Shown: positions 1 through 64,000 of the stretch, piece by piece
How positions within the stretch are numbered: the stretch's first letter is position 1
How the letters are laid out: every line of letters starts with the position of its first letter
Assembly: GCA_038874135.1 (NCBI GenBank)
Contig: JAVZCZ010000001.1
Coordinates: 192,001-256,000, forward strand
Length of the DNA: 64,000 bases
Source of the DNA: Candidatus Woesearchaeota archaeon
GTDB taxonomy: Archaea > Nanobdellota > Nanobdellia > Woesearchaeales > 0-14-0-80-44-23
Direction: 5' to 3'
Notes under the pieces: model-generated
Seen by the model: the letters and a program-made list of their open reading frames with translations, nothing else
The model's database searches: none
Told to the model about the DNA's origin: nothing
Program-made: the position numbers and the translations under genes

Positions 1-1
1 G

Positions 2-2359
2 GTAGTTGAGCTTCTGGAAAGAAACTTTCAGGATGAAATTCCCAATGTGGAACAGATACAAGACCTTGTTGAGATAACACTCATCAAGCTTGGAGAAGCG
101 GCTCTTGCCAAGAATTACATACTGTATAGGAATGAAAGAGAAAAACTCAGAAAGGAGAAGATGGCTGTTCTAAACAAGGAGGTGCTGGACGAGGTTGACA
201 AGAGATTTGATATAAACGCCTTGAGAGTGTTAGCCTCGCGCTATCTAAAGAAGAACAGCAGGGGAGAGGTAATAGAAAGCCCAAAATCCTTGTTTGAGAG
301 GTGCGCAGTTAACGACGCTATAGGAGATCTCATTCACGATTCAAAAGTTTATGATAAGGAGCAGAAACAGCCTGTGCATTCTGAGGAGATTGACGATTCA
401 AAGTTTGATTATTATGTGGAAAGGGGAATATCAATTGGCAAATATCCTCTGAACAAGTTTCACCTCCAAACCCTTGCAAGAACATACAAGCTGCTGAACT
501 CTGAAGGAAAGATGAAGAAGAGTTTTGAAGAACTAATAGAGATGCTGTTCAGCGGGGAATTGGCGGAGCATGAGAAGGAGGTTGAGGAATACTACGAGCT
601 TATGATTTCTAAGAAGTTCCTGCCAAACACACCTGCGCTTGCCAACTTTGGAAATGTGCACGGGATGGGAAGCGCATGCTTCGTACTTGGTATTGAAGAC
701 AACATGGAAAGCATAATGGGTACACTAAAGGACGCTGCAATGATATTCAAAGCAGGAGGCGGATGCGGATACAACTTTTCAAAGCTTAGGCCTGCAGGGG
801 ATGTCGTGAAATCTACAAGTGGAGTGGCGTCTGGACCTATAAGCTTCATGACACTCTATGACAAGATGACTGAAGTTATAAGTCAGGGTGGCATAAGGCG
901 CGGTGCTAACATGGGAATTCTTAATGTTGACCATCCTGACATTGAAGCTTTCATAAAGGCAAAGGAGGGCAATGCTCAGCTGAAAAACTTTAACATTTCG
1001 GTACTGCTCACCTCTGAGTTCTGGGAGTGCTTCAACTCTCGCAAGCCATTCTACCTTAAAAATCCGCGGGATGGGAAGCCTGTTGCAGAGGTTGACCCTC
1101 AGAAGATATTTGACACGATTGCATACGAAGCTAGAAATTATGCTGAACCCGGAGTGCTTTTTATGGACAACATAAATAAGCACAACCCGCTTTTGAAATG
1201 CTTGGGACCAATAACTACCACTAATCCTTGCGGGGAGGTTCTACTTTATCCTAATGAGTCGTGCAATCTTGGGAGCATAAACCTTTACGAGTTTATCAGG
1301 AATGGAGAAGATGGTAAGAAGTATGTTGACTGGCAGGAGCTTGCCAGAACTGTTCGCATTGTTACCAGATTCTTAGATAACATTAACGATGTAAATAATT
1401 TCCCATTAGATGCTATAAGGGATCAGACGCGAAAGTCCAGAAAGATTGGGCTGGGCGTGATGGGAGTTGGTGACTTTCTCTATGAGCTCGGCATAAGGTA
1501 TGATTCTGATGCTGGGCTTAGCATGATGGGGGAGGTCATGGAGTTTATAAACTTCCATTCAAAGCTGGAGAGCATAGAGCTTGCTAAAGAGAGGGGCGTA
1601 TTCCCGCTGTATGAGGAGAGCTTCTACCCTGAAGGCAGGATGCCGTTTGAAGGGTTTTACCATCCAGAGTCGTGGCATCAGGACTGGAATATAGTTGTTG
1701 AGGGAATCAAGAAGTACGGCTTGAGAAATGCCTTCACAACTGTGATCGCCCCAACTGGAAGCATCTCAATGATAGCTGGGACTAGCAGCGGGATTGAGCC
1801 GGTGTTCAGTCTGGTCTTTGAGAAGAGGGTTGTAGTTGGAAATTTTTACTATGTTAATAGGGTGTTTGAAAAGGTGCTAAAAGACAGGGGACTTTACAAT
1901 CACTCAATCATAGAAAGAATATCAAACAACTTTGGCTCAGTTCAGAACCTTCCAGAAATTCCCAATGACATTAAAGAGGTGTTTGTTACAGCTGCAGACA
2001 TCCCTGCTGAGAGGCATGTTTATGCCCAGGCAGCATTCCAGAGGTGGACTGACAGCTCAATATCCAAAACGATAAACATGCCTGCAAGCGCATCTGTAGA
2101 GGATGTAAAGAATGCTTACCTGCTTGCACATAGCCTGGGCTGTAAGGGAATAACTGTTTATAGGGATGGAAGCATAGAGAACCAGGTTCTAAATGCTGGA
2201 AAAAAGAAGAAGGAGGACTTTGCAGTAAAGCATGATAACGAGCCTCCGGTTGAGGATGAGCGTGCTGAGAAGTGCCCTGCTTGCGGCACTAAGCTTAAGA
2301 AGGAAGAAGGATGTTCCAGCTGTCCAAACTGCGGCTGGAGCAAGTGCTCCATATCTTAA
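2..2359 (+). CDS. nrdJ: Class II (adenosylcobalamin-dependent) ribonucleotide reductase with N-terminal ATP cone; 5' end lies outside the window
   Basis: Frame is open from position 2 (VVELLERNFQDEIPNVEQIQDLVE, ATP cone); FLPNTP, SACFV, TNPCGE, IAPTGSIS, GITVYRDGS motifs; C-terminal CPAC/CPNC Zn ribbon. Confidence 0.95.
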   Translation, partial: VVELLERNFQDEIPNVEQIQDLVEITLIKLGEAALAKNYILYRNEREKLRKEKMAVLNKEVLDEVDKRFDINALRVLASRYLKKNSRGEVIESPKSLFERCAVNDAIGDLIHDSKVYDKEQKQPVHSEEIDDSKFDYYVERGISIGKYPLNKFHLQTLARTYKLLNSEGKMKKSFEELIEMLFSGELAEHEKEVEEYYELMISKKFLPNTPALANFGNVHGMGSACFVLGIEDNMESIMGTLKDAAMIFKAGGGCGYNFSKLRPAGDVVKSTSGVASGPISFMTLYDKMTEVISQGGIRRGANMGILNVDHPDIEAFIKAKEGNAQLKNFNISVLLTSEFWECFNSRKPFYLKNPRDGKPVAEVDPQKIFDTIAYEARNYAEPGVLFMDNINKHNPLLKCLGPITTTNPCGEVLLYPNESCNLGSINLYEFIRNGEDGKKYVDWQELARTVRIVTRFLDNINDVNNFPLDAIRDQTRKSRKIGLGVMGVGDFLYELGIRYDSDAGLSMMGEVMEFINFHSKLESIELAKERGVFPLYEESFYPEGRMPFEGFYHPESWHQDWNIVVEGIKKYGLRNAFTTVIAPTGSISMIAGTSSGIEPVFSLVFEKRVVVGNFYYVNRVFEKVLKDRGLYNHSIIERISNNFGSVQNLPEIPNDIKEVFVTAADIPAERHVYAQAAFQRWTDSSISKTINMPASASVEDVKNAYLLAHSLGCKGITVYRDGSIENQVLNAGKKKKEDFAVKHDNEPPVEDERAEKCPACGTKLKKEEGCSSCPNCGWSKCSIS

Positions 2360-2980
2360 GTGGTTAACATGCAAGAAAACGGCAACAGCTTAGAAATTGA
2401 AGAATACAAAGATAAGCTTCAGAAGATAGAGGAAGAATGCGAACATCCGCAGAAAGGGCTGAAGATTGGCTTAGTGCACATCTACTATGGTGACGGCAGG
2501 GGCAAAACCTCAATAGCACTGGGCACGGCACTGAGGGCTTCGGGCTACGGATTTAGGACTAAGGTAATACAGTTTATGAAGGGAATTCCAAACCTGGGAG
2601 AGTGCAGGGCTGAGCTTAGAAATTTTGAAGTTAAACAGTTTGGAAATCCGAAGTATGTAATAAAGATGCAGGAACCACGCGAGGAAGACCTTAAGCTTAT
2701 CAGGATGGCAGTTGAAGAGGCGCTCTCCTCTTTCAATTCGGGAAGTTATGACATAGTTGTGCTTGATGAAGTGCTCTACGCTCTTGAGTTTGGCTTAATC
2801 AGCAGGGAAGATCTAATTTCAGTGATAAAGGCAAAGCCCAGGAATGTTGAGCTAATACTTACTGGCGGAAGAAGTCCTCCTCCTGAGATAATAGAGTTGG
2901 CGGATTATGTGAGTCATATTGTCATGGAGAGGCATCCTTATAATCGGGGTATAGAGGCAAGACGGGGAATTGACTTTTAG
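2360..2980 (+). CDS. cobO: Cob(I)alamin adenosyltransferase (CobA/CobO/BtuR family)
   Basis: GLVHIYYGDGRGKTS, IQFMKG, VVLDE, ELILTGGR, HPY..GI.ARRGIDF. Confidence 0.93.
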   Translation: MVNMQENGNSLEIEEYKDKLQKIEEECEHPQKGLKIGLVHIYYGDGRGKTSIALGTALRASGYGFRTKVIQFMKGIPNLGECRAELRNFEVKQFGNPKYVIKMQEPREEDLKLIRMAVEEALSSFNSGSYDIVVLDEVLYALEFGLISREDLISVIKAKPRNVELILTGGRSPPPEIIELADYVSHIVMERHPYNRGIEARRGIDF

Positions 2981-2996
2981 ATTCTTATTTAAAATC

Positions 2997-3728
2997 TCAG
3001 ATGGGATTTTCTATTCTAACTTTCAGTTGGGGAAACCTCTGTTCAAGTGCCGGGATAATCCGTCTGAATTGTTCTAAAACTGCGGAGAAGTCCTGTTTTT
3101 CTACTGGGCTTATGGTCCATGTTGCATTCGTGTTTCCAATCCACTCCGCAATTTTGAGGAGGTGTGAAAGCGAGCTGGTAAGCCCTTCAGCCATTAGTGT
3201 TTTAAACTCAATCTGAACTTCATCCTCTTGAGAGCGTAGCAGCTCTATTGAATATGTAATGTCTCGTATGATTTCTCCAGGGCTCTTAAAGAACGTTGAA
3301 GACCGCGTTGTCCTCTCAAATATTCCCTCTTCAGGAGGGCTCTTTAAATCCATAATTACAGAATCTGCCAGCCCTTCTGCCAGTAACGACTTTAAAGAGT
3401 TGGGCTTGGAGCCGTTTGTTTCAAGCACTATTTTAAGACCTTTCATCCTGCAGAATCTTGCTATTGAGAGCATTGCCTGCCTTTGAAGCAGAGGCTCTCC
3501 CCCTGTGAGGATTACCGAGCTTATACGATTGTCAGATTTTAAAATTTCTTCAATCTTGAGCTTTACATCTCTCGTATCTATGAGAAACTCTTCAGAAAAT
3601 CCTAAGATGCTGGAATTATAACAGTATGGACATCTGAAGTTGCACCCTGCAAAGAATATCACTATTGAATCTTCTGAGTTATCACGCGAATTCCTTAAAG
3701 TGCCCACCCCACCTATGTATGCCTGCAT
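2997..3728 (-). CDS. Radical SAM activating enzyme (anaerobic RNR activase / PFL activase-like)
   Basis: FFAGCNFRCPYCYN (CxxxCxxC), LTGGEPLLQ, LETNGS. Confidence 0.85.
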   Translation of the reverse strand: MQAYIGGVGTLRNSRDNSEDSIVIFFAGCNFRCPYCYNSSILGFSEEFLIDTRDVKLKIEEILKSDNRISSVILTGGEPLLQRQAMLSIARFCRMKGLKIVLETNGSKPNSLKSLLAEGLADSVIMDLKSPPEEGIFERTTRSSTFFKSPGEIIRDITYSIELLRSQEDEVQIEFKTLMAEGLTSSLSHLLKIAEWIGNTNATWTISPVEKQDFSAVLEQFRRIIPALEQRFPQLKVRIENPI

Positions 3729-3842
3729 ACCGCTTAAGTTTTTGCGCTGAATTTAATAAAATTTTGGTAAAAAATAAGTTTATAAAACTTTATTCACTTG
3801 GGAATAATTAAATTTATATAGGTTTAAGCAGTTTTAAGAGGT

Positions 3843-4883
3843 ATGATAGTTGGTCTTACAGGGCCCATTGGCTCCGGGAAGGGAACTGTTTCCGAGTTCT
3901 TTGTAGAAAGGGGTTTTAGGAAGTATTCTCTATCTGATGTTATAAGGGAAGAGCTTTCTAAGAGAAATGAATGGGCTACTAGGGAGAACCTGATAATGGT
4001 TGGAAATGAGCTTAGGGCGAGGTTTGGAAGCGGCGTCCTAGCTGAAAGAATTCTGAGGAAGATAGAGGAAGATGAGAAGGCGGGATTCAGAAGGTTTGTA
4101 GTGGACAGCATAAGGAATCCTGAAGAGGTTAATGTGTTGAGAAGCAGGGAAGACTTCTTCCTATTGGCAGTAGATGCTCCTAAGAAGATTAGGTTTCAAA
4201 GGGTTAGGCAGAGAAACAGGGAAGCTGAGCCTCTAAGTTGGAACGATTTCTTAAGAGTTGACAAGGCGGAAGTGCTCGGAACTTCTGATTCCAGCCAGAG
4301 AATACTTGACTGTATGAGAATTGCTGATGCGAAGATTCTTAACGATTCAACATTAGAAGATCTGCACACAAAGCTGGAAGTGCTATTTCACGACTTAATT
4401 ACCAAGGAAAACCTCAGACCAAGCGTGGATGAATATTTTCTTAAGATAGCAGCAGTTGTAGCTGAAAGATCCACCTGTTTACGAAGGCATGTTGGAGCCA
4501 TAGCTGTAAAGGATAAGCATATAATCTCAACAGGATACAACGGTGCTCCTTCAGGATTGAGGGACTGCACAGAATTAGGCTGCCTGAGGGACAAGCTTGG
4601 AATAAGGTCGGGTACAGAGCAGCAGATATGCAGAGCAGTTCATGCGGAACAGAATGTGATAATACAGGCAGCAATTCACGGGCAGAACATCTCTGGAGCA
4701 ACAATATACTGCACTCACACGCCGTGCATAATATGTGCAAAGATGCTGGTAAATGCTAAGATAAGCAGGTTTGTAACTTACAACGATTACGCTGACGAAG
4801 CATTTATTAAACTCTTTGAAGAAGCTGGCATAAGAGTTGTGAAGCTGAAAAGGCCTTCTGACAGGATCACATTTAAGGATTAA
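3843..4883 (+). CDS. Fusion of P-loop nucleotide-kinase-like domain and dCMP deaminase
   Basis: N-terminal GLTGPIGSGKGT and VVDSIRN; C-terminal RSTCLRRHVGA, GYNG, HAEQN, PCIIC. Confidence 0.9.
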   Translation: MIVGLTGPIGSGKGTVSEFFVERGFRKYSLSDVIREELSKRNEWATRENLIMVGNELRARFGSGVLAERILRKIEEDEKAGFRRFVVDSIRNPEEVNVLRSREDFFLLAVDAPKKIRFQRVRQRNREAEPLSWNDFLRVDKAEVLGTSDSSQRILDCMRIADAKILNDSTLEDLHTKLEVLFHDLITKENLRPSVDEYFLKIAAVVAERSTCLRRHVGAIAVKDKHIISTGYNGAPSGLRDCTELGCLRDKLGIRSGTEQQICRAVHAEQNVIIQAAIHGQNISGATIYCTHTPCIICAKMLVNAKISRFVTYNDYADEAFIKLFEEAGIRVVKLKRPSDRITFKD

Positions 4884-5008
4884 TATTCTTGTGTTTTCTT
4901 AAACCAAAATCTTTTTAAATAAACTGCTTTTCCTTTCAGAATATTCCGGCGTCAGGAATTTGAGTTACAAGTTTCAGCAGTTTAAAGAATAGTTGGAAGG
5001 AATAAAAA

Positions 5009-5440
5009 ATGAAAACGCACAAGATGCCAGTTTCAGAGCTGATACCCAAAGTTGCTGAAGAATTGAAGAAGCTCAGCGAGATAAAACCGCCAGAATGGGC
5101 GCCTTTCGTTAAGACGGGAGTTCACAAGGAAAGGCCGCCTGTGCAGAAGGACTGGTGGTATATCAGAAGTGCTGCAGTGCTCATATCAGTAGGAAAGCTT
5201 GGACCCGTTGGGGTTTCAAAGCTCAGGACAAAGTATGGCGGAAGAAAGAACAACGGATATGATCCAGAACACTTTTATAAGGGAAGCGGCAGCATTATAA
5301 GAAAGGTATTGCAGCAGCTTCAAAAGGCTGGACTGGTTGAAGAGGGAAAGAAAGGCGTTCACAAGGGAAGAATCCTTACAAAGAAGGGAGCTGAGCTTGT
5401 GAAGTCGGTTGAAAGCCAGATTTTGGCTCAGAAGAAATGA
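5009..5440 (+). CDS. rps19e: 30S ribosomal protein S19e
   Basis: [38 protein letters not shown]. Confidence 0.97.
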
Positions 5441-5778
5441 GAGATCCAGAACTGGAAAGGATAAGGCAGGAGAAGCTCAGGGCACTCCAAGAAGCCCAAG
5501 GCGGGCCTGAGCAGGAGGATGCTGAGGCGCGCCTTGCAGAAGAGGTTGCCAGCCTTGAAGCGATGGTTAAGCCGCGTCTTTCCAGAAAGGCTCTGGACAG
5601 GTATTCAAACCTGAAGGTTGCACATCCGGAGCTTGCCTTGAAGGCGCTGCTCATAGTTGCGCAGGCAATCCAATCAGGACAGCTGGGGAGTGAGGAGCTT
5701 TCAGATGAGGCTTTTGCTGAGCTTTTGAGGAGGATGAGCCTCTTAGAAAGGAAGGATTTCAAGATAATAAGAAAATGA
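5437..5778 (+). CDS. PDCD5-like dsDNA-binding protein
   Basis: [29 protein letters not shown]; usual position between S19e and L39e. Confidence 0.85.
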
Positions 5779-5794
5779 AATGAGAGAGATTAAA

Positions 5795-5968
5795 ATGGCA
5801 AGCAGGAAAACATCTACTAAAAAGAAGGTGCTTATTAAAAGGGGAAGGCAGACAAGGTGGGCTCCATTCTGGAGCGTGCCTAAGAAGTATGGGAAGAGCA
5901 GAAGAATTCATCCCGGAAGGCACACTGCGGTTAAGAGAAGCTGGAGAAGAGTAAAGATTAAGGATTGA
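5795..5968 (+). CDS. rpl39e: 50S ribosomal protein L39e
   Basis: Basic protein with RQTRWAPFW and KRSWRR; S19e-PDCD5-L39e-L31e context. Confidence 0.85.
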   Translation: MASRKTSTKKKVLIKRGRQTRWAPFWSVPKKYGKSRRIHPGRHTAVKRSWRRVKIKD

Positions 5969-5978
5969 GGCGGTTGAA

Positions 5979-6440
5979 ATGGCTGAAGAAAAAGAGTTAG
6001 AGCGCACTTACAACATTCCTCTCAGGAGGGACTGGCTTAAGGTTCCGATGTATAAGAGGAGCAAGAAGGCAATAGCAGCAATAAGAGAGTTTATAGCTAG
6101 GCATATGAAGGTTGAGGATGATAAGATAAAGCTTGGAAGATTCCTGAACGAGCAGGTCTGGACAAACGGGATAAGAAACCCGCCGCATCATGTGAAGGTT
6201 ATAGCTTCTAAGGACAAGGACGGCATAGTTAAGGTTGAGATTGTAGGAGCTCCTTCTGAAAAGAAGGAAGAGAAGAGTAAAAAGGAGAAGAAGAAATCTG
6301 AATCCAAACAGGAATCTGAGGAGCGGGAAGAATCAAAAGAGAAAAGTGAAACTTCAGAGCCCAAGAAGAGATCAGCTGGAAGGAAGAAAAAATCTGAAGG
6401 TGAAGACGCGCCTGCTTCTGAAGAGAAACCTGAAAACTAA
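5979..6440 (+). CDS. rpl31e: 50S ribosomal protein L31e with charged C-terminal tail
   Basis: ERTYNIPLR, KRSKKAIAAIREFIARHMK, LNEQVWTNGIRNPP. Confidence 0.95.
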   Translation: MAEEKELERTYNIPLRRDWLKVPMYKRSKKAIAAIREFIARHMKVEDDKIKLGRFLNEQVWTNGIRNPPHHVKVIASKDKDGIVKVEIVGAPSEKKEEKSKKEKKKSESKQESEEREESKEKSETSEPKKRSAGRKKKSEGEDAPASEEKPEN

Positions 6441-6478
6441 TTTTAGAATTTTTAGAATTTCTTAATTTTGTTATTGAT

Positions 6479-7000
6479 TTATGACTGCTTTGCTTTTCTT
6501 AGTTCTGAAGAGAGGCGTTCAATCTCTTCTTTAAGGTGTGCTATGGTGGCAGTGTTGTCCTGCACTTCCATTAGCGAGCCGCATTCAGGACAGTGAAACT
6601 CAAAATCAGACGCCTTGTCAAAGTCCAGGCGGACGCACTTGTTTGGGCACATGTAGAAGGTGTTGGCTTCTTCCCTTTCAAGGCGCTCTTTTAGCTTTGC
6701 AAGCTTCTTCGCTCTTATATCTGAGTAGAGATATTTCACTGTTTCCGGATTAAAGGTCCAGTAGTATATGTACCAACCTTTCTTCTTATCTTTTTTTCTT
6801 CTAAAGGATACCAGATTGTTTTCTAAAAGCTTGTAGAGTGCCTTTCTTATGTCTTTTATCTCCATCTTTAGAGCTTCAGCTACCTTGAACTCAGAGAAGT
6901 TCGGCTGGTCTTTGAGCACCATAACTATTGGAACCGCCTGTTCCCCTGCAAGTTCTGTTACCACATCCTTTATCAGGTTGTTGCTCAATTTCATTTTCAC
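6479..7000 (-). CDS. tfe: Transcription factor E (TFIIE alpha homolog)
   Basis: wHTH with IRKALYKL, GWYIYYW; Zn ribbon CPNKC..FHCPECG..DNT. Confidence 0.93.
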   Translation of the reverse strand: MKMKLSNNLIKDVVTELAGEQAVPIVMVLKDQPNFSEFKVAEALKMEIKDIRKALYKLLENNLVSFRRKKDKKKGWYIYYWTFNPETVKYLYSDIRAKKLAKLKERLEREEANTFYMCPNKCVRLDFDKASDFEFHCPECGSLMEVQDNTATIAHLKEEIERLSSELRKAKQS

Positions 7001-7017
7001 TCTTTAATTCTAACTCG

Positions 7018-7203
7018 TTACTCTTTTCGTAACTTTTCCAGTTTTTCTTTTATCTCCTGCATCTCATTCTTCAGCCTTTCATAGTATTCCTTTTTTCCCC
7101 TGTTAAGCTGATTTCTAGAGATGTCCCACTCCATTATTCCAACCTTTGAGGAGAGCTCATAGTATCTTTTTTCCAGCTCTCTAATCTCGTTCTCATTCTT
7201 CAT
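7018..7203 (-). CDS. Small coiled-coil hypothetical protein
   Basis: ORF with RBS-like GGAAGTGA upstream, co-oriented with tfe; helical charged composition. Confidence 0.6.
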   Translation of the reverse strand: MKNENEIRELEKRYYELSSKVGIMEWDISRNQLNRGKKEYYERLKNEMQEIKEKLEKLRKE

Positions 7204-7423
7204 CGCTCTCACTTCCTTCGGCACTCCACTTCCTTAAACATCTCAGGCTGCAGAAGTGCTTTAAATCTGCCTTGTTCTTTATCTTCCAAAATGCCTTCAA
7301 TTCAAAATAGTCCTTCTCCTTGTTTATGGGCTTCTTGCAATAGTCGCATGTCAGCTTCACATTGCTCTTCCAAGTTTTATTGTCCGAATCAGCTGAAGGG
7401 ACTATCTTATTGAAGTATTTCAT
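7193..7423 (-). CDS. Small Zn-finger protein (TRASH/FCS-like)
   Basis: CDYC...HFCSLRC; GGGGTG RBS before MKYFNK. Confidence 0.65.
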   Translation of the reverse strand: MKYFNKIVPSADSDNKTWKSNVKLTCDYCKKPINKEKDYFELKAFWKIKNKADLKHFCSLRCLRKWSAEGSESDEE

Positions 7424-7665
7424 TTTTGACACCCCTCTTAACATTTCAAGTAAATAATCTTGTCAGGTAGGCGTTCGTGGTTGCTGTATTTAAAGATCAA
7501 TTCCGACCTAAGAGTAAAAGAACTTTTACTCCACTGCTATTTTAAACAAAATCAATTTATAAATTTTTCTCATGGATAAGCTATTTTGTCAAAAATTTGG
7601 AAAGCTTTAAAAACAAATTTGGGAAGGTAAGGTTTTTATATTAATTCTTTATTGTGGACACCTGA

Positions 7666-8220
7666 ATGAAAAGTTCGGAAGACAAGCGAGGGGAAAAAGC
7701 AGAAGATAAAGTAGTTCTATGCAGAATAATTCCAATGTCAGAAGCCCTTGCACGGCTGAAAGAAAGTAGTAAGTTCAAGAAGTGGAAATCACTTCATCCA
7801 AACGACTTTTTAGCAAGCGCCTTCACAATAATGGAAGGCAAAAGTGCTGAGTGGCAGTTCTCGTTCTACAATGTTGAAAAGGATTCAGTAGTTTCATTTG
7901 TGGTTTCTGAAAATGAGATAGGAATGCTTCCCGAATCAGCTGTTCTGAAAGAGCCAGAGCACAGGATGCTTGAAATAAGAGATTCAGACATCAAGCTGGA
8001 CATACACGGAGCAATTGAAGTAGCATCCAAACACCAAACTAAGAATTATCCTAAGGAAAAGCCAATAAAAATAATAGCAGTACTTGCCTCAAGCGAAGGA
8101 AGAAACATCTGGTCAATAACATACCTGACTCAGAACTTCAAAACATTAGTAATGAAGGTTGATGCTGAAAGTGGAGAGATGCTCTCAGAAAAAATAGTGT
8201 CATTTTTTTCTTATGAATAG
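7666..8220 (+). CDS. Hypothetical protein (PepSY-like C-terminal pattern)
   Basis: Long ORF; W.ITY...KVDAESGEML resembles PepSY. Confidence 0.6.
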   Translation: MKSSEDKRGEKAEDKVVLCRIIPMSEALARLKESSKFKKWKSLHPNDFLASAFTIMEGKSAEWQFSFYNVEKDSVVSFVVSENEIGMLPESAVLKEPEHRMLEIRDSDIKLDIHGAIEVASKHQTKNYPKEKPIKIIAVLASSEGRNIWSITYLTQNFKTLVMKVDAESGEMLSEKIVSFFSYE

Positions 8221-8559
8221 AATTCACTACTTCCCCAAAAATAAATGCGTTCTTTCCTATGGAGAATTAGACGAAAAGGTGAAAGTGTTACTCGTGAAAA
8301 TCACTTGAAAAATAAGTTTCTGGAGTGTATATTTTAAAACTCAAATATGCTTAAATATTAATTCTGCTTAAAAGGAACTGATTTAAAGGTTTAAGACGGA
8401 AGACGGAGATGAAGAAAAATGGGGGACAAAAAAAATTCTCACAAGACAAGCAGGTTCTCAAACCCTGTGAGCTATAAAACAATAATGGCAAACGCACAAC
8501 TCTCCAGCTTCATAAAAGAAAGTGAAGAGTAGCCTAAGAACCATTTTAAAAATTTTTAA

Positions 8560-9294
8560 ATGATGAGCAATTCTGAGATCTCAAATTTGGAAGCTAAACT
8601 AAGCGTAAGAATTTTAGAATACACTCCAAATCCTGAACAGATAGTTGCTGCTGCAGCCCGGCTTACCCAGAGCAGCAGCACAATTGAGGAACTGCTCCTA
8701 AAAGTTTCTGAAAAGGAACAATCAAGATTAATAACTACCCTAATAGAGATGGGACACCTCTCCCCCTTTGAGCATGTTGTGTACACATTCGGAATTGAAG
8801 GGATCTCAAGAGCATGCTCGCACCAGCTGGTCAGACACAGAATAGCTTCATACTCCCAGCAGAGCCAGAGATATGTAAGCTATGAAAATGTCAAGTTTGT
8901 AGTACCCCCCGAAATTGCAAGAAACAGTGAAGACAAACTGAAATTCCTCACGCAATGCCTTAAAGAGTTTGAAGTGTACTTAGAATTCGTAAATAAGGGA
9001 TACAAACCTGAAGATGCAAGATTCCTACTGCCCAACGCAACAGAAACAAAAATAATCATTACAATGAACGCCAGAGAGCTTTTACACTTCTACGAGCTGA
9101 GAACCTGCGAGAGGGCTCAGTGGGAGATAAGGCAGATGGCAAAACAGATGCTAACTCTATCATACAATACTGCACCCAACATATTCAAAAATGCGGGACC
9201 CAGATGCTTAAGAGGCCCTTGCACTGAAGGAAAGTATAAGTGCGAAAGGAACATTTCTGAAATAAGATCTGAATTTGAAAAGATAAAGAGATAA
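8560..9294 (+). CDS. thyX: FAD-dependent thymidylate synthase
   Basis: GHLSPFEH, HQLVRHRIASYSQQSQRY, EDARFLLP, RAQWEIR. Confidence 0.97.
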   Translation: MMSNSEISNLEAKLSVRILEYTPNPEQIVAAAARLTQSSSTIEELLLKVSEKEQSRLITTLIEMGHLSPFEHVVYTFGIEGISRACSHQLVRHRIASYSQQSQRYVSYENVKFVVPPEIARNSEDKLKFLTQCLKEFEVYLEFVNKGYKPEDARFLLPNATETKIIITMNARELLHFYELRTCERAQWEIRQMAKQMLTLSYNTAPNIFKNAGPRCLRGPCTEGKYKCERNISEIRSEFEKIKR

Positions 9295-9408
9295 AAAAGC
9301 AAGGAGCGGGTGTGAATTTTTAAGGCACTACTAATCACATATTGGACAGCTTTAATAATGAGTTATGACATACTATTGCACAACTCAAAATTTTCAGGGG
9401 TGAAAAAC

Positions 9409-10665
9409 ATGAGCAGAAAATCAAACAAGAAAACTGAGAATCCTTTTCAGATGGCACAGAGCCAGTTTGAAGAGGTGGCAAGGCTAATCAAGCTTGAAGA
9501 CGAATATTACAACATACTAAAAGAACCAGAAAGATTTGTAGAAGTAAAAATACCAGTGAAGATGGACGATGGTACAACAAAGGTATTCACAGGTTACAGG
9601 TCTCAACACAACAATAGCAGGGGCCCATACAAGGGAGGCATAAGATTTCACCAAAATGTGACTCCAGAAGAGGTTAAAGCGCTCTCAATGTGGATGACTT
9701 GGAAGTGCTCAGTAGTAGGCATCCCATTTGGAGGAGGCAAGGGCGGCGTAGTAGTAAACCCCAAAGAGCTCTCAAAAGGCGAGCTGGAAAGACTTAGCAG
9801 AGGCTACATAAGAGCAATAGCGCCCATAATAGGAGAAGACACTGACGTACCTGCACCAGATGTTGGAACAGACGCGCAGGTAATGGAGTGGATGCTGGAC
9901 GAATATGAAAAGATAATAGGAAGAAAAGCCCCGGCAGTGATAACCGGAAAACCAGTAAACAATCACGGCTCAAAAGGAAGAGAACTAGCAACATCTAGGG
10001 GAGGACTCTTCGTACTCATGAGGGCGCTGCAAACTCTCAACACGAACAGCGAAGGCATAACAGCGGCAGTGCAGGGGTTCGGAAATGTAGGCTTAGGCTT
10101 TGCAAAGTTGGCATACGAATCAGGAATAAAAATAGTAGCAGTCAGCGACTCAACAGGCGGCATATACTCGCAAGAAGGACTAAACATCCCGGAAGTGATA
10201 AAACACAAAGAAGCCACTGGCTCTGTCCAGAACTTCAAAGGAACAAAGAACATAACAAACGAAGAGCTCCTCGAACTGAAAACAGACGTACTAGTGCCGG
10301 CAGCACTGGAAGGGCAGATAACACATAAGAATGCGGACAGGATAAAAGCAAAAATAGTACTGGAACTCGCAAATGGCCCAACAACTCCGGAAGCAGATGA
10401 AATACTCACGAAGAATGGAATACTCGTAATCCCAGACATACTTGCGAACTCTGGAGGAGTCGCAGTAAGCTACTTTGAATGGCTACAGAACAAGCAGGGA
10501 AAATACTGGGAAGAAGATAAAGTCAATTCGGAACTTAAGAAGCTAATGGAGAAAGCATTTGAAGAAGTGTACAATGTCTACAAGGAGAAGAAGGTAAGTA
10601 TGCGAATGGCAGCTGGCATAGTAGCAGTGCAGAAAGTAGTGGAAGAGATGAAAAAGAAAGAATGA
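9409..10665 (+). CDS. gdhA: Glu/Leu/Phe/Val dehydrogenase (glutamate dehydrogenase)
   Basis: GPYKGGIRFH, GGGKGG, DVPAPDVGT, VQGFGNVG, ELANGP, SYFEW. Confidence 0.96.
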   Translation: MSRKSNKKTENPFQMAQSQFEEVARLIKLEDEYYNILKEPERFVEVKIPVKMDDGTTKVFTGYRSQHNNSRGPYKGGIRFHQNVTPEEVKALSMWMTWKCSVVGIPFGGGKGGVVVNPKELSKGELERLSRGYIRAIAPIIGEDTDVPAPDVGTDAQVMEWMLDEYEKIIGRKAPAVITGKPVNNHGSKGRELATSRGGLFVLMRALQTLNTNSEGITAAVQGFGNVGLGFAKLAYESGIKIVAVSDSTGGIYSQEGLNIPEVIKHKEATGSVQNFKGTKNITNEELLELKTDVLVPAALEGQITHKNADRIKAKIVLELANGPTTPEADEILTKNGILVIPDILANSGGVAVSYFEWLQNKQGKYWEEDKVNSELKKLMEKAFEEVYNVYKEKKVSMRMAAGIVAVQKVVEEMKKKE

Positions 10666-10757
10666 ATAACAAAATTTTTTACTACACTAATTTTTTTTAA
10701 TTATTCTAATTATATTGGGAAAAATTTTAAAATAACAGGTGCACTCAGAAGTTTTAG

Positions 10758-12323
10758 ATGGAATTTAAAACTCATTCCAACCCTCTTAAGCATTTGAGAG
10801 AGGAGCATCTAATATTTTTTCTTTTTCTAGTTTCAACCTCAATATTTGTTTTTCAGCATGCTGCCTACTTTTCATGGGATTTTCACTCTTATGTTTTGAA
10901 TGCTAAGTACTGGTTTGCGAATGGAAATTATTTTGAGCCACTTAGGCCTCCTCTTATGCCCTTTCTTGTCGGGGTTTTCAGCATTTTCGGCTGGCGCGCT
11001 TCTGAGTTTGTCTTTATTATTTTTGTGTCTTTCTTATTTATGTATTCCAGTGTGAGGCTTGCCCGTGCTCTCGGGTTTAATGCGCTTGCTTTTTACGCTT
11101 TAAGCCTGAACGCCTATGTTTTTAGTGTAGGGCTTGTTAACGGGACTGAGCTTCTCGCTTTTGTCTTTTTGGAACTCTTTGTGAGTTTTCTGATTGAGGA
11201 TAATCCTCTTTCTGGCTTATGGCTTGGCCTTAGTGCTCTTTCCAGGTATGTTGCGCTAGCACTTTTTCCCCTGGCTTTTTTGCATCTGAATTTTAAGAAG
11301 GCGTTTAGGAGCTTGCTGCTTTTCTTTTTGATTCTTTCGCCATGGCTCATTTATAACTATTTCAGGTTTGGGAACTTTTTTACTAGCATTGCTGACCTGT
11401 ATGCTAATAATGTTCTTTATCGTAGTTATCTCGTTCAGCCCATACGTTTCTCCCACTTTGTTAATCTTTTTAATGTTCTCTTTCCATTCTTCCTTGTTGG
11501 CGTTTTTGTTGTTTCGCGCAGGTTGTTTTTGAAGTTGCGATTCATTGGGAGAGATTTGCGTTTGTTGAAGTTTTGGAGAGTTTTGAGAACGTTTAAGGCT
11601 GAGCTGCTGATGTTTTTCCTGCTCTTTTTTTCTGTTTGGAGTTACGCTTTTACTCCAGCCAAGGATTTGAGGTACCTGTTTAATTTGGCACTTCCGAATT
11701 TTTACTTTTCTTATGTTGGGCTTTCTAGCATTGTGGCGTGGATGAACTTTAAGAAGCGCTCTCTTGTTCTTGCGTCTCTGCTTGTTTTTGTTTTGAGCCT
11801 CTGCATGTTTTTAGTTAATTTTTTAGTTTATAGCTATTCTGACGGTAGGGTTTATTATTCTGTTGTGGACAAGCTTAGGGAATTAAATATGTCTAATTGT
11901 TCTGTGATGTCTAACAACTGGGTTCAGCTGGACTATTTGGGCATAGCTGCTGAGCCTGCTCCGATGCAGGCATTAGCTTACAAGCGCTTGGAAGAGGGTA
12001 AGGTTCTTATTCTGTTTTATCACACTCACGGAATAGTTGAAGAGCCAGCTTATGTGCAGAATGAGTCATTTATGAATTCTCTCCCGATAATTTATAAAAA
12101 TGATTCTTATATAATTGCCGGCTTTGGAAGTTGTATTTCAGGAAAAATTTTTGATTATTCCTATGTTGATCAGATTGATAGAAATATCTTTGAAGCTTAC
12201 GGTTATCATATTAATACCAATCCGTGCTTTTTGCTGTTCGGAAAGATTTCTATTCTTGAAAGGTTTTGCAATTTCGTTAATTTCAAAGGTTTTAAGCATG
12301 ACGAGTATAGGATTTACGAATAG
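10758..12323 (+). CDS. Polytopic membrane protein, probable GT-C (ArnT/PMT-like) glycosyltransferase
   Basis: Many TM segments; WDFHSY...RPPLMP, LSRY, LSPWLIYNYFRFGN, KDLRY patterns. Confidence 0.7.
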   Translation: MEFKTHSNPLKHLREEHLIFFLFLVSTSIFVFQHAAYFSWDFHSYVLNAKYWFANGNYFEPLRPPLMPFLVGVFSIFGWRASEFVFIIFVSFLFMYSSVRLARALGFNALAFYALSLNAYVFSVGLVNGTELLAFVFLELFVSFLIEDNPLSGLWLGLSALSRYVALALFPLAFLHLNFKKAFRSLLLFFLILSPWLIYNYFRFGNFFTSIADLYANNVLYRSYLVQPIRFSHFVNLFNVLFPFFLVGVFVVSRRLFLKLRFIGRDLRLLKFWRVLRTFKAELLMFFLLFFSVWSYAFTPAKDLRYLFNLALPNFYFSYVGLSSIVAWMNFKKRSLVLASLLVFVLSLCMFLVNFLVYSYSDGRVYYSVVDKLRELNMSNCSVMSNNWVQLDYLGIAAEPAPMQALAYKRLEEGKVLILFYHTHGIVEEPAYVQNESFMNSLPIIYKNDSYIIAGFGSCISGKIFDYSYVDQIDRNIFEAYGYHINTNPCFLLFGKISILERFCNFVNFKGFKHDEYRIYE

Positions 12324-12389
12324 TTTTGTGATTTTTTAAAATATTTATTTGCACACCTTCGCCAGCTTTATTAATAAGTGTGGCTTACC

Positions 12390-12405
12390 CTTGCACTAGT
12401 GCAAG
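12390..12405. promoter_or_regulatory. Perfect 16-bp palindrome, candidate operator of the prx-trx-regulator operon
   Basis: CTTGCACTAGTGCAAG between TATA-like TTTATTAA and the peroxiredoxin RBS. Confidence 0.6.
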
Positions 12406-12423
12406 AAAAATGCATATGATGAG

Positions 12424-13125
12424 GTGAAAAATATGGAAAGTTCAGAAGGCTTTAAGGGAATGCCATTATTAGGTGATGAGTTCCCCTCTGTAAAGGTGAA
12501 GACAACTCACGGAGTTATTGAACTTCCGAAGGCTTTCAAGGGTAAGTGGTTTGTACTTTTTAGCCATCCAGCAGACTTTACACCTGTGTGCACTACCGAG
12601 TTCGTGGCTTTTCAGAAGAGGTATGACAAGTTTAAAGCATTAAACTGCGAGCTGATAGGATTAAGCATTGACCAAGTATTTTCTCACATCAAGTGGACTG
12701 AGTGGATTAATGAGAAGTTAAATGTTGAGATTAAGTTTCCAATAATCGCGGATACTGGAGAACTGGCAAAAACTTTAGGATTAATTCATCCGAACAAGGG
12801 TACTAACACTGTTAGAGCAGTATTCATAGTTGATGACAAGGGAATCATAAGAGCCATACTTTATTATCCTCAAGAGCTGGGAAGAAACATGGACGAGATA
12901 CTTAGAATGGTAGACGGGCTTCAGAAGGCTGACAAGTATGGAGTTGCAATGCCTGCAAACTGGCCTAACAATGAGCTGGTTAAAGATCATGTCATTGTGC
13001 CGCCGGCTTCTGATGTTAAGACTGCTAAAGACAGGCTTTTGAGTGCTAAGAGTGGTGAGATTGAATGCTATGATTGGTGGATGTGCCACAAGAGTTTGAA
13101 GGAGGATAAAAAGAAGAAGGAGTGA
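12424..13125 (+). CDS. Peroxiredoxin (archaeal Prx6-type)
   Basis: [15 protein letters not shown]; C-terminal CYDWWMC. Confidence 0.95.
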
Positions 13126-13478
13126 TAAAAATGGTAGTGTATATAAAGAGTAAACAAGATTTTGAAAGGGAAATAGTTAAGAGCGATGTGCCAACGCTGG
13201 TTGATTTTTGGGCTTCCTGGTGCATGCCTTGCCAGATGATGGCTCCTGTCTTTGAAGAGCTCTCTAAGGAGTATGAGGGCAGATTAAAGTTTGTGAAGCT
13301 CTCAACTGAGGAGTTTCCAGACTTGGCTCAGGATTATGAGATAGACAGCATACCTTCAATACTCCTGCTGGACAAGGGGCGAGAGGTGGATAGGCTTATC
13401 GGCTATATGCCTAAGCCTATTTTTAAGGCAAGGATTGAAGACCTTATGCGAAGGCATCCTGAACTTTTCAGGAAGTAG
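13122..13478 (+). CDS. trxA: Thioredoxin
   Basis: [15 protein letters not shown]. Confidence 0.93.
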
Positions 13479-13491
13479 GAGGGGCAATTAG

Positions 13492-13836
13492 ATGATATCT
13501 TTTGCCTGCAGGACTATTGATTTTGAAGAGTTGTTCAGTTGTAGTTTCGGTCTTAAAAAGACCGACTACAAGATTTTTAATATAATATTGCAGAGCGGCA
13601 AGCGTCTTACAGTTAGCAGCATTGCTAAGATTCTGGGCAAAGAGAGAACTGTTGTTCAAAAATCAGTTAAGAGCCTTCTTGAGAAGAGGCTTGTTAAGCG
13701 TTATCAGGAGAACATTCAGAATGGTGGTTACAGGTTTTATTACGAAGCAGAAGACAAAGAAGAAATCAGAAAGCGCCTTCTTGAGATTATTAGAAGATGG
13801 TCTTCTAATGTGGAAGATGTTGTTAGTAAGTGGTAA
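13492..13836 (+). CDS. wHTH transcriptional regulator (TrmB/MarR-like)
   Basis: LTVSSIAKILGKERTVVQKSVKSLLEKRLV, GGYRFYY. Confidence 0.85.
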   Translation: MISFACRTIDFEELFSCSFGLKKTDYKIFNIILQSGKRLTVSSIAKILGKERTVVQKSVKSLLEKRLVKRYQENIQNGGYRFYYEAEDKEEIRKRLLEIIRRWSSNVEDVVSKW

Positions 13837-13906
13837 ACTTTTGATTTATCCACTCGGAAGAGATTAATTATAAAAAATTTTAAATACTTACTAAACTTTT
13901 AAATAA

Positions 13907-14839
13907 TTGATGGGTGCCTGCTCATATATTAAAAAGAGCTTAGTTGAGGCTGACAAGTCAGTAATTCTTCCGATATTGAGGGATGGAAATCTGAAGCCTT
14001 GGATAAAGGTAACTTATGAATTTTCCACTTTAGGAGAAGAGTACGAATTAAGAGATAATCTGACTTATGTCACAGTTCCAAAAGATGCAAGAATTGAGTT
14101 TGACAGGAGATTGGTTCAAGTTTCTTTAAAAGAGAGAGGAGTTCGTGTAGATTATGTCAACTTTATGATGGGACCGTGCTCAATAGAAATGGACAGGTTT
14201 TCAGTTGCGCGATTAAATCCCAATATACCATTCAGGATTAAAGCTTCAGACAGACTTCCTTACTACTCTTTTGAGATTCTTGAAAATTTTAGTGAGAGCG
14301 ATAAAAAATCATATGATACTCCACTGGAGCTAAAAATTTCTGGAATTACTAGAAAGAACCTTTCTATAAACAGCACCGAGGTTACAGCTATAACTTGTGA
14401 AAAAGAGATAATAAGTCTTCCAGGAGTTATGATTTATCCGGAGCAGGACTTTTCAGGATGCTATAAACTCTTTGGAAAATTCAACGGGTCGCCAGAGCTG
14501 GAATTTGGATACTGTCAGTTCTATTCTAAATTAGAAAGAGAGTTACTACACTCACACGAACAGGTTATAGAAGCTTATCTTGGAATTCGTGGAAGCGTGT
14601 CCCTCTTCATTGCTTGCGATGATGGGGATATAAAGATTAAAGGAGTTGATTTAGATGGAATTATCAGAGAGTGGACTGGGGAGATTGTGAAAATAGATAA
14701 GCATGATTTAGTAATCCCGCTAACCGCTCATAAGCTATTATTAAGTGAGGAGTATTCAAAATTACCAGCTACACTTTATAAGCTAAGCTATTCACACATT
14801 ATAAATCCTGAAAAAGAAAAAATCCTTGAAAAACAATAA
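13907..14839 (+). CDS. Hypothetical protein
   Basis: 310-aa ORF with upstream TATA-like box; no recognised motif. Confidence 0.6.
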   Translation: MMGACSYIKKSLVEADKSVILPILRDGNLKPWIKVTYEFSTLGEEYELRDNLTYVTVPKDARIEFDRRLVQVSLKERGVRVDYVNFMMGPCSIEMDRFSVARLNPNIPFRIKASDRLPYYSFEILENFSESDKKSYDTPLELKISGITRKNLSINSTEVTAITCEKEIISLPGVMIYPEQDFSGCYKLFGKFNGSPELEFGYCQFYSKLERELLHSHEQVIEAYLGIRGSVSLFIACDDGDIKIKGVDLDGIIREWTGEIVKIDKHDLVIPLTAHKLLLSEEYSKLPATLYKLSYSHIINPEKEKILEKQ

Positions 14840-14847
14840 AAAAAAGT

Positions 14848-15201
14848 TTAGTATTTAATGCTCTTCTCAACTATGTCTCCGATTATTGGGACGTGCCACT
14901 TCTCATTGTTATACGCCTTAACCATAAGCACTATCCACAGTATAAAAGATATTAGGGAGAGCACTACTGTCAGTGACACTCCAATTATGGGAATTAATCC
15001 AAAGATGAGGTTAAGTATCGTCACGCTTCCAAAAGTTAGTATGGACTGCCAGGCGTGAAATTTAACATTCCTGCTCTTCTTCTCCAGGATTAAGAATATT
15101 ATCCCAGTCAGCCATCCGAGAACATAGCATAGTAATGCCTCAATGTTTTCCTGCATATTTAATGAAGTGCTTGAGTTGTCCTTCTTCTTTGTCTTAGCCA
15201 T
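14848..15201 (-). CDS. DUF4870-like membrane protein
   Basis: ALLCYVLGWLTGIIFLILEK..VKFHAWQS..LMVKAY..VPIIG. Confidence 0.85.
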   Translation of the reverse strand: MAKTKKKDNSSTSLNMQENIEALLCYVLGWLTGIIFLILEKKSRNVKFHAWQSILTFGSVTILNLIFGLIPIIGVSLTVVLSLISFILWIVLMVKAYNNEKWHVPIIGDIVEKSIKY

Positions 15202-15276
15202 TATTTTTCCACCCCCAAAAATATTTGCTATACTTAATTTTTTAGGTTTAGAGTTTAAAAATTTATCGCATTTTGA

Positions 15277-15777
15277 TTAATATTTTTCCCAGTGAAGCAC
15301 CTTATCCAGTGGCCTCTTGTTGGGCGGCTCTGGGTTTGCATAGTAGTATCCTAGAGATATTATTGAGACTATTTCTTGCTCCGGCGGTATTTTTAGGAGC
15401 TCTTTTATCTTTTCTGAATATTGGCGCTTATAGCCTGCTACCCAGCAGCTTCCAATCTTGTACGCCTTTGCAGCTAGGAGTATGTTTTCAGTCGCGGCTG
15501 AGCAGTCCTCTAGTAGGTGTGGATTTTCTTTTTCTCCGCACACTATAACTGCGGCTGCTGCATCCTTTATGAACTTGCCCCATGTTGCCAGTTCAGCTAT
15601 TTTTGCTAATTTGTCTTTGTCGGTAATTACTATGAACTCCCAGGGCTGTATGTTGTTGGCAGATGGAGCCATTCTTGCTGCGTCTATAATGTCTGAGAGG
15701 ATCTCCTTAGGAATCTGCTTAGGCAGATATCCCCTTATAGACCTTCTGGACTTTATAAGTTCAACGAACTCGTTCAT
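15277..15777 (-). CDS. Nitroreductase family protein
   Basis: RRSIR, APSANNIQPWEF, ENILLAA, GSCWV. Confidence 0.93.
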   Translation of the reverse strand: MNEFVELIKSRRSIRGYLPKQIPKEILSDIIDAARMAPSANNIQPWEFIVITDKDKLAKIAELATWGKFIKDAAAAVIVCGEKENPHLLEDCSAATENILLAAKAYKIGSCWVAGYKRQYSEKIKELLKIPPEQEIVSIISLGYYYANPEPPNKRPLDKVLHWEKY

Positions 15778-15865
15778 TTTTAACACCCCTAACACATGTT
15801 AGTAGTTTTGATATTATAAATTTGATGGCAAAATTTATTAAAGGATTGATTAAGCATTTAGGATT

Positions 15866-16873
15866 ATGAGTGCAGAAGGGAATTTTAAGCTTCCTTTTGA
15901 GCGTGTCAGCAGGGAGTTGCTAGTCAAGAGAGAATCCTCTACTGATCCCAGCTTGGGCTGCTCTCCTGACGAGAGGAGCGTTAATGAGCTCATAAATTTT
16001 GGAGTCATAAACCTGGATAAACCTTCAGGGCCTACCAGTCATCAGGTTAGTGATTATCTTCAGAGGATTCTGCACATTGATAAGGCTGGACATTCTGGAA
16101 CTCTAGATCCTAAGGTTACTGGAGTGCTTCCTGTTGCGCTTGGTAGGGCTACACGCCTGATTCACCTTTTATTGAAGTCTGGGAAGGAGTATGTTGCTCT
16201 TATGCATCTTCATTCTGATGTTTCTGAAGAGGAGGTTCGTAGGAGGCTCTCAGATTTTGTTGGAAGGATAAATCAGAAGCCACCCTTGAGGTCTGCCGTT
16301 AAGCGTGTCTTCAGGGAGAGAAACATATATTATATAGAGGTTATTGAGGTTGATGGCAGGGATGTGCTTTTCAAGATTGGGTGTGAGGCAGGCACTTATA
16401 TTAGGAAGTTTATTTATGATTTTGGGCAGAGTACGGGCTGGAGAGCAAGTATGTCTGAGCTTAGAAGGACGAGAGTTGCCCATTTTGATGAGAGCAGCAT
16501 TCATACCCTGCAGGATGTTGCAGACGCTTATTGGTATTGGAGGGAAGAGGGACGAGAAGATTTAATAAGGAAGATAGTTCTGCCTGCAGAGCGCATTCTC
16601 GAATGCATTCCTAAGGTTTATGTTTTGGACAGCGCAGTTGATTCATTATGTCACGGAGCTAACCTTAATGTTCCAGGAGTATCAAAACTTGATTCGGGGA
16701 TTTCTGCTGGGGATATTGTTGGAGTTATGACTCTCAAGAGGGAAGTAGTTGCTTACGGAATTGCTAAGATGTCTTCTCAGGAGATCTTATCCGCAGAGAA
16801 GGGCTTTGCAGTTAAGGTTGAAAAAGTTTTTATGCAACCGGGAACTTATAAGATTTCTCAAGCAGAAGTTTAA
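15866..16873 (+). CDS. cbf5: H/ACA RNA-guided pseudouridine synthase Cbf5
   Basis: DKPSGPTSHQ, GHSGTLDPKVTGVL, CEAGTYIR, C-terminal PUA domain. Confidence 0.96.
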   Translation: MSAEGNFKLPFERVSRELLVKRESSTDPSLGCSPDERSVNELINFGVINLDKPSGPTSHQVSDYLQRILHIDKAGHSGTLDPKVTGVLPVALGRATRLIHLLLKSGKEYVALMHLHSDVSEEEVRRRLSDFVGRINQKPPLRSAVKRVFRERNIYYIEVIEVDGRDVLFKIGCEAGTYIRKFIYDFGQSTGWRASMSELRRTRVAHFDESSIHTLQDVADAYWYWREEGREDLIRKIVLPAERILECIPKVYVLDSAVDSLCHGANLNVPGVSKLDSGISAGDIVGVMTLKREVVAYGIAKMSSQEILSAEKGFAVKVEKVFMQPGTYKISQAEV

Positions 16874-16923
16874 AAACACGCAAATAGAAAAGTTTATAAA
16901 TAAGTATATTAATTTACATTTTT

Positions 16924-17085
16924 ATGACACGATATATTTGCACATCTTGCAACTTCAGATTTGAACCAAAAGCGGGTAAGGGAGTCCCAACAGCCTGCCC
17001 CTATTGCGGAAAAAAAGGCACTCTTGTGCAGGAGAAAGCTGCTCAGGAGCTCCTTGAAGAGGCAACCGCCTCCGACAGGGAATAA
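16924..17085 (+). CDS. 53-aa Zn-ribbon microprotein (not in ORF track)
   Basis: MTRYICTSCNFRFEPKAGKGVPTACPYCGKKGTLVQEKAAQELLEE...; CxxC and CPxCG; TATA box (TTTATAAA) ~30 nt upstream. Confidence 0.75.
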   Translation: MTRYICTSCNFRFEPKAGKGVPTACPYCGKKGTLVQEKAAQELLEEATASDRE

Positions 17086-17091
17086 AATAGG

Positions 17092-17376
17092 ATGAAATGC
17101 ATTGTTGGAAAGAAAAAGCTTCTGAAATACTTTGAAATAACAGGTAGAGCTCTAGAAGCTGCTAAAAGCAGTAAGAATCGCACAAATCTCGTAAGGGAAA
17201 GAGAAGAGTTTATCCTCATGGCTGAGAGTTACTACAAGGATGCCCAGCACTACTATGAGAAGGGCGACTTAGTTACTGCGTTCGCAGCACTCAACTATGC
17301 GCACGGCTGGCTGGACGCTGGAGCCCGCTTAGGAATATTTGATGTGCATGACTCAGAGCTTTTTGCAAATGATTAG
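17092..17376 (+). CDS. DUF357 domain protein
   Basis: MAESYYKDAQHYYEKGDLVTAFAALNYAHGWLDAGARLG. Confidence 0.9.
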   Translation: MKCIVGKKKLLKYFEITGRALEAAKSSKNRTNLVREREEFILMAESYYKDAQHYYEKGDLVTAFAALNYAHGWLDAGARLGIFDVHDSELFAND

Positions 17377-17421
17377 AACCTTAGAAAGTTTTATATTCCC
17401 CAATTTTTTAACTACTTCACA

Positions 17422-18168
17422 ATGAATTATAAGAAGTATAATAGTTCCTATGAAGAAGATGAAATTTACTTTTTAAAAAATTTAGAGCCCTTTCAGCTTT
17501 CAACAGGAGAAAGGCTTTATCTTCCAAGATATTCTCTGAAAACTTCTGACAGGATAATTGAAACCTTTAATTATATAGTCCTTAGAATTATGAAGGGTCC
17601 CAAAGCAGTTAAAAATTACGAAATTAACATGTTAAACTCGTGGAGCAACGCCCCTCTTAAGAGGTCTATAGATGAGAACGCTGAAATGTTAGAAAAAGAA
17701 GTAAGAGATCCTAAAGAGCTATTCCAAAAAAGAGTAGAATATGCTCACCACTCAATTGAACTTGTTATAGAAGAAATGAGAAGCCAGATGCTCTCCCAAA
17801 ATATAGTGATAGATGAGGAAGATAATTGTGCATTAGACATGACGCACAATCTTCATTTATATAACCGGGCTCTTCTCTTAAATCAGGCTTATGCTGATAG
17901 GATAGGTGAGAAGAAGTTTAGAAGATTATTTGAAGAGAGCAACAAGTGTATGAGTGTATTTAGTGATTTCTTTAGAATAAACACTGCACTAAAGCTGCAC
18001 GAATTTGCAGAAGATGAAGTGTATGAGATGCCTGAAAAATCGTTGAAGCAGGCGTATAAAATTCTTAAAAAGAATTACAGCCTATATTACCACAATGAGA
18101 ATGTTATAAGCGTTCTTGAAGAGATTTTCTTAGAAGAATCTGCTCGTGAAAAGATAAATATTAACTAA
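17422..18168 (+). CDS. Hypothetical protein
   Basis: 248-aa ORF, no recognised motif. Confidence 0.6.
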   Translation: MNYKKYNSSYEEDEIYFLKNLEPFQLSTGERLYLPRYSLKTSDRIIETFNYIVLRIMKGPKAVKNYEINMLNSWSNAPLKRSIDENAEMLEKEVRDPKELFQKRVEYAHHSIELVIEEMRSQMLSQNIVIDEEDNCALDMTHNLHLYNRALLLNQAYADRIGEKKFRRLFEESNKCMSVFSDFFRINTALKLHEFAEDEVYEMPEKSLKQAYKILKKNYSLYYHNENVISVLEEIFLEESAREKININ

Positions 18169-18181
18169 AAAATTGGAAAGA

Positions 18182-18694
18182 TTATTTCATCTGGGATCTC
18201 CTAGCAGCGCTGGTCAATCCGCGCTTGACCCTGTTCCTGTTCTTGGGACTTGCAATCCAGCTGAGCTGCGGATCCTTAATAATCTGAGGATGACTCCTGT
18301 CCACAAGAACAACCTCATACCAGTAGTACTGCCCGTCCTTGCCCACGAAGTAGGAGTTCAACACTTCCAGGTTTGGAAACGCCTTCTGAGCCCTCTGCTC
18401 GGCAACAGCTTGATAGCTCAGATTTACAACCTTCTTTCTACCATACTTCTTAGGCCTTCTTCCATTCCTTATCTTAGGCTTCATCCTCCCGCCGCGGGGA
18501 ACTCTCTGTCTGACAAGAATTATTCCGGGCTTCGCCCTGTATCCTACGGAGCGCGCCCTGTCCAGCCTCGTCGGATATTCTATTCTCAGAGTTGCCGGCT
18601 CTTTTCTCCATTGAATCAGGCGCTGCCTAACAATTTCAGAATGCTGCTCACTTTCAGAATTGAAGTTCTCCCTAACATACTTGTATAAAGACAT
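18182..18694 (-). CDS. rpl15e: 50S ribosomal protein L15e
   Basis: PTRLDRARSVGYRAKPG, NLEVLNSY, WYEVVLVD; start taken at MSLYKY after GGAGG. Confidence 0.96.
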   Translation of the reverse strand: MSLYKYVRENFNSESEQHSEIVRQRLIQWRKEPATLRIEYPTRLDRARSVGYRAKPGIILVRQRVPRGGRMKPKIRNGRRPKKYGRKKVVNLSYQAVAEQRAQKAFPNLEVLNSYFVGKDGQYYWYEVVLVDRSHPQIIKDPQLSWIASPKNRNRVKRGLTSAARRSQMK

Positions 18695-18912
18695 CTTCTC
18701 GGCCTCCATTATTATTTCTAATCCTCTGATTCGGGCAAGCCAACGCCCACATCTCAGATTTGTCCGTGGAATCCTAAGGTTGTTTATAAATCTTGTGATG
18801 TTTAGCAGAGAAGTAAAAAGAGTTTGTACTAACTGCTTAATTGCACACTTGTTAGTAATAATTTAAAGAAAGTTTAAAAAAGCAGGTAGTTTAGTAGGAT
18901 TGAGGCGATCCT

Positions 18913-19116
18913 ATGAGTTTTAAGGGCTGGGTAGAAAAGAGGATTAGAAGTTTTACAATGTGGGATTGGGCTTTGGCAAAAGCGGTTCTGGTGCTTTTAG
19001 GGGTGATAATAGGAGCATACGCTACAAATTTTGTAAGGAGCCATATCTTATACTTCGCAGCTGCATTTTTATCATTATACGCGCTCCTAATTTACAGGCT
19101 GCTTATAAGAAAATAG
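18913..19116 (+). CDS. Small two-TM membrane protein
   Basis: GAGGCGA RBS; two hydrophobic segments. Confidence 0.6.
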   Translation: MSFKGWVEKRIRSFTMWDWALAKAVLVLLGVIIGAYATNFVRSHILYFAAAFLSLYALLIYRLLIRK

Positions 19117-19132
19117 GGATGAGGCAGTTTAG

Positions 19133-19807
19133 ATGACTCTCGAAAAGATAAGGGACAAACTCCATCCTAACCTTTATGATGCACTTTTCAAAGCGGGTAT
19201 ACGCGAGCTTAGGCCAGCACAGCGAAAGTCAATTCAGGCTGGGCTTCTGGAAGGAAAAAACCTGCTGGTTTGCACGCCTACAGCTTCTGGAAAGACACTT
19301 GTTGCAGAGCTGGCAATGCTTAACAACCTACTTAAAAATCCTGGAAGGAAGGCAATCTACATAGTGCCTCTTAAGGCATTGGCTTCTGAGAAGTTCAAGC
19401 AGTTTAAGAGGAAGTATGGGCATCTGGTAAGGATTGCGCTCTCAACTGGAGATCTTGACTCTGAAGATTTATACCTTGCAGATTACGACCTGATAATCTG
19501 CACTTCTGAAAAGTTTGACTCTTTAATAAGGCATAACGCCCCCTGGCTGGCAAGGGTTTCAGTAGTGATAATTGACGAGATACACTTATTAAATGATCCT
19601 ACTAGGGGACCGACCTTAGAGGTTCTGATAACAATTCTTAAGGATAAGCTCAGGAATCTTCAAATTGTAGGGCTCTCAGCCACGATTGGAAATCCTGAAG
19701 AGTTGGCAGAGTGGCTGGAAGCTAAGCTGGTGATTGATGATTGGAGACCTGTGAAGCTCTCAAAGGGCATACTCATTGGAAATAGGATAAAATTTTTTGA
19801 AGATTAA
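19133..19807 (+). CDS. Ski2/Hel308-like SF2 helicase, N-terminal RecA domain only
   Basis: Q motif LRPAQ, PTASGKT, PLKALA, TSEKFDS, DEIH, SAT; ends after WRPVKL. Confidence 0.88.
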   Translation: MTLEKIRDKLHPNLYDALFKAGIRELRPAQRKSIQAGLLEGKNLLVCTPTASGKTLVAELAMLNNLLKNPGRKAIYIVPLKALASEKFKQFKRKYGHLVRIALSTGDLDSEDLYLADYDLIICTSEKFDSLIRHNAPWLARVSVVIIDEIHLLNDPTRGPTLEVLITILKDKLRNLQIVGLSATIGNPEELAEWLEAKLVIDDWRPVKLSKGILIGNRIKFFED

Positions 19808-21093
19808 GCAAGTCCTATGCTTGAAACCACCTTTTCAGGGTTGAAGGCGTCCAGGTCTTCATAGTTCTGGCCCGTGCCGAGGTATAGTATCGGCTTTCTC
19901 GTAACATAGCTTATTGAGATTGCTGTTCCGCCCTTTTCATCTATGTCTGCCTTTGCAAGGATTATAGCATCTATGCCGACTGCCTCGTTAAAGCTTCGCG
20001 CCTGCTCTATGCAGTCGTTTCCCGTAATCGCCTCGCCCACGAATATCTTTAGGTCTGGCTTTGCGACCCTTACTATCTTTTTCAGCTCGTCCATGAGGTT
20101 GGTGTTAGAGTGCATCCTTCCAGCAGTGTCTATGAGCACAGCGTTTATGCCGTGAGCCTCTGCATATTTTATAGCGTCAAATGCAACTGCTGCAGAGTCC
20201 GCTCCGTACTGGTGCTTTATGAGCTTCACGCCTAACCTCTGAGCGTGCTGCTCCAGCTGGTCTATTGCAGCTGCCCTGAAGGTGTCTCCTGCTGCTAGTA
20301 CGCAGCTCAGCCCGTTTTTGAGCAGCAGGTTAGCAATCTTAGCTATCGTGGTTGTTTTTCCAGATCCGTTTATTCCGAGGAATAGTATTACATACGGCTT
20401 TTTCTCTCTTACTTTTGATACCAAGTCAAAGCCTTCCACTTCAAATAGGGACTTTATGCTTTCTTTGAGTGCATTCTCAATTGTCTGCTCAACTTGGGAG
20501 CGAGGCAGAGGCTTATTCACGAGCTCTCCTTTCAACCCGCTCTTTATTCTTTCTATGACTTCTACCGCGACATTATTTTCCAACAGGGAAACTTCTAAGT
20601 CCCAGAAAAGCTTTTCAAACTGCTCTTCTGAGATGGTCTTCTTAGTGAAAGCGTCTGAGATTTTTGTGAGTATACCCCTTTTCTGCTCGGGAATCCCTTC
20701 AGCTTCAATTTCTTTTTTATCTTCTGAAGCTTGTTCAGATTTTCTCTCTTCCAAAATTTCAGGCTGTTCGCGACTTTTGCCGCGGGAGAATATCTTTTTG
20801 AGAATTCCCCCTCGGGATTGTTGTGTTTCCTTCTCTTCTTTAGGCGCACTTTTTTCAGTTTTTTCAGGTTCTTCCTGCTCTTCAGTAATCCCGGCTTTTT
20901 CAAGCTTATCCTTTTCTGATTCTTCTTTAGGTTTCTCCGTGGTTGGCTGTCTATTCTTCTCTTCCCGATTAGCCACTTCAAGTTGAAACTCCTCTTCAGC
21001 TGATTCTGTTGACTCTTCAGAAACCTCTTCTTCAACTTTTTTTGAGAATACTGAGAGTGCCCCCTTCAGCTTCTTCTTAAGGAATTCAAACAT
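19804..21093 (-). CDS. ftsY: SRP receptor FtsY
   Basis: Acidic N-terminus; GINGSGKTTT, DTFRAAA, DTAGR, LGTGQ. Confidence 0.97.
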   Translation of the reverse strand: MFEFLKKKLKGALSVFSKKVEEEVSEESTESAEEEFQLEVANREEKNRQPTTEKPKEESEKDKLEKAGITEEQEEPEKTEKSAPKEEKETQQSRGGILKKIFSRGKSREQPEILEERKSEQASEDKKEIEAEGIPEQKRGILTKISDAFTKKTISEEQFEKLFWDLEVSLLENNVAVEVIERIKSGLKGELVNKPLPRSQVEQTIENALKESIKSLFEVEGFDLVSKVREKKPYVILFLGINGSGKTTTIAKIANLLLKNGLSCVLAAGDTFRAAAIDQLEQHAQRLGVKLIKHQYGADSAAVAFDAIKYAEAHGINAVLIDTAGRMHSNTNLMDELKKIVRVAKPDLKIFVGEAITGNDCIEQARSFNEAVGIDAIILAKADIDEKGGTAISISYVTRKPILYLGTGQNYEDLDAFNPEKVVSSIGLA

Positions 21094-21104
21094 TTTAGAG
21101 CCCT

Positions 21105-21563
21105 TTACTCCTTCTCCTTCTTCATAGTCTCATGAAGTAGTTTTCTAAGCTCTGTTTCGCTATTAACTGCCGCGCTGTTCAGCTGTTCAATCTGGGAGAT
21201 TAGCTGCTCATTATAACCTTTCAGCTCTGAGAGACGCTCTTCAAGAATCTTTATTACATCCTGAGCCTTTTTCTCAACCATCACTCCCGCTCCAACATTC
21301 ATCACAAGGTTTTCAGCATCAGTTATCCTTCCTCTAGCATATATGCCGCCAGTTATTGGGATTAGTGCCTCTTCAGAATTTTTTGCCTCAGCAAGCTCTC
21401 CTATGGCAGAGATTGCAGAGGTGATCTCAGCTATCCTTGAGCTTATCTCCTCGCTCTGCCTCTGAAGCTCGCCTATCTGCTCGCTCAGAATCTGAAGGTC
21501 GGTATATAATCTTTGAAGTTCTATATCCCTATTTTTTTTCTCATTGGTTTCCATATACTTCAC
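21105..21563 (-). CDS. pfdA: Prefoldin alpha subunit
   Basis: Coiled coils flanking LIPITGGIY..VMNVGAGVMVEK; eIF6-pfdA-ftsY context. Confidence 0.92.
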   Translation of the reverse strand: MKYMETNEKKNRDIELQRLYTDLQILSEQIGELQRQSEEISSRIAEITSAISAIGELAEAKNSEEALIPITGGIYARGRITDAENLVMNVGAGVMVEKKAQDVIKILEERLSELKGYNEQLISQIEQLNSAAVNSETELRKLLHETMKKEKE

Positions 21564-22225
21564 TACTCCTGAAAAGCATCCTGAACCTGCATTACCTCAA
21601 TGGTTGTAGTTGGGTCTCCCATGATTAAGCCTCTTGAATTAAGTATAACGCCTGAGCTCACAAATGGGTTTCCAAAATTTATAGTAGTTCTTTCAAGATG
21701 AACTCCCAGAATATTTTCAGCAGTTTTCTTCTCGGATTCTGAAGCCTCAGGATTTATGAGCCCCGCCTTAGAGTTTGAAATTATTGAAGAGCCAACTGCC
21801 TTTGATTTTGCTATGCTCATCCTAACAGCTTTAACATTTAAAAGCTCACTGATGAGCTCTGTTTCCCTTTGAGAGTATTCATCACTAACAACTGCGCCCC
21901 TATTGTTGCAGGCAATATTGTTTCCAAGAGCAGTAAGGTCCGAATCAAAAACCTTGAAGTTTATTCCAAGTTTCGTAAGCTCTCGCAGCTCCTCCTCAAA
22001 AGCTATCTTCGGAACAAGAATGCAGTGCTCATTACCAGCAATCAGAGCGCCTATCAGAGAAGTGCCCGCTATGTTAATCCTGTAAACGGGAACTCCTAAG
22101 TATTTCGCAATCTGCTCCTCATACTGCCGTGGCACGTCCCTTCCGAGAAGGCAGAACCTGTCATTAGCGTAAGCATAAAGGCCAATGTTCGGATTTCCAT
22201 AAAAAGACATCTTAGCAATCTTCAT
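21563..22225 (-). CDS. eif6: Translation initiation factor 6
   Basis: GNPNIGLY, ALGNNIACN, TINFGNPFVSSG, TTTIE. Confidence 0.93.
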   Translation of the reverse strand: MKIAKMSFYGNPNIGLYAYANDRFCLLGRDVPRQYEEQIAKYLGVPVYRINIAGTSLIGALIAGNEHCILVPKIAFEEELRELTKLGINFKVFDSDLTALGNNIACNNRGAVVSDEYSQRETELISELLNVKAVRMSIAKSKAVGSSIISNSKAGLINPEASESEKKTAENILGVHLERTTINFGNPFVSSGVILNSRGLIMGDPTTTIEVMQVQDAFQE

Positions 22226-22288
22226 AATCTCCCCTTCCAGATATGAGAAGCCAAAAGCATTTTAAAAATGTTGTGGAGAAAGAGGGGA

Positions 22289-22546
22289 CTAAATGATTTT
22301 TACCTTCTGAAAGAGCGCCTGTCCTGGCATGCCTCTTTCAAAGAGCGCCCTCACAGCACCAGAGTTGCCGTGAGCTGCTCTTATCTCTCCATGAATTTCT
22401 CTTCCGGCAGGGCTCTTCCAGACAACCTTCTTACCAACGAGCTTTGCAGCAGCCTCTTTGGAATTAATGCCTTCAATCTTTAATATCATCTGGTTGTTGT
22501 GAGTAATCCTCTTACTCCTTTTAAAACTCATTATTGTAGCTTCCAT
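22289..22546 (-). CDS. rpl35ae: 50S ribosomal protein L35Ae
   Basis: HGEIRAAHGNSGAVRALFERGMPGQA. Confidence 0.93.
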   Translation of the reverse strand: MEATIMSFKRSKRITHNNQMILKIEGINSKEAAAKLVGKKVVWKSPAGREIHGEIRAAHGNSGAVRALFERGMPGQALFQKVKII

Positions 22547-22598
22547 AAAAAGAGTGAGAACTGCGCTCATTTAAAAATCTTGTGATTCTATTGAAAGC

Positions 22599-23357
22599 TT
22601 ATAAATTAGAACGCTCATAAATTAATTTAATCATATCGTAAAGTTTTGGATCACACCATCCATTAAATATTCCATCTACTCCCGCATCTTTAAGTTGCTG
22701 AATAACTTTGGGATTATCATAATATACGGGCATTCCATACGCCATAGAGCCAGCTGATTTTGCTGCTCTAACGCCGTTCGGAGAATCTTCAAAAACAATC
22801 TGCTTTGAAGGAGAAACTCCGTGCAATTCAGCAGTTTTTATATAAACTTCCGGGTGTGGTTTTAAATTCCTAACATCCTCTTTGAGGATTATTTTCTCAA
22901 GACCGAAGAGTTCTAGTAGTTCGGCTTGATCAAGGATGTGCATTGCTTGTCCTGTAGAGGTAAGAGACCCAATTGCATATTTAAATCCTAAACTTTTAAT
23001 GAAAAAGAAAAATTCAAGGAAGCCTTCTCTAGGGCGTATCTCAAATTCTGGTAGAAGATTGTTGTAATAGAACTTTTTTGCATAGTGAATTTCTTTCGGA
23101 TCCACATATATTCCAAAATGTTTTAGTCCATATTTTGCAATTTCTTTAGCTATTTCCTCGTCAGGACCTCCTATAAAGTGGGGAAACTCATCTAGGTTTT
23201 TGAGAAATTGTTCAACGGTTAAATTAATTCCGAAAGCTTTGGCTGAAAGTTCGTGCGCTTTGTGATGCACATTCCCTAAATTAACTGTTGTTCCTTCCAA
23301 GTCAAATGTGACCACAATTATTTCCTTCTCAGGCAGGATTATTTTTTCAAGGCTCAT
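22599..23357 (-). CDS. HAD-superfamily phosphatase (beta-PGM/CbbY-like)
   Basis: FDLEGT, KPHPEVY, VFEDSPNGVRAA. Confidence 0.88.
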   Translation of the reverse strand: MSLEKIILPEKEIIVVTFDLEGTTVNLGNVHHKAHELSAKAFGINLTVEQFLKNLDEFPHFIGGPDEEIAKEIAKYGLKHFGIYVDPKEIHYAKKFYYNNLLPEFEIRPREGFLEFFFFIKSLGFKYAIGSLTSTGQAMHILDQAELLELFGLEKIILKEDVRNLKPHPEVYIKTAELHGVSPSKQIVFEDSPNGVRAAKSAGSMAYGMPVYYDNPKVIQQLKDAGVDGIFNGWCDPKLYDMIKLIYERSNL

Positions 23358-23452
23358 GTTCTAAAAATAAATATTTCAACTATTTAAATTTTTCGGTTAT
23401 TTAACTACCTTTTAGTAACAAATAATTCAACATATGAAAAATTAGAAAAAAT

Positions 23453-25081
23453 TTAGTACTCAGGCATATCAGAAGGCATCTTAGACGGGCCGCTCCTGTC
23501 TGACTTGCTGGCTGCGATAACATCATCTATCCTCAATATCATCACTGCAACCTCAGATGCTGACTTTATCGCCTGGGTTTTTATCCTGAGCGGCTCTATA
23601 ACGCCTTGCTTCATAGCATCTATAATCTTGCCTGAGAACACATCAATACCCGCCCACTTCTGGCCCTTGTCGTGACTAGCTTTCAGGTCTGTAAGCACAT
23701 CTATGGGATCTAATCCCGCGTTTTCAGCCAGTGTTCTAGGTATGACTTCTATTGAGTCGGCAAATGCCTGCACTGCGAGCTGCTCCCTGCCGCTTAGTGA
23801 TTCTGAGAACTTTCTAAGCTGCCTTGCAAGCTCTGTCTCTACTGAGCCTGCTCCTCCAACTACTTTTCCGTCGCTGAGTGCTGCTGCAAGGTCTCCTATA
23901 GCGTCCTCCATTGCCCTCTTTATTTCCGAGATGACATGGTCGCTTCCGCCCCTAATAAGTATTGTTACTGCCTTTGGATTCTTGCATCCTGTTACGAAGG
24001 TCATGGATTCGTCTCCTGTCTTTCTCTCTTCAACGAGTCCTGCAAAGCCCAAGTCATTAGGTGAGAAGTCTTCAAGCGTAGTTAGCACTTTTCCACCTGT
24101 AGCTAGTTCAAGCTTCTCCATATCCGACTGGGATACTCTTCTCACTGCATATATGCCCTTCTTTGCTAATAGGTGCTGCGCTATGTCATCTATACCTTTC
24201 TGGCAGAACACCACATTAGCTCCCGTCTTAGCTACTTTATCCACGAGGTCTCTTATCATCTTCTCTTCCATGTCCAGGAATGCCTGCATCTTCTCAGGAT
24301 CTGTTATCTGAATCTTTGCTTCTGTCTCAGTATTTTTTATTTCCAGGGCTGAGTCAAGAAGGAGTATCTTTGCATTCTTTACAGAGCTTGGCATTCCAGA
24401 GTGTACCTTCTCCTTATCAAGAACAATACCATCTATAAGTTCAGTATCCTCTATTCCGCCGCCCACCTTCTTCTCAATCTTTATGTTGTCCTTTGCAACT
24501 ACAATTTTTCCATTTTTGACTTCAGCAATCTTCTTAACTGCCTCAACTGCTATCTTGCTCAGCTTATCCTTCGCATATTCTGCTCCCTTTCCAGTCATGG
24601 CTGTCATGGCAATCTTCTGAAGTGGAGCGGTATCCTTCTCACTTATCGGCTCAGCTATTTTCTCAAGGATCTCATTCGCCTTGTCAGCTGCAATTATGTA
24701 GCCCTTAGCTATCACGGTTGGATGTATATCCTGGTCCAGGAGCTCTTCTGCCCGCTTGAGAAGCTCCCCTGCAACAACAACTGCTGTTGTCGTTCCATCG
24801 CCAACCTCATCTTCCTGAGTCTTAGCTATTTCCACCATCATCTTAGCTATGGGATGGTCAATCTCAATTTCTTCAAGAATTGTCACCCCATCATTTGTTA
24901 TTGTTACATCTCCCAATGTGTCTACAAGCATCTTATCCATTCCCTTCGGACCTAGCGTGGTCCTCACAGTAGATGCCACCTGTATTGCAGCTGTTATGTT
25001 CATGTGCTGCGCGTTTTTGCCAGTTGTCCTCTGGCTGCCTTCCGGCAGAATGAAGATTGGTTGTATTTGCGGTTGTGCCAT
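23453..25081 (-). CDS. ths: Thermosome (group II chaperonin) subunit
   Basis: [33 protein letters not shown]. Confidence 0.98.
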
Positions 25082-25243
25082 AAATTCTCACCTCATTATT
25101 TTGAGATTTTTGGATTATTCTGCTCCTAAACCCCCTAAAAAATATAAAAATTGTATACAAGCAGGTATATATAAAGGTTTCGGAAATATGTTCTGTTAAA
25201 TTGTTGTAGGTAATTAATCGGCTACTTGAAAGAACTCTAAAGC

Positions 25244-26053
25244 CTAAAGCAGATTAGCAATTTTCTTTATATCCTTATTTGCTATATAAGTGTAAATTTG
25301 CGTTGTTTTCAAATCTTTATGGCCTAATAGCTGTTGAATATATCGAATATCAGCACCAGATTCCAATAAATGAGTGGCAAAATTGTGCCTTAAGGTATGG
25401 GGAGTAACTCTTTTCTTTATGCCTGCTTTCTTTGAAGCAGATTTGACAATCTGTTGGATTGTCCGTTTATTGTATTTTCCTTCTCTTTGGGAAACAAAAA
25501 TTGGACCTTCCTCCTTTATTCCATACATTTACAGCATATCACTCAATTTTTTATGAAGGAATACAACTCTTTCTTTATCTCCTTTAGCAGTTTTTAGGTG
25601 GATAACTTCTCTGTCAAAATCAATATCTTGCCAATTGAGGTTTCCAGCTTCGTCTAGCCAAAGACCAGCGTAATAAAGAAACATGATAACAAGTTTGTGT
25701 TTCAAATTATTTGTCGAATCTATCATTTTGATAACTTCTTCTTTACTTAAAACTAATGGTAATTTCAGAGATTTTCTGGCGAGAGGTAGCTTCTCCTCAA
25801 ATTTAGTGTTCAAAACATTTTCATAAAAAAAATTTTAGGGTAAAGTATGCGGACCTCATTGTCGATTTGCTTTTAGTGATATAAGACAATAAAAACTCCC
25901 TGGGCATTTTACCTGAAGACAGAAAATCTTTCACTATGGAAATATAGCACTTGCCTGTTTGACAGGAATACCTTATGAGCTTTAATTCCTCAATTAACTT
26001 GCCATTAGTTTATATTTTTCTTCTAGAGAGTAGATTTTACCTTCCTCATTCAT
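25244..26053 (-). pseudogene. Tyrosine recombinase (XerD/phage-integrase-like, SAM-like N-terminus), disrupted
   Basis: Reconstructed MNEEGK..KLIEELKLIRYS..LPLVLSKEEV..YYAGL(W)[48 protein letters not shown]; frameshifts near 26003 and 25825, stop at 25529-25531, catalytic Arg replaced by Trp. Confidence 0.9.
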
Positions 26054-26303
26054 AAATTTTATTATGATGACTAACTACATAAAATCTCGCTTTTTATCTA
26101 AATTTTTACAATAAAACGAATATTTATATCGCTTAATAGTTGTTCAACACAATTTGAGAACCTGCTTATTGCCACCCCGCCCAGACGGAAGCGCGCTTGT
26201 CCTTCGGACACATATTGTCTCGCTTTCAGCAGAAAGATTAATAGAAACGATGAGGGTCTTTTTTCGAATACTTTATAAATATGTTAAAGTTATACTTAAT
26301 ATT

Positions 26304-27056
26304 ATGGACGCTAAAGATATTGAAACAGTTGAAAAAAGGTATTTCGATGAGATAGCCTTTTTTATAGACAAAAATATCCAATGGGTTCTTGAAAGATTGA
26401 AGTCAAAAAATGAAATTAAAGAAGATTGGTTACAAACATTTAAAAAAACTTGTAGAGAAGCATACGAGGAATCATCAGAATTAGATGTAGGGGCAGAGAG
26501 AGTAATTCATAATTTATTTGGTCAATATAGACTTTTTGCTGTTAATTCTTCTCCTATCGGTTCAGATTTAATGTTTGAAACTCATGACGCTTTCATTCAT
26601 ATTGAAGTAAAAACTACTACTGATTCAAATCCGGCCGACTTCAAAGGAAAAATACAAATTGCACAAAGCCAAACTACTTACGAGGTTAGTCAAACAAAAA
26701 GAGGAAATCCTTATCCTTTTATTCCAAGTTTGCCAAAAATTTACTCAAATAAAAAAATCTGTCTAACTTATGTAATTCAAATCATACACAAAAATCAAGA
26801 AGATTTACCAAAAATAATAGTATTGTTTTCTATCCCTAATGGGCTATTAAAATCTACTTATGGGAATTGCATTAATTCTGGAAAACACACAAAAGAGTTA
26901 AATCGTTTGGGTTCGAGAGGGGATATAAGATTTTTGTATAAAGATGCAAGTAAATTTGAAAATCTAGAAAATAAACCGAGTAGAATAAAAGTTATCTATC
27001 CTCAAAACCCCTCAAAAGAATTACTTAAGAAGTATTTGGGCTTAGAAGAGTTATAA
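26304..27056 (+). CDS. Type II restriction endonuclease, BglI/SfiI-like PD-(D/E)xK
   Basis: SDLMF..IHIEVKT catalytic motif; FIPSLPKIY, SIPNGLL..SGKH..DIRF resemble BglI/SfiI as recalled; convergent with MTase. Confidence 0.75.
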   Translation: MDAKDIETVEKRYFDEIAFFIDKNIQWVLERLKSKNEIKEDWLQTFKKTCREAYEESSELDVGAERVIHNLFGQYRLFAVNSSPIGSDLMFETHDAFIHIEVKTTTDSNPADFKGKIQIAQSQTTYEVSQTKRGNPYPFIPSLPKIYSNKKICLTYVIQIIHKNQEDLPKIIVLFSIPNGLLKSTYGNCINSGKHTKELNRLGSRGDIRFLYKDASKFENLENKPSRIKVIYPQNPSKELLKKYLGLEEL

Positions 27057-28295
27057 AACTTTAATTATTCCGCATCTTTTTTCAATAATTTTTAGATAAT
27101 CTTTTTGTAACTCTATTCCAATAGATTTTCTATTAAGTTCTTTTGCTACTTTTAAAGTCGTTCCGCTTCCTACAAAAGGGTCTAAAACAACCCCTTCTTT
27201 TGGACAGCAAGCCATTATAGCCCTTCTTGGTAATTCTTCAGGGAATATTGCAAAATGAGAATCCTGCAATTTCCCTGTCGGGAAATCCCAAACATCGCCA
27301 GGGTTTTTTCCTAATTCATGAGGCTTAACAGTTTGTAAAACATAATGTTCTTCCGTCATAATTTTATCATATTTGTCTTCTTTAATACCCAAAATTTCTT
27401 TTAGTTTAAACCAATCTTCTGGTTTAGGCAAACATCTACCCCCCCTATCAATTCTAAACCAGTGTCCAGCAGTATCTTTATAACCAAATATTTTATCGAT
27501 TTCTTTAGTAGAAATTCCTTTTCTCTTTCTGTATTCTCTGATGAATTTTATTATTTCAAGCTCTAAATTACTATCTATTTTATTTTTTCTTTGGCGAGAA
27601 TAAAACTCTCCAAATACAGACAATCTTGCACCAGGAGACGCCCCAAGATTTATTTTATTCGTGTTCTTAAATTTACCATTATAACCCTTGCCATTATTAT
27701 TTTTATTTTTCCATTTCTCATATTCTTCAATAGATAATGTTAATGGCAATTGTGTTGTAGTTACATTAATAGTACCACCATTAGTTTTGTGCGGTATCCT
27801 AACAGAATCTAAATCAAAATAATATTCTGGTGTCAAATAACCATCTGGTTTTTTTACAAATAAAAATATAGGTTCATAAACATTAGAGAATCTATCCTTT
27901 ATTGATGATGGCATAGCGTTTGTTTTGCGCCATATTAAAACATTTCTTATAGCCCACCCTCTTTTTTGCATTTCTATCGCTAATCTAAATGGTATCATTT
28001 GTAAATTTTTTCCAACATATTTATCTCCTATATTCAAAAAATAAGCTCCATCATCAGTTAAAACTCTTTTTAATTCATCAGCAACTTCCAACATTTTATT
28101 GATATATTCTTCTGGTGTTTTTTCATTACCTATTTGTCCATCTATTCCATAATCCCTTTGTCTCCAATATGGCGGTGAAGTTACAATAACATTAACTGAT
28201 TTATCAGGAATATCCTTTAACCTACTTATAACATCACCTACTAAAATAAGTGGTGTAGTATCTTTCGGCAGTGTTATCAAATTACTTTTGTCCAT
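27051..28295 (-). CDS. Beta-class amino DNA methyltransferase (probably N4-cytosine) with inserted HTH-like segment
   Basis: Motif IV VTSPPYW precedes motif I VLDPFVGSGTT; HFAIFPEEL. Confidence 0.92.
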   Translation of the reverse strand: MDKSNLITLPKDTTPLILVGDVISRLKDIPDKSVNVIVTSPPYWRQRDYGIDGQIGNEKTPEEYINKMLEVADELKRVLTDDGAYFLNIGDKYVGKNLQMIPFRLAIEMQKRGWAIRNVLIWRKTNAMPSSIKDRFSNVYEPIFLFVKKPDGYLTPEYYFDLDSVRIPHKTNGGTINVTTTQLPLTLSIEEYEKWKNKNNNGKGYNGKFKNTNKINLGASPGARLSVFGEFYSRQRKNKIDSNLELEIIKFIREYRKRKGISTKEIDKIFGYKDTAGHWFRIDRGGRCLPKPEDWFKLKEILGIKEDKYDKIMTEEHYVLQTVKPHELGKNPGDVWDFPTGKLQDSHFAIFPEELPRRAIMACCPKEGVVLDPFVGSGTTLKVAKELNRKSIGIELQKDYLKIIEKRCGIIKVL

Positions 28296-28437
28296 AATTA
28301 ATCCCTTTTTTATTGAACTCTTCTTTAATAAAATTTTCAAATTGTTTAGACACAATAAGCCCCTTTTCTTTACAAAACTTTCTGTATTCTTCATAAACTT
28401 TAGAATCGATCTTTAATGTAACATTCTTACTTGGCAT
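28282..28437 (-). CDS. Small ribbon-helix-helix regulator upstream of MTase
   Basis: MPSKNVTLKIDSKVYEEYRKFCKEKGLIVSKQFENFIKEE; AGGAG RBS; overlaps MTase start. Confidence 0.75.
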   Translation of the reverse strand: MPSKNVTLKIDSKVYEEYRKFCKEKGLIVSKQFENFIKEEFNKKGINYGQK

Positions 28438-28633
28438 TTTTTCAACTCCTTGTAATAGACATATTTGCACATATTTATAAATGTTTCTTAACTATACAGG
28501 TTTTTAATGAAACGGCGGCACTCCCTAAAGAAAAAACTATGGTGGCAAAAAATTTTCGGCGCCCTCGCGACTTTGAGTTTTTGGACTTTGCCCAACGTTG
28601 CACCAAAACTCAATCTTCATTTCATCCGGAGAA

Positions 28634-28729
28634 ATGAACAGCGATTTAACGGTTCCGCCTTCGCTCTGCCGCTCGGTCCCACCCCAATTTTTCCTTCCGA
28701 AAAACTGCGTATAAGCACACATGTTAAGT
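28634..28729 (+). other. Degenerate attC-like recombination site (putative)
   Basis: AAC AGCGATTTAACGGTT ... AACTGCGTATAAGCACACAT GTTAAGT: imperfect inverted arms ending in exact GTTRRRY; left core (AATGAAC) deviates from RYYYAAC. Confidence 0.4.
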
Positions 28730-28829
28730 CCAATAATTTTTTGAGCTCGGGCAGTGCTTCGCACATATAATCTGCTTCGTAGAAGTTTTATATTTTGGCG
28801 GTGCAAAAAGAAAGCTTAAAAATATCCTT

Positions 28830-29206
28830 AAAAACCAGATAAAATAATGACTGATGGTTTATGGGCTTATGAGAAGGCTTTCAAGAAAGCATTTTACAGC
28901 AGGTACAAAGTTGATAAAGTAGAATTGATAAGATGAGTTGGAATAAGAACAAGAGAAACAAACAATGTTATTGAAAAGACTTCATGGAACCCTTAAGGAC
29001 AGACTAAAACCCATGAGAGGATTAAAAGTGAGGAAACAGCACAAACATTTCTTGATGGTTGGTTTGTCTTCTATCACTTCTTAAGACCACATCAAAGTCT
29101 TAGTGGTAATACTCCCGCTAAAATCTCTGGAGTAAATATTGAAGTTGAAAATTGGAAATTTATGATACAGAAGGCAACTAAATTCCAAACTATTAATTCT
29201 GAATAA
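28830..29206 (+). pseudogene. C-terminal remnant of IS6-like DDE transposase
   Basis: KPDKIMTDGLWAYEKAF..TNNVIE/RLHGTLKDRLKPMRGLK/SEETAQTFLDGWFVFYHFLRPHQSLSGNTPA; stop at 28934-28936 and two frameshifts. Confidence 0.85.
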
Positions 29207-29305
29207 ATAAAGGTGATAAAAAAATGAAGATCTTAATGTTTAATTCATCAACAATAAGTTAACAGAACTCTGTTATGTGAGAAGAAGAGTAAATAAAGAA
29301 AAAAA

Positions 29306-29674
29306 TTATTTTTCAAACATCCTCTTTCCGAGCCCTTTTAGGTAGCACTTTATGAGTTCGTAGTGCTGTACGAGGTGTACTATGCCTAAGCCTGCTGCGA
29401 TGTAGCTAGAAATTGCGTGCGCGTCTCTTATCCACTGGCTTGCGAAGTATGCTGCGTTTCTTCCCCCCTGGTAACCAACGTGCGGGTAGAATATTCCGGT
29501 GCCGACTGCCACTCCTAAGGAGATGAGTAAGCTGAGGTCTACCAACATTTTTGAGTCCATAGGAGTCCATTTGCTGTGTGTTTCCCTCTCTAGTCTTCCT
29601 TCTAAATCATTTTGCATTGTTTTGCATACTTCTTCGCAGCCATCTTCTCTTACTTCTTTATTCTTCTTTGCCAT
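29306..29674 (-). CDS. DUF4405-like membrane protein
   Basis: TGIFY..GYQGGRN..WIRDAH..IVHLVQHY with conserved histidines. Confidence 0.7.
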   Translation of the reverse strand: MAKKNKEVREDGCEEVCKTMQNDLEGRLERETHSKWTPMDSKMLVDLSLLISLGVAVGTGIFYPHVGYQGGRNAAYFASQWIRDAHAISSYIAAGLGIVHLVQHYELIKCYLKGLGKRMFEK

Positions 29675-29960
29675 AATGTTCACCTGCTTTTTTTCTTATA
29701 CCATATTCCTGCACTTGGCTTTTTGTGCCGTGCTCTTCCCTGTTTAAGCGTTCTTCTTTCAGTTTGAGTTCAAGACCGCCTAGTTGGTGCGTAAATTCGT
29801 ATTTTCCCCGTCTTGTTTCTTCAATTCTTACCCTTGCGTATTCTACGCAGTGCCCCTGGTAGGTTTTTTCTGTGTGGTAATTGTTGTAAGCGATTGTTCC
29901 TCCGGCAATGAGTCCCGCTGTTAGGATTCCTGCTATTGCATATTTCATTTTTGCGTTCAT
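29658..29960 (-). CDS. Hypothetical protein with N-terminal signal/TM segment
   Basis: GGTGA RBS; hydrophobic N-terminus. Confidence 0.55.
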   Translation of the reverse strand: MNAKMKYAIAGILTAGLIAGGTIAYNNYHTEKTYQGHCVEYARVRIEETRRGKYEFTHQLGGLELKLKEERLNREEHGTKSQVQEYGIRKKAGEHYGKEE

Positions 29961-29998
29961 TTTTTCACCTGTCAGTTCTTATTTTATTTGCTGAGATA

Positions 29999-30040
29999 AG
30001 TTTCATATTATTGAAACTATACTTATAAGTTTTTGAAACT
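29999..30040. promoter_or_regulatory. Inverted-repeat operator candidate in divergent promoter region
   Basis: AGTTTCA-tattat-TGAAACT plus a further TGAAACT half-site at 30034-30040. Confidence 0.45.
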
Positions 30041-30091
30041 GTGGCTCCATTGTAAGAAAGTTTAAATAATTTGATTAATCAGTATTTTAAA

Positions 30092-30658
30092 ATGAAGGAT
30101 AATTTTAAAACTAGGGCCGTTGTCGCAGTTGCTGTTTTAGTTGCTTTCGCAATGTTTGTCCTATTTCTGTTGATGTATTATGATTTTCAGCACCAGCTGA
30201 ACAGCAGGCGCTTGACCCTTGATGAGTTGGAGAATATGAGTGCTGATGAGATTAAGCAGGCGATTATTGCTAATCGGCAGAATGAGAATCTTTTGCACGG
30301 CTATTATCTGATTCCTTTCACTGCGTTTATAGGGCTTCTTGTTGGCGCTGTTGTTTATTACCTTATGTCAGAAAGGATTTCCAAGCAAGAAAGAATTGTT
30401 GAGAGGGATGCGCGTATAATTCTTAAATTTTTGAACAGTAATCAGCGAAGAGTAGTTGAAACATTGCTTGAGAGCGGCGGCAGTGTTAGGCAGTATGAGC
30501 TTTCTCACCTTCCGGGGCTTAATAAGGTTAGGACGCACAGAATCGTTAGAGAGCTGGCTGAAAAGGGAATCATCTCAGTTGAAAGGCTGGGTAAGATTAA
30601 CAGGATAACACTGAATAAGGAACTTTTTGAGATTCTTAAGGAAAAGAAGGATGTATAA
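30092..30658 (+). CDS. Membrane-anchored wHTH transcriptional regulator
   Basis: Two TM segments followed by QRRVVETL..QYELSHLPGLNKVRTHRIVRELAEKGII.VERLGKINRI. Confidence 0.8.
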   Translation: MKDNFKTRAVVAVAVLVAFAMFVLFLLMYYDFQHQLNSRRLTLDELENMSADEIKQAIIANRQNENLLHGYYLIPFTAFIGLLVGAVVYYLMSERISKQERIVERDARIILKFLNSNQRRVVETLLESGGSVRQYELSHLPGLNKVRTHRIVRELAEKGIISVERLGKINRITLNKELFEILKEKKDV

Positions 30659-30721
30659 ATTATTTTATCCTTTAGAAAAACAAAAACCTTTTTATACCGC
30701 TCCTAAATAACTTAAAATTAG

Positions 30722-30797
30722 GGGCTCGTGGTTTAGTGGCTATAACGCTGCCCTTACACGGCAGACGTCGCCGGTTCGAATCCGGCCGGGCCCACCA
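30722..30797 (+). tRNA. tRNA-Val(TAC), CCA encoded
   Basis: Cloverleaf; anticodon arm CTGCC-CTTACAC-GGCAG; GGTTCGAATCC. Confidence 0.96.
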
Positions 30798-30798
30798 T

Positions 30799-30869
30799 GC
30801 GGCAATAGTCTAGAGGTAGGACATGTCCCTGCCACGGACATAACCCGGGTTCAAATCCCGGTTGCCGCA
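30799..30869 (+). tRNA. tRNA-Gly(GCC)
   Basis: GCGGCAA/TTGCCGC acceptor stem; TGTCC-CTGCCAC-GGACA. Confidence 0.95.
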
Positions 30870-30919
30870 TTTTCTTAAAATACAAAAGTTTAAAAGTAGG
30901 AAAGCAGACTGCGTTCTGT

Positions 30920-31753
30920 ATGGAAGAGGATAGGATTCTTCAGCTTCTTACAAGTGAGGATAGTATAAGCTGGCGGGGAATAATACTGAATCTCGTTAAG
31001 AGCGAGAATATGAATCCTTGGGATATTGATGTTTCCAAGATTACTGAGAGGTATTTGGAAACTATAAAGAGGCTTCAAGAGTTGAATTTTAGGGTTTCTG
31101 GCAAGGTTGTGCTAGCTGCCGCCCTCTTAGTGAGAATGAAATCTTCATATCTTCTGGGAAGAGACATTGTAGAGTTGGATGAGATTTTTGCCAGTGCTTC
31201 AAGCTCCGAAGATGAGAGCGCGGTTCAGGACGAGTTTTATGAAGGTCTTGAAGGTATGTATTCTGGAGCTGGAAGGGAGGAGAGCATTCCCGAGCTTCCT
31301 CCGAGAATGCCACAGCCGAGGCAGAGAAAGATTTCAATGTACGAGCTGATAAGCGCTCTTCAAAAGGCTTTGGAAGTTAGAGAGAGACGAATTCTTAGGA
31401 AAATTCCTCCAGACATAAAAGTTCCTGAGAAGAAGGTGGATATTTCTGTCATGATAGAGAGGGTGTATTCTAAGATAAGGGATTTTCTGCTGGGAAGAAA
31501 TGCAAAGAGGGTGAAGTTTTCAGAGATAGTTCCCTCAAATAAGAAGCAGGACAAGATTGATACTTTTGTGCCCTTACTACATTTGGCATATCAGCAGAAG
31601 GTGTTGCTGGAGCAGGAGAAAACATTTGGCGAGATTGAGATAATGCTTTACGACGCTGCTGCAAGAAAGATTGCTGAGGAGCAGCTTCAGGCAGTGCTGA
31701 GCGAGCAGGATTCAAAGAACAAGCCTTCTGCAAGGAAAGGAAAACGCTCCTAA
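30920..31753 (+). CDS. scpA: Segregation/condensation protein A (kleisin)
   Basis: MNPWDIDVSKIT, SGKVVLAAALLVRMKS, FVPLLHL..LEQEKTFGEI. Confidence 0.92.
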   Translation: MEEDRILQLLTSEDSISWRGIILNLVKSENMNPWDIDVSKITERYLETIKRLQELNFRVSGKVVLAAALLVRMKSSYLLGRDIVELDEIFASASSSEDESAVQDEFYEGLEGMYSGAGREESIPELPPRMPQPRQRKISMYELISALQKALEVRERRILRKIPPDIKVPEKKVDISVMIERVYSKIRDFLLGRNAKRVKFSEIVPSNKKQDKIDTFVPLLHLAYQQKVLLEQEKTFGEIEIMLYDAAARKIAEEQLQAVLSEQDSKNKPSARKGKRS

Positions 31754-31795
31754 ATCAAAAATTTTAAAAAGCCCTCCTCAATTCTCAATTTGGAA

Positions 31796-31870
31796 GCCCC
31801 GGTAGTGTAGTCCGGTCAATCATCCGGCCCTTTCGAGGCTGGGACACGGGTTCAAATCCCGTCCGGGGCA
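31796..31870 (+). tRNA. tRNA-Glu(TTC)
   Basis: Cloverleaf; anticodon loop CTTTCGA. Confidence 0.95.
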
Positions 31871-31894
31871 CTAAAATTTTTCGGAGGTTTTTTG

Positions 31895-31999
31895 ATGAAG
31901 AGGAACTCAAGAAGGTGGAAGAAGAAGAGGCAGATGCGCTGGAAGTGGCAGCGTAAGAGGATGAAGAAGGAAAAGAGGAAGAGGAAGCTTAAGGTATAA
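31895..31999 (+). CDS. rpl41e: Ribosomal protein L41e (34 aa, not in ORF track)
   Basis: MKRNSRRWKKKRQMRWKWQRKRMKKEKRKRKLKV with GGAGG RBS; matches archaeal L41e MRWKW pattern. Confidence 0.85.
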   Translation: MKRNSRRWKKKRQMRWKWQRKRMKKEKRKRKLKV

Positions 32000-32048
32000 A
32001 AAAAACAAAGCTTTATAAATAACCGCCTTTTTCCGTTCTTCACATCAA

Positions 32049-32109
32049 GGAGTTTTCCGCCGATATGCGGAATTCCCTGGAACTACTGCCCGAGCAGTAG
32101 GAGGGAGTT
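32049..32109 (+). promoter_or_regulatory. Structured rpl1 leader with putative L1-binding site over the RBS
   Basis: AATTCC-CTGGAA-CTACTGC-CCGA-GCAGTAG-GAG-GGAGTT hairpin with asymmetric GAA/GAG internal loop. Confidence 0.65.
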
Positions 32110-32113
32110 AAAA

Positions 32114-32770
32114 ATGGAGAAGAAGGATGTTTTGGAATCATTATCTGAAGTGAGGAAGAACTCTAAGAAGAGAAACTTCAACCAGAGTATAGATCTTATA
32201 ATAACATTGAAGGATTTGGATGTGAAGAAGACTGACAACCAGAGGGATCTTTTTGTAATACTTCCGCATCCGCCTTCAAAATCTGTTAAGGTGTGCGCTC
32301 TGGTTGGTCCTGAGAGTGTTGAATCTGCAAAGGACTGTCATAAGGTAATATCACAGGATGAGTTTCCACAGTATGAGGCTGATGAGAATAAGATAAAGAA
32401 GCTTGCAAAGGAGTATGACTTCTTTGTGGCTCAAGCTAATATAATGCCTCTGATTGCTAAGGTATTTGGAAAGGTTCTGGGAAGAAGGGGAAAGATGCCT
32501 AATCCTAAAGCTGGATGCATAGTCCCTCCTAAGACGAACCTGAAAGCACTAGTTGAGAAGCTTCAGAAGACTGTTGAAGTAAAAATAAAGAATGCTCCCA
32601 TGGTGCAGTGCAAGGTGGGAACCGAGGAGATGAAGGATGAGGAGATTGCAGAGAACATAATCGTAGTTTTCAACAACCTGCTGCACGCTCTTCCAAATGA
32701 GAGGAATAATATAAAGAGCGTAATAGTTAAGACAACAATGGGAAAGCCGGTTAAGATTCAGGGATGGTAA
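32114..32770 (+). CDS. rpl1: 50S ribosomal protein L1
   Basis: KRNFNQSIDL, LGRRGKMP, KTTMG. Confidence 0.97.
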   Translation: MEKKDVLESLSEVRKNSKKRNFNQSIDLIITLKDLDVKKTDNQRDLFVILPHPPSKSVKVCALVGPESVESAKDCHKVISQDEFPQYEADENKIKKLAKEYDFFVAQANIMPLIAKVFGKVLGRRGKMPNPKAGCIVPPKTNLKALVEKLQKTVEVKIKNAPMVQCKVGTEEMKDEEIAENIIVVFNNLLHALPNERNNIKSVIVKTTMGKPVKIQGW

Positions 32771-32772
32771 AA

Positions 32773-33537
32773 ATGGCGCATGTTTCAGAATACAAGAAGA
32801 AAAGAGTAAAAGAGCTTGCGGAGCTTATAGAGAAGTACAGGGCGGTTGGAATAATAAACATGGAGAATCTTCCAGCAGTTCAGCTTCAGAGAATGAGAGG
32901 CCAGCTCAGGGACACTATTCTAATAGAGATGAGTAAGAAGAATCTTATGAAGATAGCAATACAGCAGAGTAAGAAGCCTGGTATTGAAAAGCTTGCAGAA
33001 AAGCTGGAGGGAATGCCCTGTTTCCTGTTCACTAACGAGTCGCCATTCAGAGTTGCAATAATGCTGAAGAGGAGCAAATCAACTGCTCCAGCCAAGGTTG
33101 GTCAGGTGGCTCCTAAAGACATAATAATACCGGCAGGTCCCACTCAGTTCACTCCCGGTCCTGTGCTTGGAGAGCTCGGACAGCTCGGCGTTAAGGCCGG
33201 AGTTGACAAGGGGAAGATTGTAATAAAGGAGGATAAGCTGGTTGCTAAGAAGGGGGAGAAGATTACTAAGCAGATGGCAACCCTGCTTCAGAAGTTCGGG
33301 ATAGAGCCTATGGAAATAGGTCTTAACCTGGTGGCTTTTTATGAGGATGGCTTGGTATATGACAGCTCTGTCCTGGACATAGATCCTGCAAAGACTTTAG
33401 AGGACATAAAGAGGGCTGCTTCCTGGGCGTTTAACCTGTCCATGGAGTGTGCCTATCCTACAAAGGAGAACATTCAGATGCTAGTGGCTAAGGCAGAGCT
33501 TTCTGCCAAGGCGCTTTCAAGCAAGGTAAATGCTTAA
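32773..33537 (+). CDS. rpl10: 50S ribosomal protein L10 (P0)
   Basis: [29 protein letters not shown]. Confidence 0.96.
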
Positions 33538-33560
33538 AAAAGTATAAGGAGGTAAATGAA

Positions 33561-33866
33561 ATGGAATATGTGTATGCTGCACTGCTGCTTCACAAGGCAG
33601 GCAAGAAGGTAGATGAGACTTCAATAAGAAAGGTGTTGGAAGCCGCGGGCATAAGTCCTGACGAGGCGAAGATAAAGGCGCTTGTTGCAAGCTTGGAAGG
33701 GGTTGACATTGATAAAGCCATAGAATCAGCGCAGGTTGTAACTGCAGCCCCATCCGCAGCAGCCCCTGCACAGCAGCACGCTGCTGAAGAGAAAAAGGCA
33801 GAAAAGGAAGAGGATAAGAAGAGCGAAGAAGCAGCTGCAGTCGGGCTTTCCGCACTCTTTGGATGA
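33561..33866 (+). CDS. rpl12: 50S ribosomal protein L12 (P1)
   Basis: [18 protein letters not shown]. Confidence 0.97.
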
Positions 33867-33910
33867 AGCTCTTTAATTGTTTTTTATTTTCATCTGAAAG
33901 GTTGAGCTGA

Positions 33911-34825
33911 ATGGAAGGATTAGAACAACAGCAGGAAAAGAAGGTTGAAGTCCCTGTAGAAAATGTTCAGGAAGCAAAGAAGGCTGTAAGGGACTTGAGA
34001 GAAGAGCTGAACAGGGTGAATGAGGAGAAGGAGTCCTGGTTCGCCAAGAAGAATGAGTTCAGCAAGCAGATTTCTGAAAAAATAGTTCTCATCAAAAGGT
34101 TAAAGAGGGAGAGGGACAATTTTACAAAGCAGGTTAAAGAGTTAAAAGCTGAGAGGAACAAGCTCAACACCCTCATAAAATCCAAGATTGAGGAGCTTAA
34201 AAGGATTAATGAGCAGAAGAGAAAGATTCTGAAGGAGCACAACATAACCAAGGATCCCAATCAGATTGCTAGACAGATTGAAAAGCTGGAGAGAAGTATA
34301 GAAACAGAAGCGTTCTCTTTTGAAAAGGAGAAGAAGGTAATGAAGCTGATAAACCAGCTGAAGAAGGAGTATGAGGAGATTAAAAAGCTGAGCAGCGAGT
34401 GGGAGGCTGCAAATCTTCTTTCCAAGGAGATTGACGAGCTTAAGGAGAAGACAGAAGGGATACATAGGCGCATTCAAGAGGTAGCTGCTGAGAGCCAGAA
34501 GAGACATGAAGAGATGCTGAGAATATCTAAAGAGGTAGATGAGCTCAGAAAGCAGGAAAATGAGGCATTTGAAAAGTTCTTAGAGTTCAAGAAAAAGTTC
34601 ACTGAAATAAATGCTGAGCTTAAGGAGTCCCTCTTAGAAGTTGCTCAGACAAGTCAGAAGGTTCAGGAAGCTAAGAGTGATGCAAAAAGGGAGCGCAAGA
34701 AGAAAGAGCACGAGATTCTCAAGAGTAAGGAGGAAGAGGTTGAAGAGAAGATAAAGAAGGGCAAGAGGCTCACTACAGAAGACTTATTAGTGTTTCAGAA
34801 GATGGATTCTGGAAGTGATGAATAA
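33911..34825 (+). CDS. Archaeal coiled-coil protein (COG1340-like)
   Basis: Long heptad repeats; EKEKKVMKLI and KKGKRLTTEDLLVFQ. Confidence 0.8.
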   Translation: MEGLEQQQEKKVEVPVENVQEAKKAVRDLREELNRVNEEKESWFAKKNEFSKQISEKIVLIKRLKRERDNFTKQVKELKAERNKLNTLIKSKIEELKRINEQKRKILKEHNITKDPNQIARQIEKLERSIETEAFSFEKEKKVMKLINQLKKEYEEIKKLSSEWEAANLLSKEIDELKEKTEGIHRRIQEVAAESQKRHEEMLRISKEVDELRKQENEAFEKFLEFKKKFTEINAELKESLLEVAQTSQKVQEAKSDAKRERKKKEHEILKSKEEEVEEKIKKGKRLTTEDLLVFQKMDSGSDE

Positions 34826-34893
34826 ATTTTAAAAATTTCTTCAAGAATAAAAATTAATTTTAAGGATAAAAAGTAAAATTTTAAAAGTAAATT

Positions 34894-35076
34894 TTAGTTC
34901 TTTTTAAATTCAGTATAGCCGCACTTTCCGCAGGTTAGCCTGTTATTGTGCTCTGCTAAGAAGTAGCCAGGCCCGCACCTGGGGCAGGTCTTGTTCTTCG
35001 GCTTGATTGCTGCTCCTGAGATTTCGTAATGTGAAGATGCTAAGGATTGTTTCTTTGACTTTGTTTTTTCTGCCAT
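34894..35076 (-). CDS. rps27ae: 30S ribosomal protein S27ae
   Basis: [24 protein letters not shown]. Confidence 0.96.
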
Positions 35077-35077
35077 T

Positions 35078-35371
35078 TTACTTCTGCGCCTCCTTCTTTC
35101 CTTCCAGTCTCTTCTTTATGTATTCCGGCTGAAGCTTCTGCATAGCTTCCTGACTCTTGTAGAGCTGAGCGTGCATTTCCAGATGCTTTGTGCCGAAAAG
35201 CTGCTTTATCTTTGAGATTGAAATGAGCTCAGGCTTTGCAGATAGCTTCTTAGCAAGCTCTTCTGTAAGCTGTTTTCTTGAAGGCGTTGTTCCAGTGAAG
35301 TTGACTTCTGCTATTATCTCGCTCCTCTCTAAGAGCTCGTTCTCCTTTTTGGATGTTATTTTTATCTCCAT
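35078..35371 (-). CDS. rps24e: 30S ribosomal protein S24e
   Basis: [17 protein letters not shown]; context. Confidence 0.92.
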
Positions 35372-35381
35372 TTTTTATCAC

Positions 35382-35567
35382 TCACTTTATTTTTATTGCG
35401 TATTCCCCGTTGGCATCTATCCCAAGATTGGAAGCAACCTTGGACTTCTTTGCGTCTAGAATGAACATTCTCCCCTGAAAGTTAGTGCTAAAGTCAGTGC
35501 CTCCGCATATGGGACACTTGTTTTCTTCCACTACAATTTTACATTGTCTGCAAAACTTCTTTTTCAT
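35382..35567 (-). CDS. spt4: Transcription elongation factor Spt4 (RpoE'')
   Basis: CRQC..CPICG, SKVASNLGI..GEYAIK. Confidence 0.93.
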   Translation of the reverse strand: MKKKFCRQCKIVVEENKCPICGGTDFSTNFQGRMFILDAKKSKVASNLGIDANGEYAIKIK

Positions 35568-36154
35568 TTCTCCTCACTCTTTTTCTTGTGAGCCTCTTCC
35601 TTCGCCTCCTGAGCCTTTCTGGCAGCCTTCTCCGCTTCTGTTTCAAGCTTGCCCAGGCCGGGCTGCCTCATGGTGAGTCCTATCTTTGGATTGTTCACCT
35701 CTTTGAAGCTGACTGCGATTATGCGCGCCCTGCAAAGGTCTCCCACTTTTATTGTGCGCTTGCTGTCCTTTCCAACGAGCACTTTGTCTTCGCTGAAGCT
35801 CACGAAATCGTCCATTGTTTGCGAGATGTGCACCATTCCATCTAAGACTCCCATTGAGACGAAGGCTCCAAAGTCCTGTATGTCTTTTATCTTTCCATAA
35901 ACTACTTCTTTTAGTTCCGGCTTAAATGAGAGCACCTCAAATTTGGTGTCATAGTAAGCCGCTCCGTCTCCCGGGATTATTATTCCCTCTCCAACTTCTA
36001 AAACATTTGCAACATCTATAACTATTCCTATGTCTTTTGAAATTACTCCTGTGTATTGCTTTTTTACCATGTCAAGTATTGCGTTCTGAACTGGCTCTCC
36101 GAAGAGTTCCGGGGGAACCCTTATGTGATCCTGAACAGTTATCTTATAAAACAT
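35564..36154 (-). CDS. rpoE1: RNA polymerase subunit E' (Rpo7)
   Basis: IRVPPELFG, IPGDGAAY, IGLTMRQPGLGKLE. Confidence 0.96.
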   Translation of the reverse strand: MFYKITVQDHIRVPPELFGEPVQNAILDMVKKQYTGVISKDIGIVIDVANVLEVGEGIIIPGDGAAYYDTKFEVLSFKPELKEVVYGKIKDIQDFGAFVSMGVLDGMVHISQTMDDFVSFSEDKVLVGKDSKRTIKVGDLCRARIIAVSFKEVNNPKIGLTMRQPGLGKLETEAEKAARKAQEAKEEAHKKKSEEK

Positions 36155-36158
36155 CGCC

Positions 36159-36560
36159 TCACCCTCTCGTTATTAGTATTAAAAACTTTTTCTTCCTCAT
36201 TACAATTATGGGCCCTTTTATCCTTCTCTTCAGCTCTCTGTCCTGAGTTGCTATTATGTAGCCCTGAGCTGCGAATTCGGCAAGTGCCTCGTCCGCATCT
36301 TTTGGATTTTGGCTTGTATTTAAAAAGCTTTTTGTTTTTATTATGCAGACATCCTTCTGTTTTATCAGCTGCAGGGCTATTCTCGCAGCGCGTCTCTCTT
36401 TTAGCGAGCCCTCTTTTTCAAGCCTTTTAAGCTCCTCTATGTTGAGGTCTAGTGTGCATATTTTTGCGGTCGGGAGGATTCTCCTTATTTCTGAGAATAT
36501 GTCCACTTTGAACTGGCCTGGTATCATGCAGAAGTTCGTGTCCAAAAGCACCTTTTCCAT
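36159..36560 (-). CDS. PIN-domain protein (Utp24/Fcf1-like)
   Basis: VLLDTNF, DADE, IATQDRELKRR; typical position before rpoE1. Confidence 0.9.
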   Translation of the reverse strand: MEKVLLDTNFCMIPGQFKVDIFSEIRRILPTAKICTLDLNIEELKRLEKEGSLKERRAARIALQLIKQKDVCIIKTKSFLNTSQNPKDADEALAEFAAQGYIIATQDRELKRRIKGPIIVMRKKKFLILITRG

Positions 36561-36590
36561 TTCAGAATGGATTGTGAGTAAGGGTATTTA

Positions 36591-37232
36591 TTATTTTCTC
36601 AAGCTGGCGCGCTTATTTTTTTCAGCTTCTCTGCTTAGCATGTTCATTGCTGAGGCAAGCATTCCGAAAGAAGCTGCTGCTGAGATTATTGAGTAGCCTA
36701 TAATGTTTGAGTACAGTATTTTTTCTTTTGAGGCAGTTTCAACCATTTGAGATATCTCAAAAGTTAGGGGTTCTGCAAAGTTTTGCAAAGCACAATTTAT
36801 AGCTTCCATTTCATATTGAAATCTTTCATATCTTTTTAAAGTCAGACATTCTCTCGCTTCATAGGAGGATAAGAATTCTCGCGAATGCTCCAGCTGAGAT
36901 AGTACATCTTCAATCTGTGCAGAATTTTTTCCATTGTTCAGCTGGTTGTATTCCTCAATGTTGAGTATTGCCATTTCAAGCTGTGAAGACGCTTCTTGAA
37001 GGTGTGATTCTTCCATGCTTTCAGAAAGTTGAGAGAGCTCCTGAACTGCGCTTCCTGAATGTTTAAGTGCTGAAAAAAGTAGGGAGTAGGATTTTTCGTG
37101 CAGGTTATAATCATAAATGAACTGCGGATTCTGTACTGGTTGGAACATCTTTGAGACAGAATATGAACAGAGCAGTGCAGAAGAAACAATTATGCTTCCA
37201 GAGACTATTGCCACAACAAGAGCTTTTTTCAT
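36591..37232 (-). CDS. Hypothetical membrane protein (two TM segments flanking a helical domain)
   Basis: N- and C-terminal hydrophobic segments. Confidence 0.6.
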   Translation of the reverse strand: MKKALVVAIVSGSIIVSSALLCSYSVSKMFQPVQNPQFIYDYNLHEKSYSLLFSALKHSGSAVQELSQLSESMEESHLQEASSQLEMAILNIEEYNQLNNGKNSAQIEDVLSQLEHSREFLSSYEARECLTLKRYERFQYEMEAINCALQNFAEPLTFEISQMVETASKEKILYSNIIGYSIISAAASFGMLASAMNMLSREAEKNKRASLRK

Positions 37233-37291
37233 TTTGATTGAGTAGTAAAAAAATGAAAATATTTATATCTTTCCAAGAATTTCAGCGGAAT

Positions 37292-39523
37292 ATGTGCCCA
37301 GAGGGGGAAGGAGGAAATCTTGAAGAGGTTGTAGAAAAAGAGTTCAAACAGGTTTCAGTAAGCTCGCTCTTAGAGAGGAAAAACTGCCTGGAAGGGCTTT
37401 TAGAGGATTATGAGCCGAAATTGCCCTCTGTGAAGGAGCGGCTGGCAAAAATTTTGAAATGGCCGCTGGAAAACTACAGCATAGTTATGGGCGCGCTCCT
37501 GCCTGCCAGTGCACTTTTCCTGGCAAGCTCTGCTTGGGGAGCAGCCCCTCTAAGTTATTACGCTGCAGCACCACTTGCAACATTTGCACTGGCTTTCCTT
37601 CACCAGAGAACTGAGCATTATGAAGAGCATCCTTCAAAACCTGCTATGGTTTTCAGATGGCTTTCAAGAAATTATGCTGCTGTCGGCTTCGGGTTGGCAG
37701 CTCTTTCAATTGCAGCCTGCTATTTCAGAATGCCAGCTGTGCTGGACATGAGAACCCTTGGCGGAAGCTACTCTGCTCTGAAATCATTGTTAAAAGTGGA
37801 CCCTGAAGCAGAAGTGTTTTTTCAAGCGGGAAAAAGCCTTGTGGAAGCCAGGAATGTTGTCTTCAGTTTTGTTAAATATCTCGCTGCTGAATCCTTCTTC
37901 AGAGGAGCACTCTATTCTGCAGGCGTAAAGGTTTTCACACTGCTTAGGCCGGAGGATGCGAACTATTGGAAGATGACATTGAAGCAGGCTGTCCGCTCCT
38001 TGAAGCTCGGAGTGGGAAGCATATTTCTGGATAGTGAGAGGATTAGAAGTTTTAGAGAGGCTTCTCTGGAAGGCGTGCTGGAAAAAATTAGAGCTGGCTA
38101 CGCTTCAAGAGTAAGCTTGTGGGAGGCTGCCGATTTGCAGATGCAGTTGGGAAGGTTTGATGAAGCGCTAAGTACATACGCGCGCATCTTGGAAAATAGG
38201 CAGACTCTCTTGTTTAGGGGAAGCGGGTTCAATCCGGTTAGGAAGGTTGCAGCTGCAATTAAGTACAATAATAGTTCAAGAGGAAAGAGCATTGAGGAGT
38301 GCATTTCAAACGCATTTGGAAACTTTGTTTATGATGGAGAACTGGCATATTCGATTAGAGAATTTGAGAGGGCAATACAGCTCGCGCAGAGCTCTGGAAG
38401 AACAAAGGATTCTAAGAATTTAAAGCTTTTATACGCAATTTTTGTGAGAGAAACTACTGGAGAGGAGAAGGCATTGAGACTTGCTGAACATTGGCTCAGC
38501 AGCTTCTATTCAGATGGCGGTTTTTCTTCTATGAGAAGGATTCCAAGTTCAAGGAATGAGGTTTTTGAAGTTGTAGAGAACAGTTTTCTCAGGGATTCCA
38601 TAATAATTAAGAGAAGAAAAGGAGACGAGCCTTTTGAAGATGTTAAGAATGCAATTATAGAGCACTACCTTTCTAATTTTCTCTCCGCGACATTTTCAGA
38701 GATTCCTAGTGAGTTCAGCAGGATAGTTCCATCTTCACTCTTGATATTTTATGACTGGGAGGACAGGCTTTGTCAGGTCATGGTTAGGAGTATTGGAAGA
38801 AACTTGGAAGAGAAATTGAGAGATTCTACAAAGTCGGAGAAGGAAGAATGCTTAAAGAGGGTTCTCAGGAGTTCAGTGCTAATCCACTTTGTAGGGGAAG
38901 CTAACCTTATGAAAGACGAAAAATCTCACTTTTTAACATTCTACGAAGGAAGAAATTTCAGGATTAACATAAAAAAATTTGACTATTTAGGAATGCTTAA
39001 GAAGAGGTTTATAGGTAGAATTGGAGAAAATGCTAATCTGGAAGGGTTCATAAGAGAGATGGCTGATTATGCTAATAGCATAGGAGATATAAACGCTCTC
39101 TGCCACGGAGATGCGTACCTAACAAACTTTCTGGAAGATGGGAGCTGGATAGACCTTGAAAAGGGCACAATTGCAAATCCAATGCTGGACATAGCCGCTC
39201 TTATGGAAGTTCCAGAGCTGGAAGGTATAGACAGGAAGGAAATGCTAGAATATTATCTTACAAGATTCAGAGAAGAAAACCCTGACAGGACTGCTGAGCT
39301 GGATAAGCTTAGAAAGAGTTACACTCCATTAAGAGTTTTTAACTCGCTTTATAACAGCGGCAGGGCTTACAGTCACAATAACTTAGAACGCTCAGCATAC
39401 TTTCTAAAAAATGCTGCTTCTGCACTTGAAGAGGAAGGGCTTTACAAGATTCTTAACAAGCTTTACGATTATCTAACTTCTTCTGAAAAGGAGCCTTTCA
39501 GGAGCACTCTTAAAAGGTTATGA
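37292..39523 (+). CDS. Membrane protein with TPR-like middle and C-terminal APH/choline-kinase-like domain
   Basis: N-terminal TM segments; QLGRFDEALSTYARIL (TPR-like); CHGDAYLTNF and WIDLE kinase motifs. Confidence 0.7.
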   Translation: MCPEGEGGNLEEVVEKEFKQVSVSSLLERKNCLEGLLEDYEPKLPSVKERLAKILKWPLENYSIVMGALLPASALFLASSAWGAAPLSYYAAAPLATFALAFLHQRTEHYEEHPSKPAMVFRWLSRNYAAVGFGLAALSIAACYFRMPAVLDMRTLGGSYSALKSLLKVDPEAEVFFQAGKSLVEARNVVFSFVKYLAAESFFRGALYSAGVKVFTLLRPEDANYWKMTLKQAVRSLKLGVGSIFLDSERIRSFREASLEGVLEKIRAGYASRVSLWEAADLQMQLGRFDEALSTYARILENRQTLLFRGSGFNPVRKVAAAIKYNNSSRGKSIEECISNAFGNFVYDGELAYSIREFERAIQLAQSSGRTKDSKNLKLLYAIFVRETTGEEKALRLAEHWLSSFYSDGGFSSMRRIPSSRNEVFEVVENSFLRDSIIIKRRKGDEPFEDVKNAIIEHYLSNFLSATFSEIPSEFSRIVPSSLLIFYDWEDRLCQVMVRSIGRNLEEKLRDSTKSEKEECLKRVLRSSVLIHFVGEANLMKDEKSHFLTFYEGRNFRINIKKFDYLGMLKKRFIGRIGENANLEGFIREMADYANSIGDINALCHGDAYLTNFLEDGSWIDLEKGTIANPMLDIAALMEVPELEGIDRKEMLEYYLTRFREENPDRTAELDKLRKSYTPLRVFNSLYNSGRAYSHNNLERSAYFLKNAASALEEEGLYKILNKLYDYLTSSEKEPFRSTLKRL

Positions 39524-39524
39524 C

Positions 39525-40433
39525 TTAAACATACTGAATAGCAAGAATGGGCCCGCTGATATCAAAGACCTTTTCCAACAGAGATTTGAACATTAGGAGC
39601 AGGACCAGCTCGTCCTTATCCGCTCGTCTCATCTCTCTTCTTATGTTCTCATGAATTGAAGACGCTTTGTCTTTCAGCTCGGCAAACCTTTTTATGTCAA
39701 ATGTGTAGAACAGCTCATACAGCTCCCTAAGAAAAGAGTTTATCTGAGAAAATAGTTCCAAATGAGATTTTTTTAGTGGTAGCCTCTTCTGTATTAGATA
39801 GCTAGCTATCTGCTTATAGGAATCACCTATTCCTTCCAGCGCTTCTATAATAAAATATAGGGGACCGCTCTTTTCAAAGTTGTATGGATTCTTATTTATT
39901 GCACGCCTACAGAAGTCTGAAAGCCTGTTGATGTTGTCATCTCTAACTATGATTGATTTGAGGCCCTCTGTGTTTTTTGATGATGCGAATGTTAGGCAGT
40001 CTTCTGAAGTGGTTAGTAAGAAGAAGAAAAGCCTTCTAAGTAGTGAGTCAAATTCTGAGATGTCATCCTGAGAGATGGACTTTGCAATAAGAGTATTCTT
40101 TCCCTGCTGAACAATCTCAAATCCTATACAAGACCTAAGGAGGGCTTTCTGCACGATGTCCAGCTCTTCTGAAGAGCTGAAGCGGACTTCTATCTCGTCG
40201 TAGCCAGCTTTGTATGCTGCTGAAACCATCCGCATAGCTATCTTAGCTAAGCCCGACACATCCAATGTTTTTTTCTTATGAGCCTTTGTTCCTTCTAAAG
40301 ATATTAGGAGTCCTTCCTTTTTCTCTTCAACTTCAAGTTCAAGGCCCTTTGTTACTGAGTGCTGCTTTGCCCACTTGCTGGGTAGAGAAATAACTAATGT
40401 TTTTCCTGCCAGCTGAATTACCCTTCTTTTCAT
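39525..40433 (-). CDS. Archaeal AbrB-PhoU phosphate-uptake regulator family protein
   Basis: RRVIQLAGKTLVISLPSKWAK (AbrB), AYKAGYDEI, DDNINRLSDFCRR, LEGIGD. Confidence 0.85.
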   Translation of the reverse strand: MKRRVIQLAGKTLVISLPSKWAKQHSVTKGLELEVEEKKEGLLISLEGTKAHKKKTLDVSGLAKIAMRMVSAAYKAGYDEIEVRFSSSEELDIVQKALLRSCIGFEIVQQGKNTLIAKSISQDDISEFDSLLRRLFFFLLTTSEDCLTFASSKNTEGLKSIIVRDDNINRLSDFCRRAINKNPYNFEKSGPLYFIIEALEGIGDSYKQIASYLIQKRLPLKKSHLELFSQINSFLRELYELFYTFDIKRFAELKDKASSIHENIRREMRRADKDELVLLLMFKSLLEKVFDISGPILAIQYV

Positions 40434-40510
40434 GAAAAGCACCTATTATATAATTATATACCAATATATAAGGTATAATAAAAAATTATATATAAATTTT
40501 TTGTTAAATA

Positions 40511-41248
40511 ATGAATAAGTTCCGAGAGCATCGGAATGGACTATTTGGAGGTGCAGGCGGGATGGTGAGCCAATCTGAAATTGAGGATATCCTGATAAAT
40601 GCGAAATACTGTCAGGGACTTCTTAAGGAAGCGGTTCCAGATTTTAAGTATGTGAGCTACGCAAAGAATTCCTACACGCGAGGAGAATGCAAAGATGAAA
40701 GCATAGAGCGCATAAGGTCATTTAAAGAAGATGAGAATTGCAAAAAGTTAGATGAAAGAACAGCCTACTCAGAACTGTGCAGGAGGATTGCAGTTTCTAA
40801 AGCTGAAGGAAAAATAAACTGGACTAGCGAGGTTAGCCTAGATGAGATTATTTACTCACTTGAAGAGATGAGAGACATTGCACACTTCTATGCAGAAAAT
40901 AAGGAATACCGCATAAGTGCTGCGGAAACTGCAGAAAAGGAAATTGTGAAGCTGATAAAAAAGTGCAGGAAACACAGAAGAATACTTGCAAGGAGTAAGT
41001 ATTGCGGGCCTCTCAGTGTAGAAGCCCTTGCTGCTGACATATTTGAGGGAAGAATAATCTACGAAGAAAGAAGTGAAGATGAGTATAGAAGCTGGTTACG
41101 CAAGATTTGTTTAATTCCTAAAAATGAAGATGATATGAGAAAGCTAATGGAGAGAACTTCTGATATGTGGAACTATGCGTGCCATAAGAAATCGTTTGGC
41201 AACATCTTTGAGAAAATATTCTACTCAATACTTTATCCTAGAATTTAG
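40511..41248 (+). CDS. Hypothetical protein
   Basis: 245-aa ORF, no recognised motif. Confidence 0.55.
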   Translation: MNKFREHRNGLFGGAGGMVSQSEIEDILINAKYCQGLLKEAVPDFKYVSYAKNSYTRGECKDESIERIRSFKEDENCKKLDERTAYSELCRRIAVSKAEGKINWTSEVSLDEIIYSLEEMRDIAHFYAENKEYRISAAETAEKEIVKLIKKCRKHRRILARSKYCGPLSVEALAADIFEGRIIYEERSEDEYRSWLRKICLIPKNEDDMRKLMERTSDMWNYACHKKSFGNIFEKIFYSILYPRI

Positions 41249-41260
41249 GAGGTGAAAGAA

Positions 41261-41737
41261 ATGGTACCTAAGAAGGACTTGCTTATAATCGCCGAGCTTA
41301 GAAAGAATGCGCGGGAGTCACTAACTGATATGAGCAGGAAGATAAGAATTCCAATATCCACTATTTACGACCGGCTGAAACTTAATGAGGGCTCGCTCAT
41401 AAAGAAGCACACCACGCTCATAGATTTCTCAAAGCTTGGATTTTACACGCGGGCGAACATCCTAATCAAGGTTGAACATGACAGCAAGGAAAGCTTAAAG
41501 GAGTTCCTGCTTCGCCATCACAGGATTAACTCAGTGTTTCAGATAAATAACGGATACGATTTTCTAGCAGAAGGGATATTTAAGCACATAAAGGAGTTGG
41601 AAGATTTCTGCGAGGATATGGAATCAAAATTTAGAATTCAAAAGAAGGATATATACTACATAATAGAAGAAATTAAAAGAGAATCCTTCCTCGCAGATGC
41701 GCAGATAGTAGAGCTCATCCAGAAGGATATAAGTTAA
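41261..41737 (+). CDS. Lrp/AsnC family transcriptional regulator
   Basis: ELRKNARESLTDMSRKIRIPISTIYDRL, IDFSKLG, NGYDFL. Confidence 0.92.
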   Translation: MVPKKDLLIIAELRKNARESLTDMSRKIRIPISTIYDRLKLNEGSLIKKHTTLIDFSKLGFYTRANILIKVEHDSKESLKEFLLRHHRINSVFQINNGYDFLAEGIFKHIKELEDFCEDMESKFRIQKKDIYYIIEEIKRESFLADAQIVELIQKDIS

Positions 41738-41740
41738 AAA

Positions 41741-42352
41741 TTAATTCTGAACAAATAGGTAATGCTTTTCATTCCCTGCCAGCTCTGTTATTATTCTCTT
41801 CACAATTAGCTTTACAGGGTCTGGCATTAGTGGAATTCTCTTCTTAAGGTCATCAAAGCTCTTGAATGGCTCAGTCTCTCTTGCTTCTACTATTTCCCAC
41901 ATCTTCTTCTTTCCCAGACCTGAGAGGAGCTCCAGCTTGTGCATCCTCGTTGTCAGAGGGCCTGCTGTGTTGAAGAATTCTACGAATTTCTGCTCGTTGT
42001 TTTTTACATACTCTGCAAGTATGAATTCCAGCTCTTTCAGGGCTGTCTGGGTGAGGTTTTCCAGTTTTAATCTTGCTGAGATGTGGTGTATCTTGTCTCT
42101 TTTTCCCTCTCCAATATAGACCTCCTCGTGCGGCTGCAGGAATACCTCTTTTCTTGGCACGAGTTCTAGAAGTGCTAGAGTGTTCTTGCCTATTGCTTGG
42201 GCTATTGGAGTTTTTTTGAACATGGGGCGTGAGTCAAACGGGTAGCCGTTTGGCAGGAAGTCAAGTATTACTGCGTATTCCTCCTGCTTCTTCTGCGCCT
42301 GCTGCTGGCGCTGCGTTGTTCCCCTTTCATTTTCACTTAACATCGGCTCCAC
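41741..42352 (-). CDS. DUF655 putative RNA-binding protein
   Basis: LDFLPNG, FFNTAGPLTTRMHKLELLSGLGKK; L21e-RpoF-DUF655 context. Confidence 0.92.
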   Translation of the reverse strand: MEPMLSENERGTTQRQQQAQKKQEEYAVILDFLPNGYPFDSRPMFKKTPIAQAIGKNTLALLELVPRKEVFLQPHEEVYIGEGKRDKIHHISARLKLENLTQTALKELEFILAEYVKNNEQKFVEFFNTAGPLTTRMHKLELLSGLGKKKMWEIVEARETEPFKSFDDLKKRIPLMPDPVKLIVKRIITELAGNEKHYLFVQN

Positions 42353-42414
42353 CCCTGTAATGCTCTTTGATTATGAGATTTCTTTTTATAAATTTTTTGA
42401 GAATTTAAGTAAGG

Positions 42415-42774
42415 TTATGCCCTGTGCTCCTGCACAAGTTCCAGTATCCTTTTTAGGTTCTTCTCAACTATAGTGATTGGATAAGCGTCAAGAACTGCTT
42501 TTAACTCTTCCATGTTTTCAGGCATTATGTCTATTATCTTACAGATTTGAGCGTCCTTCAATCTTGGTATTTCCAGTTCTTCTATCTTCTTTTTCAGCTC
42601 CTCAGGCTTCTTGCACATCCTATGGCTGAAAGAGTTGAGATAGTCCTCAAGCTGAGTTACTCTGAAGTTTGGTTCCGAGCCAGCCTTTTCATCTCTCTTT
42701 CTTATTGATTCAATTTCCTTTTTTAGTTCAGCCATAGTTATTGGCTTTTCTTCTATTATCTTGGCATCAACCAT
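42415..42774 (-). CDS. rpoF: RNA polymerase subunit F (Rpo4)
   Basis: EEKPITMAEL, KIIDIMPENMEELKAVL; context. Confidence 0.88.
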   Translation of the reverse strand: MVDAKIIEEKPITMAELKKEIESIRKRDEKAGSEPNFRVTQLEDYLNSFSHRMCKKPEELKKKIEELEIPRLKDAQICKIIDIMPENMEELKAVLDAYPITIVEKNLKRILELVQEHRA

Positions 42775-42786
42775 CTTTTATCACGC

Positions 42787-43083
42787 TTACTGCTTAACTG
42801 ATTTTAAGTGTATGGGGTGCACTATTAGGAGCTTCTCCTTCTTTCCATCAACAATTTTTACTTCGTAGCATTTACCCCTCTTCCCAACGATCGTGCCGTG
42901 CTTGCCAGTGTAGTTGAAAAAGAAGCATCCGTCCTGATATGCTGAGTTGGGCTTGAGTATCACCTTATCGCCAGTGTTGAAAGTTTTGAATATTTCTGAA
43001 ACTGAAAGCTTACCCTTCTCTCTAAGTTCTCTTCTGAGCTTACGCCTCGTCTTTCTGCGCACTCCCCCGATTCTCATAGCCAT
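42787..43083 (-). CDS. rpl21e: 50S ribosomal protein L21e
   Basis: RRKTRRKL, GKRGKCYEV, IVHPIHLK. Confidence 0.95.
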   Translation of the reverse strand: MAMRIGGVRRKTRRKLRRELREKGKLSVSEIFKTFNTGDKVILKPNSAYQDGCFFFNYTGKHGTIVGKRGKCYEVKIVDGKKEKLLIVHPIHLKSVKQ

Positions 43084-43246
43084 CTCTTTTCACCATCCTT
43101 AAAAATCTGAACAAAAAGGATAAGCCAATTATTTAAAAAGATTTTGTTTTTTAGGGTATTTATTTAGCTCTGAGAACATGTTTAGAATAAAATTTATAAA
43201 GCACCGTGGTTTCTTAACTCAAAAGTGTTATGAAGGTGATATTAGA

Positions 43247-43396
43247 ATGACAAATGGAAGATGCATGAAGTGCAAGAAAGAAGTTGAGATAAAGGATGCA
43301 AAAACGATTGTTATGAAGAATGGTATGGAAGCAGTTCAAGGGGTCTGCCCAAATTGCGGGACCAAAGTTTTCAGGATTCTTGGAAAGAAAAAGTGA
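43247..43396 (+). CDS. DUF5679-like small Zn-binding protein
   Basis: CMKCK..MKNG..GVCPNCGTKVFRILG; GGTGA RBS. Confidence 0.85.
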   Translation: MTNGRCMKCKKEVEIKDAKTIVMKNGMEAVQGVCPNCGTKVFRILGKKK

Positions 43397-43493
43397 GCAT
43401 GATTGAATTTCTCACAAGATAATAAGATGTTTATTTTTATTTTTTAATTAAATCACAAATTTTAAAAATTAAAAGCCAATTCCAGAAGCAAAC

Positions 43494-43568
43494 GCCCCGG
43501 TAGTGTAGTCCGGCCAATCATCCAGCCCTCTCACGGCTGGGACACGGGTTCAAATCCCGTCCGGGGCA
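43494..43568 (+). tRNA. tRNA-Glu(CTC)
   Basis: Near-identical to 31796-31870; anticodon loop CTCTCAC. Confidence 0.95.
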
Positions 43569-43668
43569 TATTCTGAATTCTAATTGCTTATTAGAAGTTA
43601 TTTAGATTTAGCAAAAATCTTTTAAATACTTTTAGAACTCTCTTTTATTTAAGAACGAAGATGATAAA

Positions 43669-45045
43669 ATGGAAAATGGGGAGCAAGCGTTAGAAGATGT
43701 TAGGAGTGAAAATCGTTTTCTTAGAAAGCGAGTGAACCCTTTCAAGTTTCTTATACTCAGCTTCGCGTCCATAATCCTTATAGGCACTTTCCTTCTAATG
43801 CTTCCAATATCATCTGCCAGTGGAAGAGCCACTTCGCTTGTAGATGCTCTTTTTACTGCTACTTCGGCAACATGTGTTACAGGCTTAGTTGTGAAAGATA
43901 CGGGAACTTATTTTTCAACCTTCGGGCAGATTGTCATCCTATTGCTAATTCAGATTGGCGGCCTAGGATATATGACCACGATGACCCTGCTTGCGATACT
44001 TCTGAAAAAGCATATTCCAATAACTCAGAGGATAATATTTCAGGAGAACATGGGCTATCCAACCCTATCGCAGATAATCGTTTTTGCTAAACATGTTTTT
44101 GCTGCAGTGATAGTTTTTGAGTTTACTGGCGCCTTAGTTCTGTTTTTAAGGTGGAGATACCTTGGGATTGCAAAGGCATTGAAGTACGCTGTTTTCCACT
44201 CAGTATCAGCATTTAACAATGCTGGCTTTGATGTCCTTGGCAATTTTAAGAGTCTTACTGAGTATGTGGCTGACCCTGTTGTAAACATTACAATCAGCGT
44301 TTTAATAGTGAGCGGCGGGCTGGGATTTTTAGTGCTATCCAACATTTATAACTTCATATTTTATAAGAAGAAGTTGAGTCTGCACTCAAAGATAGTGCTC
44401 TGGGCAACTCTTATTCTAATTGTGAGTGGGGCTCTGCTGATATTTGCAGTTGAGAATAATAATCCCGAAACTATTGGAGGGCTCTCACCTGCTGGAAAGT
44501 TTTTTGCGTCAATCTTTCAATCCGTAACTGCGAGGACCGCTGGGTTTAATACTATATCAATAAGCAAGATGACTTCCGCAGGGCTTATGGTACTAATTGC
44601 CTTAATGTTTATAGGTGCTTCTCCTGGAGGAACTGGTGGCGGAGTTAAAACAGTTACCTTTGTTGTTGCCATGTCAGCCATATTCTCTTACATTCAATGC
44701 AAGAACAGGGCTGAGATACACAACAGAAGCATATCCAGTGAGGCTGTTAATAGAGCATTTACAATAATAATTCTTTCAATAATGTTTATTTATATCAACA
44801 CGATTCTGCTATGCCATATTAACAAGTTTTCTCTTATTCAGAACCTTTTTGAAGTAACTTCTGCATTCGGAACAGTAGGCCTCTCAACAGGAATAACTTC
44901 AGCCCTAGATTCTAGTTCAAAGCTGGTTTTAATTTTAGTAATGTTTATAGGGAGGGTCGGAATTCTTTCACCTCTGATGTTCCTGAAGTATTATCATGAT
45001 GCCTGCAGGGTAAACCTGCCTGAGGAGGACATTTCGGTAGGGTGA
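43669..45045 (+). CDS. ktrB: K+ uptake membrane subunit (KtrB/TrkH family)
   Basis: FTATSATCVTGL, FHSVSAFNNAGF, RTAGF, GTGGGVK, SAFGTVGLS. Confidence 0.93.
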   Translation: MENGEQALEDVRSENRFLRKRVNPFKFLILSFASIILIGTFLLMLPISSASGRATSLVDALFTATSATCVTGLVVKDTGTYFSTFGQIVILLLIQIGGLGYMTTMTLLAILLKKHIPITQRIIFQENMGYPTLSQIIVFAKHVFAAVIVFEFTGALVLFLRWRYLGIAKALKYAVFHSVSAFNNAGFDVLGNFKSLTEYVADPVVNITISVLIVSGGLGFLVLSNIYNFIFYKKKLSLHSKIVLWATLILIVSGALLIFAVENNNPETIGGLSPAGKFFASIFQSVTARTAGFNTISISKMTSAGLMVLIALMFIGASPGGTGGGVKTVTFVVAMSAIFSYIQCKNRAEIHNRSISSEAVNRAFTIIILSIMFIYINTILLCHINKFSLIQNLFEVTSAFGTVGLSTGITSALDSSSKLVLILVMFIGRVGILSPLMFLKYYHDACRVNLPEEDISVG

Positions 45046-45049
45046 TATT

Positions 45050-45706
45050 ATGAAAAGGCAGATTGCAGTTATAGGAATGGGAAGGTTTGGAAGCACAGTT
45101 GCAAAGACGCTCTCCCAGCTTGGAGAAAATGTTATTGCAATTGATGAGGACGAAAAGAAGATAAATGCAATAAAGGACTTCGTGGCGTATGCAAAGCAGG
45201 CAAACGCTACAGACATAGTGGCTTTGAGGCAGGCTGGGGTTGCAAACTGCGAAACCGCTGTTGTAGCAACTGGAGACGCTTCATCAATAATAATAACGAT
45301 GGCGCTTTTGGAGCTTGGAGTTAAGAATGTGATAGCCAAGGCGAGTGATGAGATAATGGGCGCCGCTCTTAAGAAGGTTGGCGCATCAAGAGTTATTTAT
45401 CCTGAGATTGATTCAGCAGTTAGATTAGCAAATCAGCTCATATCCTCTGACATTCTTGAATTTATAGAGATATCTCCTGAATACAGCGTGCAGGAGATAA
45501 TTGCTCCAAGACAGTTTGTTAATTGGAACATAGGTGAAATGGAGTTTAGGAAGAAGTACGATGTTACAATAATAGGTATAAAGAGAAAGAATAAGATAAT
45601 AGTAGTGCCTGCTAGCAATGAGGTAATTGAAAAAGATGATGTTCTTGTTCTGCTCGGAAAAACTGAGAGCATAAAGCGGCTCATTAATGATATGAATGGA
45701 AAGTAG
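45050..45706 (+). CDS. ktrA: K+ uptake regulatory subunit (KtrA/TrkA family)
   Basis: VIGMGRFGS RCK_N domain plus RCK_C. Confidence 0.93.
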   Translation: MKRQIAVIGMGRFGSTVAKTLSQLGENVIAIDEDEKKINAIKDFVAYAKQANATDIVALRQAGVANCETAVVATGDASSIIITMALLELGVKNVIAKASDEIMGAALKKVGASRVIYPEIDSAVRLANQLISSDILEFIEISPEYSVQEIIAPRQFVNWNIGEMEFRKKYDVTIIGIKRKNKIIVVPASNEVIEKDDVLVLLGKTESIKRLINDMNGK

Positions 45707-45709
45707 AAA

Positions 45710-45793
45710 CGCCGCGACCCGGATTTGAACCGGGAAGCCCTTTCGGGCACCAGCTCTCAAGGCTGGCGCAATACCAGGTTATGCGACCGCGGC
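45710..45793 (-). tRNA. tRNA-Ser(TGA)
   Basis: Long variable arm GCCCGAAAGGGC; CCAGC-CTTGAGA-GCTGG; G73. Confidence 0.95.
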
Positions 45794-45803
45794 AGGAAAA
45801 AAG

Positions 45804-45926
45804 TGCCGCTGGCGGGATATGAACCCGCGACCTCTACGTTTCCTGGTTTGAGTTATATCATCGGCATCCTGCCTCATCGCTCAAACATATGAGCGTAGCG
45901 CTCTAACCAGGCTGAGCTACAGCGGC
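45804..45926 (-). tRNA. tRNA-Met(CAT), elongator type, 48-nt intron at 37/38 (45840-45887)
   Basis: GCCGCTG acceptor stem; CTACG-CTCATA^intron^A-CGTAG; relaxed BHB. Confidence 0.88.
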
Positions 45927-45973
45927 GCTGCTGAAAAGTTAATGCGCCTCTTTTAAAAATCTTTTCTTTTGAA

Positions 45974-46384
45974 TTAGAAGGATTTTCTTATTGCCTCTGC
46001 AACTTTCTTCATCTCTCCGTCATGGTAGGTATATTTTGAAGCGAATAATTTGAAGTTATCCCCACTCTTTCTCGGAATTATGTGAAAGTGTATGTGATTT
46101 ATGACTTGGCCTGCGGCTGCTCCGTTGTTCTGAACTATGTTAGCTCCTTCCGCTCCTGTTCCCTTAATAACTGCGGCGGTTACCTTCTTGATAACAAATG
46201 CCAGCTTTGACAGTTCGCTTTCTGGTATGTCTAAGATGCTTGTATAATGCTTTTTTGGGATTACTAAGGTGTGCCCCTTAGCAACAGGATTTATGTCCAG
46301 AAATGCGAAGCAGTGTTCATCTTCGTAAACTTTTTCAGATTTTACAGATGAATTTGCTATATTGCAGAATATGCACTCTTCCAT
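45974..46384 (-). CDS. HIT family nucleotide hydrolase
   Basis: CIFC, AFLDINP..GHTLVIPKKH, HIHFHIIPR. Confidence 0.95.
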   Translation of the reverse strand: MEECIFCNIANSSVKSEKVYEDEHCFAFLDINPVAKGHTLVIPKKHYTSILDIPESELSKLAFVIKKVTAAVIKGTGAEGANIVQNNGAAAGQVINHIHFHIIPRKSGDNFKLFASKYTYHDGEMKKVAEAIRKSF

Positions 46385-46389
46385 TTTTC

Positions 46390-47031
46390 TCACCGGATTA
46401 TTTTTTGGATGTCTTCAAGAGAGGTTATTCTATCCTTTACATCTTGTCTTCTGTTCTTTCTGTCAATTAGAACTGCCCTTGCTCCAGCCTTCTGTGCTGG
46501 AAGTATGTCGCTTTCTATGCTGTCCCCTACCATGAGAATTTCTTCTTTTGGAATTCCGAGCTGTTCTGCTGCTTTTTCTAGAAGTAGGCCGTCGGTTTTC
46601 AGAGCGCCCTCTTTATAGGATAAGAGTATCAGGTCAAAGTATTTTTCTAGATTGAACTTTTTAAGCACCTGTTCTATTGAGAACTTGTCTGAATTTGAGA
46701 TTAGAACGAGCCTGTATTGTTGTTTTAATTCTTGAAGAACTTTCTCGGTTTCAGGATACATTTTTGCCATAAGCCAGTTTTTGTTCCAGAGGCCTATGAG
46801 CAGGTTGAGCTGGTACTCGTTAGGCTTTATTCCAAATTCTTTGGCGACATTTTCAAATGCTTCTTTTAATGTTGGAAAATCTTTAGTCATCATCGCCTTT
46901 TCAAATCTCAGCACATATTCTGAGAAGGGAATGTCATAAAGTCTGAGTATGTTCTTTATCTGTCTTATCGGCGAGTATGTTCCATTCTCAACGAGCGTTC
47001 CCCAAAAGTCAAAAGCTATTGCCTTAACCAT
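46390..47031 (-). CDS. HAD-superfamily hydrolase
   Basis: FDFWGTL, ISN, MVGDSIESD. Confidence 0.9.
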   Translation of the reverse strand: MVKAIAFDFWGTLVENGTYSPIRQIKNILRLYDIPFSEYVLRFEKAMMTKDFPTLKEAFENVAKEFGIKPNEYQLNLLIGLWNKNWLMAKMYPETEKVLQELKQQYRLVLISNSDKFSIEQVLKKFNLEKYFDLILLSYKEGALKTDGLLLEKAAEQLGIPKEEILMVGDSIESDILPAQKAGARAVLIDRKNRRQDVKDRITSLEDIQKIIR

Positions 47032-47093
47032 TTGCCACCCCTTTTTTGTTGTATTTTCAGATGCCTATTTAAATTTTAGGTTTTGCTAAGAAG

Positions 47094-47167
47094 TGGACCG
47101 GCCGGGATTTGAACCCGGAGCCTCACCCACGCCAAGGGCGCATTATACCAGGTTTAACTACCGGCCC
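47094..47167 (-). tRNA. tRNA-Ala(GGC)
   Basis: GGGCCGG/CCGGTCC with G3:U70; anticodon loop TTGGCGT. Confidence 0.94.
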
Positions 47168-47180
47168 ATAAAAAGGGAAG

Positions 47181-47282
47181 TGGGCCCGTGGGGATTTGAA
47201 CCCCAGACCGCTGGTTCTCTTAGGTTTGATGCGAATGTGGCCTTATAAGACCAGCACTCTAACCAGTCTGAGTTACGGGCCC
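47181..47282 (-). tRNA. tRNA-Ile(TAT) with 27-nt intron at 37/38 (47217-47243)
   Basis: GGGCCCG acceptor stem; CTGGT-CTTATA^intron^A-ACCAG; canonical BHB (CTTA/TAAG central helix). Confidence 0.9.
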
Positions 47283-47330
47283 ATGCTGTTTTGGAAGTTT
47301 TAGGTTTGTATTTAAAGTTTTCCATGCGGA

Positions 47331-47912
47331 TTAAAAATATTTGTTCTGCTTGGCGTAGCTTATGAATTCTTCAAAGATCTGGTTTATCTCTGGGAATGGC
47401 GTGAAGTAGTGCTGCTTTTTTTCTCTCAGTTGTTTCTCGGTTATTTTGTTTTGTTTCCACTCCTTTTTATTAAATGCTGCTTGTATTATCGGGTCTAATT
47501 TGTCTATTGCCTGGCAGAATTTTGCTTCAGGTGTAGTGTTCTCATCAAATTCTTTCCAGTACTTTATGAATTCTCGAAATATTGGTGTGGGAATGCTCTT
47601 TCTGAGGTTTTCCAAGGCGGAGTATTCAAGTTTTTTCTGGTTTCTAGTTGCGGCTTCGTCAAAGAAGTAGGTGTCTCCAGATTTTATTTCTATAAGGTCA
47701 TGGTACAGTAACATCTTGATTACTTTATTCTCATCTAGTTTCTGCTTTATTTTTGGAAGAAAGTATTCTGCTAGGAGTATGCAGCTCCAGGAGTGTTCGG
47801 CTGAGCTCTCAGCTCTGTTTCCAACAGATGAGCGTCGTTTTATCTCTTTTAGTCTGAACAGCTCGCTTAGCTTTTTTATTTCATTTATTGTGAATTTGAG
47901 TTCTTGGGACAT
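47331..47912 (-). CDS. HD-domain phosphohydrolase (YfbR/HDDC2-like)
   Basis: ESSAEHSW, YHDLIE..GD, AIDKLDP. Confidence 0.9.
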   Translation of the reverse strand: MSQELKFTINEIKKLSELFRLKEIKRRSSVGNRAESSAEHSWSCILLAEYFLPKIKQKLDENKVIKMLLYHDLIEIKSGDTYFFDEAATRNQKKLEYSALENLRKSIPTPIFREFIKYWKEFDENTTPEAKFCQAIDKLDPIIQAAFNKKEWKQNKITEKQLREKKQHYFTPFPEINQIFEEFISYAKQNKYF

Positions 47913-48030
47913 ATCTCATTCTTTCCCGCACTGACATTTTTCTTAAATTTAAATATTTTGTGAAATTAAAAAGAGTAAAATTTAAATAGTAGTGTATCTA
48001 CCTAAATGTAACAACAAAAAGGTGTTTTTT

Positions 48031-48558
48031 ATGGGTTACGATGTTGAACTGTATGTTCCGATGAGCGGACTGGAACACCTAGTTAAACTTGAAGCCACGC
48101 TCAGGAATGCAACTGAAAATTTGTCATTAAGTAAAAATATCCTAAATTTATATAAGGCTGGCAAAAATCTTGAGTTTACCCTATTAGATAATGGGTCTAA
48201 TTTCAAAATTAATCCTAAACAGCCTTTTATAATAATACCTTATCCTTCAGAAAGTGAGGAGTACGCTTCTAAATCAGAAAAATTTGAGTATGAAAGAAAT
48301 ATACTGCTACCAGAAGAAAAGATCGTAAATATTACTGATTTTATAGGAAAAATAAAAATAAGAGGAACTGTGAAAGTTCCTAAAAATGTGGAGGAAGTTG
48401 AAGATATACTCCGAGTTTTTAATATATTTAGTTTGAGCATATCTTACATCCGATTTAAAGATCAAAATTATCATAAGGGTGTTCGTTCTTTAGAAGAGGA
48501 TAAACCTGCAGTAGTTATAGTTAATCCTTTAAACATGCTTACTGTTGAATATAAATAA
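48031..48558 (+). CDS. Hypothetical protein (AT-rich)
   Basis: ORF with AGGTG RBS; no motif recognised. Confidence 0.55.
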   Translation: MGYDVELYVPMSGLEHLVKLEATLRNATENLSLSKNILNLYKAGKNLEFTLLDNGSNFKINPKQPFIIIPYPSESEEYASKSEKFEYERNILLPEEKIVNITDFIGKIKIRGTVKVPKNVEEVEDILRVFNIFSLSISYIRFKDQNYHKGVRSLEEDKPAVVIVNPLNMLTVEYK

Positions 48559-48661
48559 ACAAATCATTTTTAACGCCTAATTATACAGGATTAGAGTTCT
48601 TAGGTGCCTATTTTGTTTTGTTCCGCAACCTTTATAAAGAAGTTCCGAATTCTAAGCAGGC

Positions 48662-49045
48662 ATGGCAATAAGACAGGCAAGACCAAAGAGGAAACTAACT
48701 GGAAGAAGGTATGTTGATTATAGGAAAAAGAGGCTTTCCGAGCTTGGAAGGGCTCCGGCACTAACCAAGGTGGATGAAGAGCAGAAGGTTGTAAGCATTA
48801 GGGGAAGGGGAAAGAACTACAAATACAAGCTTCTCAGAGCAAGCATAGCTAATGTGCTTGACCCGAAAACTAAGAAGTATTCAAAGGTCAAGATAAAGAC
48901 GGTTATTGAGAGCCCTGCCAACATCTACTATGTTAGGAGAAACATAATAGTGAGGGGCACGGTAATAGAAACTGAGCTTGGTAAGGCGAGAGTTACCTCA
49001 AGACCTGGGCAGGATGGAATAATTAATGCCGTGCTAATAAAGTGA
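48662..49045 (+). CDS. rps8e: 30S ribosomal protein S8e
   Basis: RKLTGRR, ESPANIYYVRRNII, ARVTSRPGQDGIINAV. Confidence 0.97.
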   Translation: MAIRQARPKRKLTGRRYVDYRKKRLSELGRAPALTKVDEEQKVVSIRGRGKNYKYKLLRASIANVLDPKTKKYSKVKIKTVIESPANIYYVRRNIIVRGTVIETELGKARVTSRPGQDGIINAVLIK

Positions 49046-49225
49046 TTACAGGTCTCTAGCCATCAGCGTGTTTCTATTATTTTCTCTTGCTCTCCTGCAA
49101 GCCTCTTTTATTATCTGAACTACCTTCTTTGCAAGTGCCTCTTCAAACTCTTCTGAAACGCTAAGGGGCTTTCCGTCCAGCTCTGCGAAATCTCTGATTC
49201 GGCTTCTAACTATTATGTTTGGCAT
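49046..49225 (-). CDS. Short histone-fold protein (DUF1931 / face-to-face-type)
   Basis: IIVRSRIRDF..SVSEEFEEALAKKVVQIIKEACRRARENNRNTLMARDL (RxTxxxxD); GGAGG RBS. Confidence 0.8.
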   Translation of the reverse strand: MPNIIVRSRIRDFAELDGKPLSVSEEFEEALAKKVVQIIKEACRRARENNRNTLMARDL

Positions 49226-49820
49226 TTTTCTCCTCCAAAATTTTTTCAATCTGCTGTATCCTCTTTCGTATTATTTCAAGCTGAGCCCTCTTCTCAGGCA
49301 TCTGATCTCCACTGATGAGTTTGTAATATTTTTTCTTCAAAAGTAGGAGCTTGTCGTGAATGGCTTCTTCTTCGCTGATGCTCTTAAGAACATTACTTAT
49401 CTCTTTTTTCAGGCGTGCTTTTTTAACCTTGGAAAGTATTTTTTCTTCCAACTTTTTTATCCTTTCCTCCCGCGCTCTCTTCTCATTTATGTAAGAGTTG
49501 ATCGCGTTTTCAATTCTTAATAGGAAGTCGCTTATTTGCGTCTCATAAATGCCGGGCATCTCTCTGAGCTCGTACAGGCGCTGCTTGGCATACAACATGC
49601 GCTTGTCACTCTCGTCAAAAACCCTATTCAGAGAATCCATAACCTTAGTTATTCTCTCCTGGAGCTTTCCAGAAATTAGAACCTTCTCTGATTCTTCTTC
49701 TATTTCTTTTTTAGGCTTCTCACTCAGCTTGGCAGCTGCCCTACTCAAAGCCTTTACCAGAAATTCAAAAGAGTAGATGTCAATATTCTCGTAGGAAGAA
49801 TCACTTTGGGACATCGTCAA
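49206..49820 (-). CDS. Hypothetical coiled-coil protein
   Basis: Charged helical ORF overlapping both neighbours. Confidence 0.6.
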   Translation of the reverse strand: MTMSQSDSSYENIDIYSFEFLVKALSRAAAKLSEKPKKEIEEESEKVLISGKLQERITKVMDSLNRVFDESDKRMLYAKQRLYELREMPGIYETQISDFLLRIENAINSYINEKRAREERIKKLEEKILSKVKKARLKKEISNVLKSISEEEAIHDKLLLLKKKYYKLISGDQMPEKRAQLEIIRKRIQQIEKILEEKNAKHNS

Positions 49821-50226
49821 ACCCTGGAATGGTCCTAGGCTGTGTCTTCTGATAAGTATATGTTCTTTTAAGCGGAGAAGGGCTTGTTTGTGTCTTTGAA
49901 AGCTCAGGATTCTGTCCGAGGGCAGCTAATATTCTCGGCAGGTATTCTTCCAGAGTGTCCTCTATCATTAGAAGGCCCTTAGCAATCTTTTCGTTCTGTT
50001 GAACAAGAAGTGCCATGCTCTCTGAAGTTGCCGGCTTGCTTTTCAGCTGCTCAGTGGCTTCTTTAAAAACTTGGAGAAGCTCATTTATTGAATCTGAAAG
50101 GTTCTTTGGCTGAGCTCCAGGCTGCTCTGGAATCTGCTTTCCTCTGAGGTGCTCTTTCAGCTCAGCAATCTCTTTTCTTAACTCTAGAATTTCCCTGTGC
50201 GGTATGAGTTCGTACTCATCAGACAT
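49801..50226 (-). CDS. Hypothetical protein
   Basis: GAGGTG RBS; helical with Pro/Thr-rich tail. Confidence 0.6.
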   Translation of the reverse strand: MSDEYELIPHREILELRKEIAELKEHLRGKQIPEQPGAQPKNLSDSINELLQVFKEATEQLKSKPATSESMALLVQQNEKIAKGLLMIEDTLEEYLPRILAALGQNPELSKTQTSPSPLKRTYTYQKTQPRTIPGFDDVPK

Positions 50227-50366
50227 TTTTTACACCTCTTTTTGATTAAAAAGTAAAATCATGTCTCACCTTCTTTTAAGAGAGAGAGATTTATAAAACT
50301 TTTGTAGGAAGAATAAAGTATTAATCTTTCACGGCTTAAAAAGTTTTAAATAATTAAAGAAATTCC

Positions 50367-52136
50367 TTGGATGTAAAAAAGGGATTGGAAGAAATGAGAG
50401 ATACAAGCGAGAAAAATGGCGATTTTAACATAAGGACAGGATTAATGTCTGAGATAAGAAAGTATGCTTTGCAAAATGCAGTTCTGCACGATGGAAAGGC
50501 AGATGCTGGAGCAGTTCTTGGAAAAATATTAGGCGTAGAGCCTGAACTTAAAAAGGATATTCAACAGCTGAGGAAGATTATTGAAGAAGTAGTTGACGAG
50601 GTTAATTGCTCAAAGCTGGAAGTTCAGAAGAAGATGCTTGAAGAGATAGCTCCAGAGCTCCTTCAGAAGAAGGAGAAGTCAAACGAGTTGAAGGAATTAG
50701 AAGAAGTAGATACAAAAAAAGGAGTTGTCATGAGGTTTGCACCATCACCATCCGGACCGATGCATATAGGTCACGCGATAACTGGAGGAATAACAAGCCT
50801 TTATGTAAAGAAGTATGGAGGAAAGTTCATTCTAAGAATTGAGGATACAAACAGCGATAACATCTACGAGCCGGCTTATAACATGCTTGTAGAAGATGCA
50901 AACTGGATATTTGGCAATGTCTCTGAGGTTTGGATACAGTCTGATAGAATGGAAATATATTACAAGTACGCTAGGAAGATGTTGGAGATGGGTGCACTTT
51001 ATGTATGCACCTGCCCTAATGAAGAGTTCAAAAGGCATGTGGAAAACAGGACAGAATGCCCGTGCAGGAACCTTCCGATAGAGGAGCACCTTAGAAGGTG
51101 GGAGAAGATGCTGGATAGGGAGCATGGCTACAGGGAAGGAGAGGCAGTAGTCAGATTTAAGTCCAGCATGCAGCACGAAAATCCTGCGATGAGGGATTTT
51201 CCACTATTAAGAATAAACGACTCAAAGCACCCCAGGCAGGGGTTCAAGTATAGAGTTTGGCCCCTAATGAACTTCTCAGTGTTCGTGGACGATGTAGAAG
51301 CGGGAATGACTCACATCATAAGGGGAAAAGACCATATGGACAATGCCAAGAGGCAGGCAATGATGTATAAGGTTCTTGGCAGGAAGGAGCCCAAAACATA
51401 CTTTGTAGGTAGATATAAGTTCATAGGTTTAGAGCTCTCGTGCAGCAAAACCAAGCAGAGGATCTCAAAAGGAGAGTTCTCAGGCTGGGATGACATAAGA
51501 CTGCCATTCTTAGTAGCTCTTAGGAGGAGGGGCTACCAACCAGGAGCATTCTTGAAGTACGCGCAGATGAACGGCCTTTCTGAAGTGGATAAGACCGTGG
51601 CTGCTGAAGAATTTTTCAAAACTATAAACAAGTTTAACAAGGAGATAATAGATCAAATAGCGCGCAGGTATTTCTTTGTGGAAGAGCCTGTTGAGATAAC
51701 AATTGAAGGAGCGCCAAATGTGATATCTCACATTCCAAAGCATCCCGACCATCCGGAGTATGGAGTGAGAGAATTAGAGAGCGCGGGAAGGTTCTATATC
51801 AGCAGGCAGGACTATGAAAGCTTAGAGGCTGGCAAGCTCTACCGCCTTATGGACTGTCTAAATTTCAGAAGGGAAGGGAACAGGTTTGTGTTCATATCAA
51901 AAGATGTTGAAGAGTACAAGCGCGATGGTCATGGGATAATGCACTGGCTCCCGGTAGAAGCAAACTTGCCCAAGGTAAATGTATTAATGCCTGACAATAC
52001 GCTCAGAACCGGCTTAGGAGAGCCTTCTCTTAAAAGCCTGACAGTAGGGGAAGTTGTCCAGTTTGAAAGGTTCGGATTCGCCCGTATAGACAGTATTAAG
52101 AATGGAATCTTAGAGTTCTGGTTCGCTCACAAGTGA
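50367..52136 (+). CDS. gltX: Glutamyl-tRNA synthetase (true start may be 50394 or 50445)
   Basis: RFAPSPSGPMHIGH, LRIEDTN, HIIRGKDH, VQFERFGFARID. Confidence 0.96.
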   Translation: MDVKKGLEEMRDTSEKNGDFNIRTGLMSEIRKYALQNAVLHDGKADAGAVLGKILGVEPELKKDIQQLRKIIEEVVDEVNCSKLEVQKKMLEEIAPELLQKKEKSNELKELEEVDTKKGVVMRFAPSPSGPMHIGHAITGGITSLYVKKYGGKFILRIEDTNSDNIYEPAYNMLVEDANWIFGNVSEVWIQSDRMEIYYKYARKMLEMGALYVCTCPNEEFKRHVENRTECPCRNLPIEEHLRRWEKMLDREHGYREGEAVVRFKSSMQHENPAMRDFPLLRINDSKHPRQGFKYRVWPLMNFSVFVDDVEAGMTHIIRGKDHMDNAKRQAMMYKVLGRKEPKTYFVGRYKFIGLELSCSKTKQRISKGEFSGWDDIRLPFLVALRRRGYQPGAFLKYAQMNGLSEVDKTVAAEEFFKTINKFNKEIIDQIARRYFFVEEPVEITIEGAPNVISHIPKHPDHPEYGVRELESAGRFYISRQDYESLEAGKLYRLMDCLNFRREGNRFVFISKDVEEYKRDGHGIMHWLPVEANLPKVNVLMPDNTLRTGLGEPSLKSLTVGEVVQFERFGFARIDSIKNGILEFWFAHK

Positions 52137-52207
52137 GCACTTAATAATAGAAATATTTATAAATTGAATTGTATAAAAAAGTATACGAGTAGGTATTTTT
52201 CAGTAAG

Positions 52208-53440
52208 ATGAGGTGTTTGATAATGAATAAAAAGCCGACACTTACCCTTATTGCAACACTATTAGTATTATTCTTAATGCTTCCGGTAGTGCGAGCCGCT
52301 TCGAATGAGAACGCTGCATACTATTTGTCTAGGTTTATAGACTCGCTGATAAATCTCTGGAATGGTGACAGCAACGGCTTCAGCAGAAGTCTTGTGGACT
52401 CATTGCCACTATTCGCAGTTTTCCTGATGATATTTGTGATAATCTGGTTTCTCTCATCAGAAACAATATTCAGGGGAGCTCAGAATCCTAAGCTGTCAAT
52501 AGTTCTCGGCATAGCAATGGCACTCATTGCGATCTGGACTCCCACAGTATTCCAGTTTATAATGAAGCTTGGAACAATAACAATAGTTGTAATAACAATA
52601 ATAACATTCATACTGCTGGGAACTGTAGCTCAGAAGAGGGCAAGTATAGATATCTCATCTGCAAATACCGAACTTGCAAGGATTAGGCAGAGCGAGTTCA
52701 AAGAAGTAAAAGATGCAAAGAGGTTAGAACAGGATTTAAGAGTTGAAGCAACTCTTCAGGATAAAGAAAGAAACGAGCTTGTAAAAGCTGAAGAAGAGCT
52801 TAAAAGCCTACTCGCAGCAGATAAGGACATTGCCACTACGCTAAAGAGCATTCTTAACACTCTTGCACACATAAACGGAGTTAGGAGTGAGGGTGAAAAA
52901 GCAAAGTATATCTCACTGCTTCAGAGCCAGCTCTCAGCAGTAAATGCTAAGCTTGCCACAAGAATTAACAGGTTAAAAGACATTAAAACTAAAGTATTAA
53001 ATCTTGAGAAAGACATGAAGAAAAAAAATGTCATAGCTCAAGATGATGCAAAAAGAGTGAAAGAGCTATTAGAAGATGCTAAGAGAACTCCTAAAGAAAA
53101 TGATAAGAAGATTATAGAGATAGTAAATGAAGAAGTTAGTAACATGGAAAAACTTATAAAAGAGGAGGAAGAGCTCGCACAATCCATTAAAAAGTTGGAA
53201 ATATTAGATGAAGAGGACAATGCACGATTGAAGAATGCTATTCAGGACTCAATAAACAGTTTATACAATCACAATATTAATAATGCTATGACTGAAATAA
53301 ACAATGCATTACACCTACTTTCAATTACTGAAAAGTATGAGCTTGAAATTGGACAGATTGAAAACAAGATAGCTGATTTTGAGAACAGAATTAAGACAAT
53401 TGAGCGAAACATAGATGCTGCGATAAGGCAGATTGAGTAA
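52208..53440 (+). CDS. Hypothetical membrane protein with long C-terminal coiled coil
   Basis: Signal peptide, about 3 TM segments, then ~260 aa of heptad-rich sequence. Confidence 0.65.
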   Translation: MRCLIMNKKPTLTLIATLLVLFLMLPVVRAASNENAAYYLSRFIDSLINLWNGDSNGFSRSLVDSLPLFAVFLMIFVIIWFLSSETIFRGAQNPKLSIVLGIAMALIAIWTPTVFQFIMKLGTITIVVITIITFILLGTVAQKRASIDISSANTELARIRQSEFKEVKDAKRLEQDLRVEATLQDKERNELVKAEEELKSLLAADKDIATTLKSILNTLAHINGVRSEGEKAKYISLLQSQLSAVNAKLATRINRLKDIKTKVLNLEKDMKKKNVIAQDDAKRVKELLEDAKRTPKENDKKIIEIVNEEVSNMEKLIKEEEELAQSIKKLEILDEEDNARLKNAIQDSINSLYNHNINNAMTEINNALHLLSITEKYELEIGQIENKIADFENRIKTIERNIDAAIRQIE

Positions 53441-53511
53441 TCTCATTTTTCTTTAAAATTTTAAATTTAAAATAAAAAGCTTTATAAATAGAGCCCTAAC
53501 TCCAACTTCTA

Positions 53512-53582
53512 ACCTGTGATTGATGAGAGCCCTAAAGCTCGAATGAGGTAACTCTTCTTTAGGACTCTCTATGGGTGGAGGT
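53512..53582 (+). promoter_or_regulatory. rpl7ae 5'UTR with tandem kink-turns
   Basis: ACC-TGT-GA-TT-GAT-GA-GAGC-cctaaa-GCTC-GA-AT-GA-GGT downstream of TATA box at 53481. Confidence 0.7.
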
Positions 53583-53591
53583 AGTTTGAAA

Positions 53592-53942
53592 ATGCCGTCT
53601 GAAATAGCTGAAAAGGTTTTGGAAGCGATAGAGGTTGCCAAGACAACTGGTAAGATAAAGAAGGGCACAAACGAAGTTACAAAGGCAATTGAGAGGGGAA
53701 CTGCCAAGCTTGTAGTTTATGCTAAAGACATAACCCCTGCTGAGATAGTGATGCACCTGCCCCTTCTAGCTAAAGAGAAGGGAATTCCCTGCGTAGAGGT
53801 TCCAAGCAAGGAAGAACTGGGAGCTGCCTGCGGCATAGGAGTTCCGACTGCAAGCGTAGCCATAATAGAAGAGGGAGAAGCTAAGAAGCAGGTCAAGGAG
53901 ATAATTGAAGCATTGAATCCTAAAGAGAGCAAGAAGGAGTAA
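53592..53942 (+). CDS. rpl7ae: 50S ribosomal protein L7Ae
   Basis: [27 protein letters not shown]. Confidence 0.97.
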
Positions 53943-53948
53943 AAGGGG

Positions 53949-54284
53949 GTGCCTAAAATGAAGAAGGAAAAAGAGATGGTTACCCCTATCGGAATGGAAG
54001 AGGCTCCTGCAGGTAAGGGTGAAAAGCCCGGCAAGGAAGCCGCTCCCCAAGTGGCTGGCGGAAAGGTAACCTTCTCACAGGCGTGGAGCGCAAGGGTTGA
54101 AGAAGTTATCGGAAGAACCGGCACGCGTGGCGAGGTTACACAGGTTAGGTGCAAAATTTTAGAAGGCAGGGACGAAGGCAAGGTAATAAGAAGAAATGTT
54201 ATAGGCCCTGTCAGGGTTGGAGACATATTGATGCTGAGAGAAACTGAGATTGAAGCTAGGAAGCTTACACAATCAAGAAAGTAA
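53949..54284 (+). CDS. rps28e: 30S ribosomal protein S28e with N-terminal extension
   Basis: [38 protein letters not shown]. Confidence 0.95.
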
Positions 54285-54302
54285 GGAATCAGGGTGGTCA
54301 TA

Positions 54303-54482
54303 ATGGCTAAGTGCAGCTTTTGTGGAAGGAACATTCCCAGGGGTACTGGAATAATCTTCGTTAGGACTAGCGGTAAGATCCTACACTTCTGCTCAACAAA
54401 GTGCCAGAAGAACATGCTCAAGCTGGGCAGGAAGCCTGGAAGGCTGAAGTGGACTGAGAAGTACGGAGCGGAGATGGAGTGA
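54303..54482 (+). CDS. rpl24e: 50S ribosomal protein L24e
   Basis: CSFCG..PRGTG..FCSTKC..LKWT. Confidence 0.96.
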   Translation: MAKCSFCGRNIPRGTGIIFVRTSGKILHFCSTKCQKNMLKLGRKPGRLKWTEKYGAEME

Positions 54483-54506
54483 ATCTTCACTTAGAAGGTG
54501 GGTGTG

Positions 54507-55094
54507 ATGAGCGATAAAAAGCCAGAGCATGAGCGTTTCATAGAAAGAACTTTGGTACTGATAAAGCCAGATGCAGTGCAGCGGGGCCTGATAGGAAGGA
54601 TTATTGAAAGGTTTGAGAATGTCGGCTTGAAGATTGTTGGGATGAAGATGATTCAGGCTGATAAAGAGTTGGCGATGAAGCACTATCCTAAGAAGTTGAT
54701 AGAGGTTATGGGAGAGAAAACTTTGAATGACTGGAAAGAGATGGGAATAAACACTGATTTGGATAAGGTCAGAATTGGAGAGAAGGCGTGGAACGATCTA
54801 ATCTCATTTGCCATAGAATCTCCGATGGTGGCTATAGTTCTGGAAGGTGTTCACGCTGTAGAGGTTGTTAGGAAGATGTGCGGGCCTACCTCTCCACATA
54901 AGGCGCCTCCTGGAACCATAAGGGGTGATTTTTCGCACATAAGCATGGGCTACGCTTCCAGTAGGGGCTTTGGCGGCAGGAATATAATTCATGCCTCAGG
55001 CAGCAAGGGTGAGGCTGAGGCTGAGATCATGCTCTGGTTCAAGCCGAATGAGATTTATAATTACCAGACGGTTTGGGAGAAGCATTTAAGATGA
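54507..55094 (+). CDS. ndk: Nucleoside diphosphate kinase
   Basis: ERTLVLIKPDAVQRGLIG, PGTIRGDF, NIIHAS. Confidence 0.95.
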   Translation: MSDKKPEHERFIERTLVLIKPDAVQRGLIGRIIERFENVGLKIVGMKMIQADKELAMKHYPKKLIEVMGEKTLNDWKEMGINTDLDKVRIGEKAWNDLISFAIESPMVAIVLEGVHAVEVVRKMCGPTSPHKAPPGTIRGDFSHISMGYASSRGFGGRNIIHASGSKGEAEAEIMLWFKPNEIYNYQTVWEKHLR

Positions 55095-55112
55095 AAAGGT
55101 GAGGTTGATAAA

Positions 55113-57314
55113 ATGTCGGAAAAGATGGTTGAGAAGGTAATGAGGCTGATGAAGAATCCTTCGCACATAAGGAACATTTGCACTTCAGCCCATATTGATC
55201 ACGGAAAGACAACATTCTCAGATAATCTGCTCCTTGGAGCGGGAATGATTTCTGAAGAGCTGGCTGGGAAGCAGTGTGTCCTGGACTTTCACGAGGACGA
55301 AAAGGCAAGGGGAATTACCATTGATGCAGCAAATGCCAGCATGGTGCAGGAGTATGAGGGTGAGGAATACCTCATAAATCTTATAGACACACCAGGACAT
55401 GTTGACTTCGGAGGAGATGTTACCAGAGCTATGAGGGCTATTGACGGAACCATAGTGCTCTGCTGTGCTGTGGAGGGGATAATGCCGCAGACAGAAACGG
55501 TTATAAAGCAGGCTCTGAGGGAAAGGGTTAAACCAGTTCTGTTCATAAATAAGGTGGATCGCCTAATCAAGGAGCTCAAGCTTACTCCCGAGCAGATGCA
55601 GGAGCGCTTTATAAACATAATCAACAACTTCAACAGGCTCATAAGAAATATTGCTGAGAAGGAGTTTGCTGAAAAGTGGCAGGTGAATGTTAATGATGGA
55701 AGCGTCGCCTTTGGAAGCGCATTTCACAAGTGGGCTTTGTCTGTGCCTTATATGAAAAGCCACGGAATAACCTTCAAGGACATAATTGATGCATATAACT
55801 CGGGAGACCAGGAAAAGATTGACGAACTTGCAAAGAGGGCTCCGCTCCACAAGGTAGTGCTGGACATGTCAATAAAGCACCATCCTTCCCCGCTTGAAGC
55901 TCAGAAGTACAGGATTCCTAAGATATGGCACGGCGATTTGAACTCAAAGTTTGGACAGGACCTGCTCAGCTGCAATCCTAACGGGGAGCTAGCTTTTGTA
56001 GTTACAAAGATAGTTATTGACAAGCACGCTGGAGAGGTTGCTGCAGGAAGATTATTCTCAGGCACATTAAAGACGGGAGAGGAGGTTTATCTTAACGGGG
56101 CTAAAACAAGAGTGAGAGTGCAGCAGATTTCAATCTATAACGGGCCTAAGAGAGAGATAATTGAAGAGGCACTGCCAGGGAACATAATTGGAGTGGTTGG
56201 CTTAAAAGGAGTCTTTGCCGGCGAGACAGTTACAAGGGAACCTGTGGACCCGCCGTTTGAGGCTATAAAGCACATCTTTGAGCCGGTGGTAACAAAGGCA
56301 ATTGAGGCAAAGAAGCCTTCAGACCTTCCCAAGCTTGTAGAAGTTTTAAGGCAGGTTAACAAGGAAGATCCGGGAGTTAAGATTCAGATTAATGAGGAAA
56401 CTGGAGAGCATCTCATAAGTGGTATGGGAGAGCTCCACTTAGAAGTAATAGAGAATAGGATAAGAACTGAAAAGGGAGTGGATGTTGTTACGAGCAATCC
56501 AATTGTAGTTTACAGGGAAACCGTTACAAAAACATCGCCTGAAGTGGAAGGAAAATCTCCTAACAAGCACAACAAATTCTACTTTGTTGTTGAGCCTCTG
56601 GAAGATGTTTATTACAACGCCATAAGGGAGGATAAAATTCCTGAAGGCAGAGTAAAGAAGAATGATGACACTGTGTGGAGAAAACTGGAAGAGCTTGGCA
56701 TGGACACTAAGATTGCGAGAAAGGTTAAAGACATATACAATGGAAACATGCTGATAGACATGACAAGGGGAATTGTGCACATAGGTGAAGTCATAGAGCT
56801 GATAATGGACTCATTTGAGGATGTAATGTCAGCAGGTCCTCTTGCGAGAGAACCGTGTATGAAGATGAAAGTGATGCTTATGGACACTAAGCTTCACGAA
56901 GACGCTATTCATAGAGGACCCGCACAGGTTTATCCTGCTGTTAGAGACGGAATAAGAGGAGCAATACTCTTAGCCAGACCTATGTTGTTTGAGCCTGTTC
57001 AGACTATGCAGTTTGAGGCTCCTGAAGAGTACCTTGGAGACCTTTCAAAGCTTATAAGTAATAAGCGTGGACAGATGATAGATGTTCAGCAGGAAAACGG
57101 GCAGGTGATAATAAAAGCGAAACTTCCCGTTGCAGAGATGATTGGGCTAAGCAACGATTTGAGGTCCACAACTGGCGGAAGGGGAACCCAGTTTGTAGTT
57201 GATCAGGTCTTTGAGAAGGTTCCCGAAGAGCTTCAGCCAAAGATATTGGAGAGCATCAGGAAGAGAAAGGGTCTTAAGGTGGATGCAGAAACAGGAGTTG
57301 CAGTTCAGGCGTGA
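55113..57314 (+). CDS. fusA: Elongation factor EF-2
   Basis: AHIDHGKTT, RGITI, DTPGHVDF, diphthamide loop HEDAIHRGPAQ. Confidence 0.98.
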   Translation: MSEKMVEKVMRLMKNPSHIRNICTSAHIDHGKTTFSDNLLLGAGMISEELAGKQCVLDFHEDEKARGITIDAANASMVQEYEGEEYLINLIDTPGHVDFGGDVTRAMRAIDGTIVLCCAVEGIMPQTETVIKQALRERVKPVLFINKVDRLIKELKLTPEQMQERFINIINNFNRLIRNIAEKEFAEKWQVNVNDGSVAFGSAFHKWALSVPYMKSHGITFKDIIDAYNSGDQEKIDELAKRAPLHKVVLDMSIKHHPSPLEAQKYRIPKIWHGDLNSKFGQDLLSCNPNGELAFVVTKIVIDKHAGEVAAGRLFSGTLKTGEEVYLNGAKTRVRVQQISIYNGPKREIIEEALPGNIIGVVGLKGVFAGETVTREPVDPPFEAIKHIFEPVVTKAIEAKKPSDLPKLVEVLRQVNKEDPGVKIQINEETGEHLISGMGELHLEVIENRIRTEKGVDVVTSNPIVVYRETVTKTSPEVEGKSPNKHNKFYFVVEPLEDVYYNAIREDKIPEGRVKKNDDTVWRKLEELGMDTKIARKVKDIYNGNMLIDMTRGIVHIGEVIELIMDSFEDVMSAGPLAREPCMKMKVMLMDTKLHEDAIHRGPAQVYPAVRDGIRGAILLARPMLFEPVQTMQFEAPEEYLGDLSKLISNKRGQMIDVQQENGQVIIKAKLPVAEMIGLSNDLRSTTGGRGTQFVVDQVFEKVPEELQPKILESIRKRKGLKVDAETGVAVQA

Positions 57315-57417
57315 TATGCTTTTTTGTTTTGATTTTTAAAAATATTTTAAGGGAAAGTTTTATAAATAACAACAAAAAACCCGTATTAAAAAAATAGAAA
57401 AATGGAGGAAGTGCAAA

Positions 57418-58710
57418 ATGCCAAAGACAAAGGAGCACATTAACCTTGTGTTTATAGGACATGTGGATCACGGAAAGTCCACAACAGTAGGAAGACTGCT
57501 GTATGATTCGGGAAATATAGACGAGCAAACTATGAAGAAGCTCAAGGACAGAGCAAAAGAGCTTGGAAAGGTCGGATTTGAATTCGCCTTCGTAATGGAT
57601 AACCTTAAAGAGGAGCAGGAGAGGGGCGTTACAATAGACCTCTCGCACAAGAAGTTTGAAACTGACAAGTACTACTTTACAATAATTGACGCTCCAGGCC
57701 ATAGGGACTTTATTAAGAACATGATTACTGGAGCCTCTCAGGCAGATGCTGCTGTTCTTGTAGTTTCTGCAAATCCTGGAGATGGAGTTCAGGCTCAAAC
57801 TCAGGAGCATGTATTCCTGTCAAGAACCTTAGGAGTAGCACAGCTGATAGTAGCAATAAACAAGATGGACATGGCTAAGTATGACCAGAAGAGGTTTAAC
57901 GAGGTAAAGGACGAGGTTACAAAGCTGCTGAAGACAGTTGGTTATAATCCTGAAAAGGTACAGTTTGTAGCAATGGCGGCCTATCCTGGAGACAATGTTG
58001 TTAAGAAGAGCACAAACATGCCATGGTATACTGGACCTACTCTGCTTGAGGCAATTAACAACTTGGAAGTTCCGAAGAAGCCAACTGACCTTCCACTCAG
58101 GCTTCCAATCCAGGATGTGTATAACATCACTGGAATAGGTGTTGTTCCTGTAGGAAAGGTTGAGACTGGAATAATGAAGGTTGGAGACAAGGTCATAATA
58201 GTTCCTGCCAGAGAGGGTAAGGGCGTTACAGGAGAGGTTAAGAGCATAGAGATGCACCACGAGCAGCTGCAGCAGGCAGAGCCTGGAGACAATGTAGGCT
58301 TCAACATTAGGGGTATAGAAAAGAAGGACATTGCAAGAGGAGACGTTCTTGGACATGTCACCAATGTGCCTACAGTAGCAACTGAGTTTACAGCTCAGAT
58401 TGTTGTCTTAAACCATCCGAGCGTTATTACTGTAGGATATACTCCGGTGTTCCACGTGCACACTGCTCAGGTAGCATGCCAGGTTAAGGAGATTGTAAAG
58501 CAGATAAATCCCGCAACTGGCGAAGTGATAAAAGAGCATCCCGACTTCATAAAGAAGGGAGACGCAGCAGTTGTAGTTTTCAAGCCCATAACACCGATTG
58601 TCATAGAAAAGAACAAGGACATTCCGCAGCTCGCCAGGTTCGCAATTAGGGACTCTGGAATTACAGTCGCTGCAGGAATGTGTATTGATGTGGTGAAGAA
58701 GCAGATTTAA
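57418..58710 (+). CDS. tuf: Elongation factor EF-1 alpha
   Basis: [28 protein letters not shown]. Confidence 0.98.
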
Positions 58711-58789
58711 ACTGCTTCTCCAATTTTTTCCTTTATGACAAAAGGGCCATGGCGAACAATGTTCATCATGGAATAGGAGAAGGATAGCG

Positions 58790-59101
58790 ATGCAAAGAGC
58801 AAGAATAAAACTTTCAAGCACGGACATAAACAAGATAAACCAGACCTGTGAGTATATTAAGGGAATTTTAGAGAAGACCGGAGTTGACATGAAGGGGCCT
58901 ATTCCCCTGCCTACTCAGAAGCTAAAAGTGACTACCAGAAAGGGTCCTTGCGGTAATGGGACTGCCACTTGGGAACGTTATGAGATGAGGATTCATAAGC
59001 GCTTGATTGACATTGGGGTTGATGAGAGAACTCTTAGGCTTATTATGAGGGTTCCAATCCCTGAGGGCTTGAATATTGAGATTGAGATTGTAGATGAGTG
59101 A
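58790..59101 (+). CDS. rps10: 30S ribosomal protein S10
   Basis: GPIPLPT, WERYEMRIHKRLIDI. Confidence 0.97.
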   Translation: MQRARIKLSSTDINKINQTCEYIKGILEKTGVDMKGPIPLPTQKLKVTTRKGPCGNGTATWERYEMRIHKRLIDIGVDERTLRLIMRVPIPEGLNIEIEIVDE

Positions 59102-59118
59102 AATCTAATTCTTTATTT

Positions 59119-59424
59119 TTAAGGTTTAAAGAGTATTGCTTCAAGACCGCTTAGCCACTTTCGGGCTTTCTCTTCTGAAGATTTGCAATTTGAAAGCTCA
59201 GCATAGCATCTGATTGCCTGCGCGAACTCTTGTCTTATTTTTTCCCGCTCTTCTCTCCTTAGAAATCTATTAGTAGCGTATTTGGTATTTTCTAGTATGT
59301 AGTCTGATATGAAGTTGTATATGTTTATTGTGCTTTTAATGTGGTTTAAAGCGTTAAGAATTGACTCATATGGTGTTAATCTCCCATTTTCAGAGTATTT
59401 TTGATACAGGTTTTGTTCGCCCAT
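59119..59424 (-). CDS. Hypothetical protein
   Basis: ORF with GGAGTG RBS, tandem with 59426-59749. Confidence 0.55.
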   Translation of the reverse strand: MGEQNLYQKYSENGRLTPYESILNALNHIKSTINIYNFISDYILENTKYATNRFLRREEREKIRQEFAQAIRCYAELSNCKSSEEKARKWLSGLEAILFKP

Positions 59425-59425
59425 T

Positions 59426-59749
59426 TTACTTATTTTTCACTCCATAAAAGCAGCTTATTAAGTGCTCTAATGCTAAGCACCACTGGTTCATCTTAAAAAT
59501 TGATTCGTAAGAGTAGTTGTTGTTAGAAACATAATCGCTAAGGACATCTAAAACTCGCTGCTTAACATAAGTGAGATAGGATTCTCTTATCTTTTTATGA
59601 GGATTATTGTCCATTATTAAATCAAAGAGGTAGCCTTCTATATCTGATTGTTTGGAAAGTGAATCTATCATTTTATATATTCTTATCTCGTTAAAAGGGT
59701 CGTTTTGAAGTTTGCCTTCAAGGTTGTCATTCAATTTTTCATCCCCCAT
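59426..59749 (-). CDS. Hypothetical protein
   Basis: AT-rich ORF with upstream TATA-like box. Confidence 0.55.
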   Translation of the reverse strand: MGDEKLNDNLEGKLQNDPFNEIRIYKMIDSLSKQSDIEGYLFDLIMDNNPHKKIRESYLTYVKQRVLDVLSDYVSNNNYSYESIFKMNQWCLALEHLISCFYGVKNK

Positions 59750-59839
59750 ACTTTTTTATGTTAAAGTGCTTTTAATATAAAAATCTTTCTATTAGTTGCC
59801 ATTATTAAATGACAACAAATTTTAATTTCATTGTGCGAA

Positions 59840-60682
59840 TTACTTTCTCGCCAGAACTCCTAGGACTTTCTCCTCACAAACAACATTTTTAAATCCTATC
59901 CTTCTGAACCTTTTTGCTACTGAGCCCATCAAGTCAACATTCCTGAATTTTGAGCCGGGCTTTCCAGTATAATGATAGATGTATCCTCCCTGTTTTAATT
60001 TTAAGTAGAGTTTCTTGTAAAAATCGTCAGAATAGAGTTCGCCAGCAATAAGAATTGAAGGCGGGTCGTGAATTATAAAATCAAAATAATCATCTCTGAA
60101 CGAGTTTATGCCTGAGATTATGCTCTCCTCATGTAGGATTATCTTTTTATTTGAAAAAAGCTCTCTGCTCCAAGGGTTTATCCTTTGAAGTTTTAGAACT
60201 GCCTTATCCTTTTCAAAAGTGTGCACCTCCTCAGCATTCTTGGAAGCTAGAATTGCAGTGTAGCCAAGACCTGTGCAAGTGTCCAAAACTTTTCCAAATA
60301 TGCTGCCTAGAGAGGAGATCTTGCTTTGTGAGTCCTCCCACGGGCTCATATCTTTTGTCCTGTGCATTCTTATCCCTGAAATCTCTATTGTTGGCGCTCC
60401 CCCTGTGGGGAAGAGTTTGTAGTAAAGGTTTGTCTCTTCTGAGAACACTGCAACCTTTTTGAACTCGCTTCCATCCAGAAAGAAACAGCTTTTTTCATCC
60501 TTAATTATCTTTTGAAGTTCTGAAACTTGGCAGGATTCTCCCGAGGGAAAATGCAGTTTTCCGCCCTCAATTCTGACTTTAGAGGTAGTAATGCCCAGAT
60601 CCAGAGAGGTTTCAACTTCTCCATCCCCAAACTTGGAAAGTGCGTAGATTGGCTGTGCCTCGTAATGTGAGAGTATTATCAT
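59840..60682 (-). CDS. Archaeal SAM-dependent methyltransferase (COG2521-like)
   Basis: PTIEISGIRMH, VLDTCTGLGYTA, INPWS, IIHDPP, GELYS. Confidence 0.9.
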   Translation of the reverse strand: MIILSHYEAQPIYALSKFGDGEVETSLDLGITTSKVRIEGGKLHFPSGESCQVSELQKIIKDEKSCFFLDGSEFKKVAVFSEETNLYYKLFPTGGAPTIEISGIRMHRTKDMSPWEDSQSKISSLGSIFGKVLDTCTGLGYTAILASKNAEEVHTFEKDKAVLKLQRINPWSRELFSNKKIILHEESIISGINSFRDDYFDFIIHDPPSILIAGELYSDDFYKKLYLKLKQGGYIYHYTGKPGSKFRNVDLMGSVAKRFRRIGFKNVVCEEKVLGVLARK

Positions 60683-60703
60683 TTTTCCTCTTTAAACAAT
60701 TAA

Positions 60704-60787
60704 CGCCGCGACCCGGATTTGAACCGGGAAGCCCTTTCGGGCACCAGCTCTCGAGGCTGGCGCACTACCAGGTTATGCGACCGCGGC
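60704..60787 (-). tRNA. tRNA-Ser(CGA)
   Basis: Near-identical to 45710-45793; anticodon loop CTCGAGA. Confidence 0.95.
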
Positions 60788-60866
60788 AACGGAAATAAAA
60801 AACTAAAAATCATTTATATAACTTTCTACCACAAGATTTATAAAAAATTTTAAAGTTTCTATCTGA

Positions 60867-61661
60867 ATCGCAAAGCACATTATCGAAGTAAAGGACCTAG
60901 TAAAACATTTTGGAAAAATAAAAGCAGTTGATGGAATAAGCTTTCATGTGAATAGGGGAGAAATATTCGCATTTCTGGGACCCAACGGGGCTGGAAAATC
61001 AACTACTATAAAAATGCTTACAACCCTGCTAAGGCCTGACAGGGGAACTGTTCTCATAGATGAGGTTGATGCAATCCGAGACCCCAATTCTGTTAGGAAG
61101 AAGTTCGGAATCGTTTTTCAGGATCCAAGCGTGGATGAAGAGCTTACTGCCTATGAGAACATGTATTTTCACGGGATGCTGTACAATGTGCCTTCTGAAA
61201 TTCTGAAGAGAAGGATTAAAGAGCTTTTAGAGATGGTAGAGCTCTGGGAGAGGAAGGACGACTTTGTAAAGAACTTTTCAGGAGGAACGAAGCGAAGGCT
61301 TGAAATTGCTCGCGGCTTGATACACCATCCTAAGGTGCTTTTCCTTGATGAGCCCACTATCGGATTGGACCCACAGACTAGAGCTCACATCTGGGAGTAC
61401 ATAAGACGGTTAAACAGGAAAGAGGGGCTTACTGTTTTTTTCACAACTCATTATATGGATGAGGCGGAACGGATTGCTGATTACATAATAGTTATAGACA
61501 ACGGGAGGATAGTTGGTGAAGGGAAGCTTACAGATATTCTGAAAAGGACAGGTGAGAAATCGCTGGAGGACGCTTTCATAAAGATGACTGGGCACGAAAT
61601 AAGGGAGGAAGATGCCTCTCCGTTGGAGAGGATGCGCCTTAGGAGGAGGATTAGAAGATGA
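60867..61661 (+). CDS. ABC exporter ATP-binding subunit (DrrA-like); apparent ATC start
   Basis: GPNGAGKST, FSGGTKRR, LFLDEPT, TTHYM; conserved IIEVKDLVKHFG..AVDGISF lies upstream of the GTG at 60948. Confidence 0.92.
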   Translation: MAKHIIEVKDLVKHFGKIKAVDGISFHVNRGEIFAFLGPNGAGKSTTIKMLTTLLRPDRGTVLIDEVDAIRDPNSVRKKFGIVFQDPSVDEELTAYENMYFHGMLYNVPSEILKRRIKELLEMVELWERKDDFVKNFSGGTKRRLEIARGLIHHPKVLFLDEPTIGLDPQTRAHIWEYIRRLNRKEGLTVFFTTHYMDEAERIADYIIVIDNGRIVGEGKLTDILKRTGEKSLEDAFIKMTGHEIREEDASPLERMRLRRRIRR

Positions 61662-62404
61662 AGGCAATGTATGTTCTCTGGCTCAGGCAGGTTAAGCGGT
61701 ATTTCAGGTCAAAGCCCAGGATAGTTGGCGCTATGATGCAGCCTCTTCTTTTTCTCCTCGCATTAGGATTCGGCTTCGGGCCCATCTATGCTAAGGCTGG
61801 GGGTGGTAACTATATACAGTTCATCGCTCCTGGGATTATTGCTATGAGCATACTTTTCACTTCAATATTTTCCGGCGTGGATATCATCTGGGATAGGCAG
61901 TTCGGATTCTTAAAAGAGACCCTTGTAGCTCCTGTTTCCAGGCTGGAGCTGATGCTTGGCAGAACCCTTGGAGGTGCCACTGTTGCTGTGATTCAAGGCA
62001 GCATAGTTTTTATCATCTCGCTTATTGTAGGATTTAGGCTTAGTAGCTGGAGCATGCTTCCAGTTGCACTCTTGTTTATGTTCTTAATAGCAGTTGCCTT
62101 TACAGGGCTCGGAACTGCAATAGGCTCATTGATGGAAGACATGCAAGGCTTCCAGCTGATAATGAACTTTTTGATAATGCCAATCTTCTTCTTGTCAGGA
62201 GCTCTATTTCCACTTACGGAGCTTCCCAGAGGAATATTTCTAGTTACAAGGTTTGATCCTCTCTCCTACGGAGTGGACGGTTTAAGGTTCGCTCTTACAG
62301 GGACAGCTGCTTTTTCTCTTCTTTACGACTTCTTAGTTATGGTTGGAGTAGGCGTATTATTTGTAGGGATGGGAAGCTACTTCTTTTCAAAAGTGCAGCT
62401 TTGA
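61658..62404 (+). CDS. ABC-2 type permease (DrrB-like)
   Basis: Six TM segments; DRQFGFLKETLVAPVSR, FFLSGALFP, PLSYGVDGLR. Confidence 0.93.
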   Translation: MKAMYVLWLRQVKRYFRSKPRIVGAMMQPLLFLLALGFGFGPIYAKAGGGNYIQFIAPGIIAMSILFTSIFSGVDIIWDRQFGFLKETLVAPVSRLELMLGRTLGGATVAVIQGSIVFIISLIVGFRLSSWSMLPVALLFMFLIAVAFTGLGTAIGSLMEDMQGFQLIMNFLIMPIFFLSGALFPLTELPRGIFLVTRFDPLSYGVDGLRFALTGTAAFSLLYDFLVMVGVGVLFVGMGSYFFSKVQL

Positions 62405-62492
62405 CCATTAAAAAAAATAGTAAAGTTTAAATACTCATTGGATTTATTTTGTATACTAACATAGGTTTTAGTAATAAACAAGAGGTGATTTA

Positions 62493-62924
62493 ATGAGAAA
62501 AGGACAAGCAGCTATGGAGTTCTTGATGACCTACGGATGGGCAATCCTGGTAGTGCTTGTGGCCATAGCAGCGTTGGCATACTTTGGAGTTTTAAGCCCG
62601 GGAAGATTCCTGCCTAGAACTTGCACAATAGGCCAGGGAGTGTCCTGCGAGGATTTCAAGATTACAGCAGATGGAAACGCCACTGTGATAATAAGGAATG
62701 GAATGGGCTCCGCAGTTACAGGGGTAACAGTTACAATAAGTGGAAACGCTTGCACGCCCACAGGAATCACGATTAATGATGGTGCAACGCAAGAGTTCAC
62801 ATGCAGTGTAACACCTGGAACTGCAGGATCTAAGTATAAGGGAGATATCGCCTTTACTTACACTCAAGAAGGGAGCTCCCTCAGCCATACTCTTAAGGGA
62901 ACAATTGCATCTCCTTATGAGTAA
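62493..62924 (+). CDS. Archaeal type IV pilin with class III signal peptide
   Basis: MRKG/QAAMEFLMTYGWAILVVLVAIAALAYFGV; Cys- and Thr-rich beta domain. Confidence 0.9.
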   Translation: MRKGQAAMEFLMTYGWAILVVLVAIAALAYFGVLSPGRFLPRTCTIGQGVSCEDFKITADGNATVIIRNGMGSAVTGVTVTISGNACTPTGITINDGATQEFTCSVTPGTAGSKYKGDIAFTYTQEGSSLSHTLKGTIASPYE

Positions 62925-63023
62925 AGAGAGAAAACTTATTTTTTAAGGATTTTTTAATTTTAATTTATTAATTTCTTAAAGATATTAAATTTATTAAAGA
63001 TTGTAATTTATTAAAGATTGGTC

Positions 63024-64000
63024 TCACATTATTGAACTGAAAAGTCCGCTGAGCACTACTGAAAGGAATAAGAAGAGTAGCAGCGAAGTTGCAATGTAAA
63101 TAAGAACTGTTTTAGCGCCGCCCCTAACATCACCTGTTCTTATTACTGAAACAATCATGGCTGAAAAAAATGAAGTCACGGCTAAACTTAGAATTGCAAA
63201 TATTCTAAACTGGCCTGGAGTTATTGAAATCTTAGAAAAAGCCATAGGCAGTGATACTGAAGCGCGCGATATCTCTGAGAAGTCAAGAGATGCTGAAAGC
63301 TTTGAAACCACGCTTACAAGCTGGTAGGACAACGCCATTAGAAGTGGAGCTGCAAATACGGTTGCAGCGCCTATGAAGATTACATATGTTGAAACATTTG
63401 CAGCCATCTCGCGCATCATGAGCTGATTGTCCCTTATGTTAGAAGCGATTCTTGAAAGGAGAGGAGCCATCTCTCCTCCAGCTTGTAATCCCTCAACTAT
63501 GAGGCTAACTGAACTTTGAAGCACATTGGAATCATACTTGCTAGCAAACCTCTGAAGCGAAACTTCTAAAGGAGTGCCAGCAGCTGTCTCTTTTGCTACT
63601 TCCTCAATCTCTCTGGATAGTATTCCAAACCTAGGCCTTATTGCAAACCAGAGGGCTTTGTCCAAGGTCATGCCGGCGTGCATGTTTGCGCTGGTCAGCT
63701 GCAGGAAGTCTGCGAGAACTGCCTCTATCTCAACCCTCCTACGATAAATCCTTATGTCTAAGTATATGAAAATTAAAAACATAATAATTAAGTATGCAAA
63801 TATGCCTGCTGTGACGAACATTGGAAGAACCAGGGGAAAAACTATGCTTGCAGGAATGCCGCTTCTCATGAGGTTGATTGAGTAGATGAGTATGAGAAAT
63901 AGTGATGTAATTATTGAGGTTATGATAACTCTCCTGCGAACCTCCTCTGCTTCAATCTCAAATCCAGCTTTTCTAAGGTAGTATTTCAAGATGTTTTTGG
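63024..64000 (-). CDS. Type II secretion/pilus platform protein (TadC/GspF-like), 5' end outside window
   Basis: IEAVLADFLQLTSANMHAGMTLDKAL, FGILSREI, GGEMAPLL; multiple TM segments. Confidence 0.88.
   Translation of the reverse strand, partial: KNILKYYLRKAGFEIEAEEVRRRVIITSIITSLFLILIYSINLMRSGIPASIVFPLVLPMFVTAGIFAYLIIMFLIFIYLDIRIYRRRVEIEAVLADFLQLTSANMHAGMTLDKALWFAIRPRFGILSREIEEVAKETAAGTPLEVSLQRFASKYDSNVLQSSVSLIVEGLQAGGEMAPLLSRIASNIRDNQLMMREMAANVSTYVIFIGAATVFAAPLLMALSYQLVSVVSKLSASLDFSEISRASVSLPMAFSKISITPGQFRIFAILSLAVTSFFSAMIVSVIRTGDVRGGAKTVLIYIATSLLLFLFLSVVLSGLFSSIM

Follow-up and report, generated by a model that had tools for sequence, protein, structure and literature searches.

A probable relic of an integron-like gene-capture platform, with a compact Xer-like recombinase and a transposon shell, in a woesearchaeal genome

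Positions 25190–29268 of the window (the whole 64,000-nt stretch of DNA analysed here) are probably a decayed integron-like gene-capture platform lying within a transposon shell. We base this reading on the anatomy of the region, the orientation and position bias of its repeat units, the covariation among copies of these units, breakpoints seen in comparisons between loci, and a recombinase that lacks the IntI-specific domain. An earlier note on this DNA had described a cassette-capture platform run by a non-IntI recombinase; the anatomy of that proposal was borne out, the recombination itself we infer, and the shell of inverted repeats with a transposase remnant, which the note had missed, is added here. 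The features are, in order:

25190–25207, no strand: left terminal inverted repeat (GTTCTGTTAAATTGTTGT), complementary to 29251–29268 at 16 of 18 positions
25244–26052, minus strand: compact Xer-like tyrosine recombinase (PF00589 match), now a pseudogene, about 265 aa when intact
26083–26146, plus strand: attI-like region, with TCGCTT direct repeats (26086–26092 and 26129–26134) and core TAATAGTTG/TT (26135–26144)
26145–26303, plus strand: GC-rich leader at the 5′ end of the cassette, containing a UNCG-type hairpin and closing with a T-run
26304–27056, plus strand: candidate type II restriction endonuclease (PADLOC REase_II, E = 1.4e-10)
27051–28394, minus strand: N4/N6 DNA methyltransferase (PF01555, E = 6e-55; PADLOC MTase_II, E = 4e-77)
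28282–28437, minus strand: small RHH-like protein, candidate controller heading the methyltransferase operon (weak DUF6364 as sole Pfam match)
28513–28627, plus strand: hairpin-bearing 5′ extension of the repeat unit, inside the nhmmer family model
28628–28734, plus strand: attC-like site (covariance model R1, 60.8 bits, E = 1.4e-8)
28726–28831, plus strand: start of a further cassette, cut by the transposase remnant (recognised by similarity of 28754–28791)
28832–29206, plus strand: frameshifted C-terminal remnant of a DDE transposase in three ORF pieces, the N-terminal half being absent
29251–29268, no strand: right terminal inverted repeat (…ACAATAAGTTAACAGAAC), whose end is also found at G000:858171 and in locus L073

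A recombinase pseudogene without the IntI-specific domain

Both ORF pieces of the recombinase gene match PF00589 (25244–25528, E = 9e-26; 25529–25813, E = 4e-11). The reference for its decay was an intact 272-aa homolog (locus L020, 4134–4952), which is 80% identical to the window gene at the nucleotide level. Rebuilding the gene against this homolog revealed an in-frame TAA at 25526–25528, two frameshifts (a +1 shift near 25825 and, close to the N-terminus, the loss of 1 nt) and the replacement of the catalytic Arg by Trp (YYAGLRLDE to YYAGLWLDE), and so the integrase is indeed broken, as had been claimed. Intact homologs, 56–93% identical, are present across many DPANN lineages, and the closest pairs of recombinase genes among the loci studied are just 90–91% identical.

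The claim that this is a compact recombinase lacking the IntI insertion also held: in an alignment to VchIntIA (PDB 2A3V), 17 residues of the query stand where IntI has 62, and the integron-integrase model TIGR02249 scores 197 bits in two pieces, below its cut-off of 265. Positions ~180–235 of that model are skipped by both Xer-type genes of the genome. These two are the only Xer-type genes in the complete window genome, which has no IntI-type gene over the cut-off; the second (G000, 182154–183018) is intact and lies 25 nt from a dif-like palindrome. The closest solved relative of the recombinase is archaeal XerA (PDB 5HXY and 4A8E, E = 3e-40). Against NF040815, the model of archaeal XerA, the homologs score 196–216 bits and the window-family recombinase 216.4, so that the cut-off of 220 is not reached.

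Repeat units lie on one side of the recombinase gene and on one strand

We searched for the attC-like unit around 80 recombinase-homolog loci, covering 167.6 kb upstream and 525.8 kb downstream of the gene. Fifty-nine units were upstream and 1 was downstream, and 60 of 60 were on the strand opposite the recombinase gene; the gene/array geometry that had been proposed from the window thus holds among its relatives. At least one unit was found in 34 of the 48 loci having more than 400 bp of upstream sequence. The units were often arrayed, with one or two unrelated genes between neighbours, and the largest arrays comprised 5 units in L074 and L129 and, at G069:C2, 6 same-strand units within 4 kb. 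Cassette size, taken as the spacing of units, had a median of 827 bp, and the ORFs within arrays favoured co-orientation by only 54 to 32 (by crude ORF calls).

What lies between the units is variable. Fixed flanking genes were not seen, with 6 similar cross-locus pairs in all among 233 upstream ORFs, and shared cassettes, sought between loci for junction mapping, were almost absent. The cargo of the homolog loci includes R-M, GmrSD-HNH, EVE, MazF, HAD and HIT genes. The motif at 28634–28729, on whose recurrence the earlier proposal turned, does recur: it bounds variable genes, in a single orientation, 5′ of the recombinase gene. At the level of whole genomes the link is modest, since units were present in 45 of the 119 genomes in which the recombinase family was not found (mostly fragmented MAGs), as against 19 of the 31 genomes with the family.

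An attI-like site at which homology ends

Directly upstream of the recombinase gene, a site (…TAATAGTTGTT, 26135–26144) is conserved in 43 recombinase loci. Across these loci it ends in TAATAGTTGTTA, and conservation falls sharply past GTT(A); in the intact relatives the site has two TCGCTT repeats and the core TAATAGTTG/TTA. The sequence TAGTTGTTCAACAC, for which an attI-like role had been suggested, was found at 26137–26150 and corresponds to this conserved GTT-containing core. In at least 25 loci the homology of the recombinase module stops at 26144–26157. The comparison of L121 with L126 is similar: the two are syntenic on the 3′ side of the recombinase gene, diverge directly beyond GGTGTT and are unrelated beyond the attI-like site.

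Partial matches near housekeeping genes had first suggested a generic strong promoter in the 70 conserved nucleotides that precede the recombinase gene. This reading proved insufficient, as the 43 anchored copies stop sharply after GTT; a promoter role may nevertheless coexist with the attI-like one.

The start of the window cassette provides a further breakpoint. Positions 26141–26230 share 88% identity with the stretch behind an attC-like unit in G014:C78, with similarity beginning at GTTCAAC. The window cassette starts as a post-unit cassette does in G014, which we count as breakpoint support for the platform reading.

The transposon shell and a possible resolvase

The platform is enclosed by terminal inverted repeats. 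Similarity to G000:858171 and to L073 stops exactly at the end of the right repeat, while the terminal ~18 nt of the left repeat also end the 3′ flank of the recombinase gene in L054, L057, L075, L063, L129 and L020, and the match to G001, a genome of the same genus, breaks off at 25180. The transposase remnant has a weak rve_3 match (E = 3.5e-4), and 28981–29268 are 87.5% identical to an equally truncated transposase copy in L073. An intact cognate transposase was found in none of 300 genomes, where relatives are just 28–46% identical. The window genome also contains a sister element with these ends, flanked by a perfect 8-bp duplication (AAAGTGAA), which bears units without any recombinase gene; at the window element a target-site duplication is absent (GGAAATAT versus TCTGTTAT). 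Of the marks of an IS6/IS26-type transposon (short terminal inverted repeats, a DDE_Tnp_IS240 transposase and an 8-bp target duplication), the window element thus shows the inverted repeats and the sister element the duplication, while the transposase remnant gives the weak rve_3 match.

These borders also suit a different account, which we consider improbable, in which the recombinase does no more than resolve the cointegrates of a DDE transposon, as TnpI does for Tn4430, the upstream region is its res site, and the units are REP- or MITE-like palindromes or terminators. Under this account the location of the platform between inverted repeats and beside a transposase remnant is readily understood, together with the distance of about 36 nt between recombinase gene and one inverted repeat in at least 7 loci, the conserved direct-repeat region upstream of the gene and the sister element with units and no recombinase. 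It also has on its side the IS6-type zinc-finger transposase genes that L055, L061, L062 and L048 carry in convergent orientation to the recombinase gene; the transposase of the L055 type has no match in the window genome. Left unexplained are the single-strand orientation of the units on the 5′ side of the gene at 59 to 1, their delimitation of single unrelated genes, the TGTTA core common to unit ends and the gene-adjacent site, and the syntenic relatives that differ exactly outward from that core. Resolvase and cassette roles could coexist.

In Tn4430, of the Tn3 family, TnpI is a small tyrosine recombinase whose repeat-bearing site, IRS, lies directly upstream of the gene within a replicative DDE transposon. 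The window has the same arrangement of gene and site, but it has no Tn3-type transposase, and TnpI systems are not known to have oriented palindrome arrays delimiting cargo. The gene-capture platform also resembles in layout a class 1 integron within transposons of the Tn402/Tn5053 type, where the recombinase gene likewise lies by one repeat, the cassettes in the middle and a DDE transposase toward the other repeat. Here, however, the transposase family and the repeats are unrelated to theirs, the transposase is a remnant, and the sister element has a duplication of 8 bp; the target duplication of Tn402 is 5 bp.

Relation to integrons and other Xer systems

The platform resembles integrons in having a recombinase gene that points away from a series of short, unrelated cassettes, a candidate insertion-type site adjoining the gene, cassettes that end in an imperfect palindrome with an AAC...GTT base and variable complementary arms, and defence and toxin-antitoxin genes in its cargo. 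It differs from them in its recombinase, which falls under the integron-integrase cut-off and is without the IntI-specific domain (~45 residues missing), and in its units, which compared with integron attC sites are well conserved in sequence, have a conserved 5′ extension of ~100 nt and fit RYYYAAC/GTTRRRY in part.

The units might instead be ordinary integron attC sites in CALINs that are served by IntI from elsewhere, with the Xer-like gene as a bystander. The AAC/GTT triplets and the attC-type arm pairing of the units agree with this, and such arrays are on record: Ghaly et al. 2022 reported from archaea, Nanoarchaeota included, 539 attC sites but no more than six IntI genes, mostly as CALINs (PMC9668308). 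The published archaeal integrons that we found in the literature are of the IntI type only. We nonetheless regard the CALIN explanation as very unlikely, given a complete genome without an IntI-type gene over the cut-off and dozens of loci in which the Xer-like gene adjoins the arrays and shares their orientation pattern. In addition, the prefixes looked up for array-bearing contigs, PEVX01, DUFN01, DUFK01 and JACP among them, have no match in the accessible part of the supplementary text of PMC9668308.

Archaeal XerA/dif, which resolves chromosome dimers, is akin to the platform in its compact architecture and in arm sequences, which the unit arms resemble (in the window, arm ACTGCGTATAA agrees with the candidate dif site's left arm at 10 of 11 positions). 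It is unlike the platform in that the window recombinase is a separate, dead paralog, that the intact Xer of the genome is the one by the dif-like site, and that the sites here are hairpin arrays rather than a single dif. For the use of a hairpin there is a precedent: XerCD, a plain Xer-type enzyme with no IntI domain, recombines the folded single-stranded attP of CTX phage. There, in contrast, a phage genome is integrated at dif, and neither a cassette array nor an attI-like platform is known.

Structure and covariation of the attC-like unit

The unit family (28513–28739 in the window) had 73 nhmmer matches in the recombinase-homolog loci examined. Its 3′ half opens with TAAC-A and closes with T-GTTA, both (nearly) invariant, and between them a variable 11-nt arm and its complement enclose the inner hairpins; the canonical RYYYAAC/GTTRRRY pattern is fitted by part of the copies only. 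In the window these parts are GAACA (28636–28640), arm L″ (GCGATTTAACG), the inner hairpins, a decayed arm L′ and TGTTA (28722–28726). The GTTAAGT to which the earlier note had drawn attention is present at 28723–28729 and coincides with the conserved GTT-containing core, and the GC-richer stretch after the R-M block is not a matter of chance, being a member of this repeat family; the covariance model built from it matches units in 64 of 150 genomes of the order. Within the window genome it is no multi-copy repeat, with one full and one partial copy elsewhere.

Pairing in the stem is maintained across copies. Stem cells are paired in 92.7% of cases, as against 74% in shuffles and 32–42% when the partner is slid, and 83 cells carry changes on both sides (24.6 in shuffles). 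None of 500 shuffles reached the observed numbers of paired cells, both-side-changed cells and further pair types, or the covariation score; the number of pairs with both-side change (10) was matched by 25 of the 500. Compensatory changes occur in 9 of 11 arm pairs and also, between copies, in a hairpin of the 5′ extension, and RNAalifold recovered the stem independently. G-U occupies only 5 of 496 stem cells, and double changes outnumber single ones (83 versus 4); such near-exclusive Watson-Crick pairing fits a constraint on both DNA strands.

The window copy itself retains 11 of 16 stem pairs. Folded as a single sequence, 28500–28830 was no more stable than shuffled versions on the two strands (z = −0.11 and +0.14), and the structural signal thus comes from the family. 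Searches of Rfam with the whole window returned only tRNAs at the gathering threshold, and nothing credible in 25800–29400 at E up to 10. That the units are RNA elements of the cargo genes (terminators, 3′ UTR structures or small RNAs) is therefore hardly credible, even though they are strongly structured, stand at gene 3′ ends and have T-runs and promoter-like TATA boxes around them: the scarcity of G-U pairs, the excess of double changes, the missing Rfam match and the unremarkable folding of the window copy all speak against it, and the link to the side and strand of the recombinase gene is left unexplained.

Proposed mechanism and implications

Intact relatives consist of a compact Xer-like gene, an adjoining attI-like site and a cassette array running away from the gene, each cassette closed by an attC-like imperfect palindrome. 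On the gene-capture reading, the enzyme would recombine attI-like with attC-like sites, exchanging strands at or beside the GTT of each; where exactly the crossover falls is a prediction, as is the use of a folded strand. Cassettes would enter at the attI-like site and be excised between units, and the attC-like site, like its integron counterpart, would most likely work as a hairpin, folded or extruded. On this reading the window platform is now frozen, in keeping with its dead recombinase gene and with an attC-like stem that has decayed.

The IntI-specific domain, by which extrahelical bases of the folded attC are read, is regarded as necessary for integron recombination. Were a widespread platform of this architecture run by a plain Xer-type enzyme, either that domain would be dispensable or integron-like capture would have evolved twice. 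The platform would also supply a candidate enzyme for integrase-less archaeal attC arrays and a route for the exchange of defence genes among tiny symbiotic archaea. More broadly, and here we see the chances as about even, DPANN archaea may hold a second, IntI-independent integron lineage, in which a compact Xer-like recombinase shuffles cassettes at folded attC-like sites and some platforms, in transposon shells, spread defence cassettes across archaeal phyla. If it exists, such a lineage would account for the near absence of IntI genes from the archaeal attC arrays published so far. The window copy is a relic, and it lies in a closed genome, where the dead array recombinase can be told apart from the intact housekeeping Xer and the transposon borders are visible.

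The cassette and its cargo in the window

The window carries one cassette of 2.6 kb (~26145–28725), made up of the restriction endonuclease, the methyltransferase, the small RHH gene and the decayed unit; its cargo is a type II R-M system. The endonuclease candidate (26304–27056) has no Pfam and no PDB match. The true start of the methyltransferase is probably the ATG at 28295. The small RHH-like protein is 56% identical to the protein encoded at the head of a GmrSD-HNH operon in L100, and a paralog of its gene heads a second R-M system (G000:846661–846819). Within the further cassette start, 28754–28791 are 87–91% identical to G021:C23 and to sequence in G038:C32 that lies ~290 bp upstream of a recombinase gene still intact there. 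All three cassettes of the 0.91-Mb genome are R-M systems.

An accessory Xer-like recombinase gene in a variable island

The window belongs to a closed genome (909,956 bp, 99.4% complete) that carries archaeal marker genes: thermosome, aIF6-type and intron-bearing tRNA genes. Its G+C content is ~30% in 25100-29300, against ~43% in the surroundings. Homology with a same-genus genome (G001) covers the thermosome gene and its promoter as far as window position 25180 and resumes at the tRNA-Val gene (30677); the G001 genes between the equivalents of these two points are unrelated to those of the window, and the platform therefore sits in a variable island. Three genes separate the right inverted repeat from tRNA-Val (29306-30658) and encode a DUF4405 protein, an HTH protein of DUF7343 and an unknown; G001 lacks this trio as well and carries a membrane protein gene and a radical SAM gene in its place.

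We found that the ORF pieces at 25244-25528 and 25529-25813 are two halves of a single PF00589 gene (25244-26052, minus strand), with the following defects relative to an intact 272-aa homolog from a same-family genome (locus L020, 4134-4952; 80% nucleotide identity):

25526-25528: in-frame TAA
near 25825, in a T/A run: +1 frameshift
near the N-terminus: 1-nt deletion
first catalytic arginine: changed to tryptophan (YYAGLWLDE)

The earlier note had taken this gene for a broken integrase of non-IntI type, and both parts of that reading are borne out. The nearest solved structures are archaeal XerA (5HXY, E 3e-40) and VchIntIA (2A3V, E 2.5e-38); the alignment to the latter splits into two pieces, with 17 query residues opposite 62 IntI residues, so the recombinase lacks the IntI-specific domain. 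Homologs score 196-216 bits with the archaeal XerA model (cut-off 220) and 177-197 bits with the integron-integrase model (cut-off 265). No gene in the whole closed genome exceeds the IntI cut-off, and just one other tyrosine recombinase gene is present (182179-183018), intact and 43% identical to the L020 homolog, with a dif-like palindrome, CGTATAA-GGTATA-TTATACG, 25 nt upstream (G000:C1:182154-183018). Because this intact second Xer gene stands beside a dif-like palindrome and no gene passes the IntI cut-off, the broken window gene is not the housekeeping Xer but a dedicated accessory paralog.

A mobile family with a variable 5′ side

This recombinase family is mobile, with variable sequence on the 5′ side of the gene. 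Homologs at 80 loci, drawn from 119 confirmed stretches, are 56%-93% identical and occur in Woese-, Pace-, Aenigm-, Micr-, Iain- and Altiarchaeal MAGs and a few Thermoplasmatota; their 5′ flanks are often short, many contigs extending just 70-350 bp beyond the start of the gene. At the nucleotide level, the recombinase module ceases to match the window at 26144-26157 in at least 25 loci. Upstream cargo, which the earlier note had proposed to compare, varies from locus to locus, with only 6 cross-locus similar pairs among 233 ORFs. In two related genomes (L121 and L126) the recombinase genes are 90% identical and their 3′ sides syntenic (85-92% identical); similarity stops ~119 nt upstream of the start codon, right behind ...TAATAGGTGTT, and the 4-6 kb beyond this breakpoint have nothing in common except repeat units.

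Repeat units form arrays upstream of the recombinase gene

The GC-richer stretch at 28513-28739 has no Rfam match, and the window copy alone folds no better than shuffled sequence. It is a member of a repeat family, of which iterated nhmmer searches of the loci examined yielded 73 copies. The intI/array geometry suspected in the window recurs at related loci: taking all 80 together, the 167.6 kb of upstream sequence searched hold 59 copies and the 525.8 kb of downstream sequence just 1, and 60/60 are on the strand opposite the recombinase gene. Of the 48 loci where more than 400 bp upstream are available, 34 have one unit or more. Arrays are common (median unit spacing 827 bp); at L074, each of five units stands behind one gene or gene pair, and the next ORF starts 55-80 nt after the unit. 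Cargo at L074 and L129 comprises histidine phosphatase, HIT, DUF6884, HAD, a MazF toxin and several proteins without family match, and that at other loci R-M, GmrSD-HNH, EVE and LemA genes.

A covariance-model scan, also proposed earlier, gave matches to the 3′ half of the unit (model R1) in 64 of 150 sampled genomes of the order, with up to 11 copies and, in some, tight same-strand arrays. The recombinase family (E ≤1e-60) was detected in 31 of the same 150 genomes, 19 of which also have units; in at least 10 of those 19, the same contig has a unit on the 5′ side of the gene and on the other strand.

Units resemble attC sites and covary

In an unguided MAFFT alignment of 31 copies, the unit begins with a (nearly) invariant TAAC-A, an 11-nt arm, a variable hairpin, CCCAAAT and a small hairpin, and continues with AAACTTC, an 11-nt arm complementary to the first, 1-3 unpaired bases and T-GTTA; TAACA and TGTTA are reverse complements. 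The arms vary among copies yet remain complementary (GGCATTAACAG/CTGTTAATGCC, GGGATATACG/CGTATATCCC, CGGCTTATGCG/CGCATAAGCCG). Over 16 pairs, the share of paired cells is 92.7%, compared with 74% in shuffled controls and 32-42% when the partner is slid. Both sides are changed in 83 cells (24.6 expected); the observed values were attained by 0/500 shuffles on four of five measures and by 25/500 for pairs changed on both sides. Compensatory changes affect 9 of the 11 arm pairs, and only 5 cells are G-U. Because wobble pairs are nearly absent, this fits a constraint acting on both DNA strands rather than on RNA. RNAalifold independently finds the arm stem and small hairpin, with compensatory changes in 16 of 20 predicted pairs. 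The window unit retains 11/16 stem pairs, joint worst of the 31 copies, a decay that fits a platform that stopped working, "frozen" in the words of the earlier note.

Like integron attC sites, units have R''/R' boxes with AAC/GTT, L''/L' arms and a variable terminal structure; unlike them, they are more conserved in sequence and carry a 5′ extension of ~100 nt that contains a further covarying hairpin. The 5′ half (window 28513-28627 and equivalents) has a conserved CACGTTGCAC box, and compensatory changes in its hairpin include GAGTTTT/AAAACTC, GATTTTT/AAAAATC and GAATTTT/AAAATTT. The window arm ACTGCGTATAA (28704-28714) equals the left arm of the dif-like palindrome, AGTGCGTATAA, at 10/11 positions.

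An attI-like site and proposed exchange at GTT

A ~70-nt region common to 43 loci, anchored on CTTAATAGTTGTT, contains two TCGCTT repeats and a core, TAATAG(T/G)TGTTA; conservation collapses past GTTA, save for AAT a few bases on. The unit 3′ end is shaped like this core (...CTCTTAATCGC-ATA-TGTTA....CAAT). The two junctions singled out beforehand in the window, 26137-26150 and 28723-28729, coincide exactly with the attI-like and unit cores. From GTTCAAC (26142), ~90 nt of the window are 88% identical to sequence following a unit in another genome (G014:C78); left of GTT stands the recombinase-proximal site in the window and a unit arm in G014. Such a switch at GTT is the pattern expected if both kinds of site exchange cassettes there. 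At L034 (1206-1591, G273:C3), a complete attI-like region, core and both TCGCTT repeats included, stands with no recombinase gene; a unit comes immediately before it and an RHH/PIN pair after it.

The interpretation as an integron-like system is thus supported in geometry, sites and non-IntI enzyme, and the window copy is its relic. We infer that the Xer-like enzyme would recombine at GTT cores, probably on folded DNA. Archaeal integrons have been described in 75 MAGs (Ghaly et al. 2022, PMC9668308), with 539 attC sites and just six IntI genes, each of which has the IntI domain; most arrays are CALINs, in which attC sites cluster with no integrase gene. The contig prefixes checked from array-bearing loci are all absent from the accessible part of the supplementary text of PMC9668308, and full-text searches turned up no description of an Xer-type recombinase with cassette arrays in archaea.

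A transposon shell and a sister element

The platform-in-shell arrangement of the window recalls class 1 integrons inside Tn402-type transposons. The shell comprises:

25190-25207 and 29251-29268: terminal inverted repeats, 18 nt, an inverted pair
28832-29206: transposase remnant, frameshifted, with a weak rve_3 match only

The recombinase 3′ flank ends in the same ...ACAATAAGTTAACAGAAC at L054, L057, L075, L063, L129 and L020, where similarity stops. The transposase remnant terminates in this end too, both in the window and at G000:858171 and L073. L073, from an Iainarchaeum MAG, shows the full analogous layout: a truncated transposase next to one repeat, the recombinase gene next to the other, and cargo (RHH and an EVE-domain protein) in between. 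No close intact copy of the transposase was found among 300 genomes, and no target duplication at the window element. A second element of the source genome (G000:C1:844838-858172, outside the window) has the same ends (GGTTCTGTTAAC.../...GTTAACAGAACC) and is flanked by a perfect 8-bp duplication, AAAGTGAA. It holds a type II R-M system and a small RHH gene, then a unit (846858-847110), and a type I R-M system, which has a partial unit (856851-856924); a recombinase gene is absent. At other loci, IS6-type zinc-finger transposase genes (PF13610; L055 3543-4433, L061 8791-9660, L062 6324-7344, L048 2357-2764) are convergent with, and touch, the recombinase gene 3′ end, a junction unlike the inverted-repeat one of the window.

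Cargo of the window cassette

The R-M cargo named in the earlier note is real, and consists of:

26304-27056: candidate type II restriction enzyme (PADLOC model, E 1.4e-10)
27051-28394: N4/N6 methyltransferase (PF01555, E 6e-55)
28282-28437: RHH-like protein, 51 aa, a small gene beside that of the methyltransferase

The small RHH-like gene is also first in another R-M operon of the same genome and in the GmrSD-HNH operon of L100. Members of this ~51-aa family (window 28282-28437; G000:846661-846819; L100 789-944; L098 6373-6537) head defence operons that are unrelated to one another (one GmrSD-HNH system and two of type II R-M), each gene being directed away from a neighbouring unit; the protein is a candidate controller. 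The cassette leader (26151-26266), with a TATA box at 26123-26129 and a T-run at its end, before the restriction enzyme gene's own TATA box, looks like an independent small transcription unit; it contains a UUCG hairpin, replaced by a UACG hairpin in G014.
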